NCBI GenBank assembly: GCA_963724325.1
Contig: CAVRUH010000005.1
Span: 128,001-192,000 of the forward strand
DNA from: Waddliaceae bacterium
Lineage (GTDB): Bacteria > Chlamydiota > Chlamydiia > Chlamydiales > Waddliaceae
DNA length: 64,000 bases
Direction: 5' to 3'
Part shown: positions 1 through 64,000 of the stretch, piece by piece
Layout: each line of letters opens with the position of its first letter
Numbering within the stretch: the first letter of the stretch is position 1
The notes under the pieces: generated by a model
Seen by the model: the letters and a program-made list of their open reading frames with translations, nothing else
Told to the model about the DNA's origin: nothing
Databases searched by the model: none
Position numbers and translations under genes: made by a program

Positions 1-338
1 CCATCGAAGTAAATAAAGAAAACTTCATAAACGAAATCGCTCCCTGCCGAACCTTCTCACGATACGAAGAAATAACCTATCTCATGGACAGAGGCCTCAT
101 CAAAGGCGGCAGCCTCGACAACGCAGTGATCATCAAAGACAACGTAGTCTTCAGCAAAGAAGGTCTTTTCTTCCCCAATGAAATGGTCAGACATAAAATA
201 CTAGACCTCATCGGTGACCTCTCTCTCGTTGGCTTCGACTTCCTCGCACACATCATTTCAATCCGCTCAGGCCACCGCTCAAATGTCCTCTTTGCCGAAA
301 AAATCCTAAATGCCATAACGATGGAGAAATCCCTATGA
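1..338 (+). CDS. lpxC: UDP-3-O-acyl-GlcNAc deacetylase, 3' part (runs off window start)
   Basis: Frame from base 3: EIAPCRTF...GGSLDNA...EMVRHKILDLIGDL...SGH, LpxC C-terminal motifs; precedes fabZ-lpxA. Confidence 0.96.
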   Translation, partial: IEVNKENFINEIAPCRTFSRYEEITYLMDRGLIKGGSLDNAVIIKDNVVFSKEGLFFPNEMVRHKILDLIGDLSLVGFDFLAHIISIRSGHRSNVLFAEKILNAITMEKSL

Positions 339-787
339 CCGAAAAGAAACAACTTTTCATAAAAGATATTATGAAAATTCTTCCCCACCGCTATCCCTTC
401 CTTCTCATCGACCGAGTCATCGATCTAGATCTAGAAAAAGGAAATATCCTCGCACAAAAAAATCTGACAATTAACGAAGAATTTTTCCAAGGTCACTTCC
501 CCGGAGCTCCCATCATGCCAGGTGTGCTAATCCTAGAAGCCCTAGCACAAGCCGGCGCAGTCCTAGTATACCTCAATGGCCAAAGCGACCAAATAGCCGT
601 TCTCATGAGCGTAAAAAATGCCAAATTCCGCGCGCCCGCAAAGCCAGGAGATATCCTCTATCTCAAATGCGAAGGTCTCCACCTGAGTAGCAAAGGAGGA
701 CGCATCAAAGCCACTGCCACCGTCAATGATAAAATCGCCGTCGAAGCCGAAATTGGTTTCGCACTTGTCGATAAAAGCCAAATTTAG
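335..787 (+). CDS. fabZ: 3-hydroxyacyl-ACP dehydratase
   Basis: LPHRYPFLLIDRV and FFQGHFPGAPIMPGVLILEALAQ motifs. Confidence 0.98.
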   Translation: MTEKKQLFIKDIMKILPHRYPFLLIDRVIDLDLEKGNILAQKNLTINEEFFQGHFPGAPIMPGVLILEALAQAGAVLVYLNGQSDQIAVLMSVKNAKFRAPAKPGDILYLKCEGLHLSSKGGRIKATATVNDKIAVEAEIGFALVDKSQI

Positions 788-820
788 GATAATAACATTT
801 AACATAAGAGAATTTTGCGC

Positions 821-1642
821 ATGTCCCAGTCTAATATACATCCTATGGCACTCGTTGAGCCAGGAGCCATCATCGGCAATAACGTAACCATCGAAGCCTT
901 TGCCGTGGTCAAATCCAATGTCCGCCTCGACGACAACGTAACAATCAAATCCCACGCCTATATCGACGGCTGCACCACCATCGGCGAAGGTACCACCATC
1001 TATCCAAGCGCCAGCATAGGCACCAAAACCCAAGACCTCAAATTCATCGGAGAAAAAACCTACGTAAAAATCGGAAAAAAATGCGAAATCCGTGAATTCG
1101 TCACCATTAATTCATCCTGCGGCGAAGGAACATCGGTAGAAATAGGGGACCAATGCCTCATCATGGCCTACTGCCACATAGCACATAACTGCATCGTCGG
1201 AAACCGAGTAGTCATGGTCAATAACGCCAGCCTCGCCGGCCACGTCATCGTCGAAGACTGCGCCATCATCGGCGGACTCACAGGTATTCACCAATTCGTA
1301 AGAATCGGCGCCCACGCAATGGTAGGCGGTATGAGTCGTGTGACTAAAGACATCCCCCCATACACCATCGGAGCAGGTATTCCATTCAAATTCGGCGGCA
1401 TCAACCGGATAGGCCTCAGCCGTCGCGGATTCACTTTGGCAACCAGAATGGAACTCAATAAAGCTTTTAAACTCGTATTCCGCTCAAAACTTACTTTGGA
1501 AGAAGCCATTCAACAAATTGAAACTACCCTCGACCCCATTCCTGAAATTCAACACTGGATCAAATTCTGCAAAGAATCAAAAAGGGGATTAATGGGCCTC
1601 GAAGGCGTCACCCAGGGCTCTGAAGAAGAAATCACTGTATAA
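821..1642 (+). CDS. lpxA: UDP-GlcNAc O-acyltransferase
   Basis: Hexapeptide repeats, [23 protein letters not shown]. Confidence 0.98.
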
Positions 1643-1643
1643 T

Positions 1644-2579
1644 ATGATAAAAGTTGTCTACTTCGGCACACCCGAATTCTCCGCCTCAGTACTGAAATAT
1701 CTTCTCGATAGCGGCATAAGCATCTGCGCCGTCATCTCCAAACCCGATAAACCCAAAGGACGCTCTGGAGATCCAGTTCCAACACCCGTCAAAATCATTG
1801 CCCAAAATTCCATACCTGTTTATCAACCCGACATTGTGTCAAATATAGAATTTACACCAATCATCCAAGCTCTCGAACCAGATCTATTCGTCGTAGTTGC
1901 CTATGGAGAAATCATCAAACAACATCTGCTCGATATCCCAAAATTAGGTTCAATAAACCTGCACACAAGTCTTCTGCCAAAATATCGAGGCGCTGCACCC
2001 ATTCAACGTGCTATCATCAATGGCGAAACAGAATCTGGTATTTCCATCATCCACATGGTCAAAAAAATGGACGCAGGCAATGTCATCAAAATGATAAAAG
2101 TGCCTATCCAAGAAAATGAGACCTTTGGTGATCTCGAAAAAAACCTACTCGAAGTAGGTTCCAAAGGAATTCTTGATGTCATCCTTCAATTCGAAAAAGG
2201 AACTGTTACCGACACTCCCCAAAATCCCAATGAAGTTACCTTCGCTCCAAAAATTGAACTCGAAGACTGCCAAATCGATTGGAAACTTCCAGCTCAAACA
2301 ATTCATAACCTCGTTAGAGGAGTCAACCCCTACCCAGGCGCCTGGTGCAATGTTATCTCCAATAACCAAACAAAACGTCTCAAAATCCACATCACACGAG
2401 TCCAAAAAGGAATAGAAAATACCCCAGGAAAAATTATCTCCTGTGATAACTCAGGAATGCTAGTTGCCTGCGGACAAAATGCTATCAATGTCCTCGAACT
2501 CCAACTCGAAGGCAAAAAACGGATGACCCCAATAGAGCTCTTCCGCGGCGGCCGCTTCCTCTTCATAGAAAAAATTTAA
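1644..2579 (+). CDS. fmt: Methionyl-tRNA formyltransferase
   Basis: YFGTPEF, VVAYG, NLHTSLLPKYRGAAPIQRA. Confidence 0.98.
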   Translation: MIKVVYFGTPEFSASVLKYLLDSGISICAVISKPDKPKGRSGDPVPTPVKIIAQNSIPVYQPDIVSNIEFTPIIQALEPDLFVVVAYGEIIKQHLLDIPKLGSINLHTSLLPKYRGAAPIQRAIINGETESGISIIHMVKKMDAGNVIKMIKVPIQENETFGDLEKNLLEVGSKGILDVILQFEKGTVTDTPQNPNEVTFAPKIELEDCQIDWKLPAQTIHNLVRGVNPYPGAWCNVISNNQTKRLKIHITRVQKGIENTPGKIISCDNSGMLVACGQNAINVLELQLEGKKRMTPIELFRGGRFLFIEKI

Positions 2580-2641
2580 TGTACTCAAATTTCGAAAATG
2601 TGATATATCCATTCCAAGTTTGACTTTTTTTAAAAAAGTGA

Positions 2642-4863
<2,222 letters not shown>

Positions 4864-4883
4864 TAAAGTAACCTGAAAATTCG

Positions 4884-4930
4884 CCTGATTGCTGTTTAGC
4901 CAACTCGGTTAACAGCAATCAGGTTTTTCT
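4884..4930 (+). terminator. Intrinsic terminator after collagen gene
   Basis: cctgattgctgtt / aacagcaatcagg 13-bp inverted repeat followed by tttttcttt. Confidence 0.85.
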
Positions 4931-4982
4931 TTCCCACTAAAAAATAAAAAAATCAGCTCATATCTACTCATCATCAATAAAT

Positions 4983-5080
4983 ATCGTCCATCCCGTCCCT
5001 ATCGTCCATTTCCGTCCATAACCTCATGTCCATACTGCCCATCCCGTCCATCCCCTTCATCCCATCCATACCCCATCCCC
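4983..5080. repeat. Degenerate ~9-bp tandem repeat (core cgtccat), C-rich on + strand
   Basis: atcgtccat cccgtccct atcgtccat ttccgtccat ... cccgtccat ccccttcat cccatccat. Confidence 0.8.
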
Positions 5081-5167
5081 TTAATTTTGTTGTAATAAAT
5101 TACCCCTATTCCATAGAATTAGCATTTATCTTAAAAATTCCTAACGAACAAATTTAAATAATAAAAA

Positions 5168-5758
5168 ATGAATGTAACAGAACTCATACGAACTTTTATC
5201 ACCTATATACCCAAGGCATATCCTCTTGTTCAGGGTGTGTTCTTTGCCGGATATGGAGCCAAAGAACTCGTTGCCGATGGAGTTATTGCCAACTATAAAA
5301 TTGCCCCTCTAAGCCCAACTGCTGCACCCACAACAAAAGCCGCTCACAAAATTCGATCCTTCATGGCAAAATTCAATTTTCTTCATGGACCTCTTTATAT
5401 GGCTTCCGCAGCCGCTTCCATCGTTTCTGAATTGCATACACTTAACCTCATAAATGTAGGTCCCATCGCCCCCATCCTAAATCCCATAAGCAATATACTA
5501 TTTATCGGTGCCTGCGCCCTCGCCATTGGTCAACAAATATACCTTCTAACTACTGCAAAATCTCTTCCCCCTGAAAAAGCTAAACCTCTTCGCGTCTCTT
5601 GTACCTTAGGAATCATTGGAAACGTTGGATATATTGCTGCCGTAGGCGCCATCTTTCTTGCAGCTCCCATAGCCCTCAGCATCATTTTAGGCGCCATCGC
5701 CCTTGCCATCGGCATCATCAAATTCTTCTACGACTACTACAAACTTAATTTGGAATAG
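5168..5758 (+). CDS. Inc-like hydrophobic membrane protein
   Basis: 196 aa; long C-terminal bilobed hydrophobic stretch; no Sec signal. Confidence 0.6.
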   Translation: MNVTELIRTFITYIPKAYPLVQGVFFAGYGAKELVADGVIANYKIAPLSPTAAPTTKAAHKIRSFMAKFNFLHGPLYMASAAASIVSELHTLNLINVGPIAPILNPISNILFIGACALAIGQQIYLLTTAKSLPPEKAKPLRVSCTLGIIGNVGYIAAVGAIFLAAPIALSIILGAIALAIGIIKFFYDYYKLNLE

Positions 5759-5966
5759 AAGGATAGTTGCAAAACTCAGGTTTTACCACTTTTTGGCGCT
5801 TTTACCAGTTTTTGCTCTTTGACACAAATAACCTTTACACACTACTCTATATAATTTTTCTTTAATATTTACAGGTGCAAAAATTTCTGGTATCTTCTTG
5901 GGTTTTGTTGGATGTAACAATCCAAACAAGTTCAAGAAAAACCAAATAAATGGGAGAATAATTAAC

Positions 5967-6887
5967 ATGAAAATCGGAGAAAAAATCGATTACGCATTAA
6001 CAGGTGTTGGAAAACTGGCTAAAAGTATAACCGCCGGTACTCTAGATGTTGCTGATAAAACAGCAAAATTCGCAGTTGCTATATTTAACGTCATCTCGAC
6101 ATTCCTCCAACACTTTGCAGCCAATGCAGTCAAAGCAATCGCATTCATCACAAACTCGGAAAAATTGCCATTTAAACAATTTATCGACTTTGTCGACCTA
6201 ATTGCACCTATTGGAGCTCTTAGACATGTCTTAGACGCTGATGAACGTAAAAAATTGGCTGGAAAACCCCTCAAAATTGCCCACACAGTTGCCATAGCCG
6301 CAGGCCAAATCGTCGGCTCTGTTAATATACTCAACAAATACGAAGCTATCAACCTCGGCGCAATCGCCTCTACAACAGTTGGCAACATGCCTGTTCTCGG
6401 CTTTGTAAAGAACACCCTATTCACTGTTGGCACAGGTTTCAACATTGCCGAAGGTATCAGAATTCTCGCTAAAGAATGCCCTGCTAAGAAAGTTGAAGTA
6501 ACCAAGAATGTAAATAAAATAAATACTCTAAGTAATGAAGCAATCATAGCAAAAGCCGGTCATAACCCAGATTATGACACGAGCCTTATTGATGACAACA
6601 AACAAGCATTCGTCGATTCAAAAAAAGCCCTCTGGAAAGCAAAAGCTTATAACGCCGGCATCACACAAAGAAAAGCAGTTATAGGCCTTATCGCAGATAT
6701 CGCAAAAATTGCCATTTTAATCCTCTCAACAGTCGCACTGGCATTTGCCCTGACTAACCCCATACTATGGCTCATTATACCAGTCATCGGCCTTGCTTCA
6801 GCTTCAACCGGTTTCTTTAAGTCACTCTACACAGAATACTTCTGCGAAGTAAAACAACTTCCACAAGTTGCATTCAAAACCGCATAA
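5967..6887 (+). CDS. Inc/Cap1(CT529)-position membrane protein
   Basis: ATG 5967 with GGAG upstream; C-terminal hydrophobic hairpin; lies between fmt and rplC, where C. trachomatis carries CT529. Confidence 0.6.
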   Translation: MKIGEKIDYALTGVGKLAKSITAGTLDVADKTAKFAVAIFNVISTFLQHFAANAVKAIAFITNSEKLPFKQFIDFVDLIAPIGALRHVLDADERKKLAGKPLKIAHTVAIAAGQIVGSVNILNKYEAINLGAIASTTVGNMPVLGFVKNTLFTVGTGFNIAEGIRILAKECPAKKVEVTKNVNKINTLSNEAIIAKAGHNPDYDTSLIDDNKQAFVDSKKALWKAKAYNAGITQRKAVIGLIADIAKIAILILSTVALAFALTNPILWLIIPVIGLASASTGFFKSLYTEYFCEVKQLPQVAFKTA

Positions 6888-6890
6888 ATA

Positions 6891-7250
6891 ATGCACGTTC
6901 CCACACAACGACTGCCTATCCACGAATGGATAGCAGTCGTTATAATCATCTCAGTCTTCTTATTCCTTACCATAATCACCATTTCTAACTACGAACCACC
7001 CCTCATCGAAACCAACACAGTCGCAATCTCACAACCCCTAGTCGATGTAACCATCATAGGCGCCGTAAAATTCCCAGGCACCTACCAAATCGAAAAAGGC
7101 TCAACCATCCAAACTCTCTTAGATATGGCCGAACCTCTCCCAAATGCAAACCTCAATTCTCTCAATTTTGACTCAAAAATCACAAAAAAAAGAAAAATCA
7201 CCATAAAAGAAATCCCAATAAGAAAAACAAGAAAATCATCTTCTAGATAA
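6891..7250 (+). CDS. Membrane-anchored SLBB-domain protein (ComEA N-terminal-like, no HhH)
   Basis: TM helix then VTIIGAVKFPGTYQIEKGSTIQTLLDMA. Confidence 0.7.
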   Translation: MHVPTQRLPIHEWIAVVIIISVFLFLTIITISNYEPPLIETNTVAISQPLVDVTIIGAVKFPGTYQIEKGSTIQTLLDMAEPLPNANLNSLNFDSKITKKRKITIKEIPIRKTRKSSSR

Positions 7251-7333
7251 CCCCTGAAACCGATTCAAAACAATAAAATAAAGTTAAAATTATAGGGGAG
7301 TAAGGAAAAATGAGAAAATATTGTGTTTTGTGC

Positions 7334-7363
7334 TTGTGAGAAAATAGGAAGATTTGATATTCT
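7334..7363 (+). promoter_or_regulatory. Candidate sigma66 promoter of r-protein superoperon
   Basis: TTGTGA-N18-TATTCT with TGn extension. Confidence 0.5.
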
Positions 7364-7374
7364 TTCCATTTTCG

Positions 7375-7462
7375 GCATTCAGAAGATTAACTTTTGAATG
7401 CGTCCCTCTCTAAACACTGAAAAGAACACATCTCGTGTGTAACTTATCACATGTTTAAGAGG
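7375..7462 (+). promoter_or_regulatory. Structured 5' leader of rplC (two hairpins)
   Basis: gcattcagaag/cttttgaatgc (7375-7401); long imperfect stem cctct-taaaca...acaca tctcg tgtgt...tgttta-agagg (7405-7462). Confidence 0.6.
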
Positions 7463-7495
7463 AAAGAATGATCAATATTATAAGGATTAGAACAT

Positions 7496-8158
7496 ATGTC
7501 GCAACAACTGATGGGAAAAAAACGTGGAATGTCTAACATCTTCGATGACAAAGGCAATCTTGTCGTTTGTACAGTCATAGAAATCGAACCAAACGTAGTC
7601 ACCCAAATCAAAACTATAGAAACCGACGGATATAACGCTGTTCAAACAGGATTCGACAAAATTAAGGGCAAAAAACCCGAAACTATCGAAAAAAGAACCG
7701 GAAAACCTCAAGCAGGTCACTTCAAAAAAGCCAACGTCGAACCACGACGACACCTCGTTGAATCAAGAGTCGAAAACGTAAACGACTACAACGTCGGTCA
7801 AGAAATATCCGTCGAAATGTTCAAAGACATCAAATTCGTCGACGTCAAAGCCATCTCTATCGGTAAAGGCTACCAAGGTGTAATGAAATTACACAACTTT
7901 AGCGGTCTCGGATCCTCCCATGGCGTGAAAAAAGTACATAGATCCCTAGGATCAACCGGTAACCGATCTACTCCAGGTCGTTGCTTCCCAGGTGGAGAAC
8001 GCGATAGCCACATGGGCAACGAAAAAGTCACCGTCCAAAACCTAAAAGTAATTGAAGTTAATACTAAAGAAAATTACATCATCGTCAAAGGCGCTGTTCC
8101 CGGACCAAAAAATGGCCTCGTAACAATGCAAAAATCCATCAAGCTGGCTGGAGTATAA
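7496..8158 (+). CDS. rplC: 50S ribosomal protein L3
   Basis: GKKRGM, GKGYQGVMK, KGAVPG. Confidence 0.98.
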   Translation: MSQQLMGKKRGMSNIFDDKGNLVVCTVIEIEPNVVTQIKTIETDGYNAVQTGFDKIKGKKPETIEKRTGKPQAGHFKKANVEPRRHLVESRVENVNDYNVGQEISVEMFKDIKFVDVKAISIGKGYQGVMKLHNFSGLGSSHGVKKVHRSLGSTGNRSTPGRCFPGGERDSHMGNEKVTVQNLKVIEVNTKENYIIVKGAVPGPKNGLVTMQKSIKLAGV

Positions 8159-8162
8159 CAAT

Positions 8163-8849
8163 ATGACAACACTCAAAAAATACAACATCGAAGGAAAAGA
8201 AACCGGAACAATTTCCGTAACCGAACCCTTCGAAAATGCAAAAGCCCATTCACAAATGGTAAAAGATTACATCATCGCCCTACGCGAAAACGCAAGACAA
8301 TGGTCTGCCTCAACAAAAACACGTAGCGAAGTAAAACACACCACCAAAAAACCCTGGAACCAAAAAGGTACCGGCCGCGCTCGCCAAGGTTCTTTCGTCT
8401 CCCCACAATTTAAAGGAGGCGGTATCGTGTTCGGACCAAAACCTAAATTCGACCAACACGTCCGCATCAACAAAAAAGAAAGAATCGCAGCTATCAGATA
8501 CCTGCTTGCAAACAAAATTAAAAATAACAAAATCATCATCCTCGAAGACACTAAACTTGAATCTCCTAACACAAAACAACTTGCTTCCTTCCTAAAAACG
8601 ACCGGATGCAATAGAAAAGTCCTCTTCCTCGGAGAAGGTTCCTACGAAAACGTCGAAATCACAGAAAATGTAACCCGCAAGGTCAGCGTTCACTCTGATA
8701 AACACAGCAACATGCGTTTGAGCGTTCGTAATATACCAAAAGTTCAATTTAACCTCGCTACCAACGTCAGCGGTTACGACGTGCTACTCGCTGACCACCT
8801 CGTGGTTACAGAATCAGCGCTAAACGAAATTAAACAGTGGCTCGCATAA
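8163..8849 (+). CDS. rplD: 50S ribosomal protein L4
   Basis: KPWNQKGTGRARQGS...GGGIVFGPKP. Confidence 0.98.
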   Translation: MTTLKKYNIEGKETGTISVTEPFENAKAHSQMVKDYIIALRENARQWSASTKTRSEVKHTTKKPWNQKGTGRARQGSFVSPQFKGGGIVFGPKPKFDQHVRINKKERIAAIRYLLANKIKNNKIIILEDTKLESPNTKQLASFLKTTGCNRKVLFLGEGSYENVEITENVTRKVSVHSDKHSNMRLSVRNIPKVQFNLATNVSGYDVLLADHLVVTESALNEIKQWLA

Positions 8850-8858
8850 GGATAGAAA

Positions 8859-9194
8859 ATGAATAATAAGAACCCATACCAAGTTATAAAGTCCAGGCAC
8901 GTGACAGAAAAAGCTCACATGCTCGAGTCCCTAAAAGACTCAGAAAGCAACGCCTGCTCAAAAAGATGCAAATCACCGAAATATGTCTTTCTCGTAGATA
9001 TCGCTGCAAATAAACAAGAAATTGCCAATGCACTCGAATCCATCTACTCAGAAAAAAATATCAAAGTGAAAAAAGTGAACACAACTACCACCAAACCGAA
9101 AATAAGACGTGTTCGCGGTCGCGTTGGATCAACGACGGCATTCAAAAAAGCAATCGTTACCCTTGATCAAGGTGATAACCTCGATAACACATAA
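8859..9194 (+). CDS. rplW: 50S ribosomal protein L23
   Basis: TEKA, ANKQEI, KVNT, KKAIVTL. Confidence 0.97.
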   Translation: MNNKNPYQVIKSRHVTEKAHMLESLKDSESNACSKRCKSPKYVFLVDIAANKQEIANALESIYSEKNIKVKKVNTTTTKPKIRRVRGRVGSTTAFKKAIVTLDQGDNLDNT

Positions 9195-9209
9195 GAAGGA
9201 ATACACCAC

Positions 9210-10055
9210 ATGCTGAAAACTTATCGACCCATTACACCAAGCACAAGGACCCTAGTCCTCCAAAAACATGAGGAACTCACACGTCCTAACCCAAAATCAC
9301 GTGCTACAGTAAAACCGACTAAATCACTTCTCGCCCCAAAGAAAAGAAAAGGCGGTCGTAATAACAACGGTCACATAACCTGCCGCCATAAAGGTGGAGG
9401 ACACAAAAAACACTATCGTATCATCGACTTCAAACGCAATAAACTCGATATCCCAGCTCGCGTTGCATCCATCGAATACGATCCAAATAGATCATCCTAT
9501 ATCGCCCTCCTCAATTATGCTGATGGCGAAAAAAGATACATCATCGCTCCTCATGGCATCAAAGTTGGCGACTCAGTTCAATCCGGTTCCAATGTACCTT
9601 TCAAAACCGGAAACTGCATGAGACTCAAAGAAATGCCTCTCGGTTCAGTTGTACACAACATCGAAATGAACCCAGAAAAAGGAGCAAAATTCGTTCGCTC
9701 AGCCGGACTTTCAGCACAGCTCATGGCCCGAAGCGGCGGCTACGCAACATTGCGTATGCCCTCCGGCGAAGTCCGCATGGTCAGTGAAAACTGCCGCGCC
9801 ACTTTCGGCGCCGTCTCCAACCCGGAACACAATCTCCGAGTAGAAGGCAAAGCAGGAAGAAAAAGATGGAAAGGTATTAGACCTACCGTTCGTGGTATCG
9901 CGATGAACCCAGTCGACCACCCAATGGGTGGCGGTGAAGGACGCGGAAAAGGAAACATCCCCCAAACACCTTGGGGCGTATATGCAAAAGGTTTCCGCAC
10001 TCGTTCACCTAAAAAATCAAGAAAGTTAATTGTTAAAGACCGAAGGAAGAAATAA
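9210..10055 (+). CDS. rplB: 50S ribosomal protein L2
   Basis: [28 protein letters not shown]. Confidence 0.99.
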
Positions 10056-10057
10056 TT

Positions 10058-10328
10058 ATGGCTGAAGGTCACTCAAAAAAGGATCCTTTGTCGATCACCA
10101 CCTCTTCAACAAGGTTAAGAAACAAAATGAAGCCGGCAGCAAAAAACCCATCAAGACATGGTCCCGTCGTTCTATGATCACTCCAGATATGGTAGGACAT
10201 ACTTTTGAAGTCCACAACGGTCGTAAATTTTTTCAGTATTCGTGTCCGAAACTATGGTAGGTCACCGACTAGGCGAATTTTCACCAACTCGTGTCTTTAA
10301 AGGACACCCATTGAAAAAAGCAGCATAG
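10058..10328 (+). CDS. rpsS: 30S ribosomal protein S19 (two apparent indels; missed by ORF track)
   Basis: RSLKKG.FVDHH...[23 protein letters not shown]...[13 protein letters not shown] recovered across shifts at ~10064 and T-run 10228-10233. Confidence 0.95.
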
Positions 10329-10339
10329 GGAGCTAATTA

Positions 10340-10678
10340 ATGACACAAGCAAAATCAATATCTAAATACCAGAGAATCAGCCCCCAGAAAGCTCGCTTAG
10401 CCGCGGGACTAATCCGAGGCCTACCTGTTTCAGACGCCTTACACCAATTGAAGTTCTCCAAACTAAAGGGAGGACGTCTTTTGACGAAAACACTAGAAAG
10501 CGCCGTCGCCAACGCCGAAACACAACTTGAAGACGCTCGTCGTGAAAACCTCGTCGTCGCCGAAGTGCGAATCGATGAAGGTCCAAGAATGAAAAGCGCA
10601 CGCGCCAGAAGCCGCGGTGGTCGTCATCCGATTATAAAGAGAACCAGCCATTTAACCGTGGTCGTGAGCAAAGAATAA
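10340..10678 (+). CDS. rplV: 50S ribosomal protein L22
   Basis: RISPQKARL, SAVANAE, KRTSHLTVVV. Confidence 0.98.
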   Translation: MTQAKSISKYQRISPQKARLAAGLIRGLPVSDALHQLKFSKLKGGRLLTKTLESAVANAETQLEDARRENLVVAEVRIDEGPRMKSARARSRGGRHPIIKRTSHLTVVVSKE

Positions 10679-10690
10679 GGAGCAGGATCA

Positions 10691-11338
10691 ATGGGACAAA
10701 AAGTTAATCCGATTGGATTTCGATTAGTACAAAGAAAAAATTGGCGATCCAAATGGTATGCGAACAAAAGCGAATTCGGCGATCTTTTCTTTGAAGATCA
10801 ACTTATTCGAAAATATATCCTTAAAACAAAAGGATTCCAAGGCGTATCGAAAATAAAAATCCGCCGCATGAGCGAAAAAGTTGAAGTGACCATCGTAACA
10901 GCTAGACCCGGTAACGTAATCGGCAAAAAAGGCGCTGAAATCGACGTCCTAAAAGAAGAACTCTTCAAACTCACAGGCAAAGAAGTCTGGGTTGAAGTTG
11001 AAGAAGTCAAACGACCAGACCTCGATGCACAAATCGTTGCCGATGGAATCGCAAAACAACTCGAACGACGTATTCCTTTCCGCCGCGCTATGAAGAAAGC
11101 CATGCAATCAACCATGGATGCAGGCGCCCTCGGTATTAAAGTTCAATGCTCCGGCCGTCTAGGCGGCGCAGAAATCGCACGTACCGAATGGTACAAAGAA
11201 GGAACTGTACCACTACATACCATTCGCGCCGATATCGATTTCGCTATGGGACGCGCTGAAACAACTTACGGTAGCATCGGCGTAAAAGTCTGGATCTACC
11301 GCGGTGAAGAAGAGAATGTGAAAAAGGAGATTGCTTAA
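10691..11338 (+). CDS. rpsC: 30S ribosomal protein S3
   Basis: [24 protein letters not shown]. Confidence 0.99.
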
Positions 11339-11340
11339 CC

Positions 11341-11760
11341 ATGACACTAATGCCAAAAAGAACAAAGCACCGCAAACAACAAAAAGGCCAAATGGCTGGC
11401 ATCAGCAAAGGCGCAAATTTTGTACACTTCGGTGACTTCGGCATCCAAGTCCTAGAAAGAGGTTGGATCACCGCACGACAAATAGAAGCATGCCGCGTCG
11501 CTATCAACCGCTTCTTCAGCCGACGTGGTAAAGTCTGGATGCGCATATTCCCAGACAAACCAATTACTAAAAAACCTGCCGAAGTTCGTATGGGTAAAGG
11601 TAAAGGCGCCGTAGATCAATGGGTTGCCGTCGTTAGACCAGGCAGAATCCTCTTCGAAGTAGGCAACGTACCAAGAGAACTAGCGCAAGAAGCTCTAAGA
11701 AGAGCCTCTGCAAAATTAGGACTAAAAACACGATTCGTTGATCGCGTAGAACAAGTATAA
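11341..11760 (+). CDS. rplP: 50S ribosomal protein L16
   Basis: [22 protein letters not shown]. Confidence 0.99.
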
Positions 11761-11769
11761 GGTAAAAAT

Positions 11770-11967
11770 ATGTTAAAAGCAAAAGACCTAAGAGATAAGT
11801 CCGACGAAGAGCTACAAATGGCCCTTGAAGACACTCAAAAAGAGCTATATAAACTTAAAGATGAGAGAAAACTGACAAAAAAATTGGATAAACCACATCT
11901 CTTACGTACTAAACAGAAAGATATTGCCCGAATTCTAACTGTACAAACCGAAAAGAAAAAGGCATAA
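11770..11967 (+). CDS. rpmC: 50S ribosomal protein L29
   Basis: [10 protein letters not shown]...KDIARILT; position. Confidence 0.96.
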
Positions 11968-11980
11968 AAGGAGACCAATA

Positions 11981-12238
11981 ATGGAAAATACAACTAGAGA
12001 TACACGTAAAACCAAAACAGGTACTGTCGTTTCTAACAAAATGGAAAAAACTGTCGTCGTTAACGTCGAAAGAACACTTCTCCACCCACAATACGGAAAA
12101 GTTATCCGTCGCGGTAAGAAATTCTACGCACACAACGAAAACGAACAACTACAAATCGGCGACAAAGTTGTAATTAGTGAAACAAGACCGCTCTCCAAAA
12201 CAAAAAGATGGCGCGTCGTTTCTAAAATAGAAGCTTAA
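11981..12238 (+). CDS. rpsQ: 30S ribosomal protein S17
   Basis: [25 protein letters not shown]. Confidence 0.98.
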
Positions 12239-12256
12239 ATATTAAAGGGAACTAAA

Positions 12257-12625
12257 ATGATACAACAAGAATCGGAACTAGAGGTAGCTGACAACAGCGG
12301 TGCCAAACGTATAAAGTGCTTCAAAGTACTCGGCGGCTCAAAACGACGCTACGCAGGCGTAGGCGATATCATAGTCGCTTCCGTGCGCGAAGCTGACCCA
12401 CATGGCGCAGTAAAAAAAGGCGAAGTTGTCAAAGCCGTAGTCGTAAGAACTAGAACCCCCATCAAACGCGCAGACGGCTCTCAACTACGATTCGATACCA
12501 ACGCCGCCGTTCTCATAAATGATAAAAAAGAACCACGCGCATCACGCGTCTTCGGACCCGTAGCCCGTGAAATCCGTGAGAAGAATTTTCTTAAAATTTG
12601 TTCTCTAGCACCAGAGGTAATATAA
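12257..12625 (+). CDS. rplN: 50S ribosomal protein L14
   Basis: [21 protein letters not shown]. Confidence 0.99.
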
Positions 12626-12894
12626 TGACAACTAAGGAAAAAAAGACTGTAAGACACCAAAGACATATCAAAAAAGGCGATAACGTTTACGTCATTGCCG
12701 GTAACGACCGTGGACTGTCAGGTTCCGTTCTTTCACGAACAAACGATTCCGTCACCATCCAAGGGATAAACGTAAAAAAGAAACACGTAAAGAAAAGCGA
12801 ACAAAATCCCCAAGGCGGTATCATACAGTTCGAAAAGTCAATTCATATCTCTAACGTTGCTCCAAATAAAGAGAATGAATCAACCGGAAAATAA
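12625..12894 (+). CDS. rplX: 50S ribosomal protein L24 (89 aa, short C-terminus)
   Basis: IKKGDNVYVIAGNDRG, IHISNV; TAATG overlap with rplN. Confidence 0.95.
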   Translation: MTTKEKKTVRHQRHIKKGDNVYVIAGNDRGLSGSVLSRTNDSVTIQGINVKKKHVKKSEQNPQGGIIQFEKSIHISNVAPNKENESTGK

Positions 12895-12935
12895 GCTAAA
12901 TAAATAAGGTGAAACACTTAAAAGAGTTAAATGTA

Positions 12936-13493
12936 ATGTCAAGGCTAAAAAAACGATACAAAGATCAAATCAAAGCTGAACTTCAAAAGAAGTTCAACTA
13001 CACAAACCCAATGATGATCCCCTTTCTCAGAAAGGTAGTCATCAATATGGGCGTTGCCGAGGCGGCTAACGATAAAGGCATCCTGCAAGCACACGTAAAA
13101 GAACTTGCCCAAATATCTGGTCAAAAACCCATTCTCACTAAATCGAGAAAGGCGATCTCAAACTTCAAACTTCGCGAAGGCCAACCAATCGGCATCAAAG
13201 TGACCCTCCGCGGATTAAGAATGTACGATTTCATCGACCGTCTATTTAATATCGTCGCACCACGCATCCGTGACTTCCGAGGCTTCAACACCAAAGGCGA
13301 CGGATCAGGCAACTACACCCTAGGGATGGACGATCAACAAATTTTCCCAGAAATTAACCTGGATGAAACTAAACGCACACAAGGGATGCATATCTCATTT
13401 GTAACTAGCGCTAAAACGGATGAGGAGTCAATCGAACTACTTCGCTTGCTCGGTCTTCCATTCAAAAACCTGCCCGTTGTGGTAGCAGCTTAA
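12936..13493 (+). CDS. rplE: 50S ribosomal protein L5
   Basis: [21 protein letters not shown]. Confidence 0.98.
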
Positions 13494-13510
13494 GGAGAGG
13501 AGAAGGAATT

Positions 13511-13912
13511 ATGGCAGTAAATGATCCAGTAGCCGACTTTCTCACAAGAATTCGTAATGGTGTGAAAGCTCAACACCGCTATATCGATGTGAGTTGGAGC
13601 AAAATGAAAGAGAGCATCTCAAACATCCTAAAAGATTTCGGCTTCGTCGAAGGCTTCCTCGTTAAAAAGGACGCACCACAACGAGGAACGATAAGAATCT
13701 TTTTAAAATACGGTACCGAACGTAACCCTGTTATTTCAGGTCTCAAAAGGGTCTCAAGACCCGGTTTGCGAAAATACGTTTCTTACCAAGAGATTCCATC
13801 GTTCTACGGAGGCTTCGGTCTCTCAATCGTGTCAACCTCCCAAGGCATTTTCGCCGGGAATCAGGCAAGAGATAAGAAAATCGGCGGCGAACTGCTGTGC
13901 CTAGTTTGGTAA
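13511..13912 (+). CDS. rpsH: 30S ribosomal protein S8
   Basis: DPVADFLTRIRNG, SRPGLRKY, GGELLCLVW. Confidence 0.99.
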   Translation: MAVNDPVADFLTRIRNGVKAQHRYIDVSWSKMKESISNILKDFGFVEGFLVKKDAPQRGTIRIFLKYGTERNPVISGLKRVSRPGLRKYVSYQEIPSFYGGFGLSIVSTSQGIFAGNQARDKKIGGELLCLVW

Positions 13913-13933
13913 TGAAAGGATAGGAGAAAAAAA

Positions 13934-14476
13934 ATGACACGCAAAGGAAAAATGCCCATACCAGTACCAAAAGGTGTTGAAGTATTAGTGAAGGATTCCC
14001 AAATCCATGTAAAAGGACCCAAAGGAACTCTCCATCAAGATCTCATGCCAGAAGTCGTTATAGCAATTGAAGACGGACACGTGATCGTATCAAATAACGA
14101 TAAGATCAACACAAGAGCTAACTTCCATGGCCTATACAGAGCCCTCATCGACAATATGGTTAAAGGCGTCACCACCGGTTACCAAAAAGACCTCGAAATG
14201 ATCGGAGTAGGTTACCGTTCAGCCGTCCAAGGTAATAATCTGAACGTACAAATTGGCCACTCTCACCCGGATCTGCTTCCTATCCCAAAAGGTATCGAAG
14301 TCACCATCGAGAAAGGTACCAAAATAACAATTAAAGGCATCGACAAACAAATGGTAGGACAATTCGCGGCTACCATTCGCGCCCTAAGGAAACCAGAACC
14401 ATATCAAGGTAAAGGTATCCGATATGTCGGAGAACACGTAAGAAGAAAAGCAGGAAAAGTAGCAGCAAAAGCATAA
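13934..14476 (+). CDS. rplF: 50S ribosomal protein L6
   Basis: VKGPKG, GVGYR, RKPEPYQGKGIRY. Confidence 0.99.
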   Translation: MTRKGKMPIPVPKGVEVLVKDSQIHVKGPKGTLHQDLMPEVVIAIEDGHVIVSNNDKINTRANFHGLYRALIDNMVKGVTTGYQKDLEMIGVGYRSAVQGNNLNVQIGHSHPDLLPIPKGIEVTIEKGTKITIKGIDKQMVGQFAATIRALRKPEPYQGKGIRYVGEHVRRKAGKVAAKA

Positions 14477-14486
14477 TAAGGTAAAT

Positions 14487-14858
14487 ATGAAAACATTCCA
14501 TAAACAAAATCAAATTAAACGCATGAAGCGCATGGGGCGTGTACGTAAACACCTTCATGGCAACAGCATAAAACCAAGACTCTGCGTGTTGAAAACAAAT
14601 TACAACATTTATGCTCAGCTGATCGATGATGAAATCGGCCACACTCTCTGCGCTGTATCCACGCTTTCTAAAGAATTTGCAAATACCGAATTCACAAAAA
14701 AAAATAAAGCGACAGCAAAAAAAATCGGCGAAAGAATTGCCGAAATTGCTTTAGAAAAAAACATCAAAGAAGTTATCTTTGATCGCGGACCCCATAAATA
14801 CCATGGTATCCTCGCCGAATTGGCTGACGGTGCTCGCGGTATAGGTCTTAAATTTTAA
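14487..14858 (+). CDS. rplR: 50S ribosomal protein L18
   Basis: KPRL, IYAQLIDD, FDRG..KYHG. Confidence 0.98.
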   Translation: MKTFHKQNQIKRMKRMGRVRKHLHGNSIKPRLCVLKTNYNIYAQLIDDEIGHTLCAVSTLSKEFANTEFTKKNKATAKKIGERIAEIALEKNIKEVIFDRGPHKYHGILAELADGARGIGLKF

Positions 14859-14874
14859 TCTTTAGGGAAAACTA

Positions 14875-15387
14875 ATGGCGAAACAAAAAGAATCACACGG
14901 TAAAGAAAAACCAGCTAGCGATATTACAGAAAAAGTTCTCTATATCAACCGCTGCTCCAAAGTTGTTAAAGGTGGTCGTAAATTTAGCTTTTCAGCCCTA
15001 ATACTAGCAGGGGACGGAAAAGGACGCATCGGATACGGCTTCGCAAAAGCAAACGAACTGACCGACGCAATCCGCAAGGGCGGCGAATCAGCAAAAAAAG
15101 ACCTTAAATCATACGCCATCGAAGGAAACACAATTCCACATGAAGTTGTCGTAGAATATGACGGCGCACGCATCCTCATGAGACCAGCTCCAGATGGCGC
15201 CGGAGTTATCGCGGGTTCCCAAGTTCGTTCCATTCTAGAAATGGCGGGAATAAAAAACATTATGGCAAAAAGCCTTGGATGCAATAACCCAATCAACCAA
15301 GTTAAAGCAACTTTTAAAGCACTAAGCATGCTTCGCACACGCAGCGATATACAAAAGCTAAGAGGTAAAAATGATCAATCTGCATAA
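14875..15387 (+). CDS. rpsE: 30S ribosomal protein S5
   Basis: KVVKGGRKFSFSAL. Confidence 0.99.
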   Translation: MAKQKESHGKEKPASDITEKVLYINRCSKVVKGGRKFSFSALILAGDGKGRIGYGFAKANELTDAIRKGGESAKKDLKSYAIEGNTIPHEVVVEYDGARILMRPAPDGAGVIAGSQVRSILEMAGIKNIMAKSLGCNNPINQVKATFKALSMLRTRSDIQKLRGKNDQSA

Positions 15388-15838
15388 CCTAAAAAATACC
15401 ACAAAAGAACGAAAACCACGCAAAGTGTGCGGTCGTGGAATCGGCTCTGGCCTAGGTAGAACATGCGGCCGCGGAGAAAAAGGCGCAGGCTCACGCTCAG
15501 GCTACAAACGTCGCTACGGCTACGAAGGTGGTCAGTTCCGTCTATTCATGAAAATCCCCATTCGCGGATTCAACAACGCACAATTTCAACGTCGTTTAAC
15601 ATCTATTAATCTTGCTCAAATCGAACAAGTTTACAATGACGGCGATGTCGTGAATGCTGAATCACTCGCTAAACACAGTTTTTTCTCAGGAAAAATCCAT
15701 GGGATCAAACTACTCGGAACCGGCGAACTGACGAAAAAAGTATCTTTCGAAATTCATGCAATTTCAAAAGGTGCCAGAGATAAATTACAGAATGCAAAAA
15801 TTTCTTTTACTCTTCTCGGAGAGCAAAAGGACGCCTAA
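15371..15838 (+). CDS. rplO: 50S ribosomal protein L15
   Basis: GRGIGSGLGRTCGRG, EGGQ. Confidence 0.98.
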   Translation: MINLHNLKNTTKERKPRKVCGRGIGSGLGRTCGRGEKGAGSRSGYKRRYGYEGGQFRLFMKIPIRGFNNAQFQRRLTSINLAQIEQVYNDGDVVNAESLAKHSFFSGKIHGIKLLGTGELTKKVSFEIHAISKGARDKLQNAKISFTLLGEQKDA

Positions 15839-15882
15839 GATCGTTTGATATTTCAAATGAATAACTTAAATGTGGGGAATTG

Positions 15883-17251
15883 ATGTTACAAGCACTACAA
15901 AGAATCAACCAAATTCCAGAGCTTCGCTCTAAAATTGTGTTCACTCTCCTGATGCTCATCGTATACCGTATTGGCGGTTTTATACCCGTTCCCGGAATCA
16001 ACGGCGAAGTAGCTGTCGGCTATTTCCGCCAACTGACCGGCGGTGGTCAAAACCTATTCCAAATGGTCGACATGTTCTCAGGCGGCGCGTTTTCTCAAAT
16101 GACCGTCATCGCCCTTGGCGTCGTTCCCTACATCTCAGCTTCTATCATCATGCAACTGTTTGTCGCCCTTTGGCCTTCTCTCCAACGCGAAGTTCGTGAG
16201 AACCCCGACCCAAGGCAAGCGAAAAATCAACAAGCTTACCAGACTAATGACCATCGGATTGGCCATCATCCAATCTACCCTGTTCGCAAAATACGCAATA
16301 GGCATGAACCTTTCACGTCCAGGTATAGTTTCTAGCGATTTACTACAATTTCATATGTTCGGCTCACCCATACTTTTTTACCTAATTTTTATCGCAACCA
16401 TGACTACCGGTACAGTATTCCTCATGTGGGTAGGTGAACAAATCACCGAAAGAGGCATCGGAAACGGAATGAGCATGATCATCACCGTAGGTATCTTATC
16501 TCAATTCCCATCCGCAATAGGACTCATCATCCAACAACTCAACCTCGACTCCCAAAACGCCGGCCAAATGAACTTCGCTTCCGTCCTCGTTCTTGTTGCA
16601 CTATTTGTATGCGTCACTCTTGGAACCATACTTATCATCCAAGGCCATCGACGCATACCACTCCAATATGCTCGCCGCGTTGTCGGAAGAAAAGAAGTTC
16701 AAGGCGGAAACTCCTACATCCCACTCAAAGTTAACTATGCAGGCGTCATACCCGTGATCTTCGCTTCATCTCTCCTGATGTTCCCAGCTACACTGGCAAC
16801 ATTCCTTGGAGGAACCTGGCTATCTACACTATCAGGTTTCTTAGATCCACGCTCATCCACTTACCTTTTCTTCTTCGTCATGCTCATCGTATTCTTTACC
16901 TACTTTTGGACCGCTACTCAATTCCGCCCCGACCAAATAGCTTCCGATATGAAGAAAAATGGCGCCTTCATACCTGGCATCAGACAAGGCAAACCAACAC
17001 AAGAATATCTCGAATCCACTATGAATCAAATCACCTTTATTGGAGCACTATTCTTAGCAATTATAGCCATCCTTCCCAACCTCGTTGGAAAATTTCTTAA
17101 TGTACCCTCAACCATAAGCTACTTTTTTGGCGGTACCTCACTACTTATTTTAGTCGGTGTCGTTCTCGATACAATGAAACAGATTGAATCCCACCTCCTC
17201 ATGAAGCGATATGAAGGCTTCATGAAAAAAGGAAGAATTAGAGGAAGATAA
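15883..17251 (+). CDS. secY: Preprotein translocase SecY (extra C at ~16210)
   Basis: [33 protein letters not shown]; two overlapping ORFs join at ENPD-QGKRK. Confidence 0.98.
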
Positions 17252-17321
17252 AGAATTGCACGAAATTAGAAAAGATGGTAAGATTTTAATATTCAATTTT
17301 GAAAACAATTAGGAGAGATCA

Positions 17322-17705
17322 ATGCCAAGAGTTATCGGTATCGATATACCCGACAACAAAAGATTAATCATCAGCCTCACGTATATCTACGGTGTTGGTC
17401 GATCCCGTTCGAAAGAAATTATTGAAAAATTGGGACTCAACCCCGACATGCGCGCCCTACACCTAACTCAAGACGACATTGCCCGAATTAATGGCATGCT
17501 CCAATCCGAATACATTGTAGAAGGCGATCTTCGTCGTCAAGTCCAAAACAACATTAAGAGAATGATTTCTATCCACTGCTATAGTGGAACGCGCCATCGC
17601 ATAGGACTTCCTGTACGAGGCCAACGCACAAGGACAAACTCCAGAACACGTAAGGGTAAGCGAAAAACTGTAGCCGGTAAGAAAGCGGCTGTTGCGAAAA
17701 AATAA
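17322..17705 (+). CDS. rpsM: 30S ribosomal protein S13
   Basis: [20 protein letters not shown]. Confidence 0.99.
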
Positions 17706-17723
17706 GATAAGGAGAATTTAACT

Positions 17724-18149
17724 TTGGCTAAACAAACAACTGCAACAAAACCTACGACAAAAAAGAGTCCTGTTAAAACTAAAAAACGTGTCCACAGAAA
17801 TGTTCCATCTGGAATCGTACATGTAAAAGCAACATTCAATAACACCATCGTTACCATCACTGACCCAGCTGGAAGCGTCATCTCCTGGGCATCAGCAGGT
17901 AAAGAGGATTCTTCAGGATCGCGAAAATCTTCCGCATTCGCTGCCACCCTAGCTGCCCAAGATGCCGCTAAAACAGCCATGTTGCTTGGGATTAAGAGAA
18001 GTTGAAGTGAATATAAATGGACCCGGCGCCGGCCGTGAATCCGCAGTACGCGGACTGCAAAGCTCAGGTCTGGTTGTAACAACCATTACCGACGATAGAC
18101 ACCAGTACCACACAACGGGTGCCGTCCACGTAAACGAAGAAGAGTGTAA
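17724..18149 (+). CDS. rpsK: 30S ribosomal protein S11 (apparent indels at ~17990 and ~18097)
   Basis: [18 protein letters not shown], and [20 protein letters not shown] in successive frames. Confidence 0.97.
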
Positions 18150-18211
18150 ATTTTTCATGTAGGATGTTGGTATGTCCCAACACCTACAATAACAATTTAG
18201 GAGTGTTTTAC

Positions 18212-19326
18212 ATGTCAGTTAAATATGGCAAATTTGAAATGCCGCAAAAAATCTCAGTAGACGAAAAAACCGCATCCAATACCTTCGCACAATTCGTTGC
18301 CGAACCATTTGAAAGAGGATTCGGTCACACCATCGGAAATTCCATGCGTCGGTATGCTGCTATCTTCCTTGAGGCACCTGCCATCATTGCTGTTCGTATC
18401 GAAGGGTTCCCCATGAATATATGTCCATCGAAGGCGTTATCGAGGATATGACGAACATCATCCTTAATTTAAAAGGAGCACTCCTACGTAAATTACCTAC
18501 CGACGAAGCACCAAACGCCCGTGGATACCGCATCCTTACTACCATTCTCGAAATCACTCAAGAAGATCTCGATAAAGGTAAAGGTCAATATGAAGTCACT
18601 CTTGGTGATATCGTTGAAAGAGGAAATTTTGAAGTCGTAAACCCTGAACTCAAAGTATTCACTGTCACCAAACCAATGAAAAAGCAAATCGACCTCCGAG
18701 TTGCTTTTGGTCGCGGTTATGTCCCTTCCGAACGCCACATTGTTTTTGATAAGACTTCAGATGAAATCCTCATCGATGCAGCTTTCTCACCTGTACGCCT
18801 CGTCAATTACCACGTAGAAAATACGCGTGTGGGACAAGATACTGATTTCGATAGATTAATCATTGAAGTCACTACTGACGGCAGAGTTACCCCAATCGAA
18901 GCCCTAAGTTTCGCCTCGCAAATCATCAATAAACATTTCGAAGTGTTTAATACACTGAATGCTCAATCACTCAGTTTTGATGAAGAAGAGGGCGTTTCAA
19001 GTTCCGATCAAGATGAAATCATGGAGAAACTCGCTCTTCGTATTGACGAAATTGAACTTTCCGTCCGTTCAACAAACTGCCTAAGCGGTGCAAATATCGA
19101 AACAATTGCAGAACTCGTTTCAATCCCAGAACGTCGTATGCTTGAATTTAGAAACTTCGGTAAGAAGTCACTCAATGAAATTAAAGCAAAACTAACCGAA
19201 ATGGGCCTCGGACTTGGCATGGACCTAACAAGATATGGAATCACTGCTGATAATGCGAAAGAAAAAGTCAGAAAATTCCAAGAAGAACAAGCAAAAAAGA
19301 AAAATAATTTTGAAGAAGCAGGATAA
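18212..19326 (+). CDS. rpoA: RNA polymerase alpha subunit (frameshift at ~18405)
   Basis: EPFERGFGHTIGNSMRR; HEYMSIEGVIED; ELSVRSTNCL; NFGKKSLNEI. Confidence 0.98.
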
Positions 19327-19332
19327 TTTAAC

Positions 19333-19761
19333 ATGAGACACCTTAAACAAAGACGAAAACTGGGACGCACCACTTCGCATAATCGTTGCATGCTAGCTAA
19401 CATGCTTAAGTCACTTATTATCAACGAACGCATAAATACAACCGTCCCAAAAGCAAAGCTATTGAGATGTTATGCAGACCGCATGATAACACTTGCAAAG
19501 CAAAACTCACTAGCCGCTAAACGTCGCGCGATTGCTGAAATGATGATCCGATACAATACTTTAACCCCAAAAGAGGCTCGCCAAGCTAAAGCCGGTGACA
19601 CCTCTGCCTACAACGACGACCGCAATGTAATCAACAAGCTCTTCGCAGATCTTGGTGTTCGCTTTGCAACTCGAGATGGCGGTTATACCCGTATCATCAA
19701 AAATGACCATCGCGTTGGTGATGGAGCAGATACTTGCATCATTGAATATCTGGAAAGATAA
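19333..19761 (+). CDS. rplQ: 50S ribosomal protein L17
   Basis: [24 protein letters not shown]. Confidence 0.99.
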
Positions 19762-19807
19762 TTAGGAATATGAGATCATCCGATCTCAACCCTAATGGAG
19801 GTATTCT

Positions 19808-20833
19808 ATGGCAGTTAATGTTGCAATAAATGGATTTGGTAGAATAGGTCGTCTCGCTTTTCGCATAATGGCGAAACGAGGCGATTTTAATATTGTTGCT
19901 ATAAACGATCTTGTCCCTCCGGATAATCTCGCTTACCTCCTCAAGTATGATACAGTCCATCGTCAATTTCCTGGTGAAGTTTCCTTTGAAGGAAATAACC
20001 TGATTGTGAATGGAAAGAAAACACAAGTGCTTTCTGAAAGAGATCCAGAGAAGTTGCCCTGGAAGGCCCTCAATGTCGACTATGTCATTGAGTCTACAGG
20101 ACTATTCACTTCCCCAGAGCTAGCTCAGAAGCACCTGAAAGCAGGGGCTAAACGTGTTCTTATTTCAGCACCAGCAAAAGGGGATGTGCCTACTTTTGTA
20201 ATGGGAGTTAATAACCAAAAGTTTAACCCATCGACAGACTTCATAGTTTCTAACGCATCGTGTACAACGAATTGTTTAGCGCCTATTACTAAAGTTTTGC
20301 TCGATAACTTTGGCATTGAAGAAGGGTTAATGACGACAGTTCATTCTCTAACGGCTTCACAACCTACAGTGGATGGACCATCTCATAAAGACTTGCGTGG
20401 TGGTAGAAGTGCTTCCCAGAATATTATACCATCATCAACTGGAGCTGCAAAAGCTGTAGCGCTTTGCATACCTGAAATAAAAGGCAAATTGACTGGAATG
20501 GCCTTCAGGATACCGACGGTGGATGTTTCTGTTGTAGATTTAACAGTTCGATTGACAAAATCTACAACATATGAAACAATCTGTCAAGCTATGAAAAAGG
20601 CCTCTGAGAATGAGATGAAGGGAATATTATCGTATTGTGATGAACCAGTGGTGTCATCTGATTTTATTGGAAGTACCTTTTCTGCCATTTTCGATAAAGA
20701 GGCAGGAATTGCTTTAAATGATAAATTTATAAAAGTTGTCGCCTGGTATGACAATGAAAATGGCTATGCCTCACGCGTTGTGGATCTTCTAGCATATATG
20801 GCATCGCGCGAGCCTAGCAATAAAAACTCCTAA
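19808..20833 (+). CDS. gap: Glyceraldehyde-3-phosphate dehydrogenase
   Basis: [26 protein letters not shown]. Confidence 0.99.
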
Positions 20834-20846
20834 CCTGGAAAAAAAA

Positions 20847-21578
20847 GTGGATTTTACTCGAGAACCAATTATAGAAAGCATTATATCTCCGAAAGAAGGT
20901 TATAAGCTTGTTATTAGAAGCAGCAAAGGTGCAGGACACGAAGAATTTTTTGTGGACGTTGTCGAAGTTGTATCTTTTGGACACACATTTTTTCTTCGAT
21001 CGCTTGAAAGGGCAAAAGCTTTCTTAGTTCCTGCTTCGGACTATGAAATATTAGAAGTCCGTGAAACACGCATGGTATTGAAGAATGTCGGAATGGACAG
21101 CAACATCAAGATTGGTGGAGGAAAGGAACAGCCATCTAAAAAAGAGGAAAAACCACAACAACCTAAAGAAGCTGCTGAAGCCGAAGACAAGTTGGAGAAG
21201 CGAAGGGATAGAAGAAGGCAGTCACGTCGAAGACGCAATCGTGAAGATGTTGAACAGAAGGATCAGCCGCTAGAAGAGGTACTTGCGGTTCCTCAAGACG
21301 CTGTAACTGAAGAAGGCAATCCCACTCCGCCTCGTGGAACGGGATTTGCAACATTGTTGCCGCCTCCTTCAACACTGATTTCGGAGACTATTGCGCGGTA
21401 TAAGGGAGATCAGTCATTTAAGGATGTTTTTTTTCCTAAGGAAGAGGCAGTACTTGAATCAGAGTTTGTGCCTCCTTTTGAGCCTGAGGATGAAGAGCTC
21501 TCTGACGATCCATTTAATATAAAGGATGAGGAGCCGGAGGATGTTTCTGCTCCATCGATGGAGCCAGACGAACAATAA
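20847..21578 (+). CDS. grgA: Chlamydial transcription factor GrgA (CT504 family)
   Basis: N-terminus FTREPIIESIISPKEGYKLVIRSSK...FLVPASDYEILEVRE matches GrgA; basic then acidic regions; syntenic after gap. Confidence 0.9.
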   Translation: MDFTREPIIESIISPKEGYKLVIRSSKGAGHEEFFVDVVEVVSFGHTFFLRSLERAKAFLVPASDYEILEVRETRMVLKNVGMDSNIKIGGGKEQPSKKEEKPQQPKEAAEAEDKLEKRRDRRRQSRRRRNREDVEQKDQPLEEVLAVPQDAVTEEGNPTPPRGTGFATLLPPPSTLISETIARYKGDQSFKDVFFPKEEAVLESEFVPPFEPEDEELSDDPFNIKDEEPEDVSAPSMEPDEQ

Positions 21579-21609
21579 ATATGTGGAGCCAGTTATTGGT
21601 TCCCCACCT

Positions 21610-21692
21610 GCTCGGGTGGTGAAATGGTAGACACTAAGGACTTAAAATCCTTTGTCCTAACGGACGTGCCGGTTCGAGTCCGGCCCCGAGCA
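21610..21692 (+). tRNA. tRNA-Leu (anticodon TAA)
   Basis: Acceptor gctcggg/cccgagc, anticodon arm aagga-cttaaaa-tcctt, long variable arm, GGTTCGAGTCC; CCA not encoded. Confidence 0.97.
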
Positions 21693-21764
21693 ATACAAAA
21701 CCACATACGACTCCCTCGTATGTCTCCCTAACAGATGCATATCAAGATTATACAAGCACGTGAA

Positions 21765-21821
21765 TTTGGAGTGACCCAATTCATTGGGTCTTATTCCGAG
21801 CCCTATTTATTGGGCTCGGTG
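21765..21821. repeat. REP-like double-palindrome element, copy 1
   Basis: tttggagt-gacccaat tc attgggtc-ttatt-ccgagccc...gggctcgg-tg; same unit at 59033 and inverted ending at 59194. Confidence 0.85.
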
Positions 21822-22121
21822 AGCGGTGATATTCTCCCTTTCCCTACACAAGACGTGTGAGTGCGATGGTCACCCCTTTAGCCTGGTCATTTCAGCTTCC
21901 CGACCAATGAATTTGGAAAGACTCATTTTTATTGCTCCATTTTTAATCTTATCATAAACTTTTAGCTTTATAAAATCAATCAGCAAAATGCCATTTGTCG
22001 ATTTGTTGATCGTTTTTGAATTGATCAAATTCAATCAACAAAAGGTTATTTGTCGATTTACTGATGATTTTTTGTCATAAAATTTGAGGGCACCAGTCCA
22101 TCAACAGTTTGCAAAAGACTT

Positions 22122-22202
22122 GGCCTTCGCTTCGCTACGGCCGGCGGCGATTTTGGGCGCTTTGCGCCCAAAATCGCCGCCGGCCGTAGCGAAGCGAAGG
22201 CC
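22122..22202. repeat. Perfect 39-bp GC-rich inverted repeat (3-nt loop)
   Basis: ggccttcgcttcgctacggccggcggcgattttgggcgc ttt + exact reverse complement, then T-rich tract. Confidence 0.95.
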
Positions 22203-22252
22203 TTTCTTTTAAGTTTTGAAATACCAGGCTTGACCTCTAAAGAAAAAAAGAC

Positions 22253-22286
22253 TTGCAATTAATGTTGTAATGTTGTAATATTACAA
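22253..22286 (+). promoter_or_regulatory. Sigma66 promoter overlapped by candidate TrpR operator
   Basis: TTGCAA(22253)-N17-TAATAT(22276); TT-GTAAT-gttgtaat-ATTAC-AA (22265-22286); half-sites repeat every 8 bp. Confidence 0.8.
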
Positions 22287-22308
22287 TATATTTTAAGGAA
22301 GACAGATT

Positions 22309-22365
22309 ATGAAACATTTTATGATACACCAATTTCGTTGGCGTTTTTGGGCAACAGCCCGATAA
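22309..22365 (+). CDS. Candidate Trp leader peptide MKHFMIHQFRWRFWATAR
   Basis: AAGGA upstream of ATG; two TGG codons; gggc-aaca-gccc hairpin at its 3' end; lies between operator and first gene. Confidence 0.75.
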   Translation: MKHFMIHQFRWRFWATAR

Positions 22366-22427
22366 TACACCCTATTTTACAAGTTTATATTTTATTATTT
22401 TTAATTATTTTATAAAAGGAGATTTCC

Positions 22428-23360
22428 ATGTTTTCAATTAATAAATTGACAGATACTGTTATATTGCCCTATAACGTAGAATCTTATCAAGAGCTCTATG
22501 CTGAAGAGTTTATAACAAGCTTTACGCATAGCGCTCTTGCCGAAGGTCCAACCGATTTAGAGATGGCCAGAAAGTTCACAAAACAGCTGAATGAGGCCGC
22601 ATTGCAAGCGAAGTTACTCTACATTTCTTTTAACGATAAAATGTTTAAAGGAAATGTACTGAAAGATGGTGCTTGTAGTGCTATTGTCTTTCGTGTAGCT
22701 AAAGAAGCCATTAGACTTCATAAATTTCTTAATCAGATTATTCAACTTAAACCCTCGAGCAGAGAAAGTAGTTTCGGGCTTCATTTTGCTCGGTATGTCT
22801 TTGAGCTAGAAAGTATGGCGACTGGAGGGAATAAAGAGCCTGCAAAGAGTGAACAGAAGATGATAAGAACCGAACAAATGGCTCTAAATATGATTACGGT
22901 CAATCGTAATGTATTAAATAAAGGCAATGCTGTTGCTGAGAAAGTTGGAGCTATGGCTCCATTTTATGGTTTAAAGGTTGTTGAGTCGAGTTCAGAACTT
23001 CGGGTAAAGAAGAATGAACAATTACAAGTTGAATTGTCACAACTAAAACTCGGGTTAATAGATGGCGTTTATATTCTAAGAATTATTCAAGAAGAATATA
23101 ATCACAAACTTGAGGTGAAAGGGCATTCCATTCTCTATATCAAAAGAGGTGAAGCTGAATATTATTTTGATCCAGCGCTAGGATGTTATCGTCTATTTGC
23201 GGAGGTCGCTAAAACGAATTTGATCTATAATGCATTGTTGAGTGCTAACGAAAGATTTGGAGTGGACACTCTGAGTTTCCATCGTTTAGTCGATGCAAAA
23301 CATAGTGATTTTTCTTCTCCTAATGAGGGATTTTTAAACATTTCAAAAGGAGAAAAATAA
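22428..23360 (+). CDS. YopT/C58-like papain-fold cysteine protease; contains no Trp
   Basis: Cys-His-Asp order and contexts DGACSA / GHSILY / YYFDPALG; SD AAGGAG. Confidence 0.65.
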   Translation: MFSINKLTDTVILPYNVESYQELYAEEFITSFTHSALAEGPTDLEMARKFTKQLNEAALQAKLLYISFNDKMFKGNVLKDGACSAIVFRVAKEAIRLHKFLNQIIQLKPSSRESSFGLHFARYVFELESMATGGNKEPAKSEQKMIRTEQMALNMITVNRNVLNKGNAVAEKVGAMAPFYGLKVVESSSELRVKKNEQLQVELSQLKLGLIDGVYILRIIQEEYNHKLEVKGHSILYIKRGEAEYYFDPALGCYRLFAEVAKTNLIYNALLSANERFGVDTLSFHRLVDAKHSDFSSPNEGFLNISKGEK

Positions 23361-33096: not shown

Positions 33097-34065
33097 TCAG
33101 GTTTCTGGCTGATTTAGTCTTATTAATACCGCATTTTGCGTGGTGCCATCTGCAAAGATTATTCTAACTGGGGTTTCATCTTTTGTAAGATTGTAAATGC
33201 CTGTTTCGATGATGGGGGAGTTTTCGTTATCTGACATCATCCATGCAGCTCGCTGATTTTCTTTATCCACAATACCTTCTAAGGGATATGTCTGATCTAG
33301 CGTAGTGTTGTAAAGGGTCCCATCAATATTACCATTTTTATCCAAAGCAAGTTGCATGTAATTGTTTGGCGTGATTGAATCATCACCATCTTTTGTGAGG
33401 GTAAAGACTCCAAGCGACATCCATTCAGTATTTTGACTAGATTGCGCGGTTTGGGTTGTTTCAATTTCCTTTACTTGATCTGCATAAACGTAGTTCTCAT
33501 CATCATAACCCCCATAATCGTAGTAGTAAGGTTCACTCCAACCCCAGTTGCCCCAGGCTGCCAGAGTTCCCCATGCTGCCCATTTCCATGCATTACCACT
33601 TCCCAAACCATATTCTGGATTATAATGGTGGTTATTATAAAAATCTTTATTAAACCAGTCGCCTCGTTCAGGATGCCTCTGAGCAATGTCTTTCCGGACA
33701 TTATCTCTTAGCCCATTTCTACTTAGGTCTTTTTGCGTTCTGTCTTTAATGATATTGTTCATCCGATCCTTGCTACCGAGATTTGAGCCTTTTGTTAGAT
33801 CTTGAACATTGCGCGGAGTTTTATTGATTCTTTCATTGATTTGTGAGCGGTTCGGTTTTTGTCTGTTGACATTGCGGTTAGGGGTTCTGGAAGCAGAACG
33901 GCTCATGGATGGACTTCGCTGTATGCCACGACCACCTCCGCCGCCGCCACGACCTCCACGGCCGCCACCGCCGCCTCCACGTCCACCACCTCTGGCATCC
34001 AATAAGGGAACAATTATTAGAGCAGTTGTACAAATGAATACTGATAAAAACATAAATTTTTTCAT
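33097..34065 (-). CDS. Exported protein with RGG/Gly-rich N-terminus, W/Y-rich middle and conserved C-domain
   Basis: Signal peptide, ARGGGRGGGG, WAAWGTLAAWGNWGW, EWMSLGVF...QRAAW...ETGIYNLT. Confidence 0.7.
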   Translation of the reverse strand: MKKFMFLSVFICTTALIIVPLLDARGGGRGGGGGGRGGRGGGGGGRGIQRSPSMSRSASRTPNRNVNRQKPNRSQINERINKTPRNVQDLTKGSNLGSKDRMNNIIKDRTQKDLSRNGLRDNVRKDIAQRHPERGDWFNKDFYNNHHYNPEYGLGSGNAWKWAAWGTLAAWGNWGWSEPYYYDYGGYDDENYVYADQVKEIETTQTAQSSQNTEWMSLGVFTLTKDGDDSITPNNYMQLALDKNGNIDGTLYNTTLDQTYPLEGIVDKENQRAAWMMSDNENSPIIETGIYNLTKDETPVRIIFADGTTQNAVLIRLNQPET

Positions 34066-34075
34066 GATAATTCCC

Positions 34076-34603
34076 TTATTTTTTACTTCGAGTTATAGTG
34101 ACTGGTTCTATATCAGGTAGAAACTCGCCATCGATTGAACGACCTGTTGATTCGTATGAATAATTGTTATCATCCATTTTTTTATAGATGTTTATTGATG
34201 AGGCTTTTTGTCCGTTAGGTAACGTATAAGCGGATTCTACGATCCATAGATCACCTTTTTGACGCCAGATCCCGTGGCCAAAACCACCGTCGGAGTCAAA
34301 GACCCAAGAGCGTATCTCTTTCGTTGAGGGATCCCAGCCAATGATCTGTTTACCATCCATTTCTTTTTTGTTTTTGCTTAAAATGGTGAATTTATTCGTC
34401 AGAAAATTTTTGTGTTCATCCCATGAATAACTGAGGTTAATGTCTAGGTCATCATCTTTATCTTGATCAAGCCATTGACCAACAAGCCAATCAAGTTTTT
34501 TTAACTCTTCGTGGTGTGTTTGAATACTTTGCTGTCCTTGCAATGCTATGATTATGAATATGCATGGTAGGAGTAATAGTCCCAATATGGTAGATTTTTT
34601 CAT
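34076..34603 (-). CDS. Exported DUF1579-like beta-barrel protein
   Basis: LDWLVGQW...IIGWDP...IRSWVFDSDGGFG. Confidence 0.65.
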   Translation of the reverse strand: MKKSTILGLLLLPCIFIIIALQGQQSIQTHHEELKKLDWLVGQWLDQDKDDDLDINLSYSWDEHKNFLTNKFTILSKNKKEMDGKQIIGWDPSTKEIRSWVFDSDGGFGHGIWRQKGDLWIVESAYTLPNGQKASSINIYKKMDDNNYSYESTGRSIDGEFLPDIEPVTITRSKK

Positions 34604-34698
34604 AGAGCCCCTTTTGAATTTAAGTGTCTATGTAAACCATATCAAAATTTATTGCAATCAAAAAATGCTTTTCTTCATTCGAGCAAAGAGCACCTTAT

Positions 34699-35670
34699 TT
34701 AAAGGTTTTTGATAATATGCATAACGGCAGTCGTTGACACCTTTTGAATTGTGTTGGTTTCATCATCCTCATCGCCATTAAAATTTTTTACTGCCTTAAT
34801 CACTATTAATTGAGGGTAAGTTTTGAGGAGATCATACGTATCGTTATCCAGCCCTAAAATAGGTGGTAACATGGGTTCATCAAACTTATTCCAAGCATCT
34901 ATACTCTGAAGGTCATTACGGATATAGGGTGAATTCATAATAGTCCCTAGATGTAATGTGCAGATTGGTGATTGTTCTGCAAAAGCCTCCAGGGTATTTG
35001 AGTTGCAATAATTCCTGCCTTTTTCTGTAATTTCAGTTTGCGTATTTTCGGAAGAAATAAAGCTTTCTTGTTGCAACCATCGAACAGTCTGCTGCCATTG
35101 TTTGTTGCGAGTTGCTGTGTCAGCTTTTTCGTCGGATGCTATGCGAAATAACTCTTTTAAAGGCACTGCTTTGTTTGCATTATTTAGGTAATCAAGCACC
35201 CAATCTCTTCTTGTTTCAATCGAAATGTTTGGTGCATTGGGGTGCTCTAGTTTTGCATCTTTCAGCGAAGTGAGCACTGATATCGCCTCTCTTGCAGCAG
35301 ATAAAGATGAAGTGCTCACGCTGTTTATGAGATAACTTCTGGTGAGGCCAATAATATCGCCGATTTTGACTCTGCCACGGCGTCCGCAGCACGTGCCTGA
35401 AAATAGGATCAGATTAGCGGTCTTTGCAACGGAGTACGTGAATTCTTGGTATTTTCCCGATAAAGGAATTAAGAAAATATTCGCCAAAGTTCCGTTTGAT
35501 CTTGTTAAGGTCCCTTCATGATATGATAAATTATTTCCACGATATAATTTTATTTCTGCTCCATCGCTGTTTAAGTGATTAAGCGCTGTTGAGTAGGGCG
35601 AATTTTTTCCGTCTTGGCTTGCAAACCATAAAATAGTTTTGAGTTCGGGCATCATATAATTTTTCTCCAT
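34699..35670 (-). CDS. Divergent PNP/MTAN-fold protein with inserted winged helix
   Basis: FSGTCCGRRGRVKIGDII, LHLGTIMN, LGLDND, IVIKAV.NF. Confidence 0.6.
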   Translation of the reverse strand: MEKNYMMPELKTILWFASQDGKNSPYSTALNHLNSDGAEIKLYRGNNLSYHEGTLTRSNGTLANIFLIPLSGKYQEFTYSVAKTANLILFSGTCCGRRGRVKIGDIIGLTRSYLINSVSTSSLSAAREAISVLTSLKDAKLEHPNAPNISIETRRDWVLDYLNNANKAVPLKELFRIASDEKADTATRNKQWQQTVRWLQQESFISSENTQTEITEKGRNYCNSNTLEAFAEQSPICTLHLGTIMNSPYIRNDLQSIDAWNKFDEPMLPPILGLDNDTYDLLKTYPQLIVIKAVKNFNGDEDDETNTIQKVSTTAVMHIIKNL

Positions 35671-35730
35671 TTTTAAATAATATTGTTATATATTAAAATA
35701 GCTTTAAATGCAAGAATAAATTTATTTTTA

Positions 35731-36312
35731 TTATATTTTAGTCAATTTAAAATATATTTTTTCATCATCAGATGAAACAATCATATTGAATTTTTTTCCG
35801 TAAAAAGGATTAAAGCCAATCTTAGTGGATGCCAAAACAATGCACTCGGTAACCATCGAATGGATGATGCTGTCTAATTCTAAATTGATTAGCGTGGTAG
35901 GAGTGAACCATGATATGACGAGTCCATTGTCAACCGATAAATAATTTGAGATATCTGTATAATATGCCATCTGCATTTTGCATGCATAAAAACGAAGCGG
36001 AGCATGTTCCCACTTTTTCATCATGTTTGTTGTAAATCGGTGCTCTTCCTGCTAAATATGTAGAAGATATTGTTGAACTGTCACCTGAAACATTAGATGT
36101 TGGTATTTCAATAAAGCTATTTACAAAATCATCTATATATAAATAATACAAAAGCTTTTATTTTTTTTCGCTTTTACTCACTGATTTATCAACTAAATTG
36201 CTTTCAATTGTGAGGTTGATTGAGAACAATTATCGCTATATATGCATACGGGTGCACACATGAGTAAAAACAGAAAAAAAATACTTCTATATGCATTTTT
36301 TAAAACCAACAT
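35731..36312 (-). pseudogene. Exported ~190-aa protein broken by several indels (real or sequencing error)
   Basis: SD AAGGAG + ATG 36312; ORF pieces 35930-36151 and 35731-36024 join; N-terminus parallels 25745-26008. Confidence 0.7.
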
Positions 36313-36460
36313 CTCTCTTCTCCTTAAATTTTGAATTAGCTTGCCGCCCCATTAATACCATGAAATGCAGGTACTATAGACTAGAAGCATTATATAATGA
36401 GTTTTCTCATTCGTTGTCAATATTTTTAAAATGGGGGGATGGAAGAAAGAACAAAGGATA

Positions 36461-37213
36461 TTACGGCGTAGGACATACCGCTTCGGTTTGCTCTTCTCTG
36501 TTATTAACTTTTTTTTCCCAGTCAATAACCGGAGTTTTTCCATCGGCGAGATAAGTAGTTTGCAGCCATATCCGATAAAAAGAAGGGCCATATTGCAATG
36601 GGGCATCTCGTGTCAATTCATAGTACTTAGGCCTTGGCATAATTGATGCATTTGTGTATTTGCTATCCTGGGGTGCATGAAACGTATACGCAATGAAATA
36701 TCCCGGACGGACAGTTTGCTTTTCCACATCCCATTCCTGCACCACTATCGGGAGCAAGTCATAACCTTCCTCTCGTAAAAGAACATGTGGTATATCGTCC
36801 AAAGAAACATCGATCAGTACACCATTTATTAGATCATCAACCGATTCCGTGGAGACCGTGTTAAGCATGCCACGTGCATTGGAGTCTTTAGGGATGCACC
36901 ATTTTGACCCAATTGTGATCGGAATATCACGATCATAGAGGCGTTTGACCTTGTAGGCAATGCCCGGCCTACGTGATGCCATTGAAGCCTTGCCCAACGT
37001 TAGCTGAGCTGAGGAAACATTCATTAAGCTGCCATAACTGAAAATTGTAATAGAGTCTTTACCTTGGCTGCGCAAATAATCGACAATTTCTGGGTATGGA
37101 TAAGTCCAGTAATGCGCTGCTTTTGCTTCCTTCTCGGCTTTAATATAGGAAGTGTTTTCTGCGGAAATGAATGTAAATTGTAAAAGTAAAACAAAAAATA
37201 TACGTAAAAACAT
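36461..37213 (-). CDS. Exported gamma-glutamylcyclotransferase-fold protein
   Basis: Signal peptide; IFSYGSLMN; LLREEGY. Confidence 0.75.
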   Translation of the reverse strand: MFLRIFFVLLLQFTFISAENTSYIKAEKEAKAAHYWTYPYPEIVDYLRSQGKDSITIFSYGSLMNVSSAQLTLGKASMASRRPGIAYKVKRLYDRDIPITIGSKWCIPKDSNARGMLNTVSTESVDDLINGVLIDVSLDDIPHVLLREEGYDLLPIVVQEWDVEKQTVRPGYFIAYTFHAPQDSKYTNASIMPRPKYYELTRDAPLQYGPSFYRIWLQTTYLADGKTPVIDWEKKVNNREEQTEAVCPTP

Positions 37214-37333
37214 AAAGCCTCACTATATTTCAAATAATACCATCTAATAATTATTATTATAAATTAATAATAATAAAAAATCAACAATAAAATAGTTATA
37301 TTAAAATTATTAAATGGCGTATTTGATAGGAAT

Positions 37334-37657
37334 TCAGATAGTTCCGTTCAAGGTTCCGTATTCTACTAAAGTTTTCACAAAGAAAACATGTAGCTTTTCT
37401 TGTTCGAGAACATGAAGAAACTTGTTACATTCTTCTTCGCTTAAAATAAATACAATTTCTATTGGAATATTAGAGGCTAATTCAAAAAAATGTTCCTCAT
37501 GTATGACTCCATGGCGCCCAAAGCCTGCTACAGCTCGAAATGCAGAACCACCATGTATTCCGAATTCCTTTGCTTTTTCAATAAGCCATTCATAGAGAAG
37601 GATTCCTTTATGCTTGATATTTTCATGAGTATAAAATTTTAATTGGATTCCGTTCAT
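37334..37657 (-). CDS. DUF190 (PII-like) protein
   Basis: GIHGGSAFRAVAGFGRHG...LASNIP; follows crcB. Confidence 0.9.
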   Translation of the reverse strand: MNGIQLKFYTHENIKHKGILLYEWLIEKAKEFGIHGGSAFRAVAGFGRHGVIHEEHFFELASNIPIEIVFILSEEECNKFLHVLEQEKLHVFFVKTLVEYGTLNGTI

Positions 37658-38068
37658 TTATCCTCCGATTAAATTGTAGATAAGTTTTGAAGCTGCATAT
37701 CCCATAACAACCATAATAATTGAGCCGCCTACATGTAGACCTATTAAGGTTGTAAGCCAAAATATCTCTTGTCTAGAGATAAGTGTAAAAGCCTCAGCTG
37801 AAAATGTGGAGAAGGTGGTAAGGCTTCCAAGAAATCCAGTAGTGATTCCTAATCTGATATCGTATGAAAAAAATGAGTGGTTGAAAGCTAAAAAGATTAT
37901 AATTCCCATTAATAAAGAGCCAAATAAATTTGCTGTAAGAGTTCCTAGGGGTATAGTGGGAAAGAAATGGTTGAAATATTCACCTAATTTCCACCTTAAC
38001 AATGCTCCCAAGATCGCTCCAATTGAAATACTTATTACTGCTTGCACATCTACCCCATAAAAATTCAA
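37658..38068 (-). CDS. crcB: Fluoride channel Fluc/CrcB (start may be GTG 38047)
   Basis: GAILGALLRW, PLGTLTAN, TGFLGSLTTFSTFS. Confidence 0.96.
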   Translation of the reverse strand: MNFYGVDVQAVISISIGAILGALLRWKLGEYFNHFFPTIPLGTLTANLFGSLLMGIIIFLAFNHSFFSYDIRLGITTGFLGSLTTFSTFSAEAFTLISRQEIFWLTTLIGLHVGGSIIMVVMGYAASKLIYNLIGG

Positions 38069-38189
38069 TTTAGTTGTTTAATGAATTTGTGGATATAAAA
38101 AAAGCGAGTGCTCTTGGCATTCTTCTTGACCAAATAAAAAGAAAAAATTTTTCTTGCAGAAGAATTGATGATTCCATTATAAGGTGATT

Positions 38190-38252
38190 ATGTATTTAGC
38201 AGTCTATTTATTAGTTTCCACTACGACAAATACGACCGGCTTCCGCCGGTAA
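38190..38252 (+). CDS. Candidate Thr leader peptide MYLAVYLLVSTTTNTTGFRR
   Basis: 5 Thr codons in 6 positions; accggc-ttcc-gccggt hairpin ending at the stop; 58 nt upstream of transporter. Confidence 0.75.
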   Translation: MYLAVYLLVSTTTNTTGFRR

Positions 38253-38310
38253 CACTCCCCCTGTCCTATACATTTTATTCTATCATTAAATTCAAATAAG
38301 GAGGAAACGT

Positions 38311-39474
38311 ATGTTTCGTAAAATGCCGATTATTTTGTTGGCGGTCATTGTATTTGCGCAGTTTGCAAATCAATGGATTTCGGTGCCGTATCAATCTATT
38401 TTATATGGGATCAGTTTGACCCTAAAATCTATCATTGTTTTTGTATTGCCCTTTCTTATTTTTGGGCTTTTATTTAAAACTTCTGTGCAACTTGCAAAAA
38501 AGGCTTCAAAGATGATTCTTTTAATTTTAGCCGCGATATGCTGCTCGAATTTCTTGTCGACATTGCTTAGCTATTCTGTGGGTAATATAGTCTATCAGTT
38601 TGATCTATCCATGCCTTTTCCAAAGGAGGGATCGGCTTTGATGCCTGCATGGGAATTTACCTTTCCAAAGTGGATTGGCAACGATCAGGCGATGTTTTTT
38701 GGATTACTTTTAGGAATTATTTCAAGCTGGATCAAGCCATCTTGGGCTGGTGAGATCTCTTTGAGGCTCGAAAAAATGATTAATTTGGTTCTAAAAGGAA
38801 TTCTTTATGTCATTCCATTTTTTATCACGGGATTTATAATTAAAATGAATCATGATCAAGTTATGGAATACATTCTACGTAATTATGCTTTAATTTTTGG
38901 TGTGATTGCCTGTGCAGTTTTTTCTTACATCGCATTAATTTATTTTATTGCAAATAGGTTTCAGATAAGAGGATTTGTTCAAAGCATTAAAAACATGCTT
39001 CCTGCTGGTATTGCAGGATTTGGAAGCATGTCGAGTGCTGCAGCAATGCCTTTAACCATATTAGGGACTGAAAAAAATTCTCAAAATCCTGATCTAGCCC
39101 GCTCAATCATTCCGGTAACTGTCAATGTTCATTTAATTGGAGATTGTTTTGCGATTCCAATTTTTGCTTTTGCGGTCATGAAAAGTTTTGGAATTTCAGA
39201 TCCATCATTTTTGACTTATTTGATATTTGCTGCATATTTTGTTTTGGCAAAATTTTCTGTAGCTGCAGTGCCTGGAGGGGGAATTTTAGTGATGCTTCCA
39301 ATACTTGAAAGTACGCTTGGATTTGATGGAGAGATGCTTTCATTAATGACGGCTCTTTATATCCTTTTTGATCCTGTGATTACATGTGCAAATGTATTTG
39401 GTAATGGGGGATTTGCGATGATTATTGGTCGATTTATTAAAAATTCTACAGAGGAGGTACCTTTAAAAACTTAG
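38311..39474 (+). CDS. Dicarboxylate/amino acid:cation symporter (SstT-like)
   Basis: Multi-TM; GFGSMSSAAAMP, NVHLIGD, AVPGGG, DPVITCANV. Confidence 0.9.
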   Translation: MFRKMPIILLAVIVFAQFANQWISVPYQSILYGISLTLKSIIVFVLPFLIFGLLFKTSVQLAKKASKMILLILAAICCSNFLSTLLSYSVGNIVYQFDLSMPFPKEGSALMPAWEFTFPKWIGNDQAMFFGLLLGIISSWIKPSWAGEISLRLEKMINLVLKGILYVIPFFITGFIIKMNHDQVMEYILRNYALIFGVIACAVFSYIALIYFIANRFQIRGFVQSIKNMLPAGIAGFGSMSSAAAMPLTILGTEKNSQNPDLARSIIPVTVNVHLIGDCFAIPIFAFAVMKSFGISDPSFLTYLIFAAYFVLAKFSVAAVPGGGILVMLPILESTLGFDGEMLSLMTALYILFDPVITCANVFGNGGFAMIIGRFIKNSTEEVPLKT

Positions 39475-39590
39475 TCATAATCCATCCCAATCAAAAGATA
39501 TTTTGGTAATTGACGCGCCATTAGATCTCGTCACTATGTAAATGTCATTTTCTTGGGATTATGCATATCCTGTTCTTGTAATGGTCAACA

Positions 39591-42500
39591 TTAGTACTCA
39601 AAGCCTGAGCTTAAGCTGCCTTGCTTTTTCTCAGCATTGAGACAGGTGGTTTTTAAGTAGGAAATCATTTCATCATTGCCAGCTTTTTGAAAGCCTTGAA
39701 GCAGCGGGGAAAGCAATCTTTCCTTTTTGGCAACATCTTGTTCATTAATTCTTTGCAGCAAGCAATTTAGAAGGACAGCTCCTGGATCTTTATCATTTGG
39801 ACCGTCCGGAACTTTTTTGAAACTGTTGATGGCCCAATCAATTGCAGTGCTTTGGAAGGTGCCTCCCTGGTATTGTGTCGCAAAAACTGCAATCCAGTCT
39901 TCATTACTTTCTGGGGTTTGATTTTTTAAGTGGCCGTTAAGAATATCTATATATCCCTGTTTGTTTAAAGCTTCTTTTTCTTGACGAGCCATGATTGCCT
40001 GTTTTGCAGGTCCATCGTTCATCAACGAAACATCAAATACTGTCAGTTCCTTAATAGCTTTTCTGACAGCTGTAAAAAGGGTTAACGATGGTGCTTTCTC
40101 ATAGACTCCAATTTCTTCTGTAATGGCGTCGAGATTATGATTTTTGAGTGCTGCACTAAGTTCATTTAATAAGTTTTCTCTTTTTGATGGTTCTGCAAGT
40201 GCGTTTGCAACCCCCAATTCAGCTCCAACGACTTTCAGCTTACTTTGCAGGTAAGTATTAATTATTTCATTACGAAAAGCTCTGGTTCTTTCTTCGAACA
40301 CATTGAGCATTATTCCTTTTACTGCCTTGTACAAACCAAGGCCCTCCTTCGGATTTGAAAAATTTGACATAAGACGCTCTCGAATCATTGCCAAAAAGCA
40401 CTGATAGGCACAGCTTCCAGATTTTTGCACTGCTTCATAATCTTCTTCATGCGGAGATGGAGGTTGCTTAATACCGCCTGTGCACAATTCTTCAAGCAAA
40501 GCATATACAGGGGGCATATCAGATAATTTTGAATCAATGAAAGTTGTCCATTTTTCGGGATCTTGCAGATTTTTTATGGGAACTTCTCTATATTCTATAA
40601 AAGTTTGAAAGGTATTTTCTTTTTTCCCTTCAGGATGGTATTTTCCGACTCCTTGCCCTGTATTGTAATAAATGACGCGAGCCTTTCCTCCTCCGCTATT
40701 TTCAACTCTTATAAGCGTGGCGTGACCGGGTACAGATACGGGAATTAAACAACTCTGTTTTTCGGGCAAAGAATTTATTACATTCACTAATTCTTTAGAT
40801 TGCAGCAGGCGGTTAGATTCTATACCTATTTCTATTTCTAGCTCTGAGCCATGGAGTGCAGTCCATCGAGTCTGTTGTAATATCTCCGTATAACATTGCT
40901 TCAGGATGGGCTCTGCGGGATTTAGTGTTTTTGAAAGATTTGGATCAATATTTTCTTTAAGTTTTGATTGGGTGATATTTAAGGCATGAGCAAAATAGGG
41001 GGCTACCCAGCTTTGTTTACCACCGTTGTAGGCATCTTTTTCAGCAAAATACATTTTGTCTAAAGCAACATTGGCGATTACTTTATTCATTGTTTGCATC
41101 TCTTCTCCGAACCTATCAAATTTTTGGCTTAAACCAATATGAGAGGTATATCGAACAATTTCGTTAAGAAGTTCATTGTCGTTTTCTATCCATGCTAATT
41201 GCATAAGAATGCCATATATATCTGCTCCAGCAGTAATGGCAGTGCGAACTTTCTTATCTACGCTTTCCGCAAGATCAAATATTTGACGAGCTTTTGCGAG
41301 GTTTTCTCTTTGGGTCTGATTAAGATCTTTGGCATTGAAATCTGCTTGTGCTTTTTCGGCGCCTGGAACGTTATTTTTCACCAGGACTTGGAACTCATGA
41401 TCGATAATGTCCATTTTAAGGGCTCGGCGGTTGGGGTCTCCTGCAATTACTAAGCTTTGAGCGAGGGATTGATAAGCACGAAGTACATCATTACCAAGCG
41501 AGTTTTTGGCCTCTTGAAGTTCATTTTTCAGTGTTGTCGCTAGAGTGTTGTTGGATTCAATAGCGCTGAAAAAATCTGTATTTGCGATATCATCAAATGG
41601 TAAGCGTCTAGATAGCAAAATGGTTCTTAGGGCATCTGTGTGCTCATCATAAATGCATGTAGAGCATAGCTCTTTAAATTTTTCTTCAGGGAGTTCATTT
41701 ATTAAAAATCCACATTTTAGCAGGCCGATTACAAAATCCACATTCCACTTTTTAGTGATATAGTTCAGAGTTTTATTATCAGCACTTTTTTTCAAATATT
41801 CAGCAAATGGTGTAAAATCAAATTTGTCATGCAGAAAGCTTTCATTGCAAACCCAGCGGAGTGCACGAAGAGCAAATGGTTTTTCATTAATGAGCGTTTC
41901 CATTGGAATATATTTTAAAAACAAAGAGCAGCATTTGGGAGTATATGCAAAATCAAAAGGAATTTGGCCATCTTTATTGCTTAGAAGGGGATTTGCACCA
42001 CGAGCTAAGAATGCAGCAACTAAATTTTTGTCGTTATTCTCTGCTACTCCATGAAGTGCTGTACTTCCATTTTTTAGAGTATGATTTAAATTTAGGTCAT
42101 TGTGATTTAATAAATCCAGGGTCAATTTGCGAACTTCTGGATTACTGTCAAAAGCGAGTCGGATAAAGAGGGTAATGCCTTCTTCGGGATTTAGCAGGTA
42201 GTTCGGTCCTAGTTCCTGAATGGCATTGGATAAACGTTGCAACACATTTGGATTATTAATCAATTCCGACCGAACTTGATCGGTAAATTTAAAAAAATTT
42301 GAGATCCATGTTGCATTGGTTTTTTCTTCTAACATTTTGTCAAGAATGACAGAATTTGCCAATTTTGAAAGGGTTGTTAATTGATTACTCATTTCCGTTC
42401 GAGACAGGTTATTAAGCTCGGGTTTTGATATACGGAATAGGTGTGATGCTTTTTTGATTATTTCGCTACACGAGACAACGGAGTTTTGTTGATCTATCGA

Positions 42501-42632
42501 GCATTGCATGATTTCTTTTGAAAGTTTTTGGATTTGGTTGCATAGTTCTTCGTCTTTGGTTGCTTCTTGTGCATTATCAGCAATTTTAGCAAAGTCTCCG
42601 ACTACTTTTTGAAGATTATTTGAAATGTTCAT
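39591..42632 (-). CDS. Ankyrin-repeat plus CE-clan-like cysteine protease, putative effector
   Basis: GSTALHGVA...GANP...GQIPFDFA ankyrin; GHAT / YYNTGQG / QKSGSC in His-Asn-Gln-Cys order. Confidence 0.7.
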   Translation of the reverse strand: MNISNNLQKVVGDFAKIADNAQEATKDEELCNQIQKLSKEIMQCSIDQQNSVVSCSEIIKKASHLFRISKPELNNLSRTEMSNQLTTLSKLANSVILDKMLEEKTNATWISNFFKFTDQVRSELINNPNVLQRLSNAIQELGPNYLLNPEEGITLFIRLAFDSNPEVRKLTLDLLNHNDLNLNHTLKNGSTALHGVAENNDKNLVAAFLARGANPLLSNKDGQIPFDFAYTPKCCSLFLKYIPMETLINEKPFALRALRWVCNESFLHDKFDFTPFAEYLKKSADNKTLNYITKKWNVDFVIGLLKCGFLINELPEEKFKELCSTCIYDEHTDALRTILLSRRLPFDDIANTDFFSAIESNNTLATTLKNELQEAKNSLGNDVLRAYQSLAQSLVIAGDPNRRALKMDIIDHEFQVLVKNNVPGAEKAQADFNAKDLNQTQRENLAKARQIFDLAESVDKKVRTAITAGADIYGILMQLAWIENDNELLNEIVRYTSHIGLSQKFDRFGEEMQTMNKVIANVALDKMYFAEKDAYNGGKQSWVAPYFAHALNITQSKLKENIDPNLSKTLNPAEPILKQCYTEILQQTRWTALHGSELEIEIGIESNRLLQSKELVNVINSLPEKQSCLIPVSVPGHATLIRVENSGGGKARVIYYNTGQGVGKYHPEGKKENTFQTFIEYREVPIKNLQDPEKWTTFIDSKLSDMPPVYALLEELCTGGIKQPPSPHEEDYEAVQKSGSCAYQCFLAMIRERLMSNFSNPKEGLGLYKAVKGIMLNVFEERTRAFRNEIINTYLQSKLKVVGAELGVANALAEPSKRENLLNELSAALKNHNLDAITEEIGVYEKAPSLTLFTAVRKAIKELTVFDVSLMNDGPAKQAIMARQEKEALNKQGYIDILNGHLKNQTPESNEDWIAVFATQYQGGTFQSTAIDWAINSFKKVPDGPNDKDPGAVLLNCLLQRINEQDVAKKERLLSPLLQGFQKAGNDEMISYLKTTCLNAEKKQGSLSSGFEY

Positions 42633-42815
42633 ATAAAACCCACAAAATTACTAAATAAAAAATATATGTAATGCTAAGTTAATTATAACATATTAAATAA
42701 TTTAATAAATAGATATTGAAAGAAAAAGGTAAGTCGATTGAGTCAATTTTTAGTGAAAATGAGGGAAAAATCAAGTTGGATCAACATCTATTCATAATAA
42801 TGGTAATTTTGGATA

Positions 42816-42844
42816 TTGACTTTGTTCATTGATTGATGTACAAT
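42816..42844 (+). promoter_or_regulatory. Sigma66 promoter of hicAB
   Basis: TTGACT-N17-TACAAT. Confidence 0.75.
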
Positions 42845-42862
42845 CGGGATATAGGAAACGGC

Positions 42863-43057
42863 ATGAAAAGACGTAATTTAGAGAAAAAACTTTCTGAACT
42901 GGGATGGCACTTTGATCGTCATGGAGGCAATCATGATGTGTGGACAAACGGGAAAATTAAAAATTTTATTCCAAAACACAGTGAAATTGCCGAAAATTTG
43001 GCCAAGGAGATTGTAAAAATGGCCCAACAAAATCGTGGAAAAAAGGAGGATATGTGA
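42863..43057 (+). CDS. hicA: HicA toxin
   Basis: LGWHFDRHGGNHDVW...IPKHSEI. Confidence 0.9.
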   Translation: MKRRNLEKKLSELGWHFDRHGGNHDVWTNGKIKNFIPKHSEIAENLAKEIVKMAQQNRGKKEDM

Positions 43058-53059: not shown

Positions 53060-56000
53060 ATGCACCGAATCTTTTTGACCTGTTTTGTATTCTTGTGTCA
53101 TTTTTTTATCCATTCTGAAATAGAAATAGATGATGAAACATTCCTTGAAAAAGCCATTGAAGAGGTAGAAGATACCAAATACATGGTGGACCTGAAAGGC
53201 TGTCCAAACGCAACTGTGGGGAACTGCGTCAACGCAATTACCGGAAGCTTCAGCGATGGTCGAGTCGACATGGAAGTCCGAGGCTCGAATCCAATCACTC
53301 TGGCTCGCTCATTCAACAGCAGCATGCGAGATCGAGGATCACTCTGTCATGCATGGAATATAAATCTCCCAGGAAAAGTCACTGCCTATCATAGTGAAGA
53401 TGAAAATAGAAATGTCATAGATAGAGTTACTCTTCTTAAACATGGAAGTAGTGAATTTGCTTTCGAAGGGATAAAAGATAGCTCAAAAGTACCCAGCAAA
53501 CAGCTTCACCATGGCGTTACTAACTGCTCTTCAGGAATTCTCACCGCCAAGAATAATATCAAAAATCTCAGATTCAAAAGCAAAAAGAAATCGGATAAAT
53601 GTTCTCTCAAATTAAGTGAATTTGAAAATCTGAAGTTCAATAAATTTCATTCCAAAGATAATGAAATTGATTATTCACTAAGCATGCACAACTTTCCTAA
53701 TAGATGTTCTCTAAAATACAATTACGATAAAAGTGATCGCCTGAAATCTATCCTCTCTACCGGATCTCATGAGAAGGAGATGGGATCTTTAAGATGGCTA
53801 TATCCCTATGATTTTGAAAAAACTCCAATGGTGACAATACAAAGTGATGATGGAAGAGAAATAATTTATCAATTTAAGAAAATGCAGTCAAAAGATAGCG
53901 ATAGTTCGTATCGGTATTGCCTTTCAGAAGTCATCTCAGAACATATTCCTCATCAAAAATATAAATATGAATTCTTATCGAAAAAGAAACCCGATTTATT
54001 GAAAAAAATCTCATTGCCTGATGGCAGATTTAAGAAAATCAGTTACTATCGATACAAAACAAAAAATTATGTTTTTGAAACTCCAAATTTTATCAGTGAT
54101 AAAAAAGACAGCAGGGTAGGTCGAGTCAGGATTCTAAGCGCACCTGTTGGGTATGATAAATCTGCAATACCCACCTATACCTTTGACTATCATACCGGGC
54201 ATAAGCATGCCACAGAAAAGCCAGAGAAGGGCTACACCGATGTTTATGATGCTTATAAAAATAAAATTCGATACATATATGACCGACAGCACCGTCTAGA
54301 TGCAATTATTAGCTATTCAAAAGACGGTTCTGTTTATCGAAAAGAGCAAATGAAATGGGGAGCAAAGGACCATGATGAGTATACATGCCTCTTAGAACGC
54401 ACGCTTCTTGATGGTAACAATCAGAAGTGCTTCTCTCGCAAATACAAATACGACAAAAAAGGAAACGTTTTACAAGAAACAGTTGTTGGGAATCTCTCAG
54501 GGCAAGGTGAAAAAGAAGTTTATGTTAAGCAATTCACCTATACTCCTGCTAATCAAATAGCAACAGAAGATGACGGATTCAGGATTATTAAATATGACTA
54601 CTATCCCGATTCCGATTTGATTAAAAGAAGGTGGATTATTTCCAACTCACAAATTTGTGAGCGCTATTTTTATGATTATGATGCAAATGGGAGCATGATT
54701 TCAGAAATCATCGACGATGGTTTAGACAAGAACATAAATAATTTGACCGGAGTCACACAACGCTTCATTAAAAAGATCGTACCAGCAAGAAATGGCCTCC
54801 CTAAGGTTATTGAGGAAAAGGTTTTTGACTTCAAACAACACAAAGAAGTCCTTGCTAAAAAGCTTGTCAACCATTATTCCCATTCGGGACAACTTGTAAA
54901 GCAGGAAGTCTATGATGCCGATCTCAATCATATTTATTCCAAAGAAGTTGGTTATGATGTTCAAGAAAATGTCATTTGGGAAATCAACGAATTAGGACAA
55001 CAAACCTCTTATGGATATGACGCCAATAAAAATCGTATTTTTAAACAAGGGCCAATTGCTGAATATTATAACACCTATGCATATGACTATTCAAATCGTC
55101 TCATTCGCGAAGAAGAAGTTCATACAGATGGAAAACGGTATGTAAAAACATATACGTACGATTATCTCGGCAATAGAACCTCATCTACAGACTATTCTGG
55201 AAATATCACACGATACAAATATGATGAATTTAATAGGATAATTGAAACCATTTATCCAACTGTCATAAGACCTGATGAAACATCTTATACTTCCTCAGAA
55301 AAGGTCACTTATGATGTCCTAAATAACATTAATTCTAGAATCGATGGCAATGGACAACTGACCAAATACAGATTCTCTTCCTACGGCAAGGCTGCAACCC
55401 TTGAAAATCCAGATGGGACCATTGAAAAAAATATTTATCGGCCGGATGGAGTTATTCAAAAGACCATTATGGCAAATGGCACCTCTATTGAATATGAATA
55501 CGACTATAAAGATCGAAAAACTGTAGAAAAGCGATTTAGTGCTTTACGAGAGCTTCTTTCAATTCGTACATGGACTTATAATGCCTTCCAGTTGCTTTCT
55601 GAAACAGATTGTAATGGAAATACCACTTATTTCTCTTATAATTCTGCAGGACAACTTGTAAAAGCCAAAAAAGGTGAGAACGAAACTGGATACGTTTATG
55701 ATTCCCGTGGAAGAAAAGTCGAAATTTGGGACAAATGCCAAAATAACTATTTCCGCAAAAACATCTGTCAATATGACAACCGCAACCAAGTTATTGAAGA
55801 GCGCATCGAAGACAATTTTGGCAATATGCTCAGCTTAAAGTGCTATTCATATGATATCCATGGCAATCGCACACATACTTCTACCCAATCTTCAAATGGT
55901 TTGATTACTAAAGTCATCGAATATGACACTAATAAACAAGTCACTAAGATCACCCATCCCAATGGAGAAGTAACACAGTTTCACCGTACCTATGATCACA

Positions 56001-58444
56001 GCGATCCTTGGGGAAATACTGTTTGCTACGAAATAGAAATCGACCCTATGGGAACACACACTTGCCGTACATACAATCCCGTCGGTAAAATTGCCATGGA
56101 AGAACACAAATCCCCATTGGGAGACGTTCTTAGAAGGTCGACTTTCTGTTACGACGGCAATGGCAATGTCATCAGGAAGTATGAAGATTTAATTATTGAA
56201 GGAGAAATTGAAAAGACAATCCTGACAAAATTTGAATGGGATGCACTTAATCGCGAAGTAGGTATTTTTGAGGCCTACGGAACGTCCGAACAAAAAATCA
56301 CACGTAAAGAGTATAATGCACTCGGAAAAATTTCCAGAATCTATAAAGCCGACGGTATTATTGTCGACAATCTTTATGACCCTCAAGGACGACTCACTGA
56401 CCTCTGCGACAGTAAAGGGGAAGTCCATTACCGGTATACTTATGACTCAAACGACAATATTTTTTCAGTCCTAGATCTGAAAAACGATCGACAAACAATT
56501 CGAGAATATGACTTCGACGACCGGGTCATTTGCGAGATCATGGATTCGGGTCTAAAGCAGTCATACGAATACGATGCCATAGGTAGAATCACAAAAATAA
56601 TTCTTCCCGACCAGTCCGAAATTGTATACGAATATGATGCTAAGAATTTGCTGAAGATATCAAGAGGAGATTATGAAGTCTCTTATAACTATGATATTTC
56701 TGGAAAAATCCAGAGCATATCTCTGCCTCATAATCATGGAGAAATAACATACGATTACGACTGTGCCATGAGACTGATTAATATTGCTTCACCATATTAC
56801 TCGCAGGTCATACCTGAAGGTGGATACGATGGATGTAATAGACTTCTCAAGTCAAATCAAACAGATTCCATTGGAACCGTTAATCTTGTGTATGACTATG
56901 ACTTCCTGCATCAGTTGATTTCCGAAAAAGGTGATGTTTCGCATCTTTACGCTTACGACTCACGCTTTAACCGCATTAAAAAAGACGATACTGATTATGA
57001 AAATAACGCATTGAATCAGCTATTGTCTCAAGGGTCAACGTCCTATGTGTATGACAAAAATGGAAATCAGCGCTCGATTTCTCGTGAAGGAAAAAAAATT
57101 GATTGCACTTATGATGCATTGGACCGATTGATCACGGTAGAAATTGGAGAAACACGAGTAAAATTTGTGTACGATGCATTTCATCGAAGGATGAGTAAAG
57201 CAGTATTTGAGAAAGTCGATGGAAACTGGACTGAGATTTATTTTGAACAGTATTTATATTTATTTGATACAGAGTTTGGAGCCGTGAATGCCGAAGGGAA
57301 AATTGTTCAGTTGAATATGATCGGACCTGGAGTTGAATCTAATAGTGCAGCTATTGAGCTTCAGGGACATCTCTTTATTCCTTTCCATGATCATCGAGGC
57401 AATGTGGTATCTTTAGTTGAAGGCACTACGGGAGCCGTTGTTGAGACACATCGCTATACTGCCTATGGAGAAGAGACAGTTTATGATGCAGATGGAGAAA
57501 AAGTTGATGTTTCGGAGAATCCTTGGAGATTTAGTGGCAAGCGACTTGATGCTGAGATAGGTCTGAGTTATTTTGGACGTCGTTATTACGATAGTGAAGT
57601 TGGCAAGTGGACTACGCCAGATCCACTTTGGTTTGAGGATGGTCCTAATCTCTATGCTTATGTTCATAACAGTCCGATACTCTATATGGATCCTAATGGC
57701 CTCTTTAGCATTGGCCCTCTCAATTTCACTAATGGAAATTTCACGGTATCCTTTAACTATTTTGAAAAGGTAGCTGATTTCGTTACTAATGCAGGTAGAT
57801 TTATTGTCGGTCAGCCATTGGTAGATACATGCACGCATGAGTATTGTGTTTCAGGCAAGAAGTATGATAACCTATCTTTGACGTTTATGAATGGAATTTG
57901 GAACACGCCAGAAGAAGCTAGAGATAGTGCAAAAAAGTTTTCTATGATGGCGGGGGGTATTCAGGTAAGAGGCATATATAATGGGTCGCAAGGAGTATTT
58001 GATCTTTTTGAGGCTATGTTGAATTTGGGTCGAGTTTCTACAGAACCTGTGTCGGCATTAAAAGCAATGTGGATGGATGCCTTTTCAAAAATGGGTCCAG
58101 ATGGTAAAATATTGCATTCGTGTCACAGTCAGGGATCTATTTTAACTAGGTTGGCATTATTAGAAATGGAACCACACTTAAGAGAGAGGATACATATTAT
58201 TGCGCTATGCCCTGCAGAGTATATAGAGAAGGAATTATGTGGTAGTGTCATACACATTTGCAGCAAAAATGATCCTGTAACTCGTATAGATGTACTAGGT
58301 CAAATTCGTTGTCGAGACACCATTATCTGGCTCGACAGACACCCTGATGCATCTTGGTTCGATCATTTTATCGACAGCCCAACGTTTACGAATAAATTAA
58401 CGGAAGTCATGGATAAATCTTTACAGAAATTAGGGGGAGCATGA
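53060..58444 (+). CDS. Rhs/YD-repeat protein with C-terminal alpha/beta-hydrolase-like (DUF687-like) domain
   Basis: Signal peptide; VNAITG; YD repeats; NPWRFSGKR...RYYD...DP...NLYAY...PILYMDPNGL; C-domain FMNGIWN, HSQG. Confidence 0.92.
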   Translation: MHRIFLTCFVFLCHFFIHSEIEIDDETFLEKAIEEVEDTKYMVDLKGCPNATVGNCVNAITGSFSDGRVDMEVRGSNPITLARSFNSSMRDRGSLCHAWNINLPGKVTAYHSEDENRNVIDRVTLLKHGSSEFAFEGIKDSSKVPSKQLHHGVTNCSSGILTAKNNIKNLRFKSKKKSDKCSLKLSEFENLKFNKFHSKDNEIDYSLSMHNFPNRCSLKYNYDKSDRLKSILSTGSHEKEMGSLRWLYPYDFEKTPMVTIQSDDGREIIYQFKKMQSKDSDSSYRYCLSEVISEHIPHQKYKYEFLSKKKPDLLKKISLPDGRFKKISYYRYKTKNYVFETPNFISDKKDSRVGRVRILSAPVGYDKSAIPTYTFDYHTGHKHATEKPEKGYTDVYDAYKNKIRYIYDRQHRLDAIISYSKDGSVYRKEQMKWGAKDHDEYTCLLERTLLDGNNQKCFSRKYKYDKKGNVLQETVVGNLSGQGEKEVYVKQFTYTPANQIATEDDGFRIIKYDYYPDSDLIKRRWIISNSQICERYFYDYDANGSMISEIIDDGLDKNINNLTGVTQRFIKKIVPARNGLPKVIEEKVFDFKQHKEVLAKKLVNHYSHSGQLVKQEVYDADLNHIYSKEVGYDVQENVIWEINELGQQTSYGYDANKNRIFKQGPIAEYYNTYAYDYSNRLIREEEVHTDGKRYVKTYTYDYLGNRTSSTDYSGNITRYKYDEFNRIIETIYPTVIRPDETSYTSSEKVTYDVLNNINSRIDGNGQLTKYRFSSYGKAATLENPDGTIEKNIYRPDGVIQKTIMANGTSIEYEYDYKDRKTVEKRFSALRELLSIRTWTYNAFQLLSETDCNGNTTYFSYNSAGQLVKAKKGENETGYVYDSRGRKVEIWDKCQNNYFRKNICQYDNRNQVIEERIEDNFGNMLSLKCYSYDIHGNRTHTSTQSSNGLITKVIEYDTNKQVTKITHPNGEVTQFHRTYDHSDPWGNTVCYEIEIDPMGTHTCRTYNPVGKIAMEEHKSPLGDVLRRSTFCYDGNGNVIRKYEDLIIEGEIEKTILTKFEWDALNREVGIFEAYGTSEQKITRKEYNALGKISRIYKADGIIVDNLYDPQGRLTDLCDSKGEVHYRYTYDSNDNIFSVLDLKNDRQTIREYDFDDRVICEIMDSGLKQSYEYDAIGRITKIILPDQSEIVYEYDAKNLLKISRGDYEVSYNYDISGKIQSISLPHNHGEITYDYDCAMRLINIASPYYSQVIPEGGYDGCNRLLKSNQTDSIGTVNLVYDYDFLHQLISEKGDVSHLYAYDSRFNRIKKDDTDYENNALNQLLSQGSTSYVYDKNGNQRSISREGKKIDCTYDALDRLITVEIGETRVKFVYDAFHRRMSKAVFEKVDGNWTEIYFEQYLYLFDTEFGAVNAEGKIVQLNMIGPGVESNSAAIELQGHLFIPFHDHRGNVVSLVEGTTGAVVETHRYTAYGEETVYDADGEKVDVSENPWRFSGKRLDAEIGLSYFGRRYYDSEVGKWTTPDPLWFEDGPNLYAYVHNSPILYMDPNGLFSIGPLNFTNGNFTVSFNYFEKVADFVTNAGRFIVGQPLVDTCTHEYCVSGKKYDNLSLTFMNGIWNTPEEARDSAKKFSMMAGGIQVRGIYNGSQGVFDLFEAMLNLGRVSTEPVSALKAMWMDAFSKMGPDGKILHSCHSQGSILTRLALLEMEPHLRERIHIIALCPAEYIEKELCGSVIHICSKNDPVTRIDVLGQIRCRDTIIWLDRHPDASWFDHFIDSPTFTNKLTEVMDKSLQKLGGA

Positions 58445-58989
58445 AGTTTATATTGATTATAGCATTAATAGCAATTTCCATTACATTGATATCCTGTTTG
58501 GATAATCGTTCTGAGGGTACTAAAATTGCTCATCGATTAATTAAGGAAACCATTGATGAAATGAATGAAGTCCATGGATTAACACCTTTTGCCATTTCTG
58601 AAGCTGAAGATAAAATAAACCGAGGTAAATATAAAGAAATTGGACTGAATTTTGCTGCGGATCATAGGATGAGTAAATTTGAGGCACGAGTGTTATTATT
58701 GGATATTGCTGATCGATTTCTTAACAGACTAAATGCCAATGAAAAAAAAGATCTCTTTATGGGAACTGCACCTTTTGTGGATAATAATATAGATGTTAGT
58801 ATTTCAATTTCTCCTTCAGACGGGTCTAGATCAACGGAAAGTGAATTAATTGGATTTCATTTTATTGGAAATCAAAATTGCATAATGTATTCATACCCTG
58901 TGTCCGATAATATCTATGGTCGTCGCCACGAATTTGAAACGATTGAGGAAGCACGTAAGTTAGTGCAAGAGCAACATTACCACTTGTAA
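58441..58989 (+). CDS. Lipoprotein, putative Rhs immunity protein
   Basis: Lipobox LISC; ATGA overlap with Rhs stop. Confidence 0.7.
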   Translation: MKFILIIALIAISITLISCLDNRSEGTKIAHRLIKETIDEMNEVHGLTPFAISEAEDKINRGKYKEIGLNFAADHRMSKFEARVLLLDIADRFLNRLNANEKKDLFMGTAPFVDNNIDVSISISPSDGSRSTESELIGFHFIGNQNCIMYSYPVSDNIYGRRHEFETIEEARKLVQEQHYHL

Positions 58990-59032
58990 ATGCAGAAAAA
59001 TGACGCATAACAAGTAAGAAAGTGCGCGTGAA

Positions 59033-59194
59033 TTTGGAGTGACCTAATTCATTAGGTCTTTTTCAGGGCTGAATTTATTCGGCCCTGTGCATGGCAAGAT
59101 TTCGCCATTCACCTAAGGAGGGCAAGGTGTCGCCCTCCACCGAGCCGAATAAATTCGGCTCGGAAAAAGACCCAATAAATTGGGTCACTCCAAA
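59033..59194. repeat. REPIN/MITE-like element (two inverted double-palindrome units)
   Basis: tttggagtgac...gtcactccaaa ends; internal palindromes with aatt(c/t)att cores; between convergent genes. Confidence 0.88.
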
Positions 59195-59275
59195 CCGGAA
59201 ATACTTATCATGAAAATCGCGATATTCTCTTTTAGAAGACGGTCTTAAAGTGTCACTATTGCTAAAAACTTTAAA

Positions 59276-60259
59276 TTATTCGATTGTTCCAGTGGCGAAT
59301 TTCTCATTAATTTTCCTGTATGAAGTTAAATCAATTTGGGTTGTTGTGTCTTTGCACTTATTTCGAAGGCATTCTAATACCAGCCTCAGATCGTCCATAA
59401 TTTTTTTTTCACCACGTAAATTAATTTTTTCAAGGGGTTCTTTCCGATTATTCACCAAACCAATAATGGACTGACATAATATGGATTTAACACTATCTTG
59501 TGTTATTAGATTGTTGATTTGCAGTTTTAAATTTTTAATCATATTCCACCTTCTGGCTTCAAGACAAAAAATTGGAAAATAATCTTTAATATATTCCTCG
59601 TCGCCTTCGAGGTAAACACCAAGATGCTTTACGTTAGTCAATTCACCTATTCGCTTGAGAAGAGTGCCGCATGCGCGAGGATTGTTATCTTCTTTAAATA
59701 TTGGATTCGTAAAATGAAGGATGAAAGTTTCTAGACCTTTATTTTTTGCGCAGCTATTGAATTTCATAAGTTCATAGAATGTACATTGCTCGCCGCTTAG
59801 ACTTAAATAGTCCTGAGGAGTCTTAATTGCGGCGAGTATAGACAAACATTCTACTACATCTGAGGCTTTAACTCCCACATCTTCAGGATTTTGCAGACGG
59901 TCATTCATAAATTCAGAGAAAATATTCAAGAACCATCTATGATTCAACTCGTAGCGGGTATCCAATAGTCGTTTAAAGGGGCTAGTTAGGTTTTGTGTTT
60001 CTAGCACTAGTTCATTTGGTATGACTGATTTGTTCTTTACTAGCTTATAAACTTCTAACCATCCATTACGTATCGCTTCGCCATGGCGTTCGAGTAAAAT
60101 ACCATGAGCTATAAGATAGATCTTTTTACAGGTTTGTGAAATGGCACCCATCTCTTTATGGGGAAGATAGTAAAAGATCCCTGGCAATATATTGCGCATG
60201 TCACTACTGCATAGCCAGCTTTCTGCCCCTGAATTTATTTCCTTAAAATTAATATTCAT
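59276..60259 (-). CDS. F-box-like protein, putative effector
   Basis: DMRNILPGIFYYLPHKEMGAISQTCKKIYLIA F-box pattern; LRR-like C-terminus. Confidence 0.65.
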   Translation of the reverse strand: MNINFKEINSGAESWLCSSDMRNILPGIFYYLPHKEMGAISQTCKKIYLIAHGILLERHGEAIRNGWLEVYKLVKNKSVIPNELVLETQNLTSPFKRLLDTRYELNHRWFLNIFSEFMNDRLQNPEDVGVKASDVVECLSILAAIKTPQDYLSLSGEQCTFYELMKFNSCAKNKGLETFILHFTNPIFKEDNNPRACGTLLKRIGELTNVKHLGVYLEGDEEYIKDYFPIFCLEARRWNMIKNLKLQINNLITQDSVKSILCQSIIGLVNNRKEPLEKINLRGEKKIMDDLRLVLECLRNKCKDTTTQIDLTSYRKINEKFATGTIE

Positions 60260-60303
60260 TTTTGATAAACCGTAACATATAAATGTAGTTATATGCAAGA
60301 AGT

Positions 60304-61116
60304 TTAATATAATATCTTAGGGTAGGTTTTTGTAGCGATGACGATCAAAATGGAAAGGGAAAAGAACCCAACTGCGAAATCGAGGCATAGGTCAGATGTG
60401 GTTGCATGATTGGTGATCATAAAGCTGCGGAGTGCATCTACCTGATATGATAATGGATTTAACTTGGATACGATTTGTAACCATCTAGGCATCATTTCGA
60501 TGGGGTATAGGGCATTACTCGCAAAGAAAAGCGGCATTGTCAGGACTTGTCCAATCCCCATAAATCTTTCCCGCTTTTTTACCACAGCTGCAACGATTAA
60601 TGAAAAAGTGGAAAAGATAGCGCCTCCCAGCAAAACGGTCGTAATAACTCCGACAATAGAAAAAAAATCCCACCTCAAATGGATCCCCAAAAACAAGGAA
60701 AGCAAATAAATAATAAAAATTTGCGATACACCTCTAACTCCAGCAGCCAGCGCTCGACCAATGACCAAAAGACTTCTTGGAGAAGGTGATACCAAAATTT
60801 TATGCAGAGTGCCCATATCACGTTCCCAGATCAACGAAATGCCGAAAAAAATCGAGATAAATAAAATACTTTGTGCCAGAATCCCTGGGGCTATGTAGTC
60901 GAGGTAGGGTAGCGAGCCCGTTGGGATGGCCCGCACGTTGGCCATTGCTTGTCCAAAAATTAACAGCCAAATAGCAGGTTGAATCATCCTTGTGAATAGT
61001 TCATAGGGATCGTGCTTCAATTTTCTAATATCTGCTTCAAGGATGGCAATCACTTGCTCCAATCTTCTAAGCAAGATGCTAGAGGTTAGAAATTGTTCTT
61101 CGGATTTGTTTGACAT
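60304..61116 (-). CDS. ABC-2 permease (DrrB-like)
   Basis: QPAIWLLIFG, YLDYIAPG, ERDMG, NPLSY. Confidence 0.92.
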   Translation of the reverse strand: MSNKSEEQFLTSSILLRRLEQVIAILEADIRKLKHDPYELFTRMIQPAIWLLIFGQAMANVRAIPTGSLPYLDYIAPGILAQSILFISIFFGISLIWERDMGTLHKILVSPSPRSLLVIGRALAAGVRGVSQIFIIYLLSLFLGIHLRWDFFSIVGVITTVLLGGAIFSTFSLIVAAVVKKRERFMGIGQVLTMPLFFASNALYPIEMMPRWLQIVSKLNPLSYQVDALRSFMITNHATTSDLCLDFAVGFFSLSILIVIATKTYPKILY

Positions 61117-61903
61117 GACCGTAACTTCCTCCTCCTTTTAATGAACTTCCTGTATGAAAAATAAATACATCATCTAGAGTAGCTTGTGGACCCAAAGCCG
61201 CCTTTAGATTGGTTGGTGTATCCATTACAACAATACGTCCTAGATGCATCAAGGCAACAATATCACAGAGTGTATCAGCTTCATCCATATCATGTGTAGT
61301 CATGAGGATGGTCGTTTGCATTTGTTTATTTAATGCTTGAATGTGTTTCCAAAGGATTTTACGAGCGGCGGGGTCAAGACCGACGCTGGGTTCATCTAGA
61401 AAGAGTACGCCAGGTTGATGGATTAGGGCTTGAGCGATCTCTAGGCGGCGGATCATTCCTCCCGAGTAGCTGCTAACTAATTGGTCTTTATGCTCTCCTA
61501 AATTCATGAAGTCCAAAACCAATTGGATGCGCATTTGCCGATATTTTTGCGAGATTCCATAGAGTTTAGCTGACATGAGCAGATTTTCATATCCGGAAAG
61601 TTCACCATCAGCAGAGAGAAGCTGAGGAACATATCCTATGCTTTGACGTACCTGTGAGGGATTTTTGTTGATAGAATAACCGTTGATGTATGCTTGACCG
61701 GATGTGATTGGTAAAAGAGTTGTGAGCATCTTGATGATGGTGCTTTTACCTGCACCATTGGGTCCAATTAATCCGAAGGTCATGCCTTTTTTTATTCCGA
61801 AGGAAACGCGATCGACAGCAAGCAATGTACCATAACTATGGCTAAGCTCTATTGCTTCGATAATAAATTCAGGATCACTTTGTTTTAAATTTGATGTATT
61901 CAT
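61079..61903 (-). CDS. ABC ATPase (DrrA-like)
   Basis: GPNGAGKST, YSGGM, LFLDEP, TTHDMDEA. Confidence 0.95.
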   Translation of the reverse strand: MNTSNLKQSDPEFIIEAIELSHSYGTLLAVDRVSFGIKKGMTFGLIGPNGAGKSTIIKMLTTLLPITSGQAYINGYSINKNPSQVRQSIGYVPQLLSADGELSGYENLLMSAKLYGISQKYRQMRIQLVLDFMNLGEHKDQLVSSYSGGMIRRLEIAQALIHQPGVLFLDEPSVGLDPAARKILWKHIQALNKQMQTTILMTTHDMDEADTLCDIVALMHLGRIVVMDTPTNLKAALGPQATLDDVFIFHTGSSLKGGGSYGHVKQIRRTISNL

Positions 61904-62100
61904 GTTATATTTTCTCAATTTAAATAATTTTATTTAATGTGTCAATGGCAATAGTAATTTCAGAGTGGACTCGGAAATTATCAGATTTATGTGGCAATAA
62001 ATAGCATTTTCGGATGCAACAACATTTGTCCTTATATTCCAGTTGACTTAATTTTTTAGTATATGAATAATGCAGCCCAAACCATTACAAGGGACTATAT

Positions 62101-62979
62101 ATGAAAAACTTAGAAATCGTTGAGATTGAATCCTGGGAAACTGCAATTTCACCTGCAACGCAAGATGCCATTGTTAAGGCATTGGAGGGTGGTAAAGTTG
62201 TATACTTTCCTAAATTGTCTTTCAATTTAGGTTCGCACGAGCTACCCCTTTTATCACCAGACAAAACTGACCCAAAGTCAAAAAATGTTAGCTTTGATAT
62301 ACGCACGCAAAAACTGGCTGGGGCTCAGTGTTCAGATGCCGAGAAGGAATTGCTTGCAGAAATGATTAAACGTTTTGCAGTTGCCAGTCGAAAAATGATG
62401 GAAACACTCATTCCATCTTACAATAAATATCTGGAACAGGCTCGGACCAGCTTTCGTCCTGTAGAGATTGAAGGGAGAAAAACTTCCTATCGCAAAGATG
62501 ACTCATTGTTACATATCGATTCATTTCCAGCGACGCCTTCCAAGGGAAAACGGATACTTCGGTTCTTTTCGAATATTAATCAGGAAGGAAAGTCAAGAGT
62601 ATGGAGGATAGGGGAGCCATTTTCTGATGTTGTTAAAAAAATGGGGCCTAGAACCAGTTCTCCATTTCCAGGTTTGGCTGAGCTTTATAAGTTATTACGC
62701 ATTACAAAAGATTATCGCACCCTCTATGATCATTATATGTTGCAACTCCACGACAATATGAAAGCGGATTCAAAATACCAAGAAGAAGTGCCGCAAGAAA
62801 CAGTCTTGCTTCCCCCTGGTAGCACCTGGATGGTTTACACGGATCAAGTTTCTCATGCTGCCATGTCAGGTCAGCATGTTTTGGAACAAACGTATCATTT
62901 GCCGCCAAGTGCGATGCAAAACTTAGAAACAACACCTCTGGCTGTACTCGAGAAATACTTCAAGAAAATATTACTTTAA
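62101..62979 (+). CDS. kdoO: Kdo 3-hydroxylase family dioxygenase
   Basis: RTSFRPVE, RKDD.LLHIDSFP, RILRFFSNIN, DQVSHAAMSGQ..LEQT. Confidence 0.88.
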   Translation: MKNLEIVEIESWETAISPATQDAIVKALEGGKVVYFPKLSFNLGSHELPLLSPDKTDPKSKNVSFDIRTQKLAGAQCSDAEKELLAEMIKRFAVASRKMMETLIPSYNKYLEQARTSFRPVEIEGRKTSYRKDDSLLHIDSFPATPSKGKRILRFFSNINQEGKSRVWRIGEPFSDVVKKMGPRTSSPFPGLAELYKLLRITKDYRTLYDHYMLQLHDNMKADSKYQEEVPQETVLLPPGSTWMVYTDQVSHAAMSGQHVLEQTYHLPPSAMQNLETTPLAVLEKYFKKILL

Positions 62980-63021
62980 AAAAATATTTACTATTAATTT
63001 TTAATTTGATAGTTTGACGTT

Positions 63022-64000: not shown

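Follow-up and report, generated by a model that had tools for sequence, protein, structure and literature searches.

The tnaC leader of Escherichia coli is controlled by Rho-dependent attenuation, in which a ribosome stalled on the leader ORF beside a C-rich tract blocks Rho; TnaC stalls the ribosome at its own stop codon, via the nascent peptide, when tryptophan is high. At lambda tR1, BoxB, located between RutA and RutB, has the role of a clamp. Mycobacterial polycysteine attenuators (Ms5788A) resemble the leaders described below in having a short ORF with cognate codons near its end and no intrinsic terminator, in the pairing of this ORF with the downstream SD, in being often apparently leaderless, and in polarity further downstream, which for the present leaders is proposed (10.1101/834739). 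Similar pairing of a Leu-codon run with the SD of the next gene is found in the actinobacterial LEU element, and the actinobacterial cys leaders are likewise terminator-less, with polypyrimidine tracts proposed as Rho sites (PMC1262725, which also mentions tnaC). The E. coli leaders trpL and thrL (Rfam Trp_leader and Thr_leader) share the position of the cognate codons a few codons before the stop, and trpL also shares the combination of TrpR with leader control (PMC7755916).

In chlamydiae, putative trpL ORFs are known from Chlamydia felis and C. trachomatis (PMC3937554, PMC7755916). The trpL peptide of C. felis is printed in an article which states that no attenuator structure had been reported for it (PMC3937554). 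For C. trachomatis, Rho-dependent polarity is described and cis-attenuation is named as an outstanding question (PMC7755916).

Two leaders, one rich in Trp codons and one in Thr codons, are located in the 64,000-nucleotide stretch of DNA analysed here (the window). Comparison across genomes confirmed that both are members of a chlamydial family of attenuator-like RNA leaders, which is real, conserved and extends beyond the window.

The Trp and Thr leaders and their genes

Both leader ORFs proposed by an earlier note on this DNA were confirmed by translation (Table 1). The Trp codons of the first are located 8 and 5 codons before the stop; the second contains five Thr codons, the last of them 5 codons before the stop. 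The cognate codons had been described as lying immediately before a GC hairpin; they are adjacent to it, but the last one itself begins the 5' arm. Both stems consist of 6 bp, which for the Trp leader is two pairs more than previously noted, and both are present in the MFE and centroid structures; folding z-scores of the two whole leaders are modest (-2.0 and -1.0). The G-poor spacers, for which about 60 nt had been given, are 62 and 58 nt long, with one G each in the 36 nt 3' of the hairpin. The Trp spacer is C-rich in its first 15 nt only and contains two YC dinucleotides per 36 nt, i.e., a poor Rho site; the Thr spacer contains nine. A terminator search of both leader regions detected none on the + strand, as the earlier note had stated, and its sole match was the Thr hairpin on the - strand. 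Rfam scans (Trp_leader, Thr_leader, Leu_leader and other families) gave no match at the gathering threshold and nothing relevant at E<=1.

Table 1. Features of the Trp and Thr leader loci, in positions of the window
Feature	Position	Strand	Remarks
Candidate promoter of Trp leader	TTGCAA 22253-22258, 17 nt, TAATAT 22276-22281		Putative assignment
Palindromic TrpR-operator-like site	22265..22286	.	22 nt; overlaps candidate promoter; from sequence
Trp leader ORF	22309..22365	+	18 aa, reads MKHFMIHQFRWRFWATAR-stop; relatives exist
Candidate anti-SD of Trp leader	22331..22339	+	8/9 pairs with 22416-22424; weak, -5.2 kcal/mol
GC hairpin of Trp leader	22347..22362	+	Last Trp codon (22348-22350) inside 5' arm
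Spacer after Trp leader	22366..22427	+	G-poor; SD of 310-aa gene at end
310-aa ORF	22428..23360	+	No Trp residue; lead to C58 (YopT-type) peptidase family
M20-family peptidase/deacylase	23361..24524	+	Second gene of predicted operon; profile search
trpR, Trp repressor	24658..24951	+	PF01371 and TIGR01321 above cut-off
Thr leader ORF	38190..38252	+	20 aa, reads MYLAVYLLVSTTTNTTGFRR-stop
Anti-SD of Thr leader	38214..38222	+	6 contiguous and 2 more pairs with 38299-38308
GC hairpin of Thr leader	38235..38250	+	From first base of last Thr codon to first base of stop codon
Spacer after Thr leader	38253..38310	+	C-rich, G-poor; SD at end
SDF-family dicarboxylate/amino acid:cation symporter	38311..39474	+	PF00375

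The palindrome before the Trp leader is presumably a TrpR operator. A site of the type GTAAT-N8-ATTAC was found upstream of 35 of 71 trpR loci, and this linkage supports the assignment. The promoter carries an operator palindrome and trpR belongs to the operon, so that the locus has the features of a TrpR regulon member, the binding being predicted; the promoter scan reported a hexamer pair other than TTGCAA/TAATAT. Pfam and NCBIfam searches with the 310-aa ORF gave no match, and its top Atlas matches were Peptidase_C58 clusters (0.93-0.94, recognition value low). An orthologous operon from another family (locus L349) contains the operator, trpR, a leader with one Trp codon and the same hairpin register, a 55% orthologue of the 310-aa ORF and an M20 gene. 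The orthologue is fused to an alpha/beta hydrolase and is Trp-free over 493 aa; the leader forms 9/9 pairs with an SD word identical to that of the window (-9.7 kcal/mol). The 310-aa gene and the M20 peptidase (22428-24524) possibly represent a peptide-scavenging route to tryptophan, and the leader marks this Trp-free, protease-like gene and the peptidase as a likely tryptophan-scavenging operon.

A long inverted repeat, rich in GC and spanning about 87 nt (22117-22203), lies directly upstream of the Trp promoter and is possibly a small mobile or repeat element. Elsewhere in the window, the apparent C-terminal part of a transposase-like ORF (26247-27503) resumes at the end of another one (27773-29251), which suggests that one IS was inserted into another (26247-29251); the transposases were named by eye.

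The SDF symporter behind the Thr leader gave a weak, below-threshold match to SstT, and is predicted from its leader to be a Thr importer. The best anti-SD/SD duplex of this leader has -9.0 kcal/mol. Genes crcB (fluoride exporter family) and DUF190 (37334-38068, - strand) are divergent from the Thr leader, across a gap of 121 nt in which an Rfam scan gave no riboswitch.

The genome scan for further amino-acid-rich ORFs of the same layout, proposed by the earlier note, gave seven matches in the 2.37-Mb genome versus none in the reversed genome, at thresholds fixed after the two window leaders had been seen. Four of the seven contain amino-acid runs, namely, both window leaders and two Leu-rich leaders (C1:672929-672795 and 672121-672062, both on the - strand), each located before its own gene. 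These genes, DUF2000 and an MFS transporter, are consecutive in this genome.

Leader families and their layout across genomes

A match to the SDF transporter was found in 110 of 400 scored genomes. The Thr survey covered the regions upstream of 70 SDF loci with at least 50% identity, including the locus of the window; an automatic test called a leader if two or more of the last 14 codons were Thr codons and a hairpin lay at the stop. Leaders were found before 38 of these 70 orthologous genes, and a few of the remaining 32 look like variants. The Thr leader is also present before three thrS-like (TGS/tRNA_SAD) genes. A search of 401 genomes for the Thr hairpin pattern found it 32 times, in 31 of them, versus one control match; judged by coordinates, 30 matches are located before the transporter and two before TGS/tRNA_SAD genes, read as thrS. 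A stricter pattern, applied GTDB-wide, gave 31 loci: 25 at the transporter, two at thrS-like genes, one at a contig end and three probably due to chance. According to depositors' labels, titles of these loci include Ca. Finniella, Alphaproteobacteria and Gammaproteobacteria; in records titled Proteobacteria or Pseudomonadota, the Thr leader precedes the transporter (L143, L145, L146, L150, L153 and L168) and thrS (L139). These labels suggest that the Thr module and the transporter were transferred between lineages. The term 'lineage-specific', used in the earlier note, is roughly right, but records titled Alpha- and Gammaproteobacteria also carry the module upstream of this transporter. No close SDF orthologue was found in seven genomes of the same family, the same-genus genome included.

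Of 71 trpR loci, 26 are followed by a flagged short Trp ORF; 19 of these ORFs were kept by eye and seven were dropped, being chance-looking, of the long C. trachomatis type or, in one case, of uncertain start. The Trp leader is thus present at 19/71 trpR loci and in one orthologous operon, the survey having read 1.1-3.3 kb around trpR, so that operons arranged like that of the window could escape it. Trp leaders have two hairpin sequence types in the same register, and most of them start at or near the trpR stop. They are located in TrpR operons before trpD-like, Trp/Tyr-permease-like (both named from N-termini) and other genes. A conserved operon behind trpR, consisting of an FAD-dependent oxidoreductase, an MFS transporter and a third conserved gene, was observed at L339-L344 and L347, with a Trp leader in most of them; at L346, a POT-family peptide transporter follows a Trp leader.

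Leu leaders with a conserved hairpin were found before 20 of 30 orthologues of the MFS transporter, and Ile/Val leaders before 12 of 51 brnQ loci, where the stop often lies in the hairpin loop. The test for the layout before brnQ failed in this genome and in 7/7 genomes of family f4; the layout was found neither before 20 distant SDF paralogues nor in 30 Trp/Tyr permease loci. Short frames that contain runs of Arg (L330, L337) or repeats of Thr/Ala (L282) were observed upstream of brnQ-family genes and may be leaders for other amino acids. In the window and in the relatives, leader ORFs with clustered cognate codons precede cognate genes, and the codon type follows the downstream gene (Thr, Trp, Leu, Ile/Val), which supports amino-acid control. 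The sensing codons predict substrates of orphan transporters: Thr for this SDF clade and Leu for this MFS clade.

The hairpin starts at most 2 nt from the last sensing codon in 47/48 Thr and 15/20 Trp leaders, and in 20/20 Leu leaders, a set picked by its hairpin motif. Presumably, it occupies the place of the 1:2 pause hairpin of E. coli. The position of the stop is more variable than the hairpin start across families: it follows the last sensing codon by 5 codons in all 48 Thr leaders, mostly by 6 in Leu leaders and by 2-5 in Trp leaders. In the Thr hairpin, codons GGC (46/48) and CGG (43/48) are kept, and the fourth codon retains its final GC with Arg, Ser, Cys or Gly as the residue; this codon choice points to selection at the RNA level. 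The sequence of the Thr hairpin barely varies (96.8% paired), so that covariation within it is slight, with one pair showing a double change (two cells). A consensus pause G after the stem was looked for and occurs in at most 6/37 at any one position.

The region 3' of the hairpin contains 3-6% G and 19-29% C, versus 16% and 15% in the intergenic background of this genome; C outnumbers G 5' as well as 3' of the hairpin. In the Thr set, which was not selected on G, 40 of 1480 post-hairpin nucleotides are G. The 'acac(t)ccc' tract, previously considered as shared by the two leaders, is not kept as a word in relatives; only its pyrimidine richness and lack of G are conserved. A second hairpin with a U-tract is present in one of 100 spacers, and there the antiterminator 2:3 duplex has only -1.4 kcal/mol; neither the intrinsic terminator (3:4 with U-tract) nor the antiterminator 2:3 of a classical attenuator was found for the leaders as a class. 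They are therefore not classical attenuators, and the shared design distinct from E. coli 1:2/3:4 attenuation, postulated from the two window leaders, is supported for the family. A -10-like hexamer 4-9 nt before the in-frame ATG was found in 24/43 Thr and 15/17 Leu leaders (9 and 4 in controls), which suggests that many Thr and Leu leaders are carried by leaderless mRNAs; such a hexamer was found in 1/18 Trp leaders, and the window Thr leader did not pass.

SD pairing, Rho and the proposed mechanism

Pairing was compared between a 33-nt region ending at the last sensing codon and either the leader's own SD region or those of other members, with the exclusion of L024 (doubtful) and L071 (start miscalled). 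Thr leaders pair better with their own SD than with others (z -6.8; n=48, including 12 loci added from further scans; 0 of 20000 permutations), and the same preference was found in Leu (z -2.1, n=20), Trp (z -2.7, n=20) and Ile/Val leaders (z -2.7, n=12). When each genus is represented by a single Thr leader, the median z becomes -5.4, a value that overstates independence, as the genera are still related. Far-upstream, CDS and spacer controls had no own-SD preference (Thr, Leu and Trp). The SD occlusion suggested by the earlier note is directly supported by this comparison, but the occluding sequence is located inside the leader ORF, just 5' of the hairpin, and not in the C-tract; the post-stop C-tract, tried as the SD partner, gave no own-SD preference in Thr leaders.

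Many members (e.g., L026, L020, L146, L179, L186 and L227) have helices of 8-10 bp in which both flanks differ together. Pairing of the ORF with the SD, with covariation, as in a translational attenuator, was thus found as a family statistic and is weak for the window Trp leader. In 32 of 100 members (12/48 Thr, 9/20 Leu, 9/20 Trp and 2/12 Ile/Val), the anti-SD duplex falls short of -7 kcal/mol, and only 5/36 Thr leaders beat synonymous resampling at p<=0.05. Members with strong anti-SD pairing include L026 and L188, and L014 is a weak one. In equilibrium folding with a stalled-ribosome mask, which spanned only 15 nt 5' of the hairpin, the SD was opened by more than 0.1 in 23/88 leaders (13/48 Thr, 7/20 Leu and 3/20 Trp) and closed in six; masking of the two window leaders gave no opening (0.40 to 0.37 and 0.41 to 0.32).

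The unstructured tract with C>G beside the leader ORF, typical for Rho-dependent attenuators, is strong in the window Thr leader and C-poor in the window Trp leader. The gene rho is split in this assembly by several frameshifts (C5:229300-230650, - strand) and intact in 5/5 relatives. Since secY and rpoA (window positions 15880-17251 and 18164-19326) are also split by frameshifts, and polA apparently too, the frameshifts in rho are probably assembly (indel) errors. Base composition and the intact rho of the relatives are indirect indications of possible Rho loading at the leaders.

The layout is predicted from sequence to be a new form of ribosome-mediated attenuation. The reading preferred here, with confidence a little above even, is an attenuator without a terminator, in which a released ribosome would allow both SD occlusion and Rho action, and a stalled ribosome would prevent both. 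With ample amino acid, the leader ORF would be translated to its end and the ribosome released, after which the pyrimidine-rich leader would be free to pair with the SD of the next gene, and about 120 nt of ribosome-free RNA with C>G would recruit Rho. Under shortage, a ribosome would stall on the sensing codons, thereby covering the anti-SD and melting the hairpin; the downstream gene would be translated and thus shielded from Rho. Judging from ribosome footprint sizes, a ribosome with one of the last two or three sensing codons in the A site should cover the anti-SD and the 5' arm. The hairpin may act as a pause for ribosome-polymerase coupling, or as a clamp joining two Rho-loading halves. 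Leader translation, stalling, the direction of control and the involvement of Rho are what we infer from the observed ORFs, hairpin register, spacer composition, missing second terminator, own-SD preference and linkage to cognate genes.

That Rho alone is responsible is unlikely. The pyrimidine tracts flanking the hairpin would then form a two-part Rho loading site, with SD pairing as an accessory or a by-product of composition; under starvation, the stalled ribosome would hide the 5' half, and the remaining 60 nt or so would not suffice for Rho until the next ribosome is loaded. Nearly all members are indeed depleted in G and enriched in C, which is not the case for strong anti-SD pairing, and the tight length of Thr spacers (54-66 nt in 33/37), the additional folded parts frequent in longer spacers, the C runs instead of U runs in Ile/Val members and the order RutA-BoxB-RutB at lambda tR1 (PMC4344519) agree with such a site. 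However, the own-SD preference and the flanks co-changing across genera go beyond composition, as the controls were null, and some members have one YC only in 36 nt. Control by translation alone, as in mycobacterial polycysteine leaders, is quite unlikely: the leader-SD helix would be the whole switch, and the G-less spacer would merely keep the loop unstructured for 30S loading. It accounts for SD covariation in all four families and is consistent with the -10-like hexamers near the ATG, suggestive of leaderless mRNAs as in the mycobacterial case (10.1101/834739), but does not explain why the hairpin is tied to the last sensing codon, and about a third of members, the window Trp leader included, pair weakly. 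Both layers are favoured since SD occlusion alone leaves the fixed hairpin and the weak members unexplained, and Rho alone leaves the covariation unexplained.

It is highly improbable that the hairpin and the pyrimidine tail together form an intrinsic terminator, weak or assisted by a factor, which the stalled ribosome melts directly, or that the peptide ends are arrest sequences. The absence of a U-tract, claimed from the window leaders, is true for them and for most relatives, but a loose test directly after the stem was passed by 30/88 leaders (17/48 Thr, 4/20 Leu and 9/20 Trp), several Trp leaders of family f4 have a stem, UAA and then a U run, and C-terminal residues are conserved within families. 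Spacers with about 50% T, however, make chance passes of this test easy; the stop codon would be covered by a polymerase halted at this site, so that fed and starved ribosomes should be indistinguishable, and codon choice indicates selection on RNA and not on peptide. A lack of any amino-acid control, with ORFs that arose by chance over a conserved hairpin for mRNA stabilisation or processing, is barely credible: the failure of 32/70 SDF orthologues in the leader test would fit, but each of the four codon types is linked to its own set of cognate genes, and the Thr module is found again upstream of thrS-like genes.

Beyond the preferred two-layer attenuator, a broader, less likely reading is offered tentatively, namely, one portable chlamydial chassis that would serve at least four amino acids by codon swap. 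It would consist of a hairpin that is begun by the last hungry codon and clamps two pyrimidine tracts into a Rho loading site, a fixed spacer of about 60 nt serving as a ruler, and an anti-SD within the ORF for additional translational control. This chassis would be often leaderless, present in trp operons of Chlamydia, and moved with the transporter gene into unrelated intracellular bacteria.

Comparison with known systems

The layout is concrete and mutable, and about 100 natural variants represent it, among them those in the trp operons of Chlamydia species, in which tryptophan starvation drives persistence. It bears on the cis-attenuation question (PMC7755916) and on the trpL of C. felis, for which PMC3937554 gives no structure. 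The peptide of locus L040 is one residue off the printed C. felis trpL peptide, and the full layout is present there; the C. felis trpL ORF is thus already in print (PMC3937554). The long trpL ORF of the C. trachomatis type (matching L036) is without a G-less tract, with 7 G in 38 nt. For the layout and for the Thr, Leu and Ile/Val families, no description was found in the accessible parts of the open literature, whose supplementary uORF and motif tables could list members.

In contrast to trpL and thrL of E. coli, the chlamydial leaders have no terminator/antiterminator in 99/100 spacers and no Rfam match. Unlike in tnaC, stalling would take place at hungry codons and under shortage of the amino acid. 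The actinobacterial LEU element differs by its pseudoknot fold, and translation of its leader is doubted as the mechanism; the actinobacterial polyY tracts are not conserved (PMC1262725), whereas G depletion is conserved in the chlamydial leaders. In the mycobacterial polycysteine leader, nearly the whole leader is one very stable duplex in which Cys codons pair with the SD (10.1101/834739), whereas the chlamydial leaders combine a short helix, mostly of 6-11 bp, with a separate hairpin that begins at the last sensing codon and an unstructured G-less spacer, and serve four amino acids.

Follow-up and report, generated by a model that had tools for sequence, protein, structure and literature searches.

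Leader-peptide attenuation as such is known, and several described systems resemble the locus considered here. Among the closest is Ms5788A, a mycobacterial polycysteine sORF, which is a short, often leaderless reading frame whose control codons form a run close to the 3' end, a region that pairs with the downstream Shine-Dalgarno sequence without any terminator or antiterminator (10.1101/834739). The chlamydial leader shares the short frame, the codon run and the lack of a terminator/antiterminator, and a leaderless start in many copies and pairing with the Shine-Dalgarno sequence are predicted for it. Yet it carries Thr rather than Cys codons, its helix spans just 7-11 bp and is strong in roughly one copy in three, and it adds a 6-bp hairpin, almost invariant, that spans the last codons, as well as a G-free tract. 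Moreover, it is predicted to govern an uptake gene and thrS in Chlamydiota. The LEU element of actinobacterial leuA likewise forms a stem between the control-codon run and the Shine-Dalgarno sequence of the next gene, but differs in amino acid, target and phylum, and no pseudoknot was seen in the chlamydial leader; codon-dependent control of LEU is doubted in the same source (PMC1262725).

The Escherichia coli thrL leader (RF00506) comprises about 21 Thr-rich codons ending in T-T-G-x and senses Thr-tRNA, as the chlamydial leader is predicted to do. However, thrL controls thrABC, whereas the chlamydial element precedes a transporter gene or thrS, matches no Rfam family, is nearly devoid of Ile codons and lacks a separate terminator hairpin with U-tract in all copies. 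A further group, comprising tnaC, speFL, mgtL, corL and cruR, shares the order of an upstream open reading frame (uORF) followed by a C-rich, G-poor tract without intrinsic terminator. These attenuators respond to free ligands or Mg2+/Cu, and several uORF-controlled Rho attenuators of the set govern importers (PMC12360218); the chlamydial leader apparently responds to tRNA charging, and its Rho component is predicted. Finally, a His leader peptide has been used to predict the substrate of the permease LysQ of Lactococcus lactis, which concerns another amino acid, transporter family and phylum (as cited in PMC4833913).

Little of this kind has been assigned in Chlamydiae. Chlamydia trachomatis reportedly lacks TrpL-type attenuation and its annotated trpL is unvalidated (PMC7755916), and the predicted attenuators of the Chlamydiae almost all lack an assigned function (PMC2965389). 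A search of the main texts of mostly open-access papers returned no account in which a Thr leader precedes a transporter gene or thrS of chlamydiae. The leader described here is real and conserved, it is very likely a Thr-tRNA sensor, and its output mechanism is partly resolved.

Layout of the locus and spread of the leader

The leader lies in the window, i.e., the whole stretch of 64,000 nucleotides that was analysed, directly upstream of a transporter gene (Table 1). The peptide ends in ...VSTTTNTTGFRR (translation of 38190-38252), and an alternative in-frame start, GTG at 38184, would yield a leader of 22 codons. The reading frame, the 6-bp hairpin and the 58 nt between leader and transporter ATG were correctly recognized in the first-pass annotation, which had set the hairpin behind the Thr run; it lies within the reading frame and does not stand outside that run. 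Among 1775 candidate uORFs, defined as those ending 30-110 nt upstream of 2017 long ORFs of the window's genome, the leader itself is the only Thr-rich one (at least four Thr near the end). No second leader copy was found in this genome, and its thrS is without such a leader.

Table 1. Features of the leader and transporter locus (window coordinates)
Feature	Position	Strand	Remarks
Candidate sigma-66/70-type promoter	38153..38183	+	CTTGCA-16-CATTAT or TTGCAG-18-TATAAG; predicted
20-codon Thr-rich leader ORF	38190..38252	+	ATG 38190, TAA 38250-38252; kept in 63 distinct copies
Thr control codons	38220..38237	+	ACT ACG ACA (AAT) ACG ACC; five Thr codons
6-bp GC hairpin	38235..38250	+	last Thr codon to first base of stop; conserved; ACCGGC/TTCC/GCCGGT, -11.0 kcal/mol (folding)
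Spacer	38253..38297	+	C/U-rich, almost without G; candidate Rho-loading tract
Transporter Shine-Dalgarno sequence and start codon	38298..38320	+	AAGGAGG 38298-38304, start codon 38311; sequence
Transporter, 387 aa	38311..39474	+	DAACS/SLC1 fold; Pfam SDF

Both promoter candidates, one of them with the TTGCAG box (38154-38159) named in the first-pass annotation, are predicted to place the transcription start no more than about 3 nt from the leader ATG, and a consensus scan listed no promoter at this position. When promoters are ranked by a simple score, the best -10 box has its end 5-8 nt upstream of an in-frame start codon in 23 of 51 copies, and in 21 of these the distance is 6-7 nt; if any -10 candidate is counted, 27 fall at 5-8 nt, compared to 9-17 in five other 4-nt bins. 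About half of the copies are accordingly predicted to have leaderless starts. The earlier suggestion of a leaderless leader thus holds up as a predicted trait of the family, while the window's own promoter is ambiguous and escaped the consensus scan. The intergenic region with the leader promoter is shared by a divergent operon of crcB/Fluc plus DUF190 (37334-38068, minus strand); no fluoride riboswitch matched within 37900-38500.

The closest loci of the transporter bear titles that mostly name Chlamydiae or Parachlamydiales. By protein similarity alone, 47 loci were scored (L001-L005 and L018-L059), corresponding to 45 distinct loci, the window included, after removal of two duplicates; L060 (truncated) as well as L061 and L006-L017 (distant) were left out. 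A leader, defined as a uORF with at least three Thr within its last 12 codons, is present at 23 of the 45 loci, which bears out the proposal of a conserved Thr-codon leader at this uptake gene upon comparison of the upstream regions of orthologues. Two further leader loci (L038 and L055) were added by eye, and the remaining 20 have none. By inspection, several leader-free loci immediately follow another gene or a stretch resembling a promoter. On a quick tree, leader presence and absence require eight changes and leader-free rows cluster, a pattern that fits, but does not prove, an old leader lost several times. At L028 (1374-1500) a possible decayed leader has no in-frame Thr run and an altered GC hairpin; its clade mates keep the leader.

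A DNA pattern search of 401 genomes of the phylum yielded 44 matches in 36 genomes. Since the control, in which the pattern was reversed, yielded some 21 matches as well when counted by hand, it is the genomic context rather than the DNA pattern that is specific. Of 39 matches inspected, 31 precede members of the transporter subfamily, two precede thrS and six are unrelated, the latter without Thr ORF or tract. A looser pattern gave 12 matches, eight of them known already, and a covariance model gave 15 in 151 genomes, where the best 12 all lie before the transporter and the weakest three do not. The pattern search of metagenomes gave 37 matches, of which 17 lie before the transporter and the other 20 are due to chance, 16 of these representing one recurrent GC-rich context. 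Eight of the 17 metagenomic loci (L135, L140, L142, L144, L151, L154, L159 and L164) encode proteins of a more distant branch, most of which are closer to proteins named from Proteobacteria; the 183 N-terminal residues of the L144 protein are identical to P0241, named from a gammaproteobacterial MAG.

After removal of duplicates, 63 distinct leader copies were available. Many were found by a Thr-containing pattern, and Thr counts among them are therefore partly circular: the control region (codons -12 to -5) comprises 262 Thr, 58 Ser and six Ile codons out of 504. The Thr run is confined to one frame (104 of 200 codons at 25 loci, compared to two and one in the other frames), and all four Thr codons are in use (ACC 71, ACG 69, ACA 39, ACT 28). 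The N-terminal halves and the lengths of the leaders are not conserved. The distance between leader and gene amounts to 50-68 nt in 56 of the 63 copies. At six loci (L036, L095, L144, L072, L151 and L140) the spacer is lengthened to 86-155 nt and the leader kept, at L036 through insertion of a strong hairpin; these loci represent natural tests of the importance of spacing.

Threonyl-tRNA charging as the candidate signal

The element is not restricted to transporter genes. In genome G181 it lies 61 nt before thrS (TIGR00418, 455 bits at a cut-off of 384), and in G373 it is found 68 nt before thrS and also before the transporter gene. The two thrS products are only 38% identical, and the occurrence of the same element before thrS in different lineages points to Thr-tRNA charging as the signal, in agreement with what had been proposed from the window's sequence. 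Control of synthetase genes commonly entails induction upon starvation, and the re-use before thrS therefore suggests that the leader responds to Thr starvation with induction. Taken as a Thr-tRNA sensor, the leader is assigned with high confidence.

The metabolic background of the carriers is in line with such a role. Homoserine dehydrogenase was not found in any of five carrier genomes, which are 85-99% complete (the controls gave a signal in 14 of 14 cases), and thrC scored above cut-off in one of the five (G118), so most of the carriers examined are probably Thr auxotrophs. If true, the leader would reveal a way for environmental chlamydiae to monitor an amino acid that they cannot make and obtain from the host. 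In G118, thrC lies within an open frame of 597 aa, possibly a fusion (C1:59885-60841); no leader match occurs near it, though this genome carries the transporter leader.

The thrS of G373 (L107, on C168) is the only one above cut-off in that genome, and it may be a horizontal replacement that arrived with the Thr leader aboard. The G181 enzyme is 64% identical to that of G000, the window's genome. The latter also contains a ThrRS-like sequence in two pieces below cut-off (C7:45335-46559), separate from an intact thrS on C1.

Candidate output mechanisms

The mechanism that we prefer, with confidence barely above even, is translational attenuation in the manner of Ms5788A, possibly enforced by Rho polarity. 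Before ribosomes arrive, the Thr-run region is predicted from covariation and folding to pair with the Shine-Dalgarno or start region of the transporter gene, closing a junction with the hairpin. When Thr is plentiful, a ribosome that often starts leaderless would pass quickly, the leader would refold and block initiation, and Rho would probably remove the untranslated transcript via the C-rich tract. If charged Thr-tRNA is scarce, the ribosome would stall on the Thr codons and cover the pairing strand along with the 5' arm of the hairpin. This would free the ribosome-binding site (RBS) and raise the uptake of threonine, and possibly of serine too, into a Thr auxotroph.

Evidence comes from a pairing test, in which 20 leader segments of 51 copies were paired with their own RBS or with swapped partners. 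One segment of the 20, denoted -36, covers the Phe/Ser codons and the first Thr codons (positions -36 to -22, counted from the end of the stop codon). Its pairing energy is -7.0 kcal/mol with the RBS of the same copy versus -5.6 kcal/mol with swapped ones (z -5.5, 0 of 5000 permutations). The same segment tested against the mid-spacer and four coding-sequence segments gave z values of 0.1 to -0.8, and other leader segments reached up to -2.9 in the controls. With one locus per 70% cluster the median z is -4.1 (worst p 0.006), and the signal is found within a single clade of 12 (z -3.7) as well as in the remaining 51 (z -4.3). Twelve held-out new loci point in the same direction at a non-significant level (z -1.5, p 0.07). 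Individual copies illustrate the exchange of partners, as Thr codon ACC lies opposite GGU in L073 and ACG opposite CGU in L078; L005 forms a different 7-bp helix.

The pairing is by no means uniform. A strong helix (-11 or better) occurs in 30% of the 63 copies compared to 13% of the swaps, neither helix reaches -8 in 18 of 63, and at the two thrS genes the helix between leader and RBS is weak (-5.1 and -4.2). Random synonymous recoding of the leader lowers the cost of opening the RBS from 9.3 to 7.7 kcal/mol (35 of 51 copies, p 1e-4), and a ribosome footprint on the Thr codons lowers it to 6.9-7.5, compared to 8.2 for a footprint at the stop (stall versus stop, p 0.086). Leader loci do not show a higher opening cost than leader-free orthologues (9.1 versus 8.2, p 0.15). 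For the window's own leader, folding predicts that two stretches of the Thr run (38222-38226 and 38230-38234) pair with the start region (38308-38312 and 38316-38320) at -10.4, and that the post-stop tract (38256-38262), capable of weak pairing, does so with the Shine-Dalgarno sequence at -7.8; together with the hairpin this would yield a three-way junction. A modelled stall raises the unpaired fraction of the AUG from 0.36 to 0.66, the Shine-Dalgarno sequence stays at 0.12-0.25, and a stall with the A site on the last Thr codon does not free the AUG.

RBS pairing alone does not explain the two universal parts, the hairpin and the C-rich tract. In 24 of 25 copies the hairpin has a folding energy of -8.2 or better; variants include a double change in L022 and register shifts in L036 and L039, and the L067 leader, which ends in T-T-T-T-T-G, has its stop codon inside the loop and retains an intact hairpin and tract. 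Formal covariation is not significant (one double change, 95% of cells paired, 63-87 of 500 shuffles as high); it is because of the conservation and the variant copies, not of covariation statistics, that the hairpin appears to be under RNA rather than peptide constraint. The leader would represent a compact, terminator-free attenuator.

Rho-dependent termination as the main output of Thr-tRNA sensing would account for the tract: the C-rich Thr codons and the post-stop tract would form a Rho site split by the hairpin, the 5' half of which is masked by a stalled ribosome. Unlike the RBS helix, the tract is universal, since in each of the 63 copies the 40 nt that follow the stop contain more C than G (on average 8.6 C and 1.3 G). 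The density of YC dinucleotides, 0.11 genome-wide, rises to 0.18 over the Thr region and to 0.21 immediately past the stop, and remains about twice the genome value over some 65 nt, but it is at background 20 nt past the stop, and the C richness is partly imposed by Thr, Ser and Phe codons. Control of Rho by uORFs is well precedented, importers included (PMC12360218), and rho is intact in all four other carrier genomes. In the window's genome, rho consists of several frameshifted pieces, each highly similar (G000:C5:229301-230550, outside the window), which probably reflects an assembly error; a true rho pseudogene in a chlamydia would be notable. Rho termination does not account for the covariation between leader and RBS. 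We rate Rho masking as the sole output as rather unlikely, and retain Rho polarity as an optional element of translational attenuation.

A classical terminator/antiterminator was rejected: no second hairpin with U-tract lies downstream of the leader in any of the 63 copies, and the 3' arm of the hairpin pairs no better with its own than with shuffled tracts, so that no competing antiterminator helix is apparent and a role of this arm as anti-anti-Shine-Dalgarno sequence was discarded too. Rfam gave no match in the window at E values up to 10 and none at gathering score in six homologue loci (positive control E. coli thrL, 122 bits). The first-pass label of a thrL-type leader is therefore not retained, given the missing match to RF00506 (Thr_leader) and the lack of a terminator/antiterminator pair. 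Terminators were judged by a rule of our own and by inspection, because the consensus scanner placed the terminator of E. coli thrL on the minus strand alone; a minus-strand call on the hairpin was dismissed by inspection, its tail being the complement of the variable Thr codons.

The hairpin itself might act together with a U-rich tract as a weak intrinsic terminator or pause site, with read-through when a ribosome stalled on the Thr codons covers the 5' arm. It is near invariant, begins exactly on the last Thr codon and passes as a terminator under a loose rule in 24 of the 63, yet at least five U within the 8 nt right after the stem are found in just seven, and the window's copy has one U there. 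Moreover, a ribosome running to the stop would also melt the hairpin and impose special timing, and a competing antiterminator helix is lacking. This explanation is improbable.

Still less probable is a reversed logic, where a post-stop anti-Shine-Dalgarno sequence is melted by a ribosome at the stop and the gene, encoding an exporter or exchanger, is on when Thr is abundant, or where a metabolite arrests the nascent peptide as in TnaC or SpeFL. The first 12 nt after the stop do pair with the Shine-Dalgarno sequence at -5.8 kcal/mol compared to -1.7 kcal/mol in leader-free loci, and a footprint at the stop opens the RBS most in L029, L088 and L107. However, the post-stop tract was rejected as a partner-specific anti-Shine-Dalgarno element (swap tests p 0.19 and p 0.06; spacer folding z equal to controls), and the re-use before thrS agrees with starvation induction, as established for synthetase genes. 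Conserved peptide residues up to the stop, as in arrest peptides of the TnaC/SpeFL kind, were not found: the C-terminal residues are set by the hairpin, vary (RR, SR, SQ, SL, GW) and are absent in L067. That the ORF encodes a functional microprotein, for which the hydrophobic N-terminal half of the window's leader could be cited, or is a non-functional by-product of a conserved RNA motif is scarcely credible in view of the unconserved N-terminal halves and lengths, the synonymous variation of Thr codons in a single frame and an ORF position fixed to the downstream start.

The transporter and its neighbourhood

The transporter shares family and fold with SstT, GltPh and ASCT2 (DAACS/SLC1), scoring 122.6 bits against Pfam SDF (cut-off 27.9). 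Its predicted structure (pLDDT 80.6) matches GltPh, EAAT3 and ASCT2 in Foldseek with TM values up to 0.75 at 15-19% identity. The "SstT-like" designation of the first-pass annotation is correct as to the family and fails at the level of orthology, since the protein reaches 25 bits against the SstT model (NCBIfam PRK13628, cut-off 308), shows 24% identity to E. coli SstT over 113 aa and differs in binding-site residues. It is, as judged by these comparisons, a member of a distinct, uncharacterised DAACS/SLC1 subfamily and not an SstT orthologue. In total, 1671 proteins at E 1e-10 or better, not all of them belonging to this subfamily, were obtained among 7997 candidates scored. The gene is patchy, as the same-genus genome G001 (97% complete) contains no match. 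Two orthologues, P0006 and P0043, bear Protochlamydia in their names.

In an HMM alignment, the TM7 motif NMDGT of Asp/Glu carriers, NMAGA in SstT, aligns with H274-L-I-G-D278. In TM8, D-x-x-R-T-x-x-N-x-x-x-D corresponds to D354-P-V-I357-T358-x-x-N361-x-x-x-N365; hence Ile takes the position of Arg, or of Glu in SstT, and the last Asp is replaced by Asn. Accordingly, SstT and the transporter both lack the TM8 Arg of acidic amino-acid carriers, and the TM8 pattern is kept in 242 of 248 proteins examined. In GltPh, R397 selects acidic substrates, and N310, D312 and D405 bind Na+. On this basis, the transporter should not carry glutamate or aspartate and may lack canonical Na+ coupling, while D278 could bind a hydroxyl side chain. 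Threonine uptake is predicted from the Thr leader, not from similarity to SstT, and the residues are compatible with it. The leader also suggests a substrate that can be put to the test for a large SLC1 subfamily, so far uncharacterised, with substrate and ion sites unlike those of all solved relatives.

Taken together, these features would combine into a broader picture, which we put forward tentatively and with less than even confidence: a portable, mostly leaderless Thr-sensing module that occurs in obligately intracellular bacteria, namely Chlamydiota and one or more Gammaproteobacteria, joins RBS sequestration to a hairpin-split Rho site, serves a new SLC1 subfamily stealing host Thr (Asp-for-Arg site, non-canonical ion coupling), was independently grafted onto thrS and might be the first true leader-peptide attenuator family in Chlamydiota.

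Two further observations concern the surroundings of the transporter gene. Convergent with it lies an ORF for an effector-like protein of 1013 aa with weak ankyrin-repeat matches (39591-42632, minus strand). Further upstream in the window, tandem ORFs of 334 and 286 aa (29792-31761, minus strand) look alike by eye and contain glycine-rich, methyltransferase-like motifs.
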